Source: Octopus vulgaris
Lineage: Eukaryota
Reading direction: 5' to 3'
NCBI GenBank assembly: GCA_951406725.2
Contig: OX597815.1
Span: 80,104,001-80,168,000 of the forward strand
DNA length: 64,000 nucleotides
Shown here: in pieces, positions 1 through 64,000 of the stretch
Layout: the number at the start of each line of letters is the position of its first letter
How positions within the stretch are numbered: the stretch's first letter is position 1
The notes under the pieces: model-generated
What the model was told of the DNA's origin: nothing
The model's input: only the letters and a program-made list of their open reading frames with translations
Databases searched by the model: none
Translations under genes and position numbers: made by a program

Positions 1-19
1 AATTAATGGCACACGTCTT

Positions 20-300
20 TTCACTGGTAAAGTTTGCATGAATAGATGGCTATAATGCAGTAGTTGGAACCGTAGTTAGGGTCATACTCATCAGTCTTGT
101 TGAGTAGGCTTTCCAAGCTATCACATATCTCTATAGTCAATCTTATCCCACAAGTGAGAATTTGTGAGAAAACTATGATACTTTGTAGTCGTTAGTATTG
201 TTAACAATACATACAGGGTGGGTGGGTTGTCCAGCAATACGATCTCTGTAGGTTTTATGATACTTCGTAAATCCATAAAAAGCGGTGTGGATTTCATTAT
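20..300 (-). pseudogene. Degraded Penelope-like reverse transcriptase fragment
   Basis: A minus-strand frame reads ...AFYGFTKYHKTYRDRIAGQPTHPVCIVNNTNDYKVS*F, resembling the PLE RT motif FYGLPKIHK...PLRPIV...Y.LS.F. Stops are present. Confidence 0.4.
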
Positions 301-807
301 TATGAGCATATAGAGTCTAAATTATTCTTTTCATAATCGAACGTAGTCCTCTCAATCATCCCTAACTTGCAGTTGTTCTATCTTGGAATCAAGGTAGAGC
401 AGGTCTCTATGTTTGCCCAATTTCCTGTCATTTATTTCGTCTTACTCATAACTGTTTTAATTATGCAGATTATCCATAAATGTTTCCTACACTTTGTAAA
501 TGTTTAAGTTTTATGTTAACTGGAGTCAAGGTAGGACAGGATAACAACGTTATGCTGATAAAGCCTACTGAAGCAGTATCACGTGCCCCCAGCTGTCCCC
601 TTATCGCTAGAAAAACAAACAAATCAGACTGTATTTATTTCAGTAGCATCATGTTGTTTCTTGAGAATTGGTGATTCTTGAGATTATCATCCAGAGTTGG
701 CTGCAATCACGACCAGGTGTTTGTTTATCTTCTCTCGAAGCAGGTTGATTTCAATAAATCAAGTATATTTCTTCTGACATATATGCCGTTATTCGTGTGT
801 ATGTGTG

Positions 808-912
808 TGTGTATGCACATACATACATACATACATACATACATACATACATACATAAATACATACATACATACATACATATATACATACATACATACAT
901 ACATACATACAT
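808..912. repeat. (TACA)n microsatellite, representative of dozens of (TA)n, (CA)n, (TACA)n, (TAA)n, (TATC)n and (GAA)n tracts in the window
   Basis: Seen directly in the sequence. Confidence 0.95.
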
Positions 913-1790
913 AATACAAATTTCATGCTTAAATACATAGAGCTAGACTTACATAACTATATACATGTAAGTAAGCATACATGCAAACGAATATACATAC
1001 TCGCATACATGCGTATATAACAGACATACGTATAACACATTGAGTATACGTCACAATGAAACTGACAACGTTAGTTGTGTATCAAATTTTCTCCTTTTAT
1101 ATTAATCACACTCCTTCCCCAGATTTATTCACAAGGGAAGATATATGCAATTCTTTTCTGAATTTAAATGCGTGCGCAAACACATACACACGTCTATCCC
1201 TCCCCCCACACACACTCTCTCTCTCACACACAAAGATACACACACACAGTTATATATAAGTATGTATGTATAAAGGTACGTATGAATACATACGTACATA
1301 ATATAAAATGATAATGTAAAAATACATGTCAATGATAAGGTTATGATATTTAAGATAGCATGTTAGCGCTTGTGAGTTTGATGCCTATATATATATATAC
1401 GGGTATATGTGTGTATGTGTGTATGTACGTGTATGTGTGCGTGCGTGTGCGTGCGCGCGCATGCGAGTGTGTGTGTGTTTGCCTGTGTGTGTGCGTATTT
1501 TCCAAGAAGAATCATTACACCTGGTGTCATATTCATATTTTTCAACACAATTTTGAGTTCACAATGCCCCTTCCAAAGGGATGAAATTTCCCACATGTTT
1601 AAAACCATGGGACTAAACCTTGTGGACAATACCTAAGTCTAACTGCAGTCCAATAGCAGAAGCATGTAACAGAATCAATTCACAATAGTGCATGAGCGCT
1701 TATATTCCATACACATGTATATGTACGTTTGTGTTGATATATGCACACTTCAAATTATATTGAAATCTATATGTTTATTTGTATACATTT

Positions 1791-2308
1791 CTCTTTCTTT
1801 ACTACCCACAGAGAGGACAAACAAGGACAGACAAACGGATTAAGTCGATTATACCGACCCCAGTGCGTATTTATTTAATCGACCCCGAAAGGATGAAAGG
1901 CAAAGTCAAACTCGGCAGAATTTGAACTCACAACGTAAAGACAGGCGAAATACCTATTTCTTTACTACCCACAAGGGGCTAAACAAAGAGAGGACAAACA
2001 AGGACAGACAAACGGATTAAGCCGATTATATCGACCCAGTGCGTAACTGGTACTTATTAATCGACCCCGAAAATACCTATTTCTTTACTACCCACAAGGG
2101 GCTAAACATAGAGAGGTCAAACAAGGACAGACAAACGGATTAAGTCGATTATATCGACCCCAGTGCGTAAATGGTACTTATTTAATCGACCCCGAAAGGG
2201 TGAAAGGCAAAGTCGACATCGGCGGAATTCGAACTCACAACGTAACGGCAGGCGAAATACCGAAAGCATTTCGCCCGGCATGCTAACGTTTCTGCCAGTT
2301 CGCCGCCT
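1791..2308 (-). mobile_element. Head-to-tail cluster of tRNA-derived SINEs with a Meta-domain-like core (one near-full copy at about 2077-2308 plus partial copies)
   Basis: Repeated unit (minus) GGCGGCGA.CTGGCAGAAACGTTAGCA...GAGTTC.AATTCCGCCGA.GTCGACTTTGCCTTTCA.CCTTTCGGGGTCGAT.AAATAAGTACCA...GTGGGTAGTAAAGAAATAG. It has a tRNA-like A/B box head, and the core resembles the MetaSINE/Sauria-SINE central domain. Confidence 0.85.
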
Positions 2309-3329
2309 TTTATTTGTATGTATTTATGATATAAGTATATACACATACGTAAAAAGAAAGAGAAAGAGAGTGTGTAAGATAGAGAGAGAAAGAGGGCGGG
2401 GAGGTAGAAAAAAAGACGCACACTTGCATTCATACATGTTAGTATTTACATTAATATTTTGCTCCCCATGTATATATACGTATATGAGTGTATTTATGTG
2501 TCTCTTTCTGCATCTGTACATACATACATACATACATACATACATACATACATACATACATACATACATACATACATACAAGTGCTTATATAACATATAC
2601 AGAAACACACATACACATATGTCCATGTATGTATATACGTATGTATGTTTGTATGTATGTATTTATTTATGTGCATACACATATATATTGAATGCAAATC
2701 CATACATGCAGACATAAAGACGTGCATTAATACTGACAATGCGAGATTTGCTTTGATCATGTTCTGCGTGACATAACAATAGGTCAGAAACGGTGGGGTG
2801 TTTGCAACTACGGAGATTAATTCTCTTTGTGTTCATATATGTATATTTGAACACTTGTAGGACTATACACCTATGTGTTTGATAGCGTGTGTTTCACAGT
2901 GTGTTTGTGTGTGTCTTGTAATGAGTGTGTGCCTATGTTATTCTCTAGTGAGATGAATCTGGCTGTATCTTTAACTTTTCATGGCATGTTTTATATGAAA
3001 GTGTTTGTCTTTGTTTTGTTGTTGTATTATTGTTAGTGTGTGTTTTTGTGTGCGTGCGTGCGTGCATGCGTATGTGTGTGTACTTTTGTAAATGTGGTGA
3101 ACGTTAGTGAGCAACGGACATTTCTGCCAGATCTCAACATAATGGTGTTACTAGCTAAAACAATAACGAGTTTGGCTGGTCATATGGACTAGTAATATTG
3201 TTGATGATGCACTAATGGTGGCATTGGGAGCGATGGTTGCGGTGGAGGCAGTGGAAAAAATTATAATGACTATGCTGACGTTGGTGTTGGTTACATAAAA
3301 GCGGTGGCCTTATAAAACTGCGTGTCTGA

Positions 3330-3380
<51 letters not shown>

Positions 3381-3451
3381 AATACACATAAATACATATA
3401 TATATATACACACACAAACATATATACATACGTACCTATATATATATACAA

Positions 3452-3514
<63 letters not shown>

Positions 3515-3910
3515 CACACACACATATGGGCTAAAAAGCACACATGGAACAAGAAGAATGAAAGATGGACAATTACGACAACGTGAGAGGTTACAATAGG
3601 CAGAGAAAAATTGAAAAGGTAGGGAACAAAATGTTAACGCAGGAACAAACAAAATAAAAAAGATAAAGAAAAAAAAAGTTAGCTGTGTAGAAACAAAAAG
3701 AAGCAGAATAACGTTTCGGCTGAACCATTTATCAGAGCTGAGTGGGAAAGAAATAGGTTTCACAAAAGAAAGAAGAAATCAAATGATGTCTTTCGACTAC
3801 ATACTGTAGAATGGTTTCTACAGCATCACGTATGAATACACACACACAAGCGCGCGCGCACATACACACAAACGTATGTACGTTCATATATATATGTATA
3901 TATACATGTG

Positions 3911-3962
<52 letters not shown>

Positions 3963-3986
3963 TGTGCCTGTATATATATATATAAA

Positions 3987-4064
<78 letters not shown>

Positions 4065-4830
4065 CATACATATGTATATATGTATATATATGTATATATA
4101 TATACATATATATGCATACACATGCATATATATAATTTTATGTCGTTGTCTCCATAAAATGAAAATGTAGATACGCCCGCAGGCACTCTCAGCTTGTAGA
4201 ATGCCAAGACTAGTATATACAGCAAAACTAAATCGATTATATATCGTATTATTCTGCAAAAACAGGTTTTTATGAGACACGCTAAAAACACGACTATGTT
4301 TCAGTTCTCACTTTTTTAATAAAGTAATTGAATGTTTTCATATGAATCCTTTAAACACACGTTTGAAACATTAAATTTCCTAAATCCTTTATATTTGCCA
4401 AAATCCTAGACTCTGATAATTCCCAAGTTTCAGTTATTAGTGTGTGTGACAGCAAGAGCCCTGATATTATTTTGTTAAAGGGTTAGATATTTTGGCTGAT
4501 ATTTGAAGTTTAGCCTTTAGATATGTATCCGACTGTTTCCTAATTTGTTTGTGATGGGTGTATATGTTATCTGTGCGTTTATATTAACGTCGTGCAACCT
4601 TCTTTAAGCATCTTTTTTATTCCGAAAATCCTATATAGTAGGGATGTATTTTCAACCAATGTCTTCCTATCTAAATTCGTTACATGTTGTGTGGCTTAGT
4701 ATGTGTTAATTTCCTTTTGTTGTAAGTGCATAGTGAGCCTCGGAAGGACGTGTTACTTCTATGGCCAATGTAACAGAAAGAGATATATAATTTAAAACTT
4801 TCACTTTAAAATAAAATACATGCGCGCTCG

Positions 4831-4889
<59 letters not shown>

Positions 4890-4959
4890 ATATTAATAAA
4901 ATCAGAAGAAAATTCTTTGCGAACTTTCTGGAAAAAAGTAAGTCGGTATTTACTTTTTA

Positions 4960-6470
<1,511 letters not shown>

Positions 6471-6641
6471 TGAAAAATCTAAACACTGCCTTTTTCTATG
6501 ATGAAATTCTCGAATCATTTCCTGTTTACATGTTCACGGTATAAATTTACTGAGTGTGCGTTGATGAATACACACACACACACACACACACATACACACA
6601 CACACACGTAAATAAATAGAGAGAGAGAAACAATTATAAGT

Positions 6642-6761
6642 CCAACAGCTGTTTCTGTGGGTTTGGAGATCCATAATAGTGTTGGTAAATGTGGTTCATC
6701 ACAGTATATGTCTGTAATGGATACAATCTACATTAGATAAGACGATCCTCCGTCATCAGGG
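6642..6761 (-). ncRNA. Degenerate type I hammerhead ribozyme with a long stem II insert
   Basis: Minus: cc-CTGATGA-(~100 nt)-GAAA-cagctg-TT-gg, with palindromic stem III. Confidence 0.5.
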
Positions 6762-7174
6762 TAGAGAAGATCTTACATTTCAGATCTTATAACACCTTTT
6801 TCCTACCCCTTTAATTTTCTCTGTCGTTTGTACTCCAAGTTGGACCTATTAATAGAAATATCTATATATTTATACTTAAAAATTCATCTGAAAGTCTACA
6901 CCTTTTGCTTTCTCTCGTTTTGTGTGTATACATATATACATATTGTGTATTTCATACCCAAACTATTATATTTAATATAACTAATGTATTTACTTTGTTT
7001 ATCCGCTTAATTGCCTCTATATTCGCACAACTTGATCCCTATAACAGTCATTCTCTACTTTGCGGAACCGATCTCCTATAAAGACAGCAGAATCTAAGCT
7101 TCAATCTTTTGAGCACTATTAAGTGTCTTATATACCGAAAATCTCTAAATTGAATCTGTGAACTATATATATAT

Positions 7175-7555
7175 CTTGTGCAGTAGTTGTTCGAAGTTTG
7201 ACACAGAGAGAGAATGAAGCACGAAGAGATTAAGAGAAAGCTTAGAAAGAATGAGCCAGTGGAAAATGAGGGAGTGTTGCTTTTTATGTGTGTAATTTGT
7301 GAGAGGAAATGCTTGAATCGTGCAGGCCTGGTCAGCCATCAGAGAACTCAGAGAATCAAACCATTGTAGATTGTGACATGGCTATTGTTCACAATAGAAC
7401 ATGTGCAACGTGTGGAAATTTGTGCCTTTCAGTTGGAGGACTGAAAAGGCATGTCAAAAGAGTTCATACTGTGGCACCTGTTTCTCTTGCCAGCCAGCAC
7501 AGCTGTGTAAATCATGTGTAAATCATGTGCCGGGCTGAAGAGTCATACAAGTGCC
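7175..7555 (+). pseudogene. 3' end of an RTE-like LINE ORF with C2H2-like zinc fingers
   Basis: Reads FMCVICERKCLNRAGLVSHQR, then CATCGNLCLSVGGLKRHVKRVH, then C...KSCAGLKSH. This matches the C..C.R....GL.SH.R terminus of RTE/BovB-type ORFs. Confidence 0.6.
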
Positions 7556-8340
7556 TCATATTGCATCATCAATGACTCATTTCAGTGATTTTTTCTAGCA
7601 ATGGCTTTGCTCGTATACTTGAAAGCAACTACTATACTATGTGTGTGTGTGTGTGTGTGTGTGAATACATATATATCGGTAACAGGTGGATTACGTATTC
7701 TTTCATAGGTAGTGACCGTCTTTAAATCAATATATTCTAGGAGAAATTTTGAAAAATATAGCATATGTAACGATGTAAGTGAAAATGCAACAGACTACTG
7801 GAGTTTATCTCTGAACGGAAATTATTTACGACAAATGGAACGTTAATAAAAGGTTTTGTACTCTCCAATATCTAGACGAGAATAGGATTTCTGAGTGACT
7901 TCGAAAGAGGACTTTTTTAAGACAGCCACCTACTACCTTTCATATCGAAAAGAGCATTAATAGTGAGAAACATACAGATCGCGCACGCACACGCACCCAC
8001 GCGCGTTCTCACATACACACAAACACGCAAACACACACAAAAACACACACACTCACATACTCACACACTCTATTCCCCACTCCCTCTCCCCCTCTGTGTC
8101 TCTCAATCTCTCAGGTAGACACACAAAGACCTACACATATGTATGCAAGTGACTCTTGTTAAACTTAGATATCTCTAGCACTCCCTTCGCAGCAAGCTTA
8201 GGGTAAAAAGATGAGAAGAGCAACTATGAAAAGAACTAATCTATTTTGATGGAAGCGAGGGAGAATGAGGGATTTATAATATATTTTTCTAAGTATGTTT
8301 GTATGTATGTATGTATGTATGTATTTCATGTATGTATGTA

Positions 8341-8379
<39 letters not shown>

Positions 8380-8492
8380 TTGTACATATGCATAAGTACT
8401 TACAGATACGCACACATATATAATAAACATTTAAAATATATATATATATATATATGTATACAGGCGCGCACCGTTATACATACGTACATACA

Positions 8493-8523
<31 letters not shown>

Positions 8524-8969
8524 TCACATATTTATATACGTCTATATCTATACACCCCCCCACATTAATATAATACTTATACTGATAGACGCATTCCTTG
8601 CATTTGATATCATCACTTTGTTGGTTGTTCACTCCTCTAGGCATACCATTTTCTTTTACAGCTGTGTTCATTTTCTGAAATATATTATTTACGTGTTTTT
8701 TTTATTTCATAGTGAAGGACTAGGTGAATTTGAAACGCCTATTGTGACGAAACTCTCTCACTCCCTCTGTGTATATAATATACACACACACATAATGTAT
8801 GTATGCATACATATATATAATTATGGATATATGTATATGTTTATACACATATTTATATGCATGTACGTGTACACACACACACACACATATATATATACAT
8901 ATATACATATATATATACAAATATATATATATATATACATATATATAGATGATAGATACAGACATATAT

Positions 8970-9008
<39 letters not shown>

Positions 9009-9011
9009 TAC

Positions 9012-9044
<33 letters not shown>

Positions 9045-9093
9045 AACATACATATATATATATACAAACATACATACATACATTCATACATAC

Positions 9094-9165
<72 letters not shown>

Positions 9166-9361
9166 CAATAAGAAAATGGAGGGGATCAAGAGATGGTATT
9201 AATCAACTTTTAGACAGTATATTACGTCTTTTTATTTATTTAAAAAAACAATTATAACAATATACATACATGTATAACATATTATGCTTTACATATATAA
9301 TATATAAAAATACCAGTAATTATTAAAATATATAACGTAGAGCATAGAAAATAGGATAGTA

Positions 9362-9483
9362 TCTTACAGCTGTTTCAGCCAAGAGGCCGAAATACCCCAC
9401 TCTACTTCCATCCCTTTAGTGAACTGAAGTATTTGGTAGATAAGACTAAGGTACTTGGGTGTGCTTCTGGGCTTTGTCAGAGA
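9362..9483 (-). ncRNA. Degenerate type I hammerhead ribozyme
   Basis: Minus: tct-CTGACAA-agcc...ggct-GAAA-cagctg-TA-aga. Stems I and II close correctly; the core has one substitution. Confidence 0.55.
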
Positions 9484-10055
9484 GTTTAGAAAGTTCATAA
9501 ATTTAATAACACGTTTTTCATCATTATATATTATAATTTTTCAAATTCACCGCGCAAGCGCAGTTTCAGTCGGTAGCAAATGAAAAAATGCCGAACTAAT
9601 CTTCTGAAAATGCTAAAATCATATACGTAAAATATATAAGGTAGAGAGTTTTTTTTAGAAAATTCACTACCAGTTGCCTAGCATGTATAAAAAGTCAATA
9701 GACAACATATTCTCAATACAAAATAGTGTACATTTAAACACAAGAGAAGCTGCCTGTCTGTCTATCTACATATATCTGCGTGTGTGTTTACGTTTGTGTG
9801 CGTGTTGACTTCTTTTTTAGATTTCTAGCAAGTGTTTATATCAATTGTATTGCTTAATTAGCAAAATACTTCAAGACAACGTATACTGCAGCTCAGGTAT
9901 CGCTCATTTCATGTAGGTTCTGCTACGCGCTAGTGTCTGACTGTCTGAAAGGCAGTCCTTCAGAATCATTTATTCTATGAGAGGTAGTTTTCGATGTACA
10001 ATGCTTCGTTCAATAGATACTTTCCATTCCATTCTTAACATGTAATGAAAATAGG

Positions 10056-10212
10056 AGCAACTGGGTGTGTAGTATGATGTTTGCCTACAAACCACATGGT
10101 TCCGTGTTCAGTCCCACTGCGTGGCACCTTGGCTAAGTGCCTTCTACTATAGCTTCAGGCTGACCAAAGCCTTGTGTGTGGATTTGGTAGACGGAAACTG
10201 AAAGAAGCCTGT

Positions 10213-10216
<4 letters not shown>
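10056..10216 (+). mobile_element. CORE-like SINE, 5' half
   Basis: Same head and core as 5265-5760; ends in (TA)n. Confidence 0.85.
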
Positions 10217-10266
<50 letters not shown>

Positions 10267-10540
10267 ACAGGTTTCTTTCAGGTTAGCTGAGTTAGAGTTT
10301 AAAATAACCGTCTAAGGGATGAAAGTATCCATTATACTACCGGTATATTACCTATATTTAACCATGGGCACACATATGCAAGTATATTATGCTCATAAAT
10401 TATAGGTAAAGACAAGGATAAACATGACTTTATCAGGAATCAAATTTTAAAGAAAACAGAAAATGGAGAAATATTGATGAACAACAATTGACTTACATCA
10501 ATTATTATTCATTAATTCAATACAAATAGACTGCATCCCA

Positions 10541-10635
10541 CCTAACAGCTGTTTCTGCTTCCAATGTTGATATGCTAAAATATATTTATCATATTTGGTA
10601 ATAAAACCGATCTGAATCATGGAGCTTGATCAGAG
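10541..10635 (-). ncRNA. Degenerate type I hammerhead ribozyme
   Basis: Minus: ct-CTGATCA-agctcca...tggaagca-GAAA-cagctg-TT-ag. Confidence 0.5.
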
Positions 10636-11569
10636 TGAAGAATAAATAGAAAGAAGAACCCAGAGAAGAACAAGGAAAAGTTGAATATGGTTATAATCAT
10701 ACCATTTTGCTAGTGTATCTCTTTAGGACGTTAAGTAAATGACTAAACTTAAAATAGTATCTGGTGGGTTAATCCTTTGTACGGGGTGGAGGCAGAGTAT
10801 GGACAAATAATAATAATAAAAAATAATAATAGCGGGATACGCCAATAGGTTTTAGTCGAAGAAGGGGTGAAGAACCAATAATGTTTTAAATTAATCATAA
10901 TAATTTTTAATAATTATGTTTATAGTACTAATTAACAGTATTTATCATAATAAAGTGCTCATCGATTAGATGCAATTTTTTACTTACTAGGTGATTAAAC
11001 CCATTCACCTGTTGTCAGAAGTGAGATAGAACAAGGTCCAGCATTCGATATAATTAGTCAGTTAAAATAAAAAAAAAAGACCGGCGATTGAGACCGTTAT
11101 ACGAGGTAAGATAAATATATAAATAAGTAAATAAAAGGAAAAATGGTATGTGTTATAAGGAACCCGAAAACGCTTCGGGTTTTGGGGTTCTGGTATGCAT
11201 GCTATCGGAGCGTAGCATGAGTAGAATGTGAGGAGGTAAACAAACCAACAGCGACTGCTAAGCGATTTAGAGAGACATGCACAGACACAAAGACACACAA
11301 TGGTATGGCTCTGACGAAAATAAATTTCTTTAGGTCGTTCAATTTTTCCCAACTGATCAATAAACCAATTGAGTAAATCTATCAGTAAATTGATGCTATT
11401 TACGTCAGAACCAAGAGAAAAGCCGACCAGTCTGGAGAAGACTTATCAAGTCATGCCAAAATCATGAACTACCATGGTCATGACGACTGACTTCAGATAT
11501 ATATATATATATATATATATATGGAAAGAAAGAGAGAGGGGAAGAAGGGGAGAGAGAGACTGGCTTACA

Positions 11570-11685
11570 CATAATTTCCGTCTACCATTAGTTGGCCCGG
11601 GGCTATAATAGAAGATATTTGACCAAGATGCTTCAGAGAAAGACTGAACACGAAACCATGTGGTTGCGAAGCATTTTTCGTAACT
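11570..11685 (-). mobile_element. Degraded CORE-like SINE head
   Basis: TTTCCGTCTACCA...GGCTATAATAGAAGA...GACTGAAC.CGAAACCATGTGGTT. Confidence 0.65.
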
Positions 11686-13354
11686 AAACAATAATCGATA
11701 AGCCTTAAAAAAAAAGAGAAGAAAAAATAAAAACTCGATTGTTGTCTTGTTTAATCACTCGAAAACATGTAGTTTGAAGAGTGCAACTGTTTGCATCTAC
11801 ATGCATCAATGAGATCACAGAGTAATATGCCAAATATCTCGAAATATCTGCGCAGATTTTAACGTGTTCTTTGGCAAAAATTTTTTCTTTAGTAGTATTA
11901 GTCTCATTTCAATATAACAGAATTATGAGTAAAACCAGACGCCAAATTGTAATGTAATACATGACCGTAAGATTTAAAATAAAAAGTAGAACATACATCC
12001 CCCTCTTGATTAAAATTTAATACCGAAATAATAGGGATTATGAACGTTGAAAATGCGTTTCCGGTCGGTTCGTTTGATTTGAGAAACGTACATATTTTTA
12101 GAACTATTTTCCCACGTCCTGTGCTTTCTTCGTCTCGTTTCGTTTTAGATAAGATTCTATATTCTATAAACCATCGATTAACTCCAGAAAAATGTTTGTG
12201 TATAAATTATGACCCAAGCAATTCTAGAATAAATGAAAAGAGCGTAGACAATATTTATTTATCTACATCAGACAAAAGACAGTCCTGTCGCTTTTCATTT
12301 TTAAATAATATTATTTTGACGTTAAGATACAAAATATCTCAGAAAAAAAAACATACATACAAAAAAATCTCAGACCTCCTCCCCCCAGAAAAACAAAAAA
12401 ATAATCACCCAAGCAGCAATTCTAGGAAGGACGGCTAACTGGTGTTGAAGTTTATGGAGTGTACCACTACCATTGTGAATAAATATATAAATAACATTTA
12501 GATATCTTCTAAGTTGATTCTTTTATTTATATAGCATGTTTGTTTTCATTTTCGTGTATCGAAAAATTAAGAAATAGAAAAAACAACTTATTCTATTCGA
12601 AAAGTTGTAGCAATAAAACAAGATTAGAATCACTATTTTAGACAATGTAATTTTATTCCAATAGAGTAAACGCTAAATATATCCAACAGACACTCCGAAA
12701 AAGAAAAGAATAAAGCTGACTAGAGGAAATAACAATAACATTGCATGCAACTAGAACAGATATTGAACCAAATTTATTTCATTGGTCTTTGCTGGCACTG
12801 GGATCTAATCCAAGAGAACATTTTCATAAAAGGAGTTAAATTAAAGAAAACATCAATTGATTGAATATTGTGTTAAATAGTGCATCTAAAGTACAAAAAT
12901 GTATAGGAAAACAATCAATACAATAGCTACGCTTGTAATAACACATCTTCAATACTGTAAAGTAAAACTAGAATAGAAGATATTAATCAAAAACCCGGAA
13001 ATTGTTCTTATTTTATAAAGTATTCTATAAAGTACACCAGCGTCCACTAGTTGAATGTGAAAGAGGCAGGAGAAATAAAGGGCTTTAGAAATAAAATCTA
13101 GACGCAAAACATATTATTAATCTTTAACCTTTAAACTTGTTGAGAGGAAAAACAACTCAAGATTTTATGCTAACACGAATAAATCACAATCTATTAAAGA
13201 ACCACAAGGTATAAGAAAGAAATAAGTTCAAAATAGGAAAATAAAAATCAAGCACATATAAAAACCTGAAACAACACACACATATACACACACGCACCCA
13301 CGCGCGCGCACACACAAACTACAACAATGTAAATAAAAGACACATGTTAGAACA

Positions 13355-13722
13355 GCGTCGCTGTGTTGTAAGAAGCTTCCCAACCACATGGTTCGGGGTT
13401 CAGTCCCACTGCGTGGCACTTTGGGCAAGTGTCTTCTACTATAGCCTCGGGCCGACCAAAGTCTTGTAAGTGGATTTGGTAGACGGAAACTGAAAGAAGC
13501 CGTCGTATATATTTGTTGTCTGTGTTTGTACCCACACCATCGCTTGAGAACCGATGTTGGTGTGCTAAAGTCCCAGTAACTTAGCGGTTCGGCAAAGGAG
13601 TCCGATAGAATAAGTACTAGGCTTATAAAGAATAAGTCCTGGGGTCTATTTGTTTGACTAAAGGCGGTGCTCCAGCATAGCAATACTCAAATGACTGACA
13701 CAAGTGAAAGAATAAAAGAATA
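13355..13722 (+). mobile_element. CORE-like SINE, near full length
   Basis: Head, core and 3' tail all match the family; the internal microsatellite is short. Confidence 0.9.
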
Positions 13723-13941
13723 AATATTGTTCATAAATACACCCCCATTCTGAAAACGTTTTTCTGAGAATATACAAAATTGTGACGTGCAAATTACCAA
13801 TCTAAAGTTGGTCATCATTAAATACGATCAAAAATAAAAGGGACCATAGTGTAAGCTGTGACAAATAATCACTTTGAAGATATAAGCTAACATAAAAAAT
13901 TTTAAATCAAACAAGAGGCTCAAGAATAAGGAGTTGCCATG

Positions 13942-14295
13942 TTATTACATCCGCCTAATCGAAGGTGGAGGTATTGTTTTCAGTCGTGTTTGATATCTCA
14001 AGAACTGCTGAATAGATTCGGATGAAACTTTCAGGGATGTTTCGCCTCATGATAGGCACGAACTGATTAGATTTTGTGATCGATCTGCTACCCGACAAGG
14101 ATTCTGAATTATTTTTCCGTTTTTTTTTTTACTTAATTTTAGAGAGCGGTCAAGTTCATTTTTAGTATTCTCGTTTGTGAGACCAGTTGAGTTTATTACA
14201 GATATTCTCATTTTAAAAATCATCTCTGGCTAATCGTTGAGAAGACGTTGGTGTTGCCTTGGCGGAGGTTTGCGCTCTCTGAGTGCTCTTGTCTT
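13942..14295 (+). mobile_element. HINE/DINE-like non-autonomous Helentron-associated element
   Basis: 5' TTATTACATCCGCC..AAGG..GAGGTATTGTTTTC, subterminal inverted CCTTGGCGGAGGT, and 3' hairpin GCGCTC-TCT-GAGTGC. A second copy lies at 45290-45520. Confidence 0.65.
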
Positions 14296-14414
14296 ATGTT
14301 ATTCGATGAAATATATGATCCTCTTAGACAACAGATTATATTTATACAAACTATTTACAGATCACCAGTTTGGGTCAGACACGAATTGATAAAGATGCAA
14401 ATCTTTTCATCTTT

Positions 14415-14499
14415 TACTTATTTCAGTCGTTGTACAGCATCAATACTGGGGCGCTGCCTTGAAGGTTTTAGCTGCATACGGGTGAATAAACACAAAGAC

Positions 14500-14551
<52 letters not shown>

Positions 14552-14567
14552 TATATATATATATATA

Positions 14568-14606
<39 letters not shown>

Positions 14607-14760
14607 ATATATATACAACGGGTTTCTACGTATTTCCCGACTAACAAATTCACTCACAAGGTATTCTTTGACCCAGGGTTATAGTAGAAGATATTTGTCC
14701 AAAGTGTCGCACAGGGGGACTGAACCCGAAACCTCATGATTGCAAAGTGAGCTTTTTAAT
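14415..14760 (-). mobile_element. Degraded CORE-like SINE
   Basis: Family 3' tail and head flank a (TA)n tract. Confidence 0.7.
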
Positions 14761-16737
14761 TGCACATACAGCCAAGAAGAAGTATTATTTTCTCGTCTAA
14801 TTTTTGTGTGGGTTCATAAGAAGCGAGGGTACATTGAAGTCTTTGGAAAGAGTATTAAAATTAGGGAAGAGAATTTATTTCAACCTGATGATGGAAGCTG
14901 AAGCTGGAATTTGGTCAGAATCATCTTTTCAAATTAAAATAATAGGTTGTCAGATAAATCCGTTCATTTTTTGCTACTAGGTACTTCATTATCATATGTT
15001 TGCAAGGAGGTAAAAGTTATTCAAATTTCAAAAAGCGTTATGCAAAAGTTGTAGAGGAAGAATACAGCTGCAAGTTACCGTAGTCATAAAAGACCACGAT
15101 AAAAATACTTTCCGAGTTAATTCAAACACCTTTGGAGAGGATCAAAATAAGTGATGTGTGTGCGCGCGCGCGTGAGAGAGCGAGAGAGAGAGGTAAAGAG
15201 AGAGATGATCGAATTTATCTGACATCTGGTGACTACGGTCATATTTCACGATGCTGCATTAATACTACACGCTCACATTCCTCTACTGTGGTGTAATGCA
15301 TTTTATCACACTAAATCATATTTGACTTTATTATCTTAGTACAGTATATGATATTACATAAACGGTCACATACATATAAAATAAAAAGATGCAAATCATA
15401 CCACGCTGTTTGTCAGAGAAATTTAACATATTTTACAAAAATAGCAACTAAAATACCACCACCACAACCACAAGCAATAATAACAATACGAACCAACGAA
15501 TGAACTCTCATGTAATGATTCGTATTGGATAATGTACTTCAGGCTTCACTGTTTCTGAAAATAAGATGGGATAGTTATAGTTTGAATGCCTTTAATCATA
15601 GGTCTGCATTATCTTCGGGATGAACAACAATAACAGCAACACAAGCCACACAAGCAACAATATGAACTAAAGTAACAACAGAAATGACAAGAAGAAGAGC
15701 AGTTTGGTAATGTTGCAACCTTCAGGCTATGCGAGTCGGAAAAAGTAAACTTTTTTTAATGAAAAGAACAAACGATATAACTTCTACGCAAATAGTATAA
15801 TACCAGTATTCGTTGCTTACCATTATAGTTAAAGTTAACATACAATTGAAGCTGAAAGTATTGGTATAGGAAGAAACATATATTTACCTCACTACATAGC
15901 ACAGCATTCCAGCCAACGTGAGGTCGCTGGCGCTGCTAGATATAGTAGCACAAAATATCTCATTAATAATATTCTACGGTGTTAAAAAAGGACATGAGAC
16001 ATTAAATAATACTAATAAGATCCGTGTAAATTTCACAGAATGCAAAAAATTAAGAGGACTTACTTTAGAAAGAAAAGTTGATTTGCATTTTTATAGCGTT
16101 CGTAGTTAAGCTTTCTTTAAACATTCTTGACTAATATCAATTTTTTAAGCGACCAGGCGATAAATGATTGTACTTGTGCGTATGCAATGGTCATTATAAA
16201 AAATTAGTTCAATAAAAAAGTACTTTTCAATATCAACACACCACTACCACAGTCACCCTCGTCACCGCTATCTACCTCTCTCTCTGTCAATGTAACTGCC
16301 TTCCCTGTCCATCTCTCTATTTATCTTTCCCTTCAGCTAACTTTTTAACCACGAAATAAGCATTCCTTGCTCCATGCAACCGCACGTCGTAAACGCTTCT
16401 CTCTCTCTTTTTCCTTTCACCGTCTTTTTCTGTCGCTCTTCGCTTCTGCCTTCAGTTGACTACATGACGACCTAAGTGTTTTAATATTAATCAGCTTTCT
16501 CTACTTCTTCCTCTTTGCTTTCTTCACTCCCCCCTCTCTTTCTCTCATTCTTACTCCACCTATCTAACTAACTAATATATAGCAGACAAACGAACGAGCA
16601 GATTATTATATAGATAGTCTAGGATTCCATAAACAGACGCTAAGGTCGCGATTGGAAAGCTTTGTATCATATATCTGGTTAATCAAATTTGCTTTGCTTA
16701 CAGAAATTTTGGTGGACAGTAACTGCGCGGAAGTCCA

Positions 16738-16802
<65 letters not shown>

Positions 16803-17718
16803 TACATATATACATATACGTCTATGAATACATATACACAAATACACACATGTATTTAACAGCTGTTTGACTCTGCCTTATTGCATAAAGTAGTAGGCAC
16901 CGAACACTTTCACATAATCTGATGCTCGGAGGAATTGAAATAAATTTAACATGGCTTCAAGTTGATATTTGTCAGTTCAGGTAATATGGATGTTTTGTGA
17001 CAGTAGCCTGTAATCTCTAGGATTAGCAGGATTTATATACGACTCTACCGTTGTTGTGAGCCAGTTAGACCTAGGATAGCATTACCAGCAGTCGATGGTT
17101 TGAACTTCATTAATGGAAGTTGGGGGCAACAATAGGATAATACTTGTTTTCTGTTTATTGAAAACAGCTGGCTGGTGGGACATGTAAAACTTTGCAAATT
17201 ATCATGGGCCTTGCTAAAAATGATTTATGTAATGTTGGGAAATTAGTTTCGATGGTTGCGGAGTTTTCTAATTAATGCGAGGTATAGAGTTAAAATTCTT
17301 CCTTGCTCTATACGTGAAGTAGTGCATGTGCAGTGTATCTTCCTTTAAAGTCATTGACTCTCATGCATATATAGCGTCTCGTCAGGCCAGGTGGTGTTAT
17401 AATGGCTCTGTAGGTTAAAACCTACGAGAGAAAAGTTCCTTACAAAGAGACAGCTTGTAGTATTCGCCAGTTACAGGTAGAATTGTGACGTGAAGACTAC
17501 GTGATTGTTTTCTTCTGTTGTAGCAATATTGGAAGTTATATTATCTAAACGAGATTAGCTAGCCTTGAAATTGTGGAAAATGAAAGGTCTACAATATCTA
17601 TGGATTATTTGGGAAATGCTTTCTAATCGGTATCACACAGTTCCTTTCTCTGATGGTGAGGTCGAAGACCTCCCATATAAAATAGCATATTAGCAAATCT
17701 ATTTCTCTTTAGTGCTTA

Positions 17719-17945
17719 TACAGCAATCTTTCGACTATTGCGGGTGTTATGTTCCAAAAAACCACGCAATAGGTGAAAATCCGTGAAGTAGAAACAATAT
17801 AGTACTGTTTATTTTATTTTACTATTCTTATAATCTATATATATTTATTTTATTATAAATGCAAAACAAGACCAGGGAGGAATCGACGTAAGCTTAAATA
17901 ATAAACCGCGATAGGTGAACTGCGATATGGAGAAGGATTACTGTA
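17719..17945. mobile_element. Tigger/pogo-like MITE
   Basis: TA-CAGCAATCTTTC ... GAAGGATTACTG-TA imperfect TIRs, with internal CGC.ATAGGTGAA repeats. Confidence 0.55.
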
Positions 17946-18212
17946 TATATATATATAAATAAAATCCCAGAGAAGTACACAACTTCAGTCTCCTTCAAAG
18001 TAGGATTCTCTGACTTCTATGTACTTGTCGTAGCACCCCAGTCCCTTCGTGAAGACTTCACCACTGAAAATCCTCCAAATTGATTGTGTCCAAAATTGTT
18101 CTCTCTAGTTACTCACATTCTCTTTCAGCTTGGGGAACAATCAAAAGTTGCAGGGAGAGCATGAACTGGACTATAAGGAGGGTGAAGGGCAGTTTTGATG
18201 CCCAGGTATTCT

Positions 18213-18412
18213 TGTACTCTTTTACTTCTTTCAGTTATTTGATTGTGGCCATGCTGGAGCACCGCTTTTAGTCGAGCAAATCGACCCCAGGACTTATTCT
18301 TTGTAAGCCTTGTACTTATTCTATCGACTCTTTTGTCGAATTGCTAAGTTACGGGGACATAAACACACCAGCATCGGTTGTCAAGCGATGTTGGGGGGAC
18401 AAACACAGGCAC

Positions 18413-18420
<8 letters not shown>
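18213..18420 (-). mobile_element. CORE-like SINE, 3' half (5' half at about 22719-22795)
   Basis: Matches the family tail up to the internal microsatellite. The matching head in the same orientation lies beyond the 4.2 kb insertion. Confidence 0.8.
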
Positions 18421-18469
<49 letters not shown>

Positions 18470-18474
<5 letters not shown>

Positions 18475-20004
18475 TGATCAAAATAAAATAAAAACATGAT
18501 GCGAAGGATTCAGCGGTACATATGTTTCGGGCCTTTATTAGACAGATTTATAACAATGCATAATGTATGTCTGTGGCCTTCTTCAGCCGCGCACAACAGC
18601 TTCCACAAGGACATGTGTTACATCAGAAATTCTTGGTTGGGGATGCAAATCCTCTCATTCACGTACGACATAATGCGGCAGCAGCATAGAATTGAAGCGT
18701 CCATCTCTTTCTTCTCTCAATGTAGAATGAGGAAAATTGGATGTTGAGGTAATGTAAATAAATACATATATAGAGGTGAAGATGGAGGGGCGAGAGTTCG
18801 GGACGAGGGATAAAAAATGTATAAAAAGTGTAAGTATAGAATAATATAAAAATGTAGAGGATAAAGATATAAAGAGTTGTAAGGAGATGTAAAGGGGGTA
18901 TAAAGAAATATAAAGAAATATAAATAAATGTAAAGGCATAAGGTTATAAAGTAAAAATAGAAATAGAAATAAAAGTAAAAAAACCTGATAAAAACATGAT
19001 AAAAGTGTAAAAGAATGTAAAGATAAGGGATGTGTAGAGGTTACGGACCAAGCATGGTGGTCAGGAGATTGATAAAATTTAGTTGTAGAATTGTCAGTAA
19101 ATCAACAGTTTCGTCTGGGGACCTAATGCGTTGTAAATCAGAGCTGATGAGCATTTAATCTGGTTCCTTGAATTAAATGGACTTCTAGTACATACATATC
19201 ATCATGGATACATACACCCACATACACGCGTACATATACGCCTCCAAGCTTATAAGCATACACACGCACTCGCGTGTAAGCACGTACATAAACACACACG
19301 CACCCACACGCACGCGCGTACACACACATACATACAACAACAGAATATCCGCATGTATACACGGACATTATACGCGTACACACTCACATGTATATACGCG
19401 CGCCCATCACTACATACACACACGTATATGCCCACGCCTCTAGGTCTAGGTATAAGATATTAAAGGATGTGTATAAGAACGTATGTAAAGAATCCCGTAC
19501 TCATGTCTATACGTGCACGCACACACGGCTGTGTGTCCGTATGTGCGTGCACATATACACCCATATACACACACAGAGACATACGCGCACATGGGTATAG
19601 CTATAAGATATCGAAGTATGCATGTACATATATGCGTGTGCACATGTGTGTATGCGTATACACACGTACGCGGACGCTCGTATAGTCAAAAAGTGGATCC
19701 ATAGGTAAGTAAATAAACATATATGGAGGTGTAAAGCGATAAGTTATGGGTAAGAATGAGGGTAAGGGTAAAGATTAGAAATAAAAAATACAGTATAAAA
19801 TAAGAAATACAATGTAATAGTTAGAAATGAAATATAAGAATTATAAAAATTATAAGAGTTAAGGTAAGGAATGAAAATAAAAATGAGAATAAATGGAAGT
19901 AGAATAAAAGTAAAAATAAAATTAAAAATAAAAATAAATGGAAGTAGGATAAAAGTAAAAATAAAAATAAAAATAAAAGTACACATAAAAATAAAAATAA
20001 AATA
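18470..20004. repeat. Left arm of ~1535-bp inverted repeat
   Basis: Reverse complement of 21093-22627; the ORF track shows mirrored ORFs. Confidence 0.97.
18513..18590 (-). ncRNA. Type I hammerhead ribozyme (left arm)
   Basis: Minus: gcgg-CTGAAGA-aggcc...ggccc-GAAA-catatg-TA-ccgc. Confidence 0.85.
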
Positions 20005-20500
20005 AAATAAGATAAAAATATAATTTGGTAAAGTTTAACATGAGATGAAGGTGGTTGAAAGTTAGAGGTGTGTGTTAAACGTAGGGGCGGGCGGGGGGGA
20101 ACTGAAAATTGGAAGGGTGGGAAGTGGAGTTTGGCGGTGTGCGTTCAACATCCGAGTTAGAAATGTGAAAGGGTATAGATATAGGGAATTAAAGAGACTA
20201 CTTAGGGAGGATATGGGTGTAGGAGAAGAAATGTTTAGGGAAAAGAAGTCATATATGGGAGACAAAATTTGTATATATAGGAGGAAAATGCAGGGAACCG
20301 TATATGCACATACACACACCCACACACACACACGCACATGTACATATATATATATGTACACATACGTACACGTATGTACACATACATATGTACACACACA
20401 CACATACACATATACACGCACATATAGGAAAGCGGGATGTGCTGGAGCCGACAGGTTGCACCGGGTGGGAGGAAATTGCATGGGGGAGTTGGTATAGGAC

Positions 20501-21226
20501 CTAAGCATTGTAGTATTTGAAAGTATTAATAAGTTTATGTATACAGGATGGTTTGAACTCTGACCTTTTGTTAATAAGATTGTGTTTGTCTTTGAATTTC
20601 AAGATGTTCAGGAGTTCTACACAACATAGTTGGCATCCTGCTCTATTATTTAAATAAGGTGCAGCTGATCCGATGATGGACCATCTGAGTTTGAAGCCTA
20701 TGTATTTGTCTTTTAATTCCCAAATTCTTTTAGAGAGGGAGGTGCTGTTAGCCTTATGTCTGTGTCTCAGCGAGGACCGGTGGTTGTAGTATCTGGATTT
20801 CCAGGAGGTTGAGCAACCAATATAGGTGAGTGTGTTAAACTGAGTACTCACCTTACATGAGTATATTACGTTTTTCGCCCTACATGCGCCCTGCAGCGGG
20901 CACTCTGATGCACATCTGCAGTTGCATTGCATTGCATTATTCGGTCGTGTGCTGCTAATCCCAGGCGGAGGTGTTGCAATACGAGTGGGGGCGTTGGTAT
21001 CCTCCTGGTTGTTGATGGGTGTAGTATTTCCTCTGTTGTGTTGGCGGGTGTTATTACTAACTGTTTGGGTAGTATGGCTGCCAGTCTGGTTATATTTTAT
21101 TTTTATTTTTATGTGTACTTTTATTTTTATTTTTATTTTTACTTTTATCCTACTTCCATTTATTTCTATTTTTAATTTTATTTTTACTTTTATTCTGCTT
21201 CCATTTATTCTCATTTTTATTTTCAT
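20501..21226 (-). CDS. GIY-YIG endonuclease of Penelope-like (Naiad-type) retroelement, uninterrupted, no RT; N-terminal ~45 aa derive from the low-complexity arm
   Basis: CNCRCASECPLQGAC..NVIYSCKV...TYIGCS..WKSRYYNHRSS....STSLSKRIWELK...LRWSII..A.PY....CQLCCVE....LINKRSE....CIH. The VIY/YIG motifs, catalytic R, E and N, and the Cys/His clusters are typical of PLE endonucleases. Confidence 0.9.
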   Translation of the reverse strand: MKIKMRINGSRIKVKIKLKIEINGSRIKVKIKIKIKVHIKIKIKYNQTGSHTTQTVSNNTRQHNRGNTTPINNQEDTNAPTRIATPPPGISSTRPNNAMQCNCRCASECPLQGACRAKNVIYSCKVSTQFNTLTYIGCSTSWKSRYYNHRSSLRHRHKANSTSLSKRIWELKDKYIGFKLRWSIIGSAAPYLNNRAGCQLCCVELLNILKFKDKHNLINKRSEFKPSCIHKLINTFKYYNA

Positions 21227-22627
21227 CCCTTACCTTAACTCTTATAATTTTTATAATTCTTATATTTCATTTCTAACTATTACATTGTATTTCTTATTTT
21301 ATACTGTATTTTTTATTTCTAATCTTTACCCTTACCCTCATTCTTACCCATAACTTATCGCTTTACACCTCCATATATGTTTATTTACTTACCTATGGAT
21401 CCACTTTTTGACTATACGAGCGTCCGCGTACGTGTGTATACGCATACACACATGTGCACACGCATATATGTACATGCATACTTCGATATCTTATAGCTAT
21501 ACCCATGTGCGCGTATGTCTCTGTGTGTGTATATGGGTGTATATGTGCACGCACATACGGACACACAGCCGTGTGTGCGTGCACGTATAGGCATGAGTAC
21601 GGGATTCTTTACATACGTTCTTATACACATCCTTTAATATCTTATACCTAGACCTAGAGGCGTGGGCATATACGTGTGTGTATGTAGTGATGGGCGCGCG
21701 TATATACATGTGAGTGTGTACGCGTATAATGTCCGTGTATACATGCGGATATTCTGTTGTTGTATGTATGTGTGTGTACGCGCGTGCGTGTGGGTGCGTG
21801 TGTGTTTATGTACGTGCTTACACGCGAGTGCGTGTGTATGCTTATAAGCTTGGAGGCGTATATGTACGCGTGTATGTGGGTGTATGTATCCATGATGATA
21901 TGTATGTACTAGAAGTCCATTTAATTCAAGGAACCAGATTAAATGCTCATCAGCTCTGATTTACAACGCATTAGGTCCCCAGACGAAACTGTTGATTTAC
22001 TGACAATTCTACAACTAAAGTTTATCAATCTCCTGACCACCATGCTTGGTCCGTAACCTCTACACATCCCTTATCTTTACATTCTTTTACACTTTTATCA
22101 TGTTTTTATCAGGTTTTTTTACTTTTATTTCTATTTCTATTTTTACTTTATAACCTTATGCCTTTACATTTATTTATATTTCTTTATATTTCTTTATACC
22201 CCCTTTACATCTCCTTACAACTCTTTATATCTTTATCCTCTACATTTTTATATTATTCTATACTTACACTTTTTATACATTTTTTATCCCTCGTCCCGAA
22301 CTCTCGCCCCTCCATCTTCACCTCTATATATGTATTTATTTACATTACCTCAACATCCAATTTTCCTCATTCTACATTGAGAGAAGAAAGAGATGGACGC
22401 TTCAATTCTATGCTGCTGCCGCATTATGTCGTACGTGAATGAGAGGATTTGCATCCCCAACCAAGAATTTCTGATGTAACACATGTCCTTGTGGAAGCTG
22501 TTGTGCGCGGCTGAAGAAGGCCACAGACATACATTATGCATTGTTATAAATCTGTCTAATAAAGGCCCGAAACATATGTACCGCTGAATCCTTCGCATCG
22601 TGTTTTTATTTTATTTTGATCAATTTA
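21093..22627. repeat. Right arm of ~1535-bp inverted repeat
   Basis: Reverse complement of 18470-20004. Confidence 0.97.
22507..22584 (+). ncRNA. Type I hammerhead ribozyme (right arm)
   Basis: gcgg-CTGAAGA-aggcc(...)ggccc-GAAA-catatg-TA-ccgc: stem I GCGG/CCGC, stem II GGCC/GGCC, palindromic stem III, GUA cleavage triplet. Confidence 0.85.
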
Positions 22628-22718
22628 CTCCACCACCTACACCACTAAACGGTATACACAGGTGCTTATAATTATCAAGTACTCACCCCGAATTTCTATA
22701 TATATATATACATATATA

Positions 22719-22795
22719 CGAAGGGCTTCTTTCAGTTTCCGTCTACCAAATTCACACACAAGGCTTGTGTGGGACTGAAGACGGAACCATGTGGT
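22719..22795 (-). mobile_element. CORE-like SINE 5' half, internally deleted
   Basis: GGGCTTCTTTCAGTTTCCGTCTACCAAATTCACACACAAGGCTT..GTGGGACTGAA..CGGAACCATGTGG. Confidence 0.75.
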
Positions 22796-22806
22796 ATATA
22801 TATATA

Positions 22807-24303
22807 CAGTAGGGGGAAAAATATTCGTACATGTCAAAATTATTTATTTAATTTCTAATGAACAGAAATGGGATATATCAATACTATATTTGCATACACA
22901 TGCATAAACTAAGAATATACAAAGGAAACTAATAAATTATAGTAACTAAGGAATTTATATTCAATTATAAATATTTAGGGGTGGAAAATGTATTCGTACA
23001 GAATAAATTTATGATTTTCTATGCCACAAAATACTGTTAAAATAAATTTTTTTTTTACTAGAACTTTCTTGTTTGTTCCAAAAATGTTATCAGTTGTCGT
23101 TTTTAAGTGTCAAAACGCTAGCTTCTTCATTCAGCACTGAGACAACATAAAGTAGTATCGTAATAATGGCGAAAATTAAAGAACTCACAAATTCAGTGAA
23201 AAACTTAATTATTGAACAGTGGAAAGCAGGTAAAAGCTACAGGAAAATATCAAAGACCCTTTGTATTCCATCTTCTACCATATCTTCATTTATTCAAAGA
23301 TATAAAAAATCGGGAACTATTGAAAACAGAATAAGATCCGGTACACCACGCAAGATTTCCCCTAGATCTTTAAGAAAAATGAAGCGAAGAATCGAAAAAA
23401 ACGCAATGATCACAAGAAAGGAGTTGCAAGATGATTTGCTAGCTTCAGGGACCAGTGTTACACTACAAACAATCAGCAATGAACTTCATAGGAATGAACT
23501 GAAGTCACGCTCTCCTAGAAAATCTCCGCTGTTGACTAAAAGGCGTAGAGATGCCCGTTTAAAATTTGTTTATGAACATAAAGATAAATCTGATGCATTC
23601 TGGGAAAATGTTCTATGGACCGACAAGTCGAAAATTGAATTGTTTGGACGAAATTCGCGTAGCCATGTTTGGAGGAAAGATGGTACCGCCTATTCGCCGA
23701 AAAACGCAATTCCTACCGTAAAGTTTGGAGGTGGCAACATCATGGTGTGGGGGTATTTCTCTGCAAATGGTACTGGGAATTTACATGTGATAGATGGTAG
23801 AAGGAATGCAGAGATGTACCAAAATACTTTGAACAATATTTTATGGGTCTCTGTAGAAAAGCTCCAGCTTTGTTAAGGGTGGGTTTTACAACAGGATAAC
23901 AGCCCTAAGCACACGGCGAAAAGAGTATTGTCGATCACAATATAAAATTATTAGAATGGCCAAGCCAGTCACCTGACTTGAACTTCATTGAAAATTTGTG
24001 GCGTTATTTGACAATTAAAATTCATTCAAGAGCCCCAACGTGCTTTGCAGATTTGAAGAAAATTTGTCAAGAAAAAATGGGGAAAATTCCTAAAGTGACA
24101 TGCGATCATTGATTAAGGACTACAAGAAGAGATTGGTTGAAGTGGAACTGAATAATGGTTATGCTACGAAGTATCAAATCAGAATTATCAATTATTTATG
24201 TTCTGTACGAATATTTTTTCACCCCTAAATATTTATGATTGAATATAAATTCCTTAGTTACTATAATTTATTAGTTTCTTTTGCATATTCTTAGTTTATG
24301 CAT
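22807..24303 (+). mobile_element. Tc1-like DNA transposon with long IR-DR type inverted repeats; right end truncated
   Basis: TA|CAGT left end. The GAAAA.TATTCGTACA motif occurs at about 22816 and 22984. 22901-23003 is inverted at 24201-24303. Confidence 0.9.
23166..24175 (+). pseudogene. Tc1 transposase, premature stop at 23874-23876 plus a deletion in the DDE region
   Basis: HTH N-terminus, VLWTDKSKIELFG, PTVKFGGGNIMVWG; after the stop it continues WVLQQDNSPKHTA...LEWPSQSPDLNFIENLW. Confidence 0.93.
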
Positions 24304-24986
24304 TTTGTTCATGTGTTTACATAATAGAAGATAAACCTAGCTTGAATAGGAAACTGGAATGGAACACTAGCACACACCACAGCATAAGACAGAAGAAGAT
24401 CCCCATAAACTGGTAACAATATAAACAAAACTAAAAACATGATAAAATACACAGATAAATAAACAAATGGAAGTAAATAACTATATACATTAAAAAAAAT
24501 AATAATAATAAAATAAAATAAAAATAATAATAATATGTAGGTGTAAACACATGAACAAAATAAAAATAAACAAAAACCAAAATAATTACACGAACGTATA
24601 TAAACAGGAGATACAAATATTACAGGCACTTCCCTCCCACACACACTAACTAAACATAGACACACATAGAGGTATACGCATGCGCAAATGAAGACACATA
24701 CAATAGGAATACAAAATGGCTGACCGTCAGTAAGGGGAGACACACAAATAAGAAAGAAGAAAGCAAAGGACCGCTGATGAGGTCACAGGAGTGTGACGAA
24801 AGAACTCTGGCCGAAATAAGATTAAGATTAATGTAGAAAAATAAATAACGCTGAAGCAAAGTAACACCAAATATATAGTGCGTGTGTTTTTATTGGCTAA
24901 ACTGGCAAAATGACCATTCCTAAATACAACAATATCTTTTTCAACACACGATTCCCATAAAAAATCTTGCAAAACAAATATATAAA

Positions 24987-25026
<40 letters not shown>

Positions 25027-26479
25027 TATGTATGTGTGTGTGTATGTATACATATGTGTATACATATACAATGCTTATTAGCCATTTGATAAATGGAGAG
25101 GATAAAATATGTACCAGATTGAAATAAATATTGCGACGAGTTGAAGAGTTAAACAATATACTAAACTGTTGAAGGCGAAACCAATAAAATAATACAAAAC
25201 AAGACTAACACATTTTTCTCTTATCTCAGTTTTCTGCCAACCCTACCACTACCGCCACCACCATCACCACCACCACCACCATCAAGTCACTATAACAACA
25301 TAAATAACAATAACAGGTTTACTATTGTTATTCTTATTTTCATTAAGTAATTATGATTATTATTACCATTATTATCGTTGGTATTTTCGTTCTCTTAGTC
25401 ATTGTTGTCACAACAATCATTATTGTAATTATTGTCAAAAATGCTTGTTTGTAGTTATTGTAGTTGTTGTTGTATATGACAGTTATTGTTACGCGTAATT
25501 GCCATCTGCCTTTTGTTCCGGTTTTCGTTATCATCTTGTGGGCACATTTATTGTTGTTGTTATCGCTATTGATGTTACTGTTGTTGAGGCCCCTATTTCA
25601 TTTCTTTTTGTTTATTTATTTCGCATCACGCTGTCCCACTTGCTTCTCCTCCCACTTCTGTTTCTCTTCTTTTGTTTTCTTCATATATACCCTTTTACAC
25701 CCTATTTTGTTTCTTATTTGCTTCCCATCATTGTTCCCCATCCTTTTCTTCTCACAACTGCTCCCAAAGCATCTATCTTCTTTTCTGTTCCTTCGACTTT
25801 CATCACCCCATTTTTTCTTTGCTCTCTCTCACTCTCTCTCCCCCTATTCTTTCTTCACACACCCTCTCTCTTCATCTTCCTATTCTTTCTAATTCTCCCC
25901 GTTACAAATTGCTTTGTCTCTAATGTTATTCAGTGCAACCTTCGATATTAAGCTAAAGAACAATGTCATTTATTACTTGGGCAAAATAGAAGGTGAAGTT
26001 GGTAGGGTTTGATCTTAGAATGTTGGCAGACAAAACTAAATTGATATAAGACAATTTGTCCAGCATACTACTTAATAATCCCTTGGTTAGGTATAAGGTT
26101 ACAAATTTTCAAATAGATTCTAGTAATAACTGGTATTTCTTTCGTCAATCACAGAAGGATTGAATGCAAAGTTAACCGTAACTAGATCTGGACGTATAGA
26201 CTTCTTAGTTGGAACGTACAGATATACAACTAAAAAGAGCAATTTATTGAGCTCAGTGTACTCCCATCGTTTCTATTTGATTGTTATAACATGATTTCAG
26301 TTAATGATTTCTTCATTTAACATAAATCTAAAATTTTGAGATGTGGACATGATATAGGCAATTGAAACGAACCAATGCATATCTTGGGAGTATGAAAGGC
26401 AACGTCGGCCACGGTGTGATTTGAACTCAGAAGTACCTATGTGAGTGACCTCGTCTCCGCACTAGAAGGATATAATCTC

Positions 26480-27430
26480 GGGAGAACTTGGTGGTTTTCT
26501 GAGATGGAGTTGTCATAACGAGTTGGTTGTCCATAGGAAGCTACATTAAATCTACATATCTCCCTTCAATGTTCGTCATCTGTTCATATTATATCACCAA
26601 CGTGACAATGATTCAACGGTCAACTAACTTAGTGGGCAGATGATCTACACCAAGCGATTTGCACTTCAAACAGCCATTGCTTTCCGCATTTCCGCAGATG
26701 TTATGGGCTTCTGCAAATTTCTGCCTTTTTTTACGAGAATTATGGCAGGCCATCGTAGTTGGCACGGAGATCCATTCTGTAGTCTGACACACCACTCTTT
26801 CCGAACAGTCGATAAAGGTGATACCAAAAAGCAGTACCTATTTGCCTAGGGTCGTTGCGAAGCATTTAGCTCCCAGTGATCAAGTATTTGCCTACGAAGC
26901 TTAGCTAGCTAGATCGATCGTACTGATCAAAAACCTATGGTCTCTGAAGCCGACAATCTATGCTATCTTTATCTGCTGGCTCACAGAATCGATTATTTAG
27001 ATACGATCCGGATAACTTGGCATTTCCATGAAATCTGGTTGGTAGTTGTTAGGCTGCAAAAGAGTTTGATAGGTTTACGCGCAGTTTGTGCCATTCTTCT
27101 ATCATTTGGTCCCACACAATCGAAATGCGCATCCAAGATGGCGTTTCGGTCGTCTACATACAGTAAACTACATGGCATTCTCAAGAAAACCTCCATACAA
27201 CTGGGAAAATCTGTACCACCCTTATCAAAGTATAAACAATTATTAGGCTGAAGGCATCCACTTCCCTACAGCTCAAATCGATAACCACTAACCTACCTTC
27301 TGAATCCAAGTAGATGGTCCATATCAAGAGATTTACATCCTTCCTAAACAATTTCGGTCGACGTGGAGAAAAGCAGAAAGTTGGCATAAAAGCTCGAAGA
27401 TCGGAAACTGCGGTCTCACTGGTGGCCATT
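26480..27430 (-). pseudogene. Heavily degraded non-LTR retrotransposon remnant (RT C-terminus/zinc-knuckle region)
   Basis: Fragments DKGG.DFP, MDLRANYDGLP, RKCG, EGRY and RYDN occur in the order seen in RLE-type LINEs, with many frameshifts. Confidence 0.35.
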
Positions 27431-28624
27431 ACATCTCTATCTAGTGGTTTGAGATCATTGAGTAGGTAGCCCTACTTCGAGGGTGACCTCAAGCTACATG
27501 CATTTACACTGTCTATTCTAAGCAATGCCATGTGGGACAAAACGAAAGTGAGAAAGGATCGTTTACCTTATTCCTATAACTTTTGTAAATGGTTTCTCTG
27601 AATTTTTTCCACCTTTGAAGGTATTTATGCCTTTAAGATATTATATGTGTGTTGCGATATCTGGATAATTTTTATCTATACTGGAATGCTAGCAGTTAAT
27701 GTAATATCGTTATTGTGTTATGCTTATATGTTGGTGTACTGGTCATTAGTTTTTACTGCTTGTCCTTATAGTCGTGCTGTTAATGATGTCACTCTTAGTT
27801 CGTGTTTGTATATGTAATCTGGCTGTTGTATTTGTGAATTAGGTTGTATTTTTAAAGGTTCTGTTTCTGATATTGGTGGCAATGAGGATGATGGTGTTGA
27901 TAAATTTGTTGCAGATGATGATGTTTGGTGCGTTGTTGCTCAAAGGTTTCTCCTCTATTTGTTTGCATCTGTTAGTTTTTCTGTTGGTGTGTTTTGTTTC
28001 TTTTTTCGTATTCGTACCGTTTTCCCATTTAGGTTTCTCACCATCCCCTTTGCTGCACAACATGCCTGAGTGAGCCCAATCGAGGAGAGGCATGTCTTGA
28101 TGGTCATTGTCTTTTTGTCTTGGATCTTTCAGTTGCTGTTGTTGATGTAATGGCACTTGTGAATTTTTTACGTTTTTTGTTGCTGCCGTTTCCACTCTTG
28201 TTGTTGTTGTTGCTATCGGTACTTTTCCCAGTCTTATAGCGAGGGTTGCAGTTACTGTTGCTGTCATGGCATTCTGTTGTTGTAGTTGCTATGGTTGCTT
28301 GGGTTATGACTGCTGCTGCTTTTAGTGATGTTGGATTTGTGATGCTGGAAGCAATGGTGGTCTTTCTCGACTGCCATTTTCTGCTGTCGTTCGGGACAGA
28401 TAGCTTCAGCTGATTAGTGTTTCCACAATTGTAACATCTTGGTCTTCTATCTTCAGCTACTACCTGCTATTGCAGCCCTCTCGGGATCTCTATTAGGTTA
28501 GGTATTTTGTCCATTGGTTCCGGTTTCATCTGAATTAAAATTTCCAATTCCATCCCAGCCAAATTTTCTTTCCGGAATCTTTTTTTTTATTTCTAGCAGC
28601 GCGCAAGGGTATACTTCTGTAGGA

Positions 28625-28930
28625 AATACAAATATATACAGACAAGCAGAGAAGAGTTGACTGCGCTGATATTGTTATAATACACATGATATCAAGATTT
28701 GTATACTTATTGATAAGTACAGTTATTGATGTGGCTCGTTCAACAACGCAGTAAAGGAAATTGAAAAACTTTTCAAATAAATGTAAAAACCTGGAAATAT
28801 TAATATTGAAGATGTGGTATATGGAGACAAGAGCATTCCCTGTAATTATAGGAGCGATGACAGCAGCGAAGCGTGATTCAAAGCAGAAAATCGAAGAACT
28901 GACTGTCAACACTTCCAATGTTTTAAGTTG
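28625..28930 (+). pseudogene. Degraded restriction-like endonuclease end of an R4/Dong-like LINE
   Basis: TDKQ...ADIVII...CILID...VKEIEKLFK...KNLEILILKMWYMETRAFPVIIGAM. Confidence 0.6.
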
Positions 28931-29482
28931 AAAGAATAGTGCAGATGGTCTGTGGAATATTTTATCAATAAAAATGGAAAAGGCCTATAACCATGCATCA
29001 TCATCTCTACAAAATAGCTTTTTTTTTAAAACAAAAGGTCAGAGATGATTACAGTCATGATGATGATGACGATAATGATGGTGATAAAAATGCTAATGAT
29101 AAAAATATAATCATCATCATAATCATCATCGTTATCATGAACATGATTCTTATTGTTGTAGATGTTATTATTTTCTGAAAACGCAACTTCAATATAAAAC
29201 ATTAAAGATTAACATCGCAAAAACACTTTTTCTCCAAATTACGATATGAAAAGACTATACATACATGCACTTACACACACAACATATATATACAAATATA
29301 CATATATGTGTGTCTATGTATGTGTATATGTGTATAAATTCATTCATACATACACACACACATATGTATATATATATATCTGTATATAAATTATATATGT
29401 AATATATATATATGCGTGTGTGTGTGTGTGTGTGTGTATGAATGCACACACATGTGTGTCTATATATATGTGTGTGTATCTA

Positions 29483-29519
<37 letters not shown>

Positions 29520-29616
29520 CGGGAAGCTTTATGAAAATAAACAAAAGACGAAGGCAGGTGGAATACAAACAGACAATTGTATTAGTATGGCGCTCAGGAA
29601 TATAAATAAAACAAGT

Positions 29617-29652
29617 CTTTTACGTTTCGAGCCTACGCCCTTCAACAGAAAG
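29617..29652 (-). ncRNA. Minimal PLE-type hammerhead motif
   Basis: Minus: cttt-CTGTTGA-agggcgtaggctc-GAAA-cg-TA-aaag. Stem I CTTT/AAAG; core variant CUGUUGA. Confidence 0.6.
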
Positions 29653-29706
29653 ATACACAGAAAAGAAACACGGAAAGAAACAAGGAGAGAAAAAAATGCT
29701 TGCAGG

Positions 29707-29769
<63 letters not shown>

Positions 29770-30049
29770 TACACATGTATACACACACACATATATATAT
29801 ACACAGAGAGAGAAAGAGAGAGAGAGAGAGTGAGAGGCAGAGAGAACACAATGTGAGCAAATGCGTGTTAAAAGTGAAAATATAACAATAAAACTGTACA
29901 GTCCGTAAGCATTGCACTTAGTTATCAACGAGTGTCCATTGTCATTGTATATGCCGTATTATGTCCGCTGTATGCGAAAAAAAGATGCATTTAATCGACT
30001 ATGGCCCCTCCAGCAATCTTTTAACTTTTTGTCTGGTTTGGAAGTTGGA

Positions 30050-30297
30050 GCGCCGTAGAAAGATAGCTTGTGGTATTCGTTACGCCATTTTTTGATTTCA
30101 AATTCCGCCGAATTTGTCTTTTGCCTTTTATCCCTCCGAGTTCGATATAATATAAATATAAAACTTGTTAATAATATAATATAAAACTAGTACTGGAGTT
30201 AATGCAATGAACTTACTCTTCCCCTCAAAAATCGCTTCCCTTGTACCAAAATATAAAGCAATTATTATTATTATTATTATTATCATCATCATCATCA

Positions 30298-30340
<43 letters not shown>

Positions 30341-30422
30341 GAAAAGGGCACCGAGCTTGACTAGTCCCTCCCCACAAATTTCAGGCCTTGTGCCTTTAGT
30401 AGAAAGGATTATTATTATTATA

Positions 30423-30482
<60 letters not shown>

Positions 30483-30658
30483 ATTATTATTATTATTATT
30501 AAAAGGCGACGAGTTGGTAGAATCGTTACTGAGCCAGGAAAAAATTCTTAACGGCATTTCATACGTCTTTATGTTTTCTATTCGAATTCTACCGAGGTCG
30601 ACTTTGCCTTTCATCATTTAGGGGTCGGTTAAATAAGTACCAGTCAATATATAAGCGA

Positions 30659-30689
<31 letters not shown>

Positions 30690-31120
30690 GTTATTATTAT
30701 TATTAGTGAGGTGGTGAGCTGGTATCGTTAGCATGCTGGGAAAATTGCTAAGCGGCATTTCGTCCGTCTGCACGTTCTGAGTTCAAATTCTGCCGGGATC
30801 TACTTTGCCTTTAATCCTTTCGGGGTCCATAAAATACATACTAGAGGAACAGTGGGATCAATGTAATTGATTAAACACTCCCACAAAATTCCAGGCCTTG
30901 GGCCTGTAGTAGAAAATATTTCACTACAAGGTGGGCTTTATGAGTAGAGATACATATTTCTTCCGACTTTTTGCGTTCTGAGTTCAAGTTCTGCCAACGA
31001 GAATTTTGCTTTTCATCCTTTCGTGGTCGATAAAATAAATATCACTTGAATACTGGGCTCGGTGTAATCGACTTTCTCCATAAAATTTAATGGTCTTGTA
31101 CCAAAATTAGAAAGAATTAC
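30050..31120 (+). mobile_element. Tandem cluster of Meta-domain-like SINEs separated by (TTA)n
   Basis: Copies at about 30080-30260, 30503-30645, 30708-30915 and 30965-31110 share GTTCAAATTC.GCC...GACTTTGCCTTTCATCCTTTCGGGGTCGATAAA. Confidence 0.8.
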
Positions 31121-32042
31121 TTTCAGTGTTAGTAGAACTTTAACAGTATAACTGAAACAGCAAAGCTTCTCATTAAATGCTTTACAAGGCTTTCGCTTTT
31201 GTTAATTTATGCTCTGAATTCAAAATTCAACGAGGGTCAATTCCTTTTTTTTTCTTTTTTTTTGTGTATGTGTGTCTTTCTCTTTCATTCTAAGTGAAAA
31301 TGCGCCACAAAACTGCAAAAATTATATAGAAATTTAAAGTTCGTATAAACTAAAAGAATGTAAAAAGCAAACAAGCAAACAAAACTGGTTATGATAGTCG
31401 GCTCACGCATTTCAATAACAACGAAACAGTTTGACAGCGGTGAAAAGTATGAAGAAATCACTGGCTTCAATATAAGATTTAAAAAATATAATGAAAATAA
31501 GCCAAAAATTTTTGATTAATATTCTTTTCGGCGAAATGCGATTTGAGCATTTATAAATTCGGTTAATTGTATTCAGCCAAGCGCTGTGGGCGAAGTGTTT
31601 TTTTTTAAAGGGGACTTGTGTTTCTCGCGTTATTACAGAAGATAATAAAGATTGATCTTTTTGCGTTATTGAAATTTAAACTACGTTTGCAGCAGCGTAT
31701 TTTCAGATTGAGTTTTTTGTTTTATTTTCCCGTCTATTTATTACCCTGTTTTATGGGCTGAACCTATGAACCTATGAGTTCAGTTGTACACAGGATAAAA
31801 AGAAAAACAAAATAGAAATTAAGAGAGAAAATTTTGCACTTTTCTCCCCCTTTTATTCCGCATTGTCTCTCTACTGCTTCAGCTCCTCTCATTTCGTATC
31901 ATTTTCATGCGCTTGTCTCTACCTATCCCTCTCCTCTATTTCCCTTTGGTATTTTTCTCTTTCCCCAAAACCTTATATTTTCAAACTAGCTTCTTTCATG
32001 TTTCGGAAATATATAATTAGCTGAGCATTAACACACCGCAAA

Positions 32043-32083
<41 letters not shown>

Positions 32084-32171
32084 GTATGTATGTATATGTA
32101 TGTATGTATGTATATATATATATATATATATATGGTAAGAGATGGTCGTATGTATACATACATATATATAT

Positions 32172-32217
<46 letters not shown>

Positions 32218-32271
32218 TGAGAGAGAGAGTGGTATGTAATAGATCGTGGTTTTATTATTGAAATAAGAATT

Positions 32272-33445
32272 TCTAATTTTGGCACAGAACGAGTAATGTT
32301 GAGGGGCTGGGATTGTTGATACCATCGACCAGTAGATGACTGGTACTTTAGTTTACTTAACACATAGGGATGAAAGGTAAAGTTGACAGCCGCGGGATTT
32401 GAACTCAGCATGTTAAAATACGAGGAAAATGTCGTAATGCATTTTTTCAATGCTGTAACGATTCTGCCAGCTCACCAACTTTTAGTTATTCTAATAATCT
32501 TTTCTACTCTAGGCTCAAGTCCCGAAATTTTGGGTGACAGTCAATTAGATCAACCCCAGTGCGCAACTGCTACTTAATTTATCGACCTCGAACGATTGTA
32601 AGGAAAAGTCGACAAAGTAACGCTAAGCATTTCGTCCGGCGTGCTAACGTTTCTGCCAATTCGCCGCCTTAATGATTTCAAATTTTTGTCGCAGGGGCAG
32701 CTTGGAGGTGGGGATTAAGTCGATTACATCGACGCCAGTACGCAAATGGTACTTAATTTATCGACCCCGAAAGGATGAAAGGCAAAGTCGACTTCGGCGG
32801 AATTTGAACGCAGAACGTAGCGGCAGACAAAAATATATATTTCTATTTCTTTACTATCCACAAGGAGCTGAACACAGTGAGGACAAACAAGGACAGACAA
32901 ACGGATTAAGGCGGTTACATCGACCTTAGTGCGTAACTGGTACTTAATTTATCGACCCCGAAAGGATGGAAGGCAAAGTCGACCTCGGCGGAATTTGAAC
33001 TCAGAACATAACAGCAGACGAAATACAGCTACGCATTTCGCCCGGCGTGCTAACGTTTCTGCCAGCTCGCCGACTTAGTTATTCTAATAATAGACAATGA
33101 AAACAACAACGCGGTTCTAAAAAAAGCACAACGCTGGAAATTTAAGGAAGGCGTTTAGTCTATTAAATTGACTTGCTACTAAACTAGTGCTTTACTTTAT
33201 CGACCCCGTGGGGATGAAAAGATTGCAAATGACCTCAACAGATTTTGAACTCAGAACATAAAGGGACGTAACTAAAAATTGATTTCAGATTTTGGCACAA
33301 GGCCAGCAATTTTTGGGAACGAAATAAGTCAAAAATAAATCAATTCCACTACTTGACTTTTACTTTATCTATTAACCCGAAGGAAAGAAATACGTAGATG
33401 ACCTCAACAGGTTTTGAACTCAGAATGTAAAGGAACGTAGCTTAA
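32272..33445 (-). mobile_element. Tandem cluster of Meta-domain-like SINEs (best copy about 32845-33074)
   Basis: Six or more head-to-tail copies of the same unit as at 1791-2308. Confidence 0.85.
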
Positions 33446-34376
33446 TATTGCAAGGACATTTTATATTTGAAAGCTATGTTCCCCGTCCATCAGTTCTGAC
33501 AATCCACGTTAATAATATCTATATGTAGTACTTCGGATGTTATTGCGATTATTGTTGTTGTTCTTGTTGGTGCCGTTAGTGGTGAATATAAGAGAATATA
33601 GGAGCGGTAGTAGCAGTATCAGCAGGAAATGGAGCAGTAGAAAGAGGAGAGGTAGGAGAGGGGTAGGTGCAAGTGGTAGTGGCTGGATTCGTTGTTTTGG
33701 TTGAATGGTTTGAATAAACAAATGCATTGGGTGATTGGTTGGTTGGTCGATAGATTAGCAGGAAAAGCACTTTGACGGCGATGGCGTATTGGTTGGTGAT
33801 TGTGTAAAGAAAAACGAGAATTGTTGCTGGGAATGGTGTTGGTTGTGGTGATAGCAGTGGTGCTTATGGTCGTATTTGAAAAAAGATGGTCTGATGAGGA
33901 GTGCAATGATGGTGAAGGTGTTTGTAGTAGCGTTGGTGGTTATTGTAGTCACAATATCGATGGCCTTTGTTGGCTTCCCTACGCACTCTCTCGCTCTCAC
34001 CCTGACTGTGGGTCTCTGACTGCCTCTCTCTCTCTGTGTCACATACACACTCACAGACACCTACATACGTGTGTGCACACACGCATACACATATATATAT
34101 GAAATTAGAGAGAGAGTGAGCGACAGAGGGAGGGAGAGAAAGAGAAACTAAAATGTGTGATAGAGGTGTATGGAGAAAAATAAAAAGGTTCCTCGTATGG
34201 AATTTATTTCATGCACCATTGTTGGCGCCTTACAAAGGAAGAAAAGCATTTAACAAACAGGCACACATTAGGTGGTATTTTTTTTTCAGGGATAAGTGGG
34301 GAAGATGGATCTAAACAAGAGAAAAGACATAAATAGGTTAGAAACGAAAGAGAAGAAAGGGCTCCTGTGTAAACAG

Positions 34377-34478
<102 letters not shown>

Positions 34479-35026
34479 GTGTATGTATGTATGTATGTAT
34501 GTATGTATGTATGTATGTATGTATGGGTGTTGAATAGGTAATAACACCTCTCCACAGCTTACAGTCGCTGTCATGTTAAGAGCGGTTAGAGCCTGGTTTA
34601 GTTCATCTATGAAAAATATTCCGTACTTTTATCTCTTAATGCTTACACCCTTGTGTTATCCTTTGTAATAACTTCGGTTGTTCAGCTAAACATAACGTGA
34701 ATATGTTATATAGAAGTAGAGTGACGTCGATGGATTTACACTTATTTGCCTATTTGGAACAGAGGTCAACCGCTCAGTGATGGAAACTACAGCTCAAGTG
34801 TCGGTAGTTTAATCGTTAATTATAGAAACAGTGAATCCGTCGCAGGGATGCGGGTTGCTTTTTGTGTCAAGTGACGTTAGACCTAATACTTATGCCCTCA
34901 CACAATATAATTTACATTAGATTCCCATGTTTGTGTTTTATTTCAAATAATAATTAACTACTGCACAATATATACCCATATATGTTAAACATTCACAATA
35001 CCACTTTGCCTGTTTGTTTGTCTGTT

Positions 35027-35058
<32 letters not shown>

Positions 35059-35087
35059 TGTATGTATGTATGTATGTATGTATGTTT

Positions 35088-35636
35088 ATGTCAGGTCACT
35101 TTCGAGTGCTACTGGTAACATGTAACCCAGTACAACCTGTTGCATGGTCGGGTCGTCGGCGACTAAACCGGCAACCCCACCAAGCTTGCTTGGTGAGAAG
35201 GTTGTTTACTGGATACCCTACAGGATGAAAAACAAAACCCGTCAAAGAGCGGAGGAGCTCTTGAGAGTCAACAGCCATCCAATAAATGTCTTAAGGCTGT
35301 ATCATGCGCGGGAACATAGAAATAATCGGACTGAATACCCGATCACGCGGTTAAACCATTGGGGGTGAAGGACTCTTAGCCTTTGTTAGGGCATCCTTCT
35401 AGGAGAAGGTAACTCAGGTAACAGGGATAACTCCGACATAAACCCTGCGGCTCAGTAGTTACCGATGATGTTGACTTGTTCTTCTTTTCGGATTATGGCT
35501 GCTGTTGCTTAGTGAGTGGGATTGATTCAGTGCACAGCCTCACTTTAAAAAAAATCTTCTTGCACGGGCATTGCCCGATAACGACATTGATTAAGCTTTG
35601 TGCAATGGCCATACTCGATAACGAGAGGGCAGCCAC
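35088..35636 (+). mobile_element. ~550-bp non-coding retroposon embedded in (TATG)n
   Basis: GC-richer island flanked by (TATG)n on both sides. A 5'-truncated inverted copy lies at 39686-40025, also ending in (TATG)n. Motifs such as GGCAACCCCCACC and GGAGAAGGTAACTC resemble RTE 5' UTRs (inference). Confidence 0.75.
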
Positions 35637-35711
35637 TATGTATGTATGTACGTATGTATGTATGTATTTATGTATGTATGTATGTATGTATGTATGTATG
35701 TATGTATGTGT

Positions 35712-36950
35712 GTCATTATTCAGTGTTATTTCAAGATTTCTGGCCAATAGTGAAAGACTCGTTTTCTAACCTAGATCCAAGGCTCCTTCATTGGAATTTC
35801 AACTATATCAATAGGGTATTTTTCTATGTATGTACATTAGCAGATTTATCTTCGCATGCATATACTTGCATATCTAGACATGCTCATATACACTTAAATA
35901 ATAAACTTCTGAAAGATTTTACAGATTTTTACAGTTCCAGTATTGGTTGGATATGTGGTCTTCGAATCAGCTTTCTTCTTTCTGATTTTGAGAAGCTTAA
36001 TTTCTCAAGATTGGTATTTAGGTAGTGCGTTACATATCCCAGGACCCCAATAATTACAAGTATAAATCTGAACTTGCAATCTGGATAGAGTAACTACAGA
36101 TTTCTCAATAGTTCAACATAGGTATTTTCTTTTTCACTGATCTTCAGTTTCGTGTTAACATCCGCTGGGCCGCTGATTTACACAACTGAACACAATTTCT
36201 CTTCTCTGTCTTAAATCATTATATCAGCTCTGTTGTGCTTACGTTTTATTGAGGTTTTCACTGGGACATTCCACTAGCACTTCTTTTTATTATGACTGGC
36301 TATGGCTTTTACCATGCTGTAGGTTCTTATTTCTTTATCCTCGGGGTTATCTTTCCGACGGATTTCATTATATAGTGTCCCAGCTACAACATCAAGTCTC
36401 ATTGGTATATAATGCCGAGATGATGTTTTCGGACAACTGCTTATGATGTGGGTGATATCTCCGGTGTTAACTCCACAAAGTTTGCATTGGTTGTCACGTT
36501 TTACTATTTTTCCTGCATCTCTATTCCTTTTGTGCATCAGGTATTTGGTTGATATTTGCTGTTCCTGGATCGCAAAATCATACCCTTCAAAGTGTGAGGT
36601 AGTAAACCAGTTATTGGTCTATGATAGACTGCTTTGATGATCAATGTTACTATCGTCTCTGAGCTTTTTACTTATATTTCCGTGCATGGTCTTCTGTTCA
36701 CATATGCCCATCCTTTCATCTGACGATACATTGCGGTAGAGTGGAATAGCTTCTTTGGGCATGTATTTAAAGATACCATACAATGAATGTTGCTCAAGGA
36801 GCTGCTTTCCAAGCTTTATGATGTTATCAGCCTCATGTATGCAAATTTGGTCAAGAAATGTATTTTAACTTGGTGGTTAAAAGATGTTGCCGAGGGGATA
36901 TGATACGGCATTCAAAGAGCATTTTGGATCAATGTCTAGCCTCTGCGACG
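35712..36950 (-). mobile_element. 5'-truncated R4/Dong-like LINE (CCHC knuckle plus restriction-like endonuclease), degraded
   Basis: MHG..., FEGY.FAIQEQQISTKYL, CKLCGVNTGDITHIISSC...MRLDVVA, KHNRADIMI, DVNTKLKISEKENTY, VIIGVLG. The 3' end runs into (CATA)n. Confidence 0.85.
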
Positions 36951-38084
36951 TTTTTTTTTGTCATTTTATGTGGAAATTATGTCTGCTTGTTAGTATTTTC
37001 CGGGTTTTCTCATCAATGGTTTGGATCTCATCAACGTATGTATTTATGTATGTATCTGTCTGACTATCTGCTTAAGCCTCTAGAAAGAATTCACTAATTC
37101 ATAAACTTTCTTATGAATCCAGTGGAAGATGTTTGGGTGTGTTGCAGTTGCACTATCACTGCCAATACCACCCCACTACCACCTCTACTTTTACCAACAA
37201 TCCCATCATTATAACGTCAACAACGAGAGCAATCCTTACAACCAACCAACTTAGATGTGGAGGCAGTAATCTTTATAAGAATATCTATAGTTTGAAAGGT
37301 TCGCGAAAAAGTCGCAGAAAAAAGAGGAACCGAGTTAACAGGAAAGCAAATTATAACATGTTTATAATTATATATATTTTCATTACGGGTCAATTGCATT
37401 TTGGATTTCTCTGTTATGCAATGAAATTAGGTCAGTTTAATAATTGGATTAGGTATACAGCTGAGTTTAGAGGGATATCGAGGTTAGATTAGCGTTAGGC
37501 TTTTTAACAAAGAAAATATCATTTCAAAACCATATTGAATTAATAATGGAAACAATTCATTAAACTTATCACAATGGGTACGTTGTTAATTTATTAATTG
37601 AATATATAATAAATAATTAAAACATGCTATCAAAGACATCGTAAATAGAAACAAAATATTATAATGGTGACTAATACACGAAGTTTAAATAATGACTAAT
37701 GCATGAAATTAGTATTTTATGACTAAACTTAACATATGTAGGTATTATAGTTTAACTGTTTTATAGCAGAAGTAAAAACGTTTAGTGCTGTTTCATTTTT
37801 ATATAAATTCCCATTATGGATGAAACAATAGAAAATTAACTGACTGAGCATTACTCTATTCTGTACCGGTGTAGCAGTCAATTTCTTTCCCACTGGATGA
37901 AATTCCCCCCGGAAAAATTTGCCTGGGGTGAATTTCCTCCCTTCGGAAAAAGTGCCTGGACAAATTTTTCTCCTGGGGAAATTTCATCCTAAAGAAAAAA
38001 TTCTCACCTCTTGGCAAAAGTGACCCCCTTCGTAATTCAGAACATAATCTATGTATGAAGTTTAGAAGAAGTATTATATTACAA

Positions 38085-38134
<50 letters not shown>

Positions 38135-38173
38135 ACATCTGTAATATGATATGTGACGATTAGTCGGTTGCCA

Positions 38174-38236
38174 TAATAAAACTCAGAGTTTCGGATGTCG
38201 GGGCAGAAGTGTGCTCCGGCATCTCGTCAGTTATTA
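38174..38236 (-). ncRNA. Type I hammerhead ribozyme
   Basis: Minus: taataa-CTGACGA-gatgccgg...ccgacatcc-GAAA-ctctgag-TT-ttatta. Confidence 0.8.
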
Positions 38237-38571
38237 AGACAAACAAAAATGCAATGAAAACGACCGTTAAATAAAGGGAAGTTACTATGAAGATGACCGT
38301 TATTGAGACAAACAAAAGACCTGTGAGAATGATCCGAATAGGGAGAAAGAAAAAAACTCGAAGAAGGAAAACCCACGCTCATAGAATCCGCACACGTGGA
38401 TTCTATGAGCGTGAGCTTACCTTCTTCGAGTATTTTACTTTCTCCCTATTCGGGTAATTTCCCTTTATTTAACTGTCATTTTCGTTGCTCTTTCGTTTGT
38501 TTCAATAACGGTCATCTTCATAGTAATTTACCTTTCTTTATCGGTCATTTTCATAGCATTTTTGTTTGTCT

Positions 38572-38633
38572 TAATAACTGATGAGATGCCGGAGCAGACT
38601 TCCGCCCAACATCCGAAACTCTGAGTTTTATTA
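38572..38633 (+). ncRNA. Type I hammerhead ribozyme
   Basis: taataa-CTGATGA-gatg...catcc-GAAA-ctctgag-TT-ttatta, with a 6-bp stem I. Confidence 0.8.
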
Positions 38634-39685
38634 TGGCAACCAACTAATCGTCACATATTATATTATAGATAAATTCCTCTATTTACATAATGTCGAGGGC
38701 TCATTCATTCTTTTGTTGTCATTTATTATTATTAATATATATACATACATACATACATACACACTCACACACATACACACACACACACACACACATATAT
38801 ATAAACAATATGTAATTGCGTGTTTATACATGGTAATAAAATAAATATCTTTCATCAAACGCTAGATTTTTTTGTCTTTTGTGATCTTGTCTTGGTATAT
38901 AGACATAACGGTTCCATTTATTCTTGAAGATTTTTTTTACCCACACATTCAACGTGTGGGTAATCCAAACCCTAAACCCTAACTCTAACCTTAAACCGCA
39001 CCTCCAACTAATTCTAAGGCCTAACCTGAAAAATTTACCTGGGATGAATTTCGTACTCCACTATGTTATTCTTCATTACCAATCAAATTATTGATTAATA
39101 CATTCTGGAAGGAGGAAATTAAGCCACGAGGGTGGGGAAAATATTCTAGGCAAAACTTCCCCAGGGAGAAATTTTAGAAGGGGGAATTTCATCTTAGTAC
39201 ACTGGAAAGACAAAATTCATATTACTGTATCACATACTACTAATTCTAAGTAAGCAACAGCATACAACAAATGGTACAATACTATTGATAACACAACTAT
39301 CAAAGTCGACACATGGTCTCTAAAACCACATTATTACAGTTTGTTTAAATATAGAAACCTTCATTTGATGCTTCAGTCGATCAAAATTTTGGTAATGTTT
39401 CTCGAAGCAACCATTCTCAAATCCGTTGATTTTTTCGTATCCATGACCTACATATCCATGACACGTCAGTATCTTGTCACAGTCATAATGCAGAATGTTA
39501 ATAGTTTGGCATTCCAGCTGGTTAAATGCAACCACCATAAAGATCATGCCGTAACAAAACCTCACGAAATGTTATATTTGGTATAGTGAACACATCAACA
39601 TATGAAATAATACTAGTATTGACACTAGTTTCATATACATGTATGTGTGTGTGTGTGTACAGATACATACATACATACATACATG

Positions 39686-40025
39686 GTGGCTGCCCCTCGT
39701 TATCGAGTATGGCCATTGCACGAAGCTTAATCAATGTTGTTAACGTGCAATGCCTGGGCAAGAAGATTTTTTTAAAGTGAGGAAAGGCTGTGCACTGAGT
39801 CAATCCCACTCACTAAGCAACAGCACCCATAATCCGAAAAGAAGAACAAGTCAACATCATCGGTAACTACTGAGCCGCAGATTTTATGTCGGAGTCATCC
39901 CGGTTACCTGAGTTACCTTCTAGAAGGATGCCCTAACAAAGGCTAGGAGTCCTTTCTTCCAATGGTTTAACCGCGCGATCGGGTATTCAGTCCGATTATT
40001 TCTATGACCCCGCGCATGATACAGC
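39686..40025 (-). mobile_element. 5'-truncated copy of the 35088-35636 retroposon
   Basis: Reverse complement of about 35296-35636 with scattered substitutions. Confidence 0.85.
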
Positions 40026-42873
40026 CAAGTTCCAAACTATATTTAGAAATCTCTTAACCTGTTTAGGTGGTACAAGAACCATAGGATTTATGTATTATGT
40101 ACTGCAGCAAGAAGTCAGCGAGGAAGGACTGCAAAAATACGATAACCTGAGACTACTGGATTAGTGTAACAGGCAGTAGTGATTTGTTCCTAACCTAGTG
40201 AATCACTGTACGGTTTGATAGATTAGATTTATATTGAGAGTACTGTCACAACGTATAGTCAGTAACAACGAGTAGTCAAATACTGTGGTCATCAGCTTTC
40301 TCTTCGACACTATATTTCGTGTTAGAGTAGATTTCTAGATGTGCCGATATTAGCTGTTGCTCGCTCTTGCATTCATGATATTGAAAACACTGTTATTTGG
40401 AAAGTTGGTCAACTGTGTAGCGTTTTCCTTACTCGTTAATGATCGTTATTTTCTTTTAAAATAGGTATACGTGTTCATCTAGCTAAATTTTGTTGACCGA
40501 AATTTCCAAGAAATGTCGAAACGCTGTTACCGGCCGACTGTAGTCGCTAGACAATTATTAGTAAGCCAATATTTAGGATGTATTGAAGAACCTAGAGTTA
40601 TTATTTTATATATTCAATTTTAGTGACACATAGCTGTTTAAAATTTACAATAGCCATCTCTTTCTGTCAATAACCAATTATTGTAGAAGAAGTACAAGTT
40701 GAAATTATAATTGTGTATAGAAATTTCTCGCGTGCCTAGTCAAAATATATAATTATTGTGCTAACAGCTATGCTCTACATCAATTATTTTATTTTCTGAG
40801 AATCTTATTTTATCGGTAATTACAAAGTTCCGAGATCAATCACGGTACACTGCCGAGCGATTTGTATATCAATGTTTTACTTGAGAATTAGGAGATTATA
40901 AAAAACAAACGTTAAAAAATTTTAACATACTATGGCAGAGTTCAGACTTCCTATAATTTGATCAAAATGTATTTTCCCAAGAAAAGAACAGAGGTTCACA
41001 ATGTTGGCGGTAAAAGGGGACGCAGAGCCTGTCGGAAGAGGCGTTAGGCTTTAGAGTGAGGGGGCGATGCAGTAACATAGTCAACATACTAAATGTTGCC
41101 TATAGTTGTAATTATATTATACAAAGGATTTAGTGTGGTATCTCTAAATTTCTGATTAAGCAACGCAATAAATTTGCAATAAGTCAATAAGTCACTTACG
41201 ACTTCTTTTAACTAACATTGAACCGGATATAGAAAATTTAGCTAAATGTCATCAGGTACAAGGAAGTCATTAACTTGCAATGTATAAAGTAAATTCACAA
41301 CTTTTGTCTTCATCAATATTTTATCATTTCACAGCTAAATGCTTATAAAATCCATTTTGACGAGTAAAATTTATAAATTACCGTCTGTGCCAAGTTAGTT
41401 TAGTCGTTATATCTCATTCGCCACTTAGGTGCGCGCTAGGCATAAGAACTATTTAAAAAGAGGTGCCACAAAAAATAATTAAATAAGAACACAGGTTAAA
41501 AACCATTGGTTTAGAAGATGAAATAAACAAGATTCTACAACGTGTTGTTGAGTGCTCCCCTCATCTCAGACAGAATCTGGCAAGGAAACCTCATGGGCTT
41601 TAAAATAATTTCAAAAGGAATTTATTAATGAGAACGGAGAGAGAGGCTTACGTGATCTGTGGCACTAAGCAATAGACATGGATTCATTTCAGTTGCTATG
41701 GAATAGTCTAATGCAGAACATCATACATTTGTGATCAAGAAAGTTTCTTTCTAGAGGTGGCTCGGCTGCTCAACGTACCAAAATTCTAAATTGTATTGTA
41801 ATGTAGAAACGTCATAGAAAAGCGCCTCATCAGAATAAAATATTCTTATAGGATCAAATCTTTCCGATGCTCAGTTCAGTATCAAAAAATAAATATTATC
41901 AAGAAGTGTGAAAACAGTTGAAGAAATGTGGAAACTCCATGTTAATAATCGCAGTTTTAGACCGATGTATCTTTGATGTAAGATGTAAGATGCGAAAACG
42001 CGACACAAGTAAACAACTGAATTCTGTCAAAAATAATCAACGCATTAGTTATTACATCCTCAAGTCTTACAATAATTAATCATATATTCCGCTGAATTCA
42101 TTTAAGTATTATTACCTTGATATGTATATTTGCATTTAGGCTTTAATCTCACAAATGAGGTTAAATAAACATCGGAGATGGTTTGCCCTACGCAGAAATC
42201 GCAAGAACTTCTCTTCTCAAACCATTCTAATGTCGAAATCATTTCCGTATCAACAGTAGGTACCTCAAGTTCACACGCATTTCATCTCTTCTTAGACTGC
42301 ATGCTTCGCCGAAGTGACCAGTGAGTACTGAAATAGCTTTTACTTGTCAACCACAAAGGATATCATGATCTCTGTCAGGCATAATGTTTTAAACCACATA
42401 GCTTGGTACACATTATTTAAGGGTTCGTATAAAGCAAGAGCAATCATCAAACTTCCGATGTACACACCCGACTTGAATTATTAAACAATTTTATGGTTCC
42501 TTGTTGCAGTGACATGGGTGGGAGAACTGAAACAGAAAAAAAAGCCGCCCCACAAAAAATAAAACATCATATAATAGAATTAACATGAATGCACATTTTT
42601 TTTTATTCAGGGCTTCTTACCCTCATTAATGTAAAGAATTTCCAGAATGTAATTTCATCTTAGATAGCTTTCACCGGTACACAATATTCATTCGAAATGA
42701 CAAAAATAATTCTGACATAACGACATGAATGACGAAAAAGAGCAAGGCTATAGAGATGGAAATATAATTAGAATACACACTCTAATGCATGTATGTATGT
42801 ATGTATGTATGTATGTATGTATGTATGTATGTATGTATGTATGTATGTATGTATGTATGTTTGCATGTATGTA

Positions 42874-42917
<44 letters not shown>

Positions 42918-43306
42918 TGTATGTATGTATGTATGTATGTATGTATGTATGTATGTATGTATGTATGTATGTATGTATATATGTATGTAAACATGCATGT
43001 ATGTATGTATTATGTATGTTTATACGTACCGAGAGGGAGAAATTTAGCGAGAGAAATGGGGCTATTGAAAGAGAGTAGCAATTGATATTTCCCAATAACA
43101 TGAACTTGAATACGGTACAGTATATGTTACATAAAAGTTCGTCTCTTCCAATTCAAAGTCAGCTCTTACCTTTCAAATGTCTGCCATTCTCGTTTCGCTT
43201 GCGCTTTTCAGATTAAATGAATCGATTGCATTTCCTACATTTATTTTTATCGTTGTCATTAATGCACACACGCACGCACGCACGCACGCGCACACACACA
43301 CACACA

Positions 43307-43370
<64 letters not shown>

Positions 43371-44676
43371 AGGTAAAGAAATGAAAGAAATACTATCATT
43401 AAATTAAGATGTCAAAAATGAATTTGCGAGGAGACCACACAATCACAGTAGCTTAACAGATCGTTCATGTCCTTTTTTTAAAATTTACTTCTTTTTTATT
43501 TGTTTGTTTCATTTGCTTCATTTGTTTGTTTGTAAAATTTTCCCATTATATTGTGAAGAGCACAAGCTGAATATCTGCAGTGGGGTTATTCGGAGCACTT
43601 AGCCATAGCAGTTTCAAAAGGCATTTTTTTTTTTCCACTGCTCATAAAATATGTGCTGGGCTTTTTCCTCTCTATACATGATAAATGAATCGCCGATGAT
43701 GAATGGAGACTAGTTTCACCGCAAGAATAAATTGAATTTAGTTTCATATCGTTTTGAAATGTTGAATATAATTTGGATGTTCCATTCATCATAGTCATAA
43801 AAATTACATCATAAAATTTATATCCCTCACAAAAATATCGTAAAAACATCACAAAGTTCATTATCGTTATGAAAGCACTAAAACATGTCATAAAACACAC
43901 AAGTATACCTACAGACAAATAAACACACATAGAAAAAAAAACACATAAAACTTACGTCAATTTTTTTTTTATTTACATTTTTACATCAGTGTGAAATTTC
44001 TTCCACATTTTATATAACGAGCATGTAACTGTTCAACGTTGACAGTTAATCCATTCCACTTTGATACACTATCACCTTTTGTGTTGTTGCTTTCAGCTTT
44101 TCATATCTTTTCAGATTTCAACTAAAGAGGATTCTGCAAATTCCGGAAATTTATAAAAAAAAAATATAATGATCATAATGGTTATTATTATTATTATTAT
44201 TGTAATGTTGTAAAAGTTATATTTCGCAAATTATATCACCTGCAAATGTTTCATAGTCATATTGTATTCATCAATTGTTATACGGTGTTTGATTTGGCTG
44301 TGTTAATCCTGTTTGGGCTTTCAATCGCAATAATGTGAGTTCCAAAACCATAACTGATGCAGCAATGTGTCTTCTCTGAAATCGTACTGGTTTACCGAGC
44401 GTAGATAAGATTACTCCAATTTTAAACACATGCACCCATACATATATGCACAATTATAGACACTCTACATATATATACTATGAGAGTACTTAGATAGAAT
44501 TTTATATATGTATATGTATATATGTTGATATATAATACATGCATTCATACATACATACATACATACATACAAACATACATACACACACATATGTACATGT
44601 ATACATACATATATATATATATATATTACAAAATGTAACTACATGTGGGTCTTCGCATCGAAGACCGGTGATTGTC

Positions 44677-44719
44677 GTGCGCTGACGACGGGTAAATACC
44701 CAGAAACCCGGGTCCGTGC
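44677..44719 (+). ncRNA. Compact type I hammerhead ribozyme
   Basis: gtgcg-CTGACGA-cgggt-aaat-accca-GAAA-cccggg-TC-cgtgc, with a canonical GUC triplet and palindromic stem III. Confidence 0.8.
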
Positions 44720-44882
44720 GTATCACGTTAGGTCGACGATGGGAAGGATGGCTTCCCTTCGCAAATACTGATAGGGAACAGAAAGTGTTTCAATGGCCAG
44801 CTAGTGAAGATGTTCTCCTCGGGCTACAAGCTACAGTAGCATCCACCCTTAGTGGTTAGCCATATTTGAGTGGCAAATATGC

Positions 44883-44917
<35 letters not shown>

Positions 44918-44918
<1 letters not shown>

Positions 44919-45075
44919 ACGGGTTTCTTTCAGTTTCTGTCTACCAAGTACTCTCACAAGGCTTGGTTGGCCCGAGGCTATAGTAGAAAACACTTGCCCA
45001 AGGTGCAGCGCAGTGGGGCTGAATCCGAAACCATGTGGTTGGGAAGCAAGCTTTTTAGCACACAGTCATTCCTGT
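44918..45075 (-). mobile_element. CORE-like SINE 5' half
   Basis: Family head and core. Confidence 0.85.
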
Positions 45076-45289
45076 ACCTATATGTATGTATATATATATA
45101 CATACATACACACGCACATATAGAACCAAAGTTTATGTCCAGCTTAACGTGGACGTTTTATTCAGTTGGATATAAAAATACAAAGATATACCTTTGATGT
45201 TAATACTGCTTCCGTCACAAACGATAATTTTTTTAAATGAGAACATCTGAAATAAACTCGACTGCTCTCACAAAAGAGAATACTAAAAA

Positions 45290-45520
45290 TGAACCCGACC
45301 GCTCTCGAAAATTAAGTAAAAAAAAAAAGAAAAATAATCCAGAATCCTTGTTCCGTACAGGATCGATCCCCAAATCTAATCAGTTCGTTCCAGGCACAAC
45401 CCCAAACTTCCCTGAATGTTTCATCCGAATCCATCCGGCGGTTCTTGAGATAATTTGTCCACGGACAAACAAACACGACTGAAACAATAACTCCGCTTTA
45501 GAGAAGGCGCAGGTAATAAC
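45290..45520 (-). mobile_element. HINE-like element, 5' part (same family as 13942-14295)
   Basis: Reverse complement TTATTACCTGCGCC...GGAGTTATTGTTTCAGTCGTGTTTG...GGATTCGGATGAAAC.TTCAGGGA...GAACTGATTAGATTT. Confidence 0.75.
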
Positions 45521-45841
45521 CCTGCTGGCTATTTGCGGCATCAGTGACTGAAAAGATTTTGTTATTCTAAATATCGTTGGCAGCGAGATTTGGCTGGCAC
45601 GCGGTCGCCGGAACCTGTCACTAACGAACTGCAATAGGCTAGAACAACAACCTGGTAGTTTCATCATTCATGCCACAGAATTATCGTCTGCCTTTATACA
45701 CCATGCATCCATATGAAAGGACCCCTTAAGGCGAATATTGCAGTATTCGCTATTCTAACGAAACATACACGTTAAGTTGGATACAATAGTTGTCTACAGG
45801 GATTAATATTGCTTCCGTACCTAATAATTATATATATATAT

Positions 45842-46582
<741 letters not shown>

Positions 46583-46707
46583 TATAATACCTGTACATCA
46601 TCTCCAAACATTCTAATATATATATATAAACCAGCTTAGAGAAGAAGAAGAAGAAACGAAACCAAACGAATCGAATCGAATCGACGCGAAGGCGCTCAGT
46701 CATACAA

Positions 46708-47385
46708 TAGTGTAATAAATAAAATATATGCATACATACAAACATATATGTACGTACCTACATCTACATGTATATATACATGCATATATAAATATATATA
46801 CGTGTGTACAGGACGCCACAAATAGACGTAGAACTCAACGAGAAACGAAAACGTAAAAACAGCATGGAAGCCTTGTTCAAGTAAACATGTTTCTTCCTGC
46901 GTCTAGGCTTATAGGCCCTCTTTATTTGTTTTCCTGTCCTGTTTCTATTCCTTCTTGTACTGTATTTTTTGTAATTGTATTTTATTTTGTATTTGTTTTT
47001 AATTGTATTGTTTTTACGTCCTGTTTTTGTTACATTTTTTTTCCTTGTTTTTACCCCTCTGCAAAGGAATTTTATTTAATTCTTTCGCAGGAAGGACTAG
47101 TTCGAGAAGACGTGTTCTGTCCTCACCTTCGAAACACGCTGGACTTGAACTAGGGACAGCTGATGAAGGGGATTTTTCCTTGTGTAGTTGTCTTGTACTC
47201 TGTTTTTTCGTTGTTAAAAAATGGTCCGTTCCAAGCTGTTTTTACGTTTTCGTTTCTCGTTGAGTTCTACGTCTATTTGTGGTGTCCTGTACACACGTAT
47301 ATATATTTATATATGCATGTATATATACATGTAGATGTAGGTACGTACATATATGTTTGTATGTATACATATATTTTATTTATTA

Positions 47386-47390
<5 letters not shown>
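46708..47390. mobile_element. Inverted-repeat element (~160-bp arms)
   Basis: 46708-46869 is near-perfectly inverted at 47230-47390; the element ends in (TA)n. Confidence 0.88.
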
Positions 47391-47447
<57 letters not shown>

Positions 47448-47612
47448 ATATATGTTTGTGTGTCTGTGTTTGTACCTCAACCTTCGCTTCACCTTCGTTA
47501 CCCAAAATTCTTGTCTTTTTGGCCTAAAGGCTGTATTTCTCCCGTTTTTGTCAATCGTCTTAAAATTACATTTATTTATATTCTTATGTCCACTCTGTAT
47601 CGTTTTTCGCCT

Positions 47613-47849
47613 TATTTATTCACCATTACATGTGTTTCATTTGCTAATATGAGTTATAAAATTGTACTCGCAGCAAAAACATGTAAGATATCTTATATTA
47701 GAAATTCTTCAGACAGAGAGTCAAATAATATCTTATCTTATTCCCTTATTAGATAAAATTCTAATGGGAGATATCTTATATGTTTTTGCCACGAGTACAA
47801 TTTTGTAACTCCTACAAGCAAATGAAACACGTATAGTGGTGAATAAATA
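47613..47849. repeat. Diverged inverted repeat (~95-bp arms)
   Basis: TATTTATTCACCA...TGTTTCATTTGCT...AAAATTGTACTCG..GCAAAAACAT.TAAGATATCT and its reverse complement. Confidence 0.75.
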
Positions 47850-48112
47850 GCACCAAAATTTTTTCCAATCTCCTGTTCTCCCCCCCACACATACACACAT
47901 ACACATTTATAACCCCCATACACTCTTACACATATATAAACACATTATATATGTATAAACACATATCTATATTGAATATATAATTACATATATGTATATA
48001 TATATGCACAATGTACATTAAATGATAAAAATCTATCTAACCACGTATCTTAAAGGTAAGAGACTGTTAGTAGTTCTTATTTATATAAGGTTTCCATTAA
48101 ATGATATGCGTA

Positions 48113-48183
<71 letters not shown>

Positions 48184-49372
48184 TTATCTATCTATCTATC
48201 TGTCTGTCTATATATATATATGTGTGTGTATGTATGCACATACACACAAACACACACACACACACATTATTGCGTCTGGGGAGAGCCATTCAGCCTTATT
48301 AATTGACACACTCACCGGTTCTATTTCCACTTATTTACTTATCTGTTTTTTCTAAAATTTTCGTTGCATGATTTCTGTAGACCTACACACTAGCGCTTGT
48401 ACACATTTCCTTAACAAGCAAATTGAACGCTATTTATAATGGGAATATAGTAACCTAGTATTTCAAGTTTAACCTTATCCAATTTTACTCCTGCTATTTT
48501 TTGTTTAGTAATTTGGTAAATACTAATCAATTTTCACTACTAATTACGTTCATTTGTCGATTATGAAGATCTCTTATTCGATTCAGATGGCATTTTTCTT
48601 CTAGTTAGAACAAAATTGATTTTTGCTGGATTCTTCAATGATATTTAAGGTTTTTGTTCATACAAGACTTTTCTATATCACTGTGGAAGTTTTATACATG
48701 TTTTGGATAAAAAACCAAATGCAACATTTATTCTTCTCCATACTTAGAATTACATTGTCTGATTTTATATTGGTTCAATCTATCGAATTTTTGTGATGGC
48801 TTGGTAAATTCGATTGAGCCTATCCCGTTGTAATAATCTATTTATTCGCTCCAGAAAGATGAAATGCAAAATCATGCCCAGCGGATCTTGGAATTCAAGA
48901 CTTAAATAAACCTAATTAAACACCGCAAGGCACACTGCCCATCGTCCTACAATTTATTCCATTTCATCACCTTTATATTTACGATTTTATTAAAAACTGG
49001 TTTTAAAATATTGACTAGCTTTAACTATGACGTGTACCCTACGTTTAGCAACGGACAAAGATGATAATCAGAAGAAGAATCACATGAAATAGTATAGGTC
49101 ATACATAAATATACATTTTTCATAACACGCATGTGGAAATAAACTCAAATATAGAGTCATTCGAAAATATTGTTTATGAAAAAGCTTTCTAATCAACACC
49201 TTCGTGTTATTTGTAAACATATTGTTAAACGTATCCTTTTAAAGTCATAAAGAAACTTACATTCGAGGATCATCTCTTTTTAAACATCATAATTCATTGC
49301 AGAATTGCTGATGGTGTATATTTCAGTTGATGCTTCTGCAAATCGTATTTAAGGGTTCTTCATGTGGGTGCA

Positions 49373-49410
<38 letters not shown>

Positions 49411-49989
49411 TGTCGTGTGAGTATATATATATATATATATACTTACACAGGTGCATAGACACACACACAAACATACACACACACACACACAAATACACAG
49501 GCACACAACAACAACTTAAAACCAATCTGTGTACGAGTGTCTTTTGGTCTTCATTGCCTACTGGAGTCCTACAGTGTGTCGTAGGCCTTTTAACATAGCG
49601 GAACCTCTCCCACTTCAGATCTGAACATAGCCAATTTCGTTCAAAGAATGCAGAAAAAAAACGGATATAGGAGTAAGGGAGGAAGAAGAAGAAGAAGAAG
49701 AAGAAGAAGAAGAAGAAGAAGAAGAAGAAGAAGAAGAAGAAGAGAGTAGGAAAAGAAGAGAAAGAATAAGAAAAATGCGGGAGTGGTATGACTGTGGTAG
49801 GATGTTGGTGGAATCCTTTCAAATGATCAAGTGACATAAAAGTGACCCGTTGTGGTTGTAATATTAGTGATTGGAATGGTTCTGATAAATAAATTCATGA
49901 GTAGTGACTGTTCTGAATAAATCGTTTTTAATATTGGATATTATTCTAAGGCCCTTGTAGTAGTATCATTTGTGGTGATGCATTCAAAA

Positions 49990-50680
49990 GGGGTTTTGTG
50001 ATGAAATATGAGTCTTTGCTAATGCGCTGATTATAGGCTTGCATCGTCTCTTAATTTATAGAGTGGAAAAATTCTGAATCTGGGTTCTTTCGTTCGTGGC
50101 GCAAATGTCGAGGTGTTTGCTGAATGCACTTTTTCTGTACATCGGAATTTTGATATGGGATCTATATAGAGTCATCCTTTGACGTAAACCGTTTTTGGTT
50201 TGGTTATGTATTGCTCTCGATACCCTGAGCAAGTTAAAACATATATTAGGATTTCTGAAGCACATGTGAAGTTGTTTTTTCACTGTAAAAAGTTGGTCCT
50301 ATTTGAAAGAGAACTCCGATCCCTCAATTAGGCTGACGCATATACCACAGTTAGGACTTCTGCATTTTTTTACTGACGGTTTAAGTGTTGTTGTCGAGAG
50401 TACTTGGGCTTCTGTTAGGAGACTTTACATATATTTGGATTGTCGTTTGCTATTCATGATGGAGGATTAAGTTCATTCTGTGGTCCCTGTTTAGTAAGGG
50501 AATGTTCTAGAGGATGTTGTCGAAGGCTTCATTGTTAAGAGGGTTGTGCGTGGAGTTGTATGGTAGGGCTTTTGGTTGTAAATCCTTCTTTAGTTTGGTA
50601 TATCTGCGTTCGTGGATGTTGAGTTGTGGGGCACGTTGATAGCCTATATCAATTAGTGATGGTGGGTATCCTTTTAGGAC
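49990..50680 (-). pseudogene. Neptune-type PLE 3' fragment (RT thumb, Cys-rich linker, GIY-YIG), frameshifted
   Basis: KGYPPSLID, LPYNSTHNP, KRQ, KKCRSPNCGIC, FTCASEILIYVLTC...QYI..T...LRQRMTLYRSHIK...FSKHLDIC. Confidence 0.8.
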
Positions 50681-50900
50681 TACTACTACCTGGTGCCTTC
50701 TACAAAGCCTTCACAAGAGTCAAAAAGGAGACAGACAGAAAAAAGGAAAATGTTCATTGTATTTAAAACAATGGAAATATTTAAAAAAAGCATTTCATTT
50801 AATTTTTCTACAACTTAATTGTTTTTCAGGCTTTACTATAAGTTAAAAAGTCGCAAAGACTGAAACCGATACATTTTCTACCTTGTCTTATTTCCCTTAT
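50671..50900 (+). repeat. Dispersed repeat, second copy at about 60276-60560
   Basis: TTTTAGGACTACTACTACCTG...AGCATTTCATTTAATTTT...CAACTTAATTGTTTTTCA...GCAAAGACTGAAACCG.TAC shared. Confidence 0.75.
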
Positions 50901-50930
50901 ACCCGTCAATTCGTGTGTTCCTTTTAAACC

Positions 50931-50965
<35 letters not shown>

Positions 50966-51007
50966 ACACGCATACATAAATATGTGTGTATATATATGTA
51001 CATACAT

Positions 51008-51071
<64 letters not shown>

Positions 51072-51118
51072 TACGTGTCTGTGTGTGGTGTGTGATTGTA
51101 TCCGCGTGTGTGTATGTA

Positions 51119-52349
51119 CACGGCGCGAAAGATTTTTTTTAGAATATACCATTTTTGGGTATTTCCTGTATAATCTTTATTTCAAAAACTAATAATGACA
51201 GACCCTCAGCTTACTCATGAAATGAAGAGGCATGTTGTTATTGTGATTATAAAGGCTAAGCATAGCGATTTAGAAATATCTCGATTATTAAAAGTTGGCA
51301 GATTTTTCGTCTACAAAGTTTGTAAGGAGTAAGAGACTGAGGATGGAAACATATCACCTGTTTCAAAGCACAAAAAGCATTCTAAATGCTCTGAAATCAT
51401 TAGAACACTTGCATTTATCCAGCAAGTTCAACAGACCATTGATTTCAATCTCAAAAAGTCCATGTGGTCAATTGCAAAAAATCTCCATGTGTTAGAAGGA
51501 ACAGTCAGAAATGTTGTCCACAAAGACATCAGATATAAGTCTTACATGATGAGGAAAGGTCAATTTGTCAGAAAAAGCAAAAGATAATCACTACAACAGA
51601 TCTAAAAGTTTCTTGAACAAACTGAAAAATCCAGCAGAGGAACATATGATTTGGTTTTTCTCAAACGAGAAAAGCTTCGACCAAAATCAAAATGTTAACA
51701 GAAGAAATGGCAGATGGTTATGTGCAGACCCTTCTGAAGTTCCAAGTGTTATGCATACAAAATTTCCTGCAACTATCATGGTTTTAGGGATTGTCAGCAA
51801 TGTAGGATATGTGATGCCTCCTTCTTTCCACAAAGCCTTAGAATTAACTTTGTCTCCTACACTGAGGTCCTAGAAATAACTGTTAAGCACTGGATAGACA
51901 CTATATGGAATAGAACGCCATATGTGTATCAGTAAGACTCTGCACTATCGCACATGTCACTAGTAACTCAGGAATGGATGGCTGAAGACTTTTATGATCA
52001 CATAACCTCTAACATTTGGCCTCCTAATTCCTCAGATCTCAATCCTTTGGACTATTGTAGAGCGTTTTTGAGAGGCAGGTCAATAAACACGCCCATAACA
52101 TAAAGATTCTTTGAAAGCTGTCACAGTCAGAGTAATGTCCAAAATGAACCAGGACCAATTGATTCGAACATGTAGATAATTTAGATCTCATATAGAAGCA
52201 CTTGTTGAAGCAGAATGTTTCTCTATTGAATAACATTACAGAGAAGATTTATTTTTATCCTCATAGCATTTTTGATAAAAAAAAGTTATCTGTTATATAT
52301 GTGTTTTCTTATAAACATAAATCTATCCTCAAATATCTTACGCACCCTG
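51119..52349 (+). mobile_element. Degraded DD37D (maT-like) Tc1/mariner-superfamily transposon
   Basis: FFSNEKSF, HTKFPATIMVLG, YVYQ*DSALSH...WPPNSSDLNPLDY, with 37 residues between the last two Asp. Imperfect TIRs TA-CACGGCGCGAAAGAT / ATCTTACGCACCCTG-TA. Confidence 0.85.
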
Positions 52350-53126
52350 TATATTACGTATCTCTCTCCTCCTCTCCCTTTGTATATATATCAAGCTGTC
52401 AGTACATTATCTTGTGTATAAATATATTTATAAACCTAATGCATTTTGTCATTATACCGTGTGTCATGATTATTTGATTTGCCCTAAAGCTAGTTCTGAA
52501 CTGCAATGAGAAAATGTGGGAGAAAAAAAATACCCGATAGATAAATTTGATATGTCACTGATATTTTCACTTTATATTTTATCCCACATTATGTGATTTA
52601 CATGTAACATTATGTAGACAGGTACACACAGTATCTGTGTTAATTCATAACTGAAAACATACATAACTGGCAAAGTTTCTTCATCAGAAAAAACAGAAAA
52701 ATATTTTCCTCTTAAGTGGAAACAACATTTCTTCACTTGTTAGGATATTTCATATTTAGTCATGTGTTTAGGGAATAGTATTTAGGTGTAAATGTTTAGT
52801 ATAGACTCTCTTTTTGGCACTGGATATAAGAGCAGAAACCTTTTCTTCTTAATACAATCAAAAATGCACAATAAGCTCTCCTTTATCCGCTACTCAATTA
52901 ATTGAAACACTCAAGCAACTAGGACTTATTTTAAATGTTATGTACACCAAGTTTATATGTGTAATTTGTGTTAATTAATTATCTTTTATTAAAAGGAAAA
53001 CAATTTCAAACGTATGTAAAAGAGATACTTGCGTTCCAAAATTCAATACAATATTTTGTTTTACATTTACTCTACGTGTATTTTATTGGGTTACTAAAAC
53101 TTATTTACTAAAATTATATTTCAATA

Positions 53127-53183
<57 letters not shown>

Positions 53184-53188
53184 TATAT

Positions 53189-53592
53189 AGCGTCCCCAAA
53201 GTCCATCCCTCCTCACCGTGGTGGGGACGCTGCCAACGGGTAGTGTCAGAGCTATGTTGTCGGGAACTTCGGTTCCTGGTATGGCCACCCAAGGTGGATT
53301 GGTCTGACACCGAGTGGTATTAGGGCCACAACCCGGCAGATGGGGCTCTGTTGAAAATCCTCGGAGTCTCTGTTTCGGCATCCGGCGGCTCCTCGTCGTT
53401 CTGACCCTGCGTCTGCGGACAATCTGCGGCAAACAGGATGTATCTACATGCGGGATTGTTGGGGACCGCTTATGAAATGCATATTCACACGAAACTTCTT
53501 ACATTACCATGGTTCGAGATGCCTCGAGGGTGGTAGAAGAAACCGACTCAACCCGCCCAGGGTGAATGTCCCCACAAGTACAAGTAAGTAAG

Positions 53593-53594
<2 letters not shown>
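53189..53594 (+). mobile_element. GC-rich, highly structured ~400-bp retroposon inserted in (TA)n
   Basis: Multiple stems, a CAAGTA-CAAGTA-AGTA-AGTA tail, and (TA)n on both sides. Confidence 0.65.
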
Positions 53595-53625
<31 letters not shown>

Positions 53626-54884
53626 TGAGTTTTGAAGGTGCTATGGTATTTGAAAGCATATTGAAAAGATATCCGGAAAATTCAATTATCTGGCAATCCT
53701 CCCACCCCAGTGGTGCCAGATAGGAGTGAGTTTACAGTATAATCTCCAAGATTTCACTCCTATTCTTGTGTTGTGGCTTTTGAATTAGAGGCTTGCTAAC
53801 TCTACTAGCAGTTCTTGGGTATCTTGATATGCGATACCCAACAATTTGGGTTTTCTTTTAAAAGGAAATATTTTCTGTTTGTCCTATTAAAAACAACCTT
53901 ATAATTGTTTATCTTTCAGTTGTGAATAATCACGCGTTTTCAGTAATTCTTGTACGTATTTTCAGGTGTGTGTTTTATGAAATATTTAACCTATGAAAGG
54001 GTGATATTACTGCGATATCTCAGATTTATAGCTGAACATGTTTTTACTGACGAGTACTACACCCGCATACACACACTCCCTCTTTCTACTCTCTTTCTCT
54101 CATATGTATATAATTCATATATACATTACACACACACACACACAAACATACACATATATATATATATTGACGGAAATCTGAAAAACCAGAAACCTGTTGC
54201 TGGCAATCATGTAATCCAATGCATCCCGTGTATTGTCGGACAGTCGGTGACTAAAGCAGCAACCATGCCAAAACCTTCTTAGTGAGGAAGTCAATAATTA
54301 GAAACACTGCGGGATAGAAGAAAGCCTGTCACGAGGTGAATGAACTCAGGAAAATTAACAACCATCCAGCAGGGTGTATATGAGGATGTCTACGTACATG
54401 CATGTTTATATGAGTATATAAATGCATGTGAAAGACAGATAGCCTTAATTGAAAGCTGTGATGTTTGTAGTCTCTGTATTTTTATGGGTGTTTGCGTGTG
54501 TATGTATGTGTGTGTCAATGAGTGTGAGTGTATCTCTGCGTGTGCGCGCGCGTGGGTGCTGGCACTTGTTGCTCATTTAACAGCTCCAAATATTTCGAAA
54601 GTGGCACTTGCATCGCACAAACATTTCCCATTACCAAATTTTATGCATTGATAATATATCATGCTCCTTTTCCTTTATTTGTTTTCATATTTTGCTTTAA
54701 TTTTTGTTTGTTCCGTTTTGTTTTTTCGCAAGCCTGAATCGCGACTCAAACCCCTTAGTACCTTACAACCACAAACGGACGGTGAAGGTATTGGTTGCAG
54801 TGATTGGGCATCACGCTCGTCATCATTATGTGTGAGTGTGTGTATATATAAGCATATACATATGTGTGTGTATGTATATATATA

Positions 54885-55366
54885 TTTGAATAGTGTGCGA
54901 AAACGAATTCCAAAATCGATCAGGTACATACCCTTTAGCATCAATATGGAGAATATATACCGTTTATTCCACATCAGCATATCGTGCAGTGGGGGTTATT
55001 ATTATAATATATTTATACATATTTATATAGAAATATACAAAGTATATAGTAATAGAAATTAATAATAGTTCAGCTATTGGGATTTCAATCAATAGATTTG
55101 TGAGTATTCCATTTCGGATAATGCATAACGAGCATTTATGATGAAAAACTCGTGTTATTTATATGCACATAAAAATTTACACTTGAGAATAATTTCTATT
55201 ATTATATATTTTGCATATTTCTATATAAATATATTATAATCATGACCCCACAGCACGATATGCTGAAGTGGAATACAAGGTATATATTCTCCATATTAAA
55301 ATGCATGTAATTCTAAAGGGTGTGTATCTGATCGATTTAGAAATTCGTTTTCTCACATTATTCAAA
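54885..55366. repeat. Inverted repeat (~177-bp arms) immediately upstream of a PLE ORF; probable inverted pLTR
   Basis: 54885-55061 is inverted at 55190-55366. Confidence 0.8.
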
Positions 55367-55411
55367 AATAATAACTCATACAATTGGTTCTGCCATTAGT
55401 ACTTCCTATAT

Positions 55412-57605
55412 ATGTCAGAAATTGATCTATCAGTTAGGACTGAGGCGATAGAGTGGAATTCATTTTTGAAGGATATACCTATTCCCTGCAGGAAAGAATA
55501 TCCACAGGACCTGATTAATCAGCTACAACACTTTATAAATAGAATGAAATGGAAGGCTTACTACCACAATGACAAAAATCTTAATAAGAATAATGTTAAC
55601 ATCATAGAAGAAACAGACTACATAAGAAGAAACTTCAAATCTAAACAGGAACCTCCCAGTAATAGAACTCTACATGACTTCGAGGAGAAAATATGGAATA
55701 TAGTGAAAAATATCAAATTCAAGAAATACCCTAAGAGACACAACAAGCACCTCAGCAACTTGGCTAGAAAAATTGAAAAATTAAAGAACCAGGATAGAAT
55801 TATAGCTCAATCTGATAAAACCAGGAACTTGATACACCTCTTTATGATAATCTACAAGAAAAGGAAATAATAAAACAAATATAAAGTAGTTAACAAAAAC
55901 TATTTAGATAATATTAACATAATCTCAAAAAAATCATGGTTAAATATGGTATTGAGAATAGAACTGAACCATATGTCCCGATGCATCCAAGAATAACGAT
56001 TAAATACCATAAAGATAATTCTTATTCTAACCCCCAAATAAGGCTGATCTGCCTAGCAAGTCAGACATAGGCAGACTTAGTAAATTAATATTAGATAAAT
56101 ATATAGATAAATTAAATAGGTTAGGTAATCTTAAACTCTGGAATTGCACCCGTGACACTATCAAATGTGTTAATAATACTCAGGATACTATTCATCTATC
56201 AATGAAGTGGTTCTAAATAAGCCCTATCATATGCCATGAGAAAAGTAAATATGTCATTCGAAGAAGTGAAAGTATTATTAGCCGCGAGGAAATCTAGTAT
56301 AAAATATAAAGAAAAACTATGGGCAAGAAAAGACACAAGAGATTGTTTTGATATAAATATGGGTGCATCAGATTCTGCCCAAGTTACCGATCTTATTGGA
56401 TTATATCTTTTATAAATTCTATCTAGAAAGAGAATTTATGAATATTGAGGGCGGTCTCTTTAGGGACGACCTACTACTTATAATCAGGAACTGTGTTAGA
56501 AGGTCCTTAGAATGCCTTAAGAAGAAATTGCATAAATTCTTTAAGAATTTTGGCCTAGGGATATCTATAGAGAATGAACGATATGCTGTAAATTACCTAG
56601 ACGCCAACCTTAATCTTATTGCTAATAAGATCCATCCATTCCATAAGTTGCATGAAAATTTAATGTACATTAGTTCTCTTAGTAACCATCCTAGATCAGT
56701 TAAAGAAGCTTTAATAGATATTATAGGCAAAAGAATATCTATGCTACCCTCTGATTATGACACTTTTAATAGACATGCCCCATATTATAATAAGGCAATA
56801 AAAGAAGCACGAGATAACTCTAAAATAAAATTCTTTAATCATTACGATCACCTTATTAATACAACAGATAATCCTAATACTCAATCTAACAGCATAAATA
56901 TGAATAATAGAAGATAATATCAGAAACTAAATAAGGATAAAAACTATATATTTATTATCAATGATTACAATAATAAAAATAGTAATACTGATAATTGGAA
57001 TATAATCAATAATAGGAAACATAATACATTATATAAGCGGAGATATAATATACCTTCGAATAACACACTGATACCGATAGTGTGTAATGATTATAATATA
57101 AAAATATAAAGGATATTATATGGTTAATTATTCCATATGGGGCCCAAATGATGACTAATATTATTAAGGAGTTACTAAAAACTGTAAAAGTTTATTTGGA
57201 AAAGGACTACATTTATTTTAGCATATTTTCCAATAAAACCATAAGAGTAGGCTACTTAACATCGAGGAATGTTAAGGTAATATCATCTCCTCAATAAATA
57301 ACGAGAAATTAATTATTAGAACAGCACAATAAATAATAGCTCTAGATATACTATAACAGCTAGTGATAGAAGTCATAATCCACATATAGATAATTGTTCA
57401 TGTCGTGATAAGACTAAATGTAAGCTCTCTAATAATTGTAATATTGACAATGTAATTTATAAATGTATAGTAATCTGTAAGAACAATAATACTAAAAATA
57501 TAAATAAGGCATATATAGGATCCACAGGTAATGAAATTAAAAAAGAATCTCCCAACGCTACCAGATTTTTAAAAATCACAATTTAAGTAAGTCCACAGGT
57601 TTAAG

Positions 57606-57637
<32 letters not shown>

Positions 57638-57898
57638 GTGAAATAGAAAGATGAATAATCTTGTTGCAGATTAATCAAAAGTTTAACCGATACCTTGGTA
57701 GCAAAAATCACAGCAGAAGACAGCACGGTTGGAGGTACAACCATATGGTGTTGCAACCGTGCGTTGGTGCGGATAATTGAATATTAATATTATTAGTGAA
57801 TTGAAGTAATGGAGTTGAACGAAGATTGAACAGAAATCGTGTAGAATGAAATAAAACGATTTCTGTTCAATCTTCGTTCAACTCCATTTTTTCAATTC

Positions 57899-57947
<49 letters not shown>

Positions 57948-58160
57948 GAATTGAAGTCTAGAAAAAGAGAGTACACCCTTAGCTGGAGTATAATAGGTAG
58001 AGCCCACTCTTATAATATTGGGAGTAAAATGTGCTTATTATGTATAACAGAATTTACGGAACTGCTACAGTCTAGAGACGAATTACTAAACACATACGGA
58101 GAAAGTGGAGTGAAATATAGAAACCAAAGTAATTTTACTTTCAATAAATTTAAATACTGA
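55412..58160 (+). pseudogene. Near full-length Naiad-type PLE RT + GIY-YIG ORF, frameshifted and interrupted
   Basis: LKDIPIP..Y...FINRMKWKA, FKSKQEPP, SDKTRN, FDINMGASDSAQVTDLIG, GLFRDDL, VNYLD, YISSLSNHP, CSCRDKTKC....C..DNVIYKC, AYIGST, WELK...WSIIGRAHSY....CLLC..E....LLN. Confidence 0.92.
57797..57899. repeat. Hairpin with 33-bp perfect stem, inside a ~340-bp TA-flanked insert in the PLE endonuclease
   Basis: 57808-57840 pairs with 57856-57888. Confidence 0.9.
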
Positions 58161-58299
58161 ACCTCGCCCAACGTTGAATCTCATCATCACAAACTTTTGA
58201 TTCCTACAGTATTTGAATAGATTATATAGATAATTAAATAAATTGATTAATTAAATATTATGAAATATTACATAATAACAAATTATATTAGAGGGGATA

Positions 58300-59430
58300 T
58301 ACAATAATTTATCTTTCAGGCCACTATTGTCCAGAGCATTGTTGCAGTAGGAGGCTGCCTTCTCCTAAATTTCTTTAGAGGAAGTGAAGTTAGATAATTC
58401 GTTACTAATGTTAGCTATCAGGATTTTAGATACTAAAGTGAGGTGACAAAACTCTTTAAGTATATAGGAAAGTTTTTCATTGGGCTTATGGTAAGTTTAT
58501 AAGAGGAGGAGTTTAGGTCTAGGGAGACATCTAAAAAATCATCTGGACAGATTAGTACCGACTGTGATTTTAAGTCTTAATTGTCTGAAGGTAGAGGTAA
58601 TTTGCCTCCTAAATTTATCAAGGGTGTGACCATCACAGCCATGGGAAATACTCAGTCCATCGTCTTAGTATAGACCAACGTCGTGAGATAGTTACTTTGA
58701 TCTCAATTTGTTTAAAACAAAGAAACCCACAAAATCGCAAACATCAGTACTATCGTACGATCCCATTGAAACGTCAAACAATTCATCCTTATTGGACTTT
58801 TTTTACTTATCCTGGGCCTTACTAAACAGTAGTGCTTTCTTTGTATGCATTATAAAGTCCAGGTCTACAGGGTCTATATCAAGATATGATTTAGCAAACT
58901 CGGTGTCTTTATCAAGTAGCGATCTCGATATAAAGGAATAAAAATGTGGGAATGAGTAAATTTACCCCTATGCTTATTCTTAATGTTCTTGAACTAATCT
59001 ATTACAGTAAAACTGTTATTCCATTGTTGTAGCCTTAGTGGTATCTTTACTTTTACTATTAATGTTTCTTAGTGGGTTTTTTTTGCTACTAGCCCGATTT
59101 CAGTCCTCGCTGGGTTTAACAATCAACAAATATGTTTATTACGAAAATTAGGCTTACAATCTTTTGAAGTAGTAAAAGCTTCCCTTTTTATTAAGCATTC
59201 CAATCTATCGTCGATTCTACCATGTTTGGCGTGGATTTCAGCCTCGTCAGTAATATAATTTTATCTGTCTATGTTAGCTTTCTTATAGTTAGTGGAAATG
59301 GGGTCATTTAGCAACATATATAGATAATTAGTAACTTCTCACAGGTTGTTGGTCTCATCAGAAAATACCAACTTCTTTTTAGAATTTCTAAAGTTTTTTA
59401 ATTTCAGATTTCATTTTAGTTTGTAAAGTG
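58300..59430 (-). pseudogene. Second Naiad-type PLE RT fragment, opposite orientation
   Basis: VFSDETNN, LNPARTEIG, FDVSMGSYDSTDVCDFVG, VGLY*DDGL, DFLDVS, PY.KPNE. Confidence 0.85.
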
Positions 59431-59781
59431 TTATGATACCTATGATCTAAAGGGAAATAGCGCCAATTCCACCCTTTTACTTCTTTATATTTTCTTTTTC
59501 CTTTCTATTTTACGGTTTTTTCAAACTTTCACCTTTTATACCTACTTCTCTCTCACTTTTTCTCTCATCCTATCGTCCGAGTTTTAGCTTGTTATGCTAT
59601 GTGGCCAGTATCAGAAGATTGCGCTGAGAAACCAGCTGTGTTAAAAAAATACTATCTAGCATGCTTTCAACACATGAAACTAATAAGAAAAAAAAAACGT
59701 ATGTTGCGCTTATTAAATTATTATGTGTGTGTGTGTGTATGCGCGTGTGTGTGTGTGTGTGTGTGTGCGTGTGTGTGTGTT

Positions 59782-59942
59782 CAGGCGTAACTGTGTGGTA
59801 AGATGCTTGCTTCCCAAACACATAGTTCCGAGTTCAGCCTCACTGCATCGCACCTTGGGTAAGTGTCTTCTACTATAGCCTCGGACCGACCACAGCCTTC
59901 TGAGTGGATTCGGTAGACAGAAACTGTAAGAAATCCGTCCCA
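59782..59942 (+). mobile_element. CORE-like SINE 5' half
   Basis: Family head and core. Confidence 0.85.
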
Positions 59943-60138
59943 TATGTGTGTGTGTGTGTTTGTATGTGTGTGTGTATGTATGTATGTATGTAATTATGTA
60001 TATATGTATGTATGCATGTATATGTATATTCGGGTAATAAATAAAATAGTTAACCAGTACTGGCTGCTGCTGCTGCTGCTGATGGTTCTTCTTCTTCTTC
60101 TTCTTCTTCTTCTTCTTCTTCTTCTTCTTCTTTTTCTT

Positions 60139-60169
<31 letters not shown>

Positions 60170-60340
60170 TTCTTATTCTTCTTCTTCCTCTTCTTCTCCC
60201 TCTTCTTCTGCTTTTTCTTCTTTCTCGGCTACTGCTGCTAAAACAATCAAAACCAAGAACTCATATCAAATATTCTTTTAGGACTACTACTACCTGCTAT
60301 CTACTAACAAGCCTTCAGAAAAGTAAAAAAATAAATAAAT

Positions 60341-60397
<57 letters not shown>

Positions 60398-61237
60398 AAC
60401 CGAAAATGGCTCTTGTATTGGGAAGCATTTCATTTAATTTTTACCACAACTTAATTGTTTTTCATGGTTTACTCTAAGTTGAAAAAGTTGCAAAGACTGA
60501 AACCGGTACTAAAATGTTCTTCATGATAAAATTATTACCGCATTTTCTACCTTTTCTTATATTCCATATATATATAAATAATATCTTCTTGCCGGCACAT
60601 CGACAAAAGTAAAACCTTTAAGTTGGTTACTCGTGTATAGCGTTTGAGGACCGACTCCATGCTACATACAATAAAGTGGAAAATCATAAAAAAACTCCCC
60701 CAAAAAGCATGTCATATGCTAATGAATGTAAGAAACGCAACTTATACTTAGCTGAATGATCGTATATCCTTTTTAGATCTTAGAATGCCATCGCACTGCT
60801 GAATTGCAGATGATAAATTTTCAGCACATGCAAGCGTATGGGCAAATTTCTTTTGGCGAATTAGAGAAGACTAGCCTTTCCGGATTAAGCAGCCGTATCG
60901 GACACTTTGTACTCTTCTCCGTTGATTCATCCCAAAACAACTAGCTTTATTATAGAGTTATGGCCAAAGGGGAGGTAACTCTAATTTCCTATTTCCTTAT
61001 TGATTTTCTTTTTCCGTTTTTTTTTTGTTTACATTTCCACGTTTTGTATCCACCTTATTTTTTTCTTGCGATTTCTCTTGTTTTAGCGTACCGATTTGTA
61101 AAGCGTATATGCCATTTGTTCATACGTAGAGATTGCTTGAAGACATAAGACATGTTACTAAATTTGTGAGTAGACTACATCGCATCCATAAAATTATTTG
61201 TAGCTCGCAACTGTATACTGAGTACATTAAAAATTTA

Positions 61238-61311
<74 letters not shown>

Positions 61312-61315
61312 CCTA

Positions 61316-61375
<60 letters not shown>

Positions 61376-61378
61376 TAT

Positions 61379-61422
<44 letters not shown>

Positions 61423-61445
61423 TACATACATACATATGTATATAT

Positions 61446-61670
61446 CACGTAACCGACCAGGCTATCAGATGTTGTTACAAATCGCTTTTGCATTCAAATG
61501 ACGCCACCCCGCTGGCTAGGCGAGCAGGCGAACAATCACCACCCTGATCGAAGGTGGACTGGGGCAATGTGGAATAAAGTGTTTGTGTTTTGTTCAAGAA
61601 CACAACGCGCCGCCCAGTCCAGGAATCGAACCCTACAATCTAGCAATTGAGAGTGAAACAGCCTAACACA
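61446..61670 (-). mobile_element. Third tRNA-derived SINE family, degraded
   Basis: Minus: GTGTTAGG...GGGTTCGATTCC (B box)...GTTGTGTTCTTGAACAA...ACTTTATTCCACATTGCCCCAGTCCAC. Confidence 0.6.
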
Positions 61671-62422
61671 AACATGTATGTATAAACACATGATCACGCG
61701 TACATGTGTTTTTGTTTACAAGCTTGTGTGTGTTGATTCACAATGGAGAGAATGATACACCATGCATTGACTACATTTTTGAGTCATTTATAAACGCTCA
61801 CACACACACACACAAGCACGCACGCCACCCTCACACATACACGCACATAGACGTATGGATACACAGACGTTCTTTCCTATACGTGTGAGACTTCTGGGGA
61901 GTAGAAGAGTAGATATGGGTGTGTGTATTCATGTAAGCTGATTCATCATAACTCGCAACAAATACTCAGAGAAGTTAAAATATAATCGTGTAGGCTGAGC
62001 AATACTACAAAGAAAGAAAGAACGAAAGAAAGAAAGAGATAGAGAGGCCACGCCGAAGAAGCAAATTTACAAAATGCCATTTTATTGATGTGTGTGAACA
62101 TATGTGTATACGTCTTTGTTTTGGCAAGTGTTGACATGAAAAGAACAAATTCTTGAGCTTATGATGTTATATTGGCATATTAGTGTCTACAAATACATTC
62201 CGAGATTTATTTGCTTATTTGTAATGCATTAGTTTGTATATGAGTGACTGTGCAGATTGACATTGTTGTTGTTAAGTCTCATGTGAGGCCTGATCGAGCG
62301 GAGATACAACCATAGAAAAGCATTCCGTCTGTTTTTCAGTGCAATGAATCTGGGATATCATTAATACAAATCGTCTTTTCTAAGAGCGAATGAGTAATTT
62401 GAGAGATATCTTGGGTGCTCTT

Positions 62423-62503
62423 TCTGAAGTATCCGTATAAAATATCTCTCTGAAGTATCCGTATAAAAGTATCTGTATAAACGAGCATGAAGTGTCCGTA
62501 TAA
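62423..62503. repeat. Short imperfect tandem repeat (TGAAGTATCCGTATAAA core)
   Basis: Three to four degenerate units. Confidence 0.7.
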
Positions 62504-62736
62504 TCGTCATTTCTGTGATTTGATAAATATATAGATAGTTGTTCATATATCTGCGTGTAAATGTTAATATGCATGTGCAACCTAAGGTGGATTTATTATA
62601 CAATTTTATATGTACGCATGACTTTATATGCACGGAAACACTCACTTATGTATGAATAGGTTCGTACATATATACATACATATATACACACGCGCGCGCA
62701 AACATCTGTATGTATATGTATCTATGTATGCATTCT

Positions 62737-63142
62737 TTACTTATTTCAGTCATTAGACTGCAACCATGCTGGGGAACCACCTTGAGAATTTTTAGTAGAA
62801 ACGAGTCGACCCCAGGACTTATGTTTTAAGCCCGGAGGCTTTTCTATCGGCCTCTTTTGCTGGACCGCTAACTTATAAGGACATAAACATATCACAACCG
62901 CTTGTTAAACGTTGGTGGGGACAAACACAGACACACAGACGTACATACACATATATACTACAGGCCTCTTTCAGTTTCCGTCTATTTAATCTATTTAATC
63001 TATTTAATCCACGCACATGGTTTTGGCCGGCCCGAGGATATTGTAGAATATACTTACCCTAGGGGACTAAATCCGGTAGACACTTACGCAGTGGGACGGA
63101 CTCCAGAACCATGAGGTTGGGAAGCAAACTTCCCACCACAGA
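62737..63142 (-). mobile_element. Degraded full-length CORE-like SINE
   Basis: The family tail, internal (CA)n and head are all recognisable. Confidence 0.8.
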
Positions 63143-63147
63143 GTTAC

Positions 63148-63192
<45 letters not shown>

Positions 63193-64000
63193 ATATCATA
63201 TGTAGTCCAGTAAAATCTTTAGTTATAGCATATAACCAGTCAGAAAGTTACCATTGGTTTCACGTCTACTATTGTACTTGTCAATATAGGCGACTCATCA
63301 GGACTATATAAACGTACATCTGATCAGAGATTAAATGAGGCTATGATCGACCGACTTAAGTTTTGACTTTTCTCAGATCGATATTAGAATTACCAGTAAA
63401 CTACTAGAGCCGTTATAATGTTAAATTATGTATTGCACGATTTAATATAAAACAATAAATTTTTAATAATTTTCTTTGTAGTTTTCAACTAAAAAGTATC
63501 ATTGTACTTCTTTGATATGGCAAATATTAAGCATTTTTTCAGGATGTGGAGACTGCTCAATTTCTTATGTAATTGTCAAAAGTTTTCGTTATTATGTCAC
63601 CTGACATAATAATCCTTTGATATTTCTTCCGATTTTACGTTCTGGGTTTGTACTTTTGTTATACTCTGCATCGACAGAGTATAACAGAGAAGTGCCTTCA
63701 GAATCAGCTCATCGGACAAGTGAAGAAGAAACAATCATTGTTTCTCATAAACTATCCTATTTGCATCAACAAATTTCTGATGTTATCTAAATTTGTCATT
63801 GAACAATCCAAGAGATCTTTCGATAAGTTTCCGTAGGACATCACGAACATGGAGCACCGTACTTCTTTTTAAAGTAAAGAATGTTGACATCATTAACTTG
63901 AACGTCACCAGAATTCTTCAACACACCAAACAGCTGGATATAGTAAATATTTCTGTATATAAATGTTATATAAAAGTGTACATAACATTTACAATAAATG

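Follow-up and report, generated by a model that had tools for sequence, protein, structure and literature searches.

A 4.2-kb near-palindrome in Octopus vulgaris, probably a truncated Hydra-clade Penelope-like element joined to an inverted 3′ copy

The 64-kb window (the whole stretch of Octopus vulgaris DNA analysed here) contains a near-palindrome of 4.2 kb whose arms each bear an outward-facing hammerhead motif and whose centre holds an intact nuclease frame. It very probably represents one young insertion of a Penelope-like element (PLE) of the Hydra clade, 5′-truncated just upstream of the nuclease, with a shorter copy of its own 3′ end attached head-to-head in inverted orientation. The simplest reading in a first-pass annotation was a PLE insertion that is recent, truncated and accompanied by an inverted 3′ region, which the motifs, the interrupted target and the depth gradient support. 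Its descriptive claims also hold: mirrored arms of about 1535 bp with some six substitutions and no net indel (1535 nt, 6 and 0 found), (TA)n at both flanks, an open GIY-YIG frame with conserved residues (242 codons, motifs present), and absence of a reverse transcriptase (RT), the element showing no RT similarity to 18/18 RT-bearing relatives. The features are as follows.

18218-18422, no strand assigned: first half of the interrupted short interspersed repeat (BLAST against window copies)
18423-18471, no strand assigned: left (TA)n target tract (sequence, dust/TRF)
18470-20004, minus: left arm, made up of the 3′ UTR's outermost 1535 nt (self-comparison)
18470-21092, minus (sense): main 5′-truncated copy, comprising linker remnant, nuclease, 1.9-kb 3′ UTR and hammerhead motif
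18513-18590, minus: hammerhead motif of type I on the same strand as the nuclease frame, cleavage predicted after 18517
20501-21229, minus: open frame, 242 aa stop to stop (ORF translation)
20504-20929, minus: Hydra-type GIY-YIG endonuclease domain (motifs, model, fold match)
21085-21092: head-to-head junction zone, adjoined by an AT-rich tract
21093-22627, plus: right arm, a second 3′-end copy in inverted orientation (self-comparison)
22507-22584, plus: hammerhead motif of type I, cleavage predicted after 22580 (core bases, fold)
22628-22696, plus: unpaired one-sided tail of 69 nt, family sequence beyond the hammerhead end
22697-22718, no strand assigned: right (TA)n target tract (sequence, TRF/dust)
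22715-22766, no strand assigned: second half of the short repeat that the element interrupts (BLAST against window copies)

Arms, tail and insertion site

The arm substitutions lie at 18497, 19077, 19506, 19870, 19900 and 19931 and at the mirrors of these positions. At nine listed sites the arms agree with each other and differ from 90-100% of the depth in all three DNA runs (X1, X2 and X9; a fourth run, X4, is RNA by guess only), and these shared variants against the run majority mark one template or one subfamily. Within the 8-nt junction zone, 5/8 positions equal the next left-arm bases, and a low-complexity tract detected by TRF and dust (approximately 21090-21224) lies beside it. A second outward-facing hammerhead palindrome, non-coding and without any frame, occupies 38137-38670 of the same window.

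The right-hand tail belongs to the family, as record 8 of run X1 bridges 22555-22665 and depth at 22646 is 143,152 in X1 and 263,596 in X9; BLAST found no further copy of it within the window. Since the tail is part of the element, its true right end lies about 115 nt beyond the right hammerhead motif, and the earlier placement of both motifs about 45 nt inside the outer ends is accurate for the arm (47 nt) but not for that end. Outside the element lie collinear halves of one short repeat in the same direction, which we take to be SINE-like. The first half matches three other window copies at 71-88%, and in each of them the second half directly adjoins it (BLAST), so the element is an insertion and not a mirrored read. 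As in Hydra-clade PLEs, the insertion was made into (TA)n.

Clade and relatives of the nuclease

The open frame consists of 45 low-complexity codons from the inverted arm, 55 linker codons and then the nuclease, whose motifs are CxCX5C, VIY..YIG, R, H, CxxC..E and N..CxH. Comparison with relatives showed all of the nearly invariant catalytic residues to be intact. The predicted model (pLDDT 88) has I-TevI as its best fold match (Z 8.8, rmsd 2.4, 89 aligned); the Pfam GIY-YIG match reached an E of only 0.82, and Foldseek gave 0 matches at E≤0.001, with GIY-YIG nucleases in 9/10 of the first rows.

Judged by its sequence motifs, the nuclease matches the Hydra clade and not Naiad. It forms the C-terminal end of the frame, with a stop directly after the domain and then the 3′ UTR and hammerhead motif. 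The CxCX5C linker motif recurs in 106/150 of the best relatives, and with one Cys between VIY and YIG there is no CCHH motif, which by definition has two Cys between GIY and YIG. Published Hydra-clade PLEs likewise have a C-terminal GIY-YIG, the CxCX5C linker, E and N flanked by CxxC and CxH, and no CCHH (PMC8557442). The hammerhead motif, with its predicted cleavage, sits at the 3′ end on the sense strand, comparable by eye to the published Hydra layout; its stem II is flanked on either side by one additional base, a feature shared with many published Hydra-clade hammerheads. Naiads, by comparison, have an N-terminal nuclease and motifs of the CX2-5CxxC and CCHH types and are without canonical hammerheads (PMC8557442). 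The element shares with them a GIY-YIG nuclease, a (TA)n preference and truncated, inverted insertions, but fails all of the distinguishing features: the nuclease is followed by a stop with no RT downstream, neither CX2-5CxxC nor CCHH is found, and a hammerhead motif is present. The earlier label 'Naiad-type' is therefore wrong.

At E≤0.001 the nuclease retrieved 4501 related proteins, the best 150 at 33-46% identity, and relatives at about 35-45% identity carry RWK/DKT/YRDD. In 100 long relatives, chosen for length, the RT DD motif lies upstream of the nuclease in 96 and only downstream in 0, and the nuclease is ≤80 aa from the C-terminus in 98. Metagenome loci gave RT upstream of the nuclease in 78/79, a hammerhead motif downstream in 45 and an inverted repeat of any sort in 5, none resembling the element, although these loci were picked with an RT-bearing query and come from short assemblies, making the RT count a selected one and the repeat count little informative. 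The octopod protein GAB1597860.1 (Argonauta hians) combines an RT, a thumb, a similar N/T/Q-rich linker and the same nuclease type. Protein searches returned no close homologues of the nuclease, the family was absent from the metagenome, viral and prokaryote contigs scanned (viral scans with relatives were also empty), and the passages of PMC7334843 consulted held nothing relevant.

Overall, the element most likely belongs to a clade, and shows an arrangement, that are both already described, rather than being a novel nuclease-only type. The Hydra element Penelope-13_HM has a 966-nt inverted 5′ copy and hammerheads on both strands. By-eye differences in nuclease and hammerhead from Hydra-1_Obim suggest that the present family is probably separate. 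Penelope of Drosophila virilis and the Pen families of Adineta vaga also show head-to-head inverted repeats and a one-sided tail, but belong to another clade (CCHH), and the inverted pLTRs of A. vaga measure about 200 bp versus 1.5 kb here. Non-LTR retrozymes, described in a study covering 35 species (bioRxiv 10.64898/2026.07.22.740005), are likewise non-autonomous and have a type I hammerhead related to PLE pLTRs; unlike the inverted pair around a coding remnant seen here, they are non-coding head-to-tail tandems, and the element contains no tandem unit with a hammerhead.

Compared with Hydra-clade PLEs in general, the element has lost its RT; what is peculiar to it is only the 1.9-kb 3′ UTR and the 69-nt tail. 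Clade members are described as generally short, <3 kb (PMC8557442), whereas the 3′ UTR alone is about 2 kb here and a full copy would exceed 4 kb. The stretch from stop to hammerhead motif measures 1915 nt, versus 94-548 nt in 45 relatives. The insertion points to a Hydra family of high copy number whose 3′ UTR is unusually long.

Hammerhead folding and a proposed origin

Every core base of the hammerhead is present, with a GUA site at 22578-22580. The motif had been called a complete type I hammerhead, which is right for the core; as a whole it is only a minimal, dimer-type form, with a stem III of 2 bp and a palindromic loop. The minimum-energy fold of an 80-nt piece is the hammerhead three-way junction, at −13.0 kcal/mol no better than shuffles (z 0.02), and a 116-nt piece around the motif folds differently. 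An Rfam search yielded no hammerhead, whether at the gathering score or with the cutoff relaxed to E≤10, and the supplement to the O. vulgaris repeat paper does not contain this one. Predicted pairing of the motif with its complement, at −151.7 kcal/mol, is far stronger than the ribozyme fold, so the duplex would bury the hammerhead; self-cleavage and a dsRNA panhandle, earlier proposed to act together, are therefore predicted to be mutually exclusive. The outward orientation of both motifs follows automatically from head-to-head joining, because the hammerhead lies at the 3′ end of every copy.

Without an RT of its own, the element would most likely be a dead passenger, produced by a master copy located elsewhere that encodes RT. 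The nuclease of that master may have cut both strands at (TA)n, and each chromosomal 3′ end could then have primed reverse transcription near the 3′ end of the family RNA. A proximal start would have given the left copy (no tail, 2.6 kb) and a distal start the right copy (69-nt tail, 1.6 kb); both would have stalled, and their truncated ends may have been joined at AT-rich microhomology. We somewhat favour such two-ended priming over fold-back self-priming. Inverted 5′-truncated PLE copies with a one-sided tail are documented (PMC8557442, Fig. 2 legend and text), head-to-head is the most frequent PLE arrangement (PMC3846280), and a PLE protein cuts both strands and extends each of them, with two start sites bounding the tail (PMC11167929). 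The near-identical arms, one-sided tail and recoverable empty target make this a clean record of PLE integration, one consistent with a double-strand cut at which either end served as primer. Counting against this ordinary reading, the tail measures 69 nt where 30-40 nt are expected, the 1915 nt between stop and hammerhead motif far exceed the range in relatives, the searches turned up no contig, protein or locus with the family's own RT, and the nuclease is uninterrupted by the break and shares its frame with an ATG. Read-through RNA would form a 1.5-kb duplex trapping the hammerhead, making small-RNA silencing a likelier outcome than mobility; long inverted Penelope copies are reported to give siRNA (PMC3681739, PMC3846280).

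Depth profile and alternative readings

Summed depth of the arms over nuclease is 19 (X1), 43 (X2) and 10 (X9) at the hammerhead end and 0.9, 1.3 and 1.7, respectively, at the inner arm. This drop of 10-43-fold from hammerhead end to nuclease is the pattern that variable 5′ truncation gives, bearing in mind that summed contig depth is not copy number and that other families with the same hammerhead end could steepen the gradient. A depth dip in bin 21026-21182 was left out of the argument, as it overlaps the low-complexity tract. Separately, record 23 of run X4, a single contig, departs from the element sequence at 19789 and carries a further 160 nt that are unplaced.

An RT-less family that keeps its nuclease and is copied in trans, either as a fixed-junction palindrome or as an internal-deletion derivative and possibly expressing the 242-aa chimeric frame, is distinctly unlikely. 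A dominant fixed palindrome predicts an inner arm/nuclease ratio of at least 2, and two of the three DNA runs fall below it, although X9 comes near; the endonuclease-only, ribozyme-capped family raised earlier is thus not supported by the depth profile, and an ordinary explanation exists. The intact catalytic set would suit such a family, as would linker depth that stays high up to 21058 (X2 record 16, 1920 versus 2220-3114 in the nuclease), and its own RT was not found among the proteins or the metagenome, viral and prokaryote contigs searched. Non-autonomous PLEs have been published, as have Terminons with stand-alone GIY-YIG frames; our literature search turned up no description of an RT-less family of this kind. 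The in-frame ATG at 21226, within the inverted-arm part of the frame, is present as first noted but carries little weight, because a junction at 586/1386 (42%) of the places where it could fall in the arm would yield one by chance, and the 45 added codons are K/I low complexity. Moreover, the pLTR of the inverted arm points away from the frame, although a bidirectional promoter is also allowed (PMC3846280), and the duplex would bury the predicted hammerhead. The only contig to pass the junction, X4 record 24 (577 nt equal to 20508-21084, 145 nt unplaced), is compatible with the same junction. It is no proof of RT-side continuation: its match ends where the low-complexity tract begins, and RT-side sequence and the same arm are indistinguishable there.

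If the junction recurred at many loci, this would be the first nuclease-only PLE family described, as far as our literature search shows, and would demonstrate that the nuclease can be supplied apart from the RT. In its boldest form, which we consider very unlikely, spreading RT-less palindromic Penelope derivatives would make a working nuclease under the arm-borrowed ATG and be copied in trans with a fixed junction, as nuclease-donating parasites of Hydra elements.

Two events are still harder to credit, whether two head-to-head insertions of one subfamily at the same microsatellite, or an older copy that later underwent inverted duplication or gene conversion. The arm-shared variants would also fit conversion or a local subfamily, and the tail is on one side only, but the junction sequence holds no (TA)n or target remnant, and single PLE insertions usually yield such an arrangement. 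Least probable of all is an assembly artefact, whether a read folded back on itself or two copies wrongly joined: no spanning contig is among those listed in the four runs, but a fold-back would mirror the left flank, whereas the right end is family tail followed by the same repeat in the same direction, and of the six differences between the arms, that at 22600 is one where the right arm alone departs from the family.

Element architecture and clade

The element at 18470-22696 is very probably a young, truncated, inverted insertion of a Hydra-clade Penelope-like element (PLE), upholding the recent truncated PLE insertion with an inverted 3′ region proposed in the first-pass annotation, apart from its Naiad label. 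Its parts and flanks are as follows.

18470-21092 (-), main copy
18470-20004, left arm, 1535 nt
18586-20501, 3′ UTR, ~1.9 kb, microsatellite-like (RY-rich and A-rich); family sequence in all three DNA sequencing runs (X1, X2 and X9)
21229-20501 (-), nuclease frame, 242 aa
21093-22627 (+), inverted second copy and right arm, 1535 nt
22628-22696, tail, 69 nt
18218-18422 and 22715-22766, left and right flanks, halves of a single short repeat

Six substitutions and no indels separate the arms, confirming the mirrored ~1535-bp arms first noticed. As had been claimed, a type I hammerhead lies near each outer end, here as a sequence motif with every core base, stems I and III of 4 and 2 bp, a palindromic loop on stem III, and a GUA site 47 nt inward from the arm end. 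Hammerheads of animal PLEs typically have such short, palindromic stems III; they are believed to be active in dimeric form and to show poor cleavage in vitro (PMC4209133). A single unpaired base borders stem II on either side, an arrangement shared by many Hydra-clade hammerheads in File S2 of PMC8557442. An 80-nt piece is predicted to fold into a three-way junction at -13.0 kcal/mol, a value that shuffles equal, and the motif receives no Rfam score. The reported lack of a reverse transcriptase (RT) also stands: in sequence comparison, 0/18 RT-bearing relatives showed a match beyond the nuclease.

The nuclease carries CxCX5C, CxxC..E and N..CxH motifs, the set that defines the Hydra clade in PMC8557442, and a single Cys between VIY and YIG; a motif check found no CX2-5CxxC. 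By eye, the domain fits the Hydra alignment in that supplement, but differs from the domain of Hydra-1_Obim. Naiads, as described there, carry their nuclease N-terminally, with the two zinc motifs, and lack a canonical hammerhead. The Hydra motif set, the missing CX2-5CxxC and the hammerhead motif speak against Naiad identity, and the 'Naiad-type' label is rejected. The structure model (pLDDT 88) matches I-TevI (Z 8.8) and T4 EndoII (Z 7.1). Among the best 150 of 4501 phmmer relatives, CxCX5C occurs in 106, thumb-side SYS/SYC in 52 and RT YRDD in 9. In sets biased by selection for length (proteins) or RT (metagenome loci), an RT motif lies upstream in 96/100 long relatives, with the nuclease at most 80 aa from the end in 98/100; RT precedes the nuclease in 78/79 loci, and a hammerhead follows 94-548 nt downstream in 45. 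The main copy breaks 55 codons ahead of the CxC motif, within the low-complexity thumb-nuclease linker; the closest named relative with a similar linker is from Argonauta hians.

Insertion site, origin and age

The element splits a short repeat at a (TA)n tract, because other copies in the window keep both halves collinear across a microsatellite (5266-5648 and 62736-62984, the two pairs passing our filter; a third, 13711-13459, was filtered out merely through a few-base overlap of its two matches). The right flank is no mirror image of the left. The repeat resembles an octopus SINE. Directly after it, at ~22808-24330, lies a Tc1/mariner-type transposon with apparent long terminal inverted repeats, its transposase broken by a stop (frame 23151-23876; Pfam HTH_Tnp_Tc3_2, HTH_SB).

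The 69-nt stretch is family sequence and forms a one-sided PLE tail: one contig spans 22555-22665, and at 22646 depth is on a level with the arm end. Described tails measure 30-40 bp (PMC8557442), shorter than here. The stop-to-hammerhead stretch spans 1915 nt versus 94-548 nt in relatives, and these two lengths, of 3′ UTR and tail, are the insertion's sole unusual traits.

A 5′-truncated inverted copy at the 5′ end, so that inverted repeats flank the unit, is standard PLE layout (PMC8557442; PMC8969392). In Penelope-13_HM, a Hydra-clade element, the inverted copy measures 966 nt and both strands bear hammerheads (PMC8557442); in A. vaga, head-to-head is the commonest arrangement and self-priming was proposed (PMC3846280). 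Long inverted Penelope copies yield siRNAs matching the inverted parts (PMC3681739). A PLE protein cuts and extends both strands, two start sites bounding the tail, and inserts in vitro without its hammerhead (PMC11167929). Here, a cut at (TA)n may have let both ends prime reverse transcription, giving two copies joined head-to-head; with nothing further needed, this would account for hammerheads that point outward, copies of unequal length (2.6 versus 1.6 kb) and the one-arm tail. Fold-back of the left cDNA at a 5-of-8 match would also leave identical arms but requires subsequent trimming of the left tail, and we consider it the less probable, if still credible, route.

The insertion appears young because its arms differ by only 0.39%. 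Using a quoted calibration (distance 0.09 = 25 million years; PMC13282606) and an assumed host, its age would be of the order of half a million years.

Family depth and the endonuclease-only alternative

Among 24 runs listed (9 studies, three coded organisms), 20 contain 59-68% of the spacer's words. Contig depth over the element was examined in four runs. In X2, individual contigs across the nuclease reach depths of 1900-3100, which hints at many copies. With both arms summed, arm-to-nuclease depth ratios are 19 (X1), 43 (X2) and 10 (X9) at the hammerhead end and 0.9, 1.3 and 1.7 in the inner arm, summed contig depth not being equivalent to copy number; such a gradient is what variable 5′ truncation produces. 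Among 40 of 112 variant rows, the arms agree at at least nine sites yet differ from 90-100% of the depth in X1, X2 and X9, and at 22600 the right arm alone departs from the run majority. Record 24, a contig of X4 (a run only guessed to be RNA), matches 20508-21084, continues for 145 letters and ends at the start of a low-complexity tract.

An RT-less, nuclease-only family, the annotation's more exciting alternative, is very unlikely. The nuclease is indeed whole, but any copy whose break falls in the linker keeps it. The inverted arm does supply the in-frame ATG, as was claimed, but as evidence this is weak: the codon derives from antisense AT-rich UTR, and 586/1386 junction positions would provide one. 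A dominant fixed palindrome should show an arm-to-nuclease ratio of at least 2, which the inner arm approaches in X9 but falls short of in X1 and X2. Nor do predicted energies bear out transcripts that both self-cleave and form a 1.5 kb panhandle: the two are predicted to be mutually exclusive in read-through RNA, because it reaches the hammerhead's complement first (-151.7 kcal/mol for this pairing versus -13.0 for the ribozyme fold). PLEs that are non-autonomous have been described, as have stand-alone nucleases within Terminons; the literature searched yielded no description of a nuclease-only PLE family.

Other PLE traces

Further PLE-related features lie elsewhere in the window.

38137-38670, decayed, frameless 534-nt palindrome of another family; hammerhead motifs pointing outward at 38578 (+) and 38230 (-)
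55442-58151 (+), Hydra-like PLE, full-length but degraded; nuclease downstream of the RT and split by an insert and (TA)n tracts
59389-58305 (-), degraded second Hydra-like RT fragment, tail-to-tail with the preceding element

The arms of the palindrome are 88% identical over their aligned part, with a short central hairpin, and it adjoins a (CA)n tract. The nuclease at 55442-58151 is 38% identical to that of the element over 55 aa, with no DNA similarity; BLASTN and TBLASTX found zero similarity between the two Hydra-like RT copies. A loose hammerhead pattern also matches 24774, 44682 (+) and 47712 (-), probably by chance. Among metagenome contig loci, short inverted copies with differing breakpoints lie upstream of RT-nuclease loci (L038:1-132, L065:3-173, L045:1-54), and in L033, L052 and L061 either copies face each other or both strands bear hammerheads.
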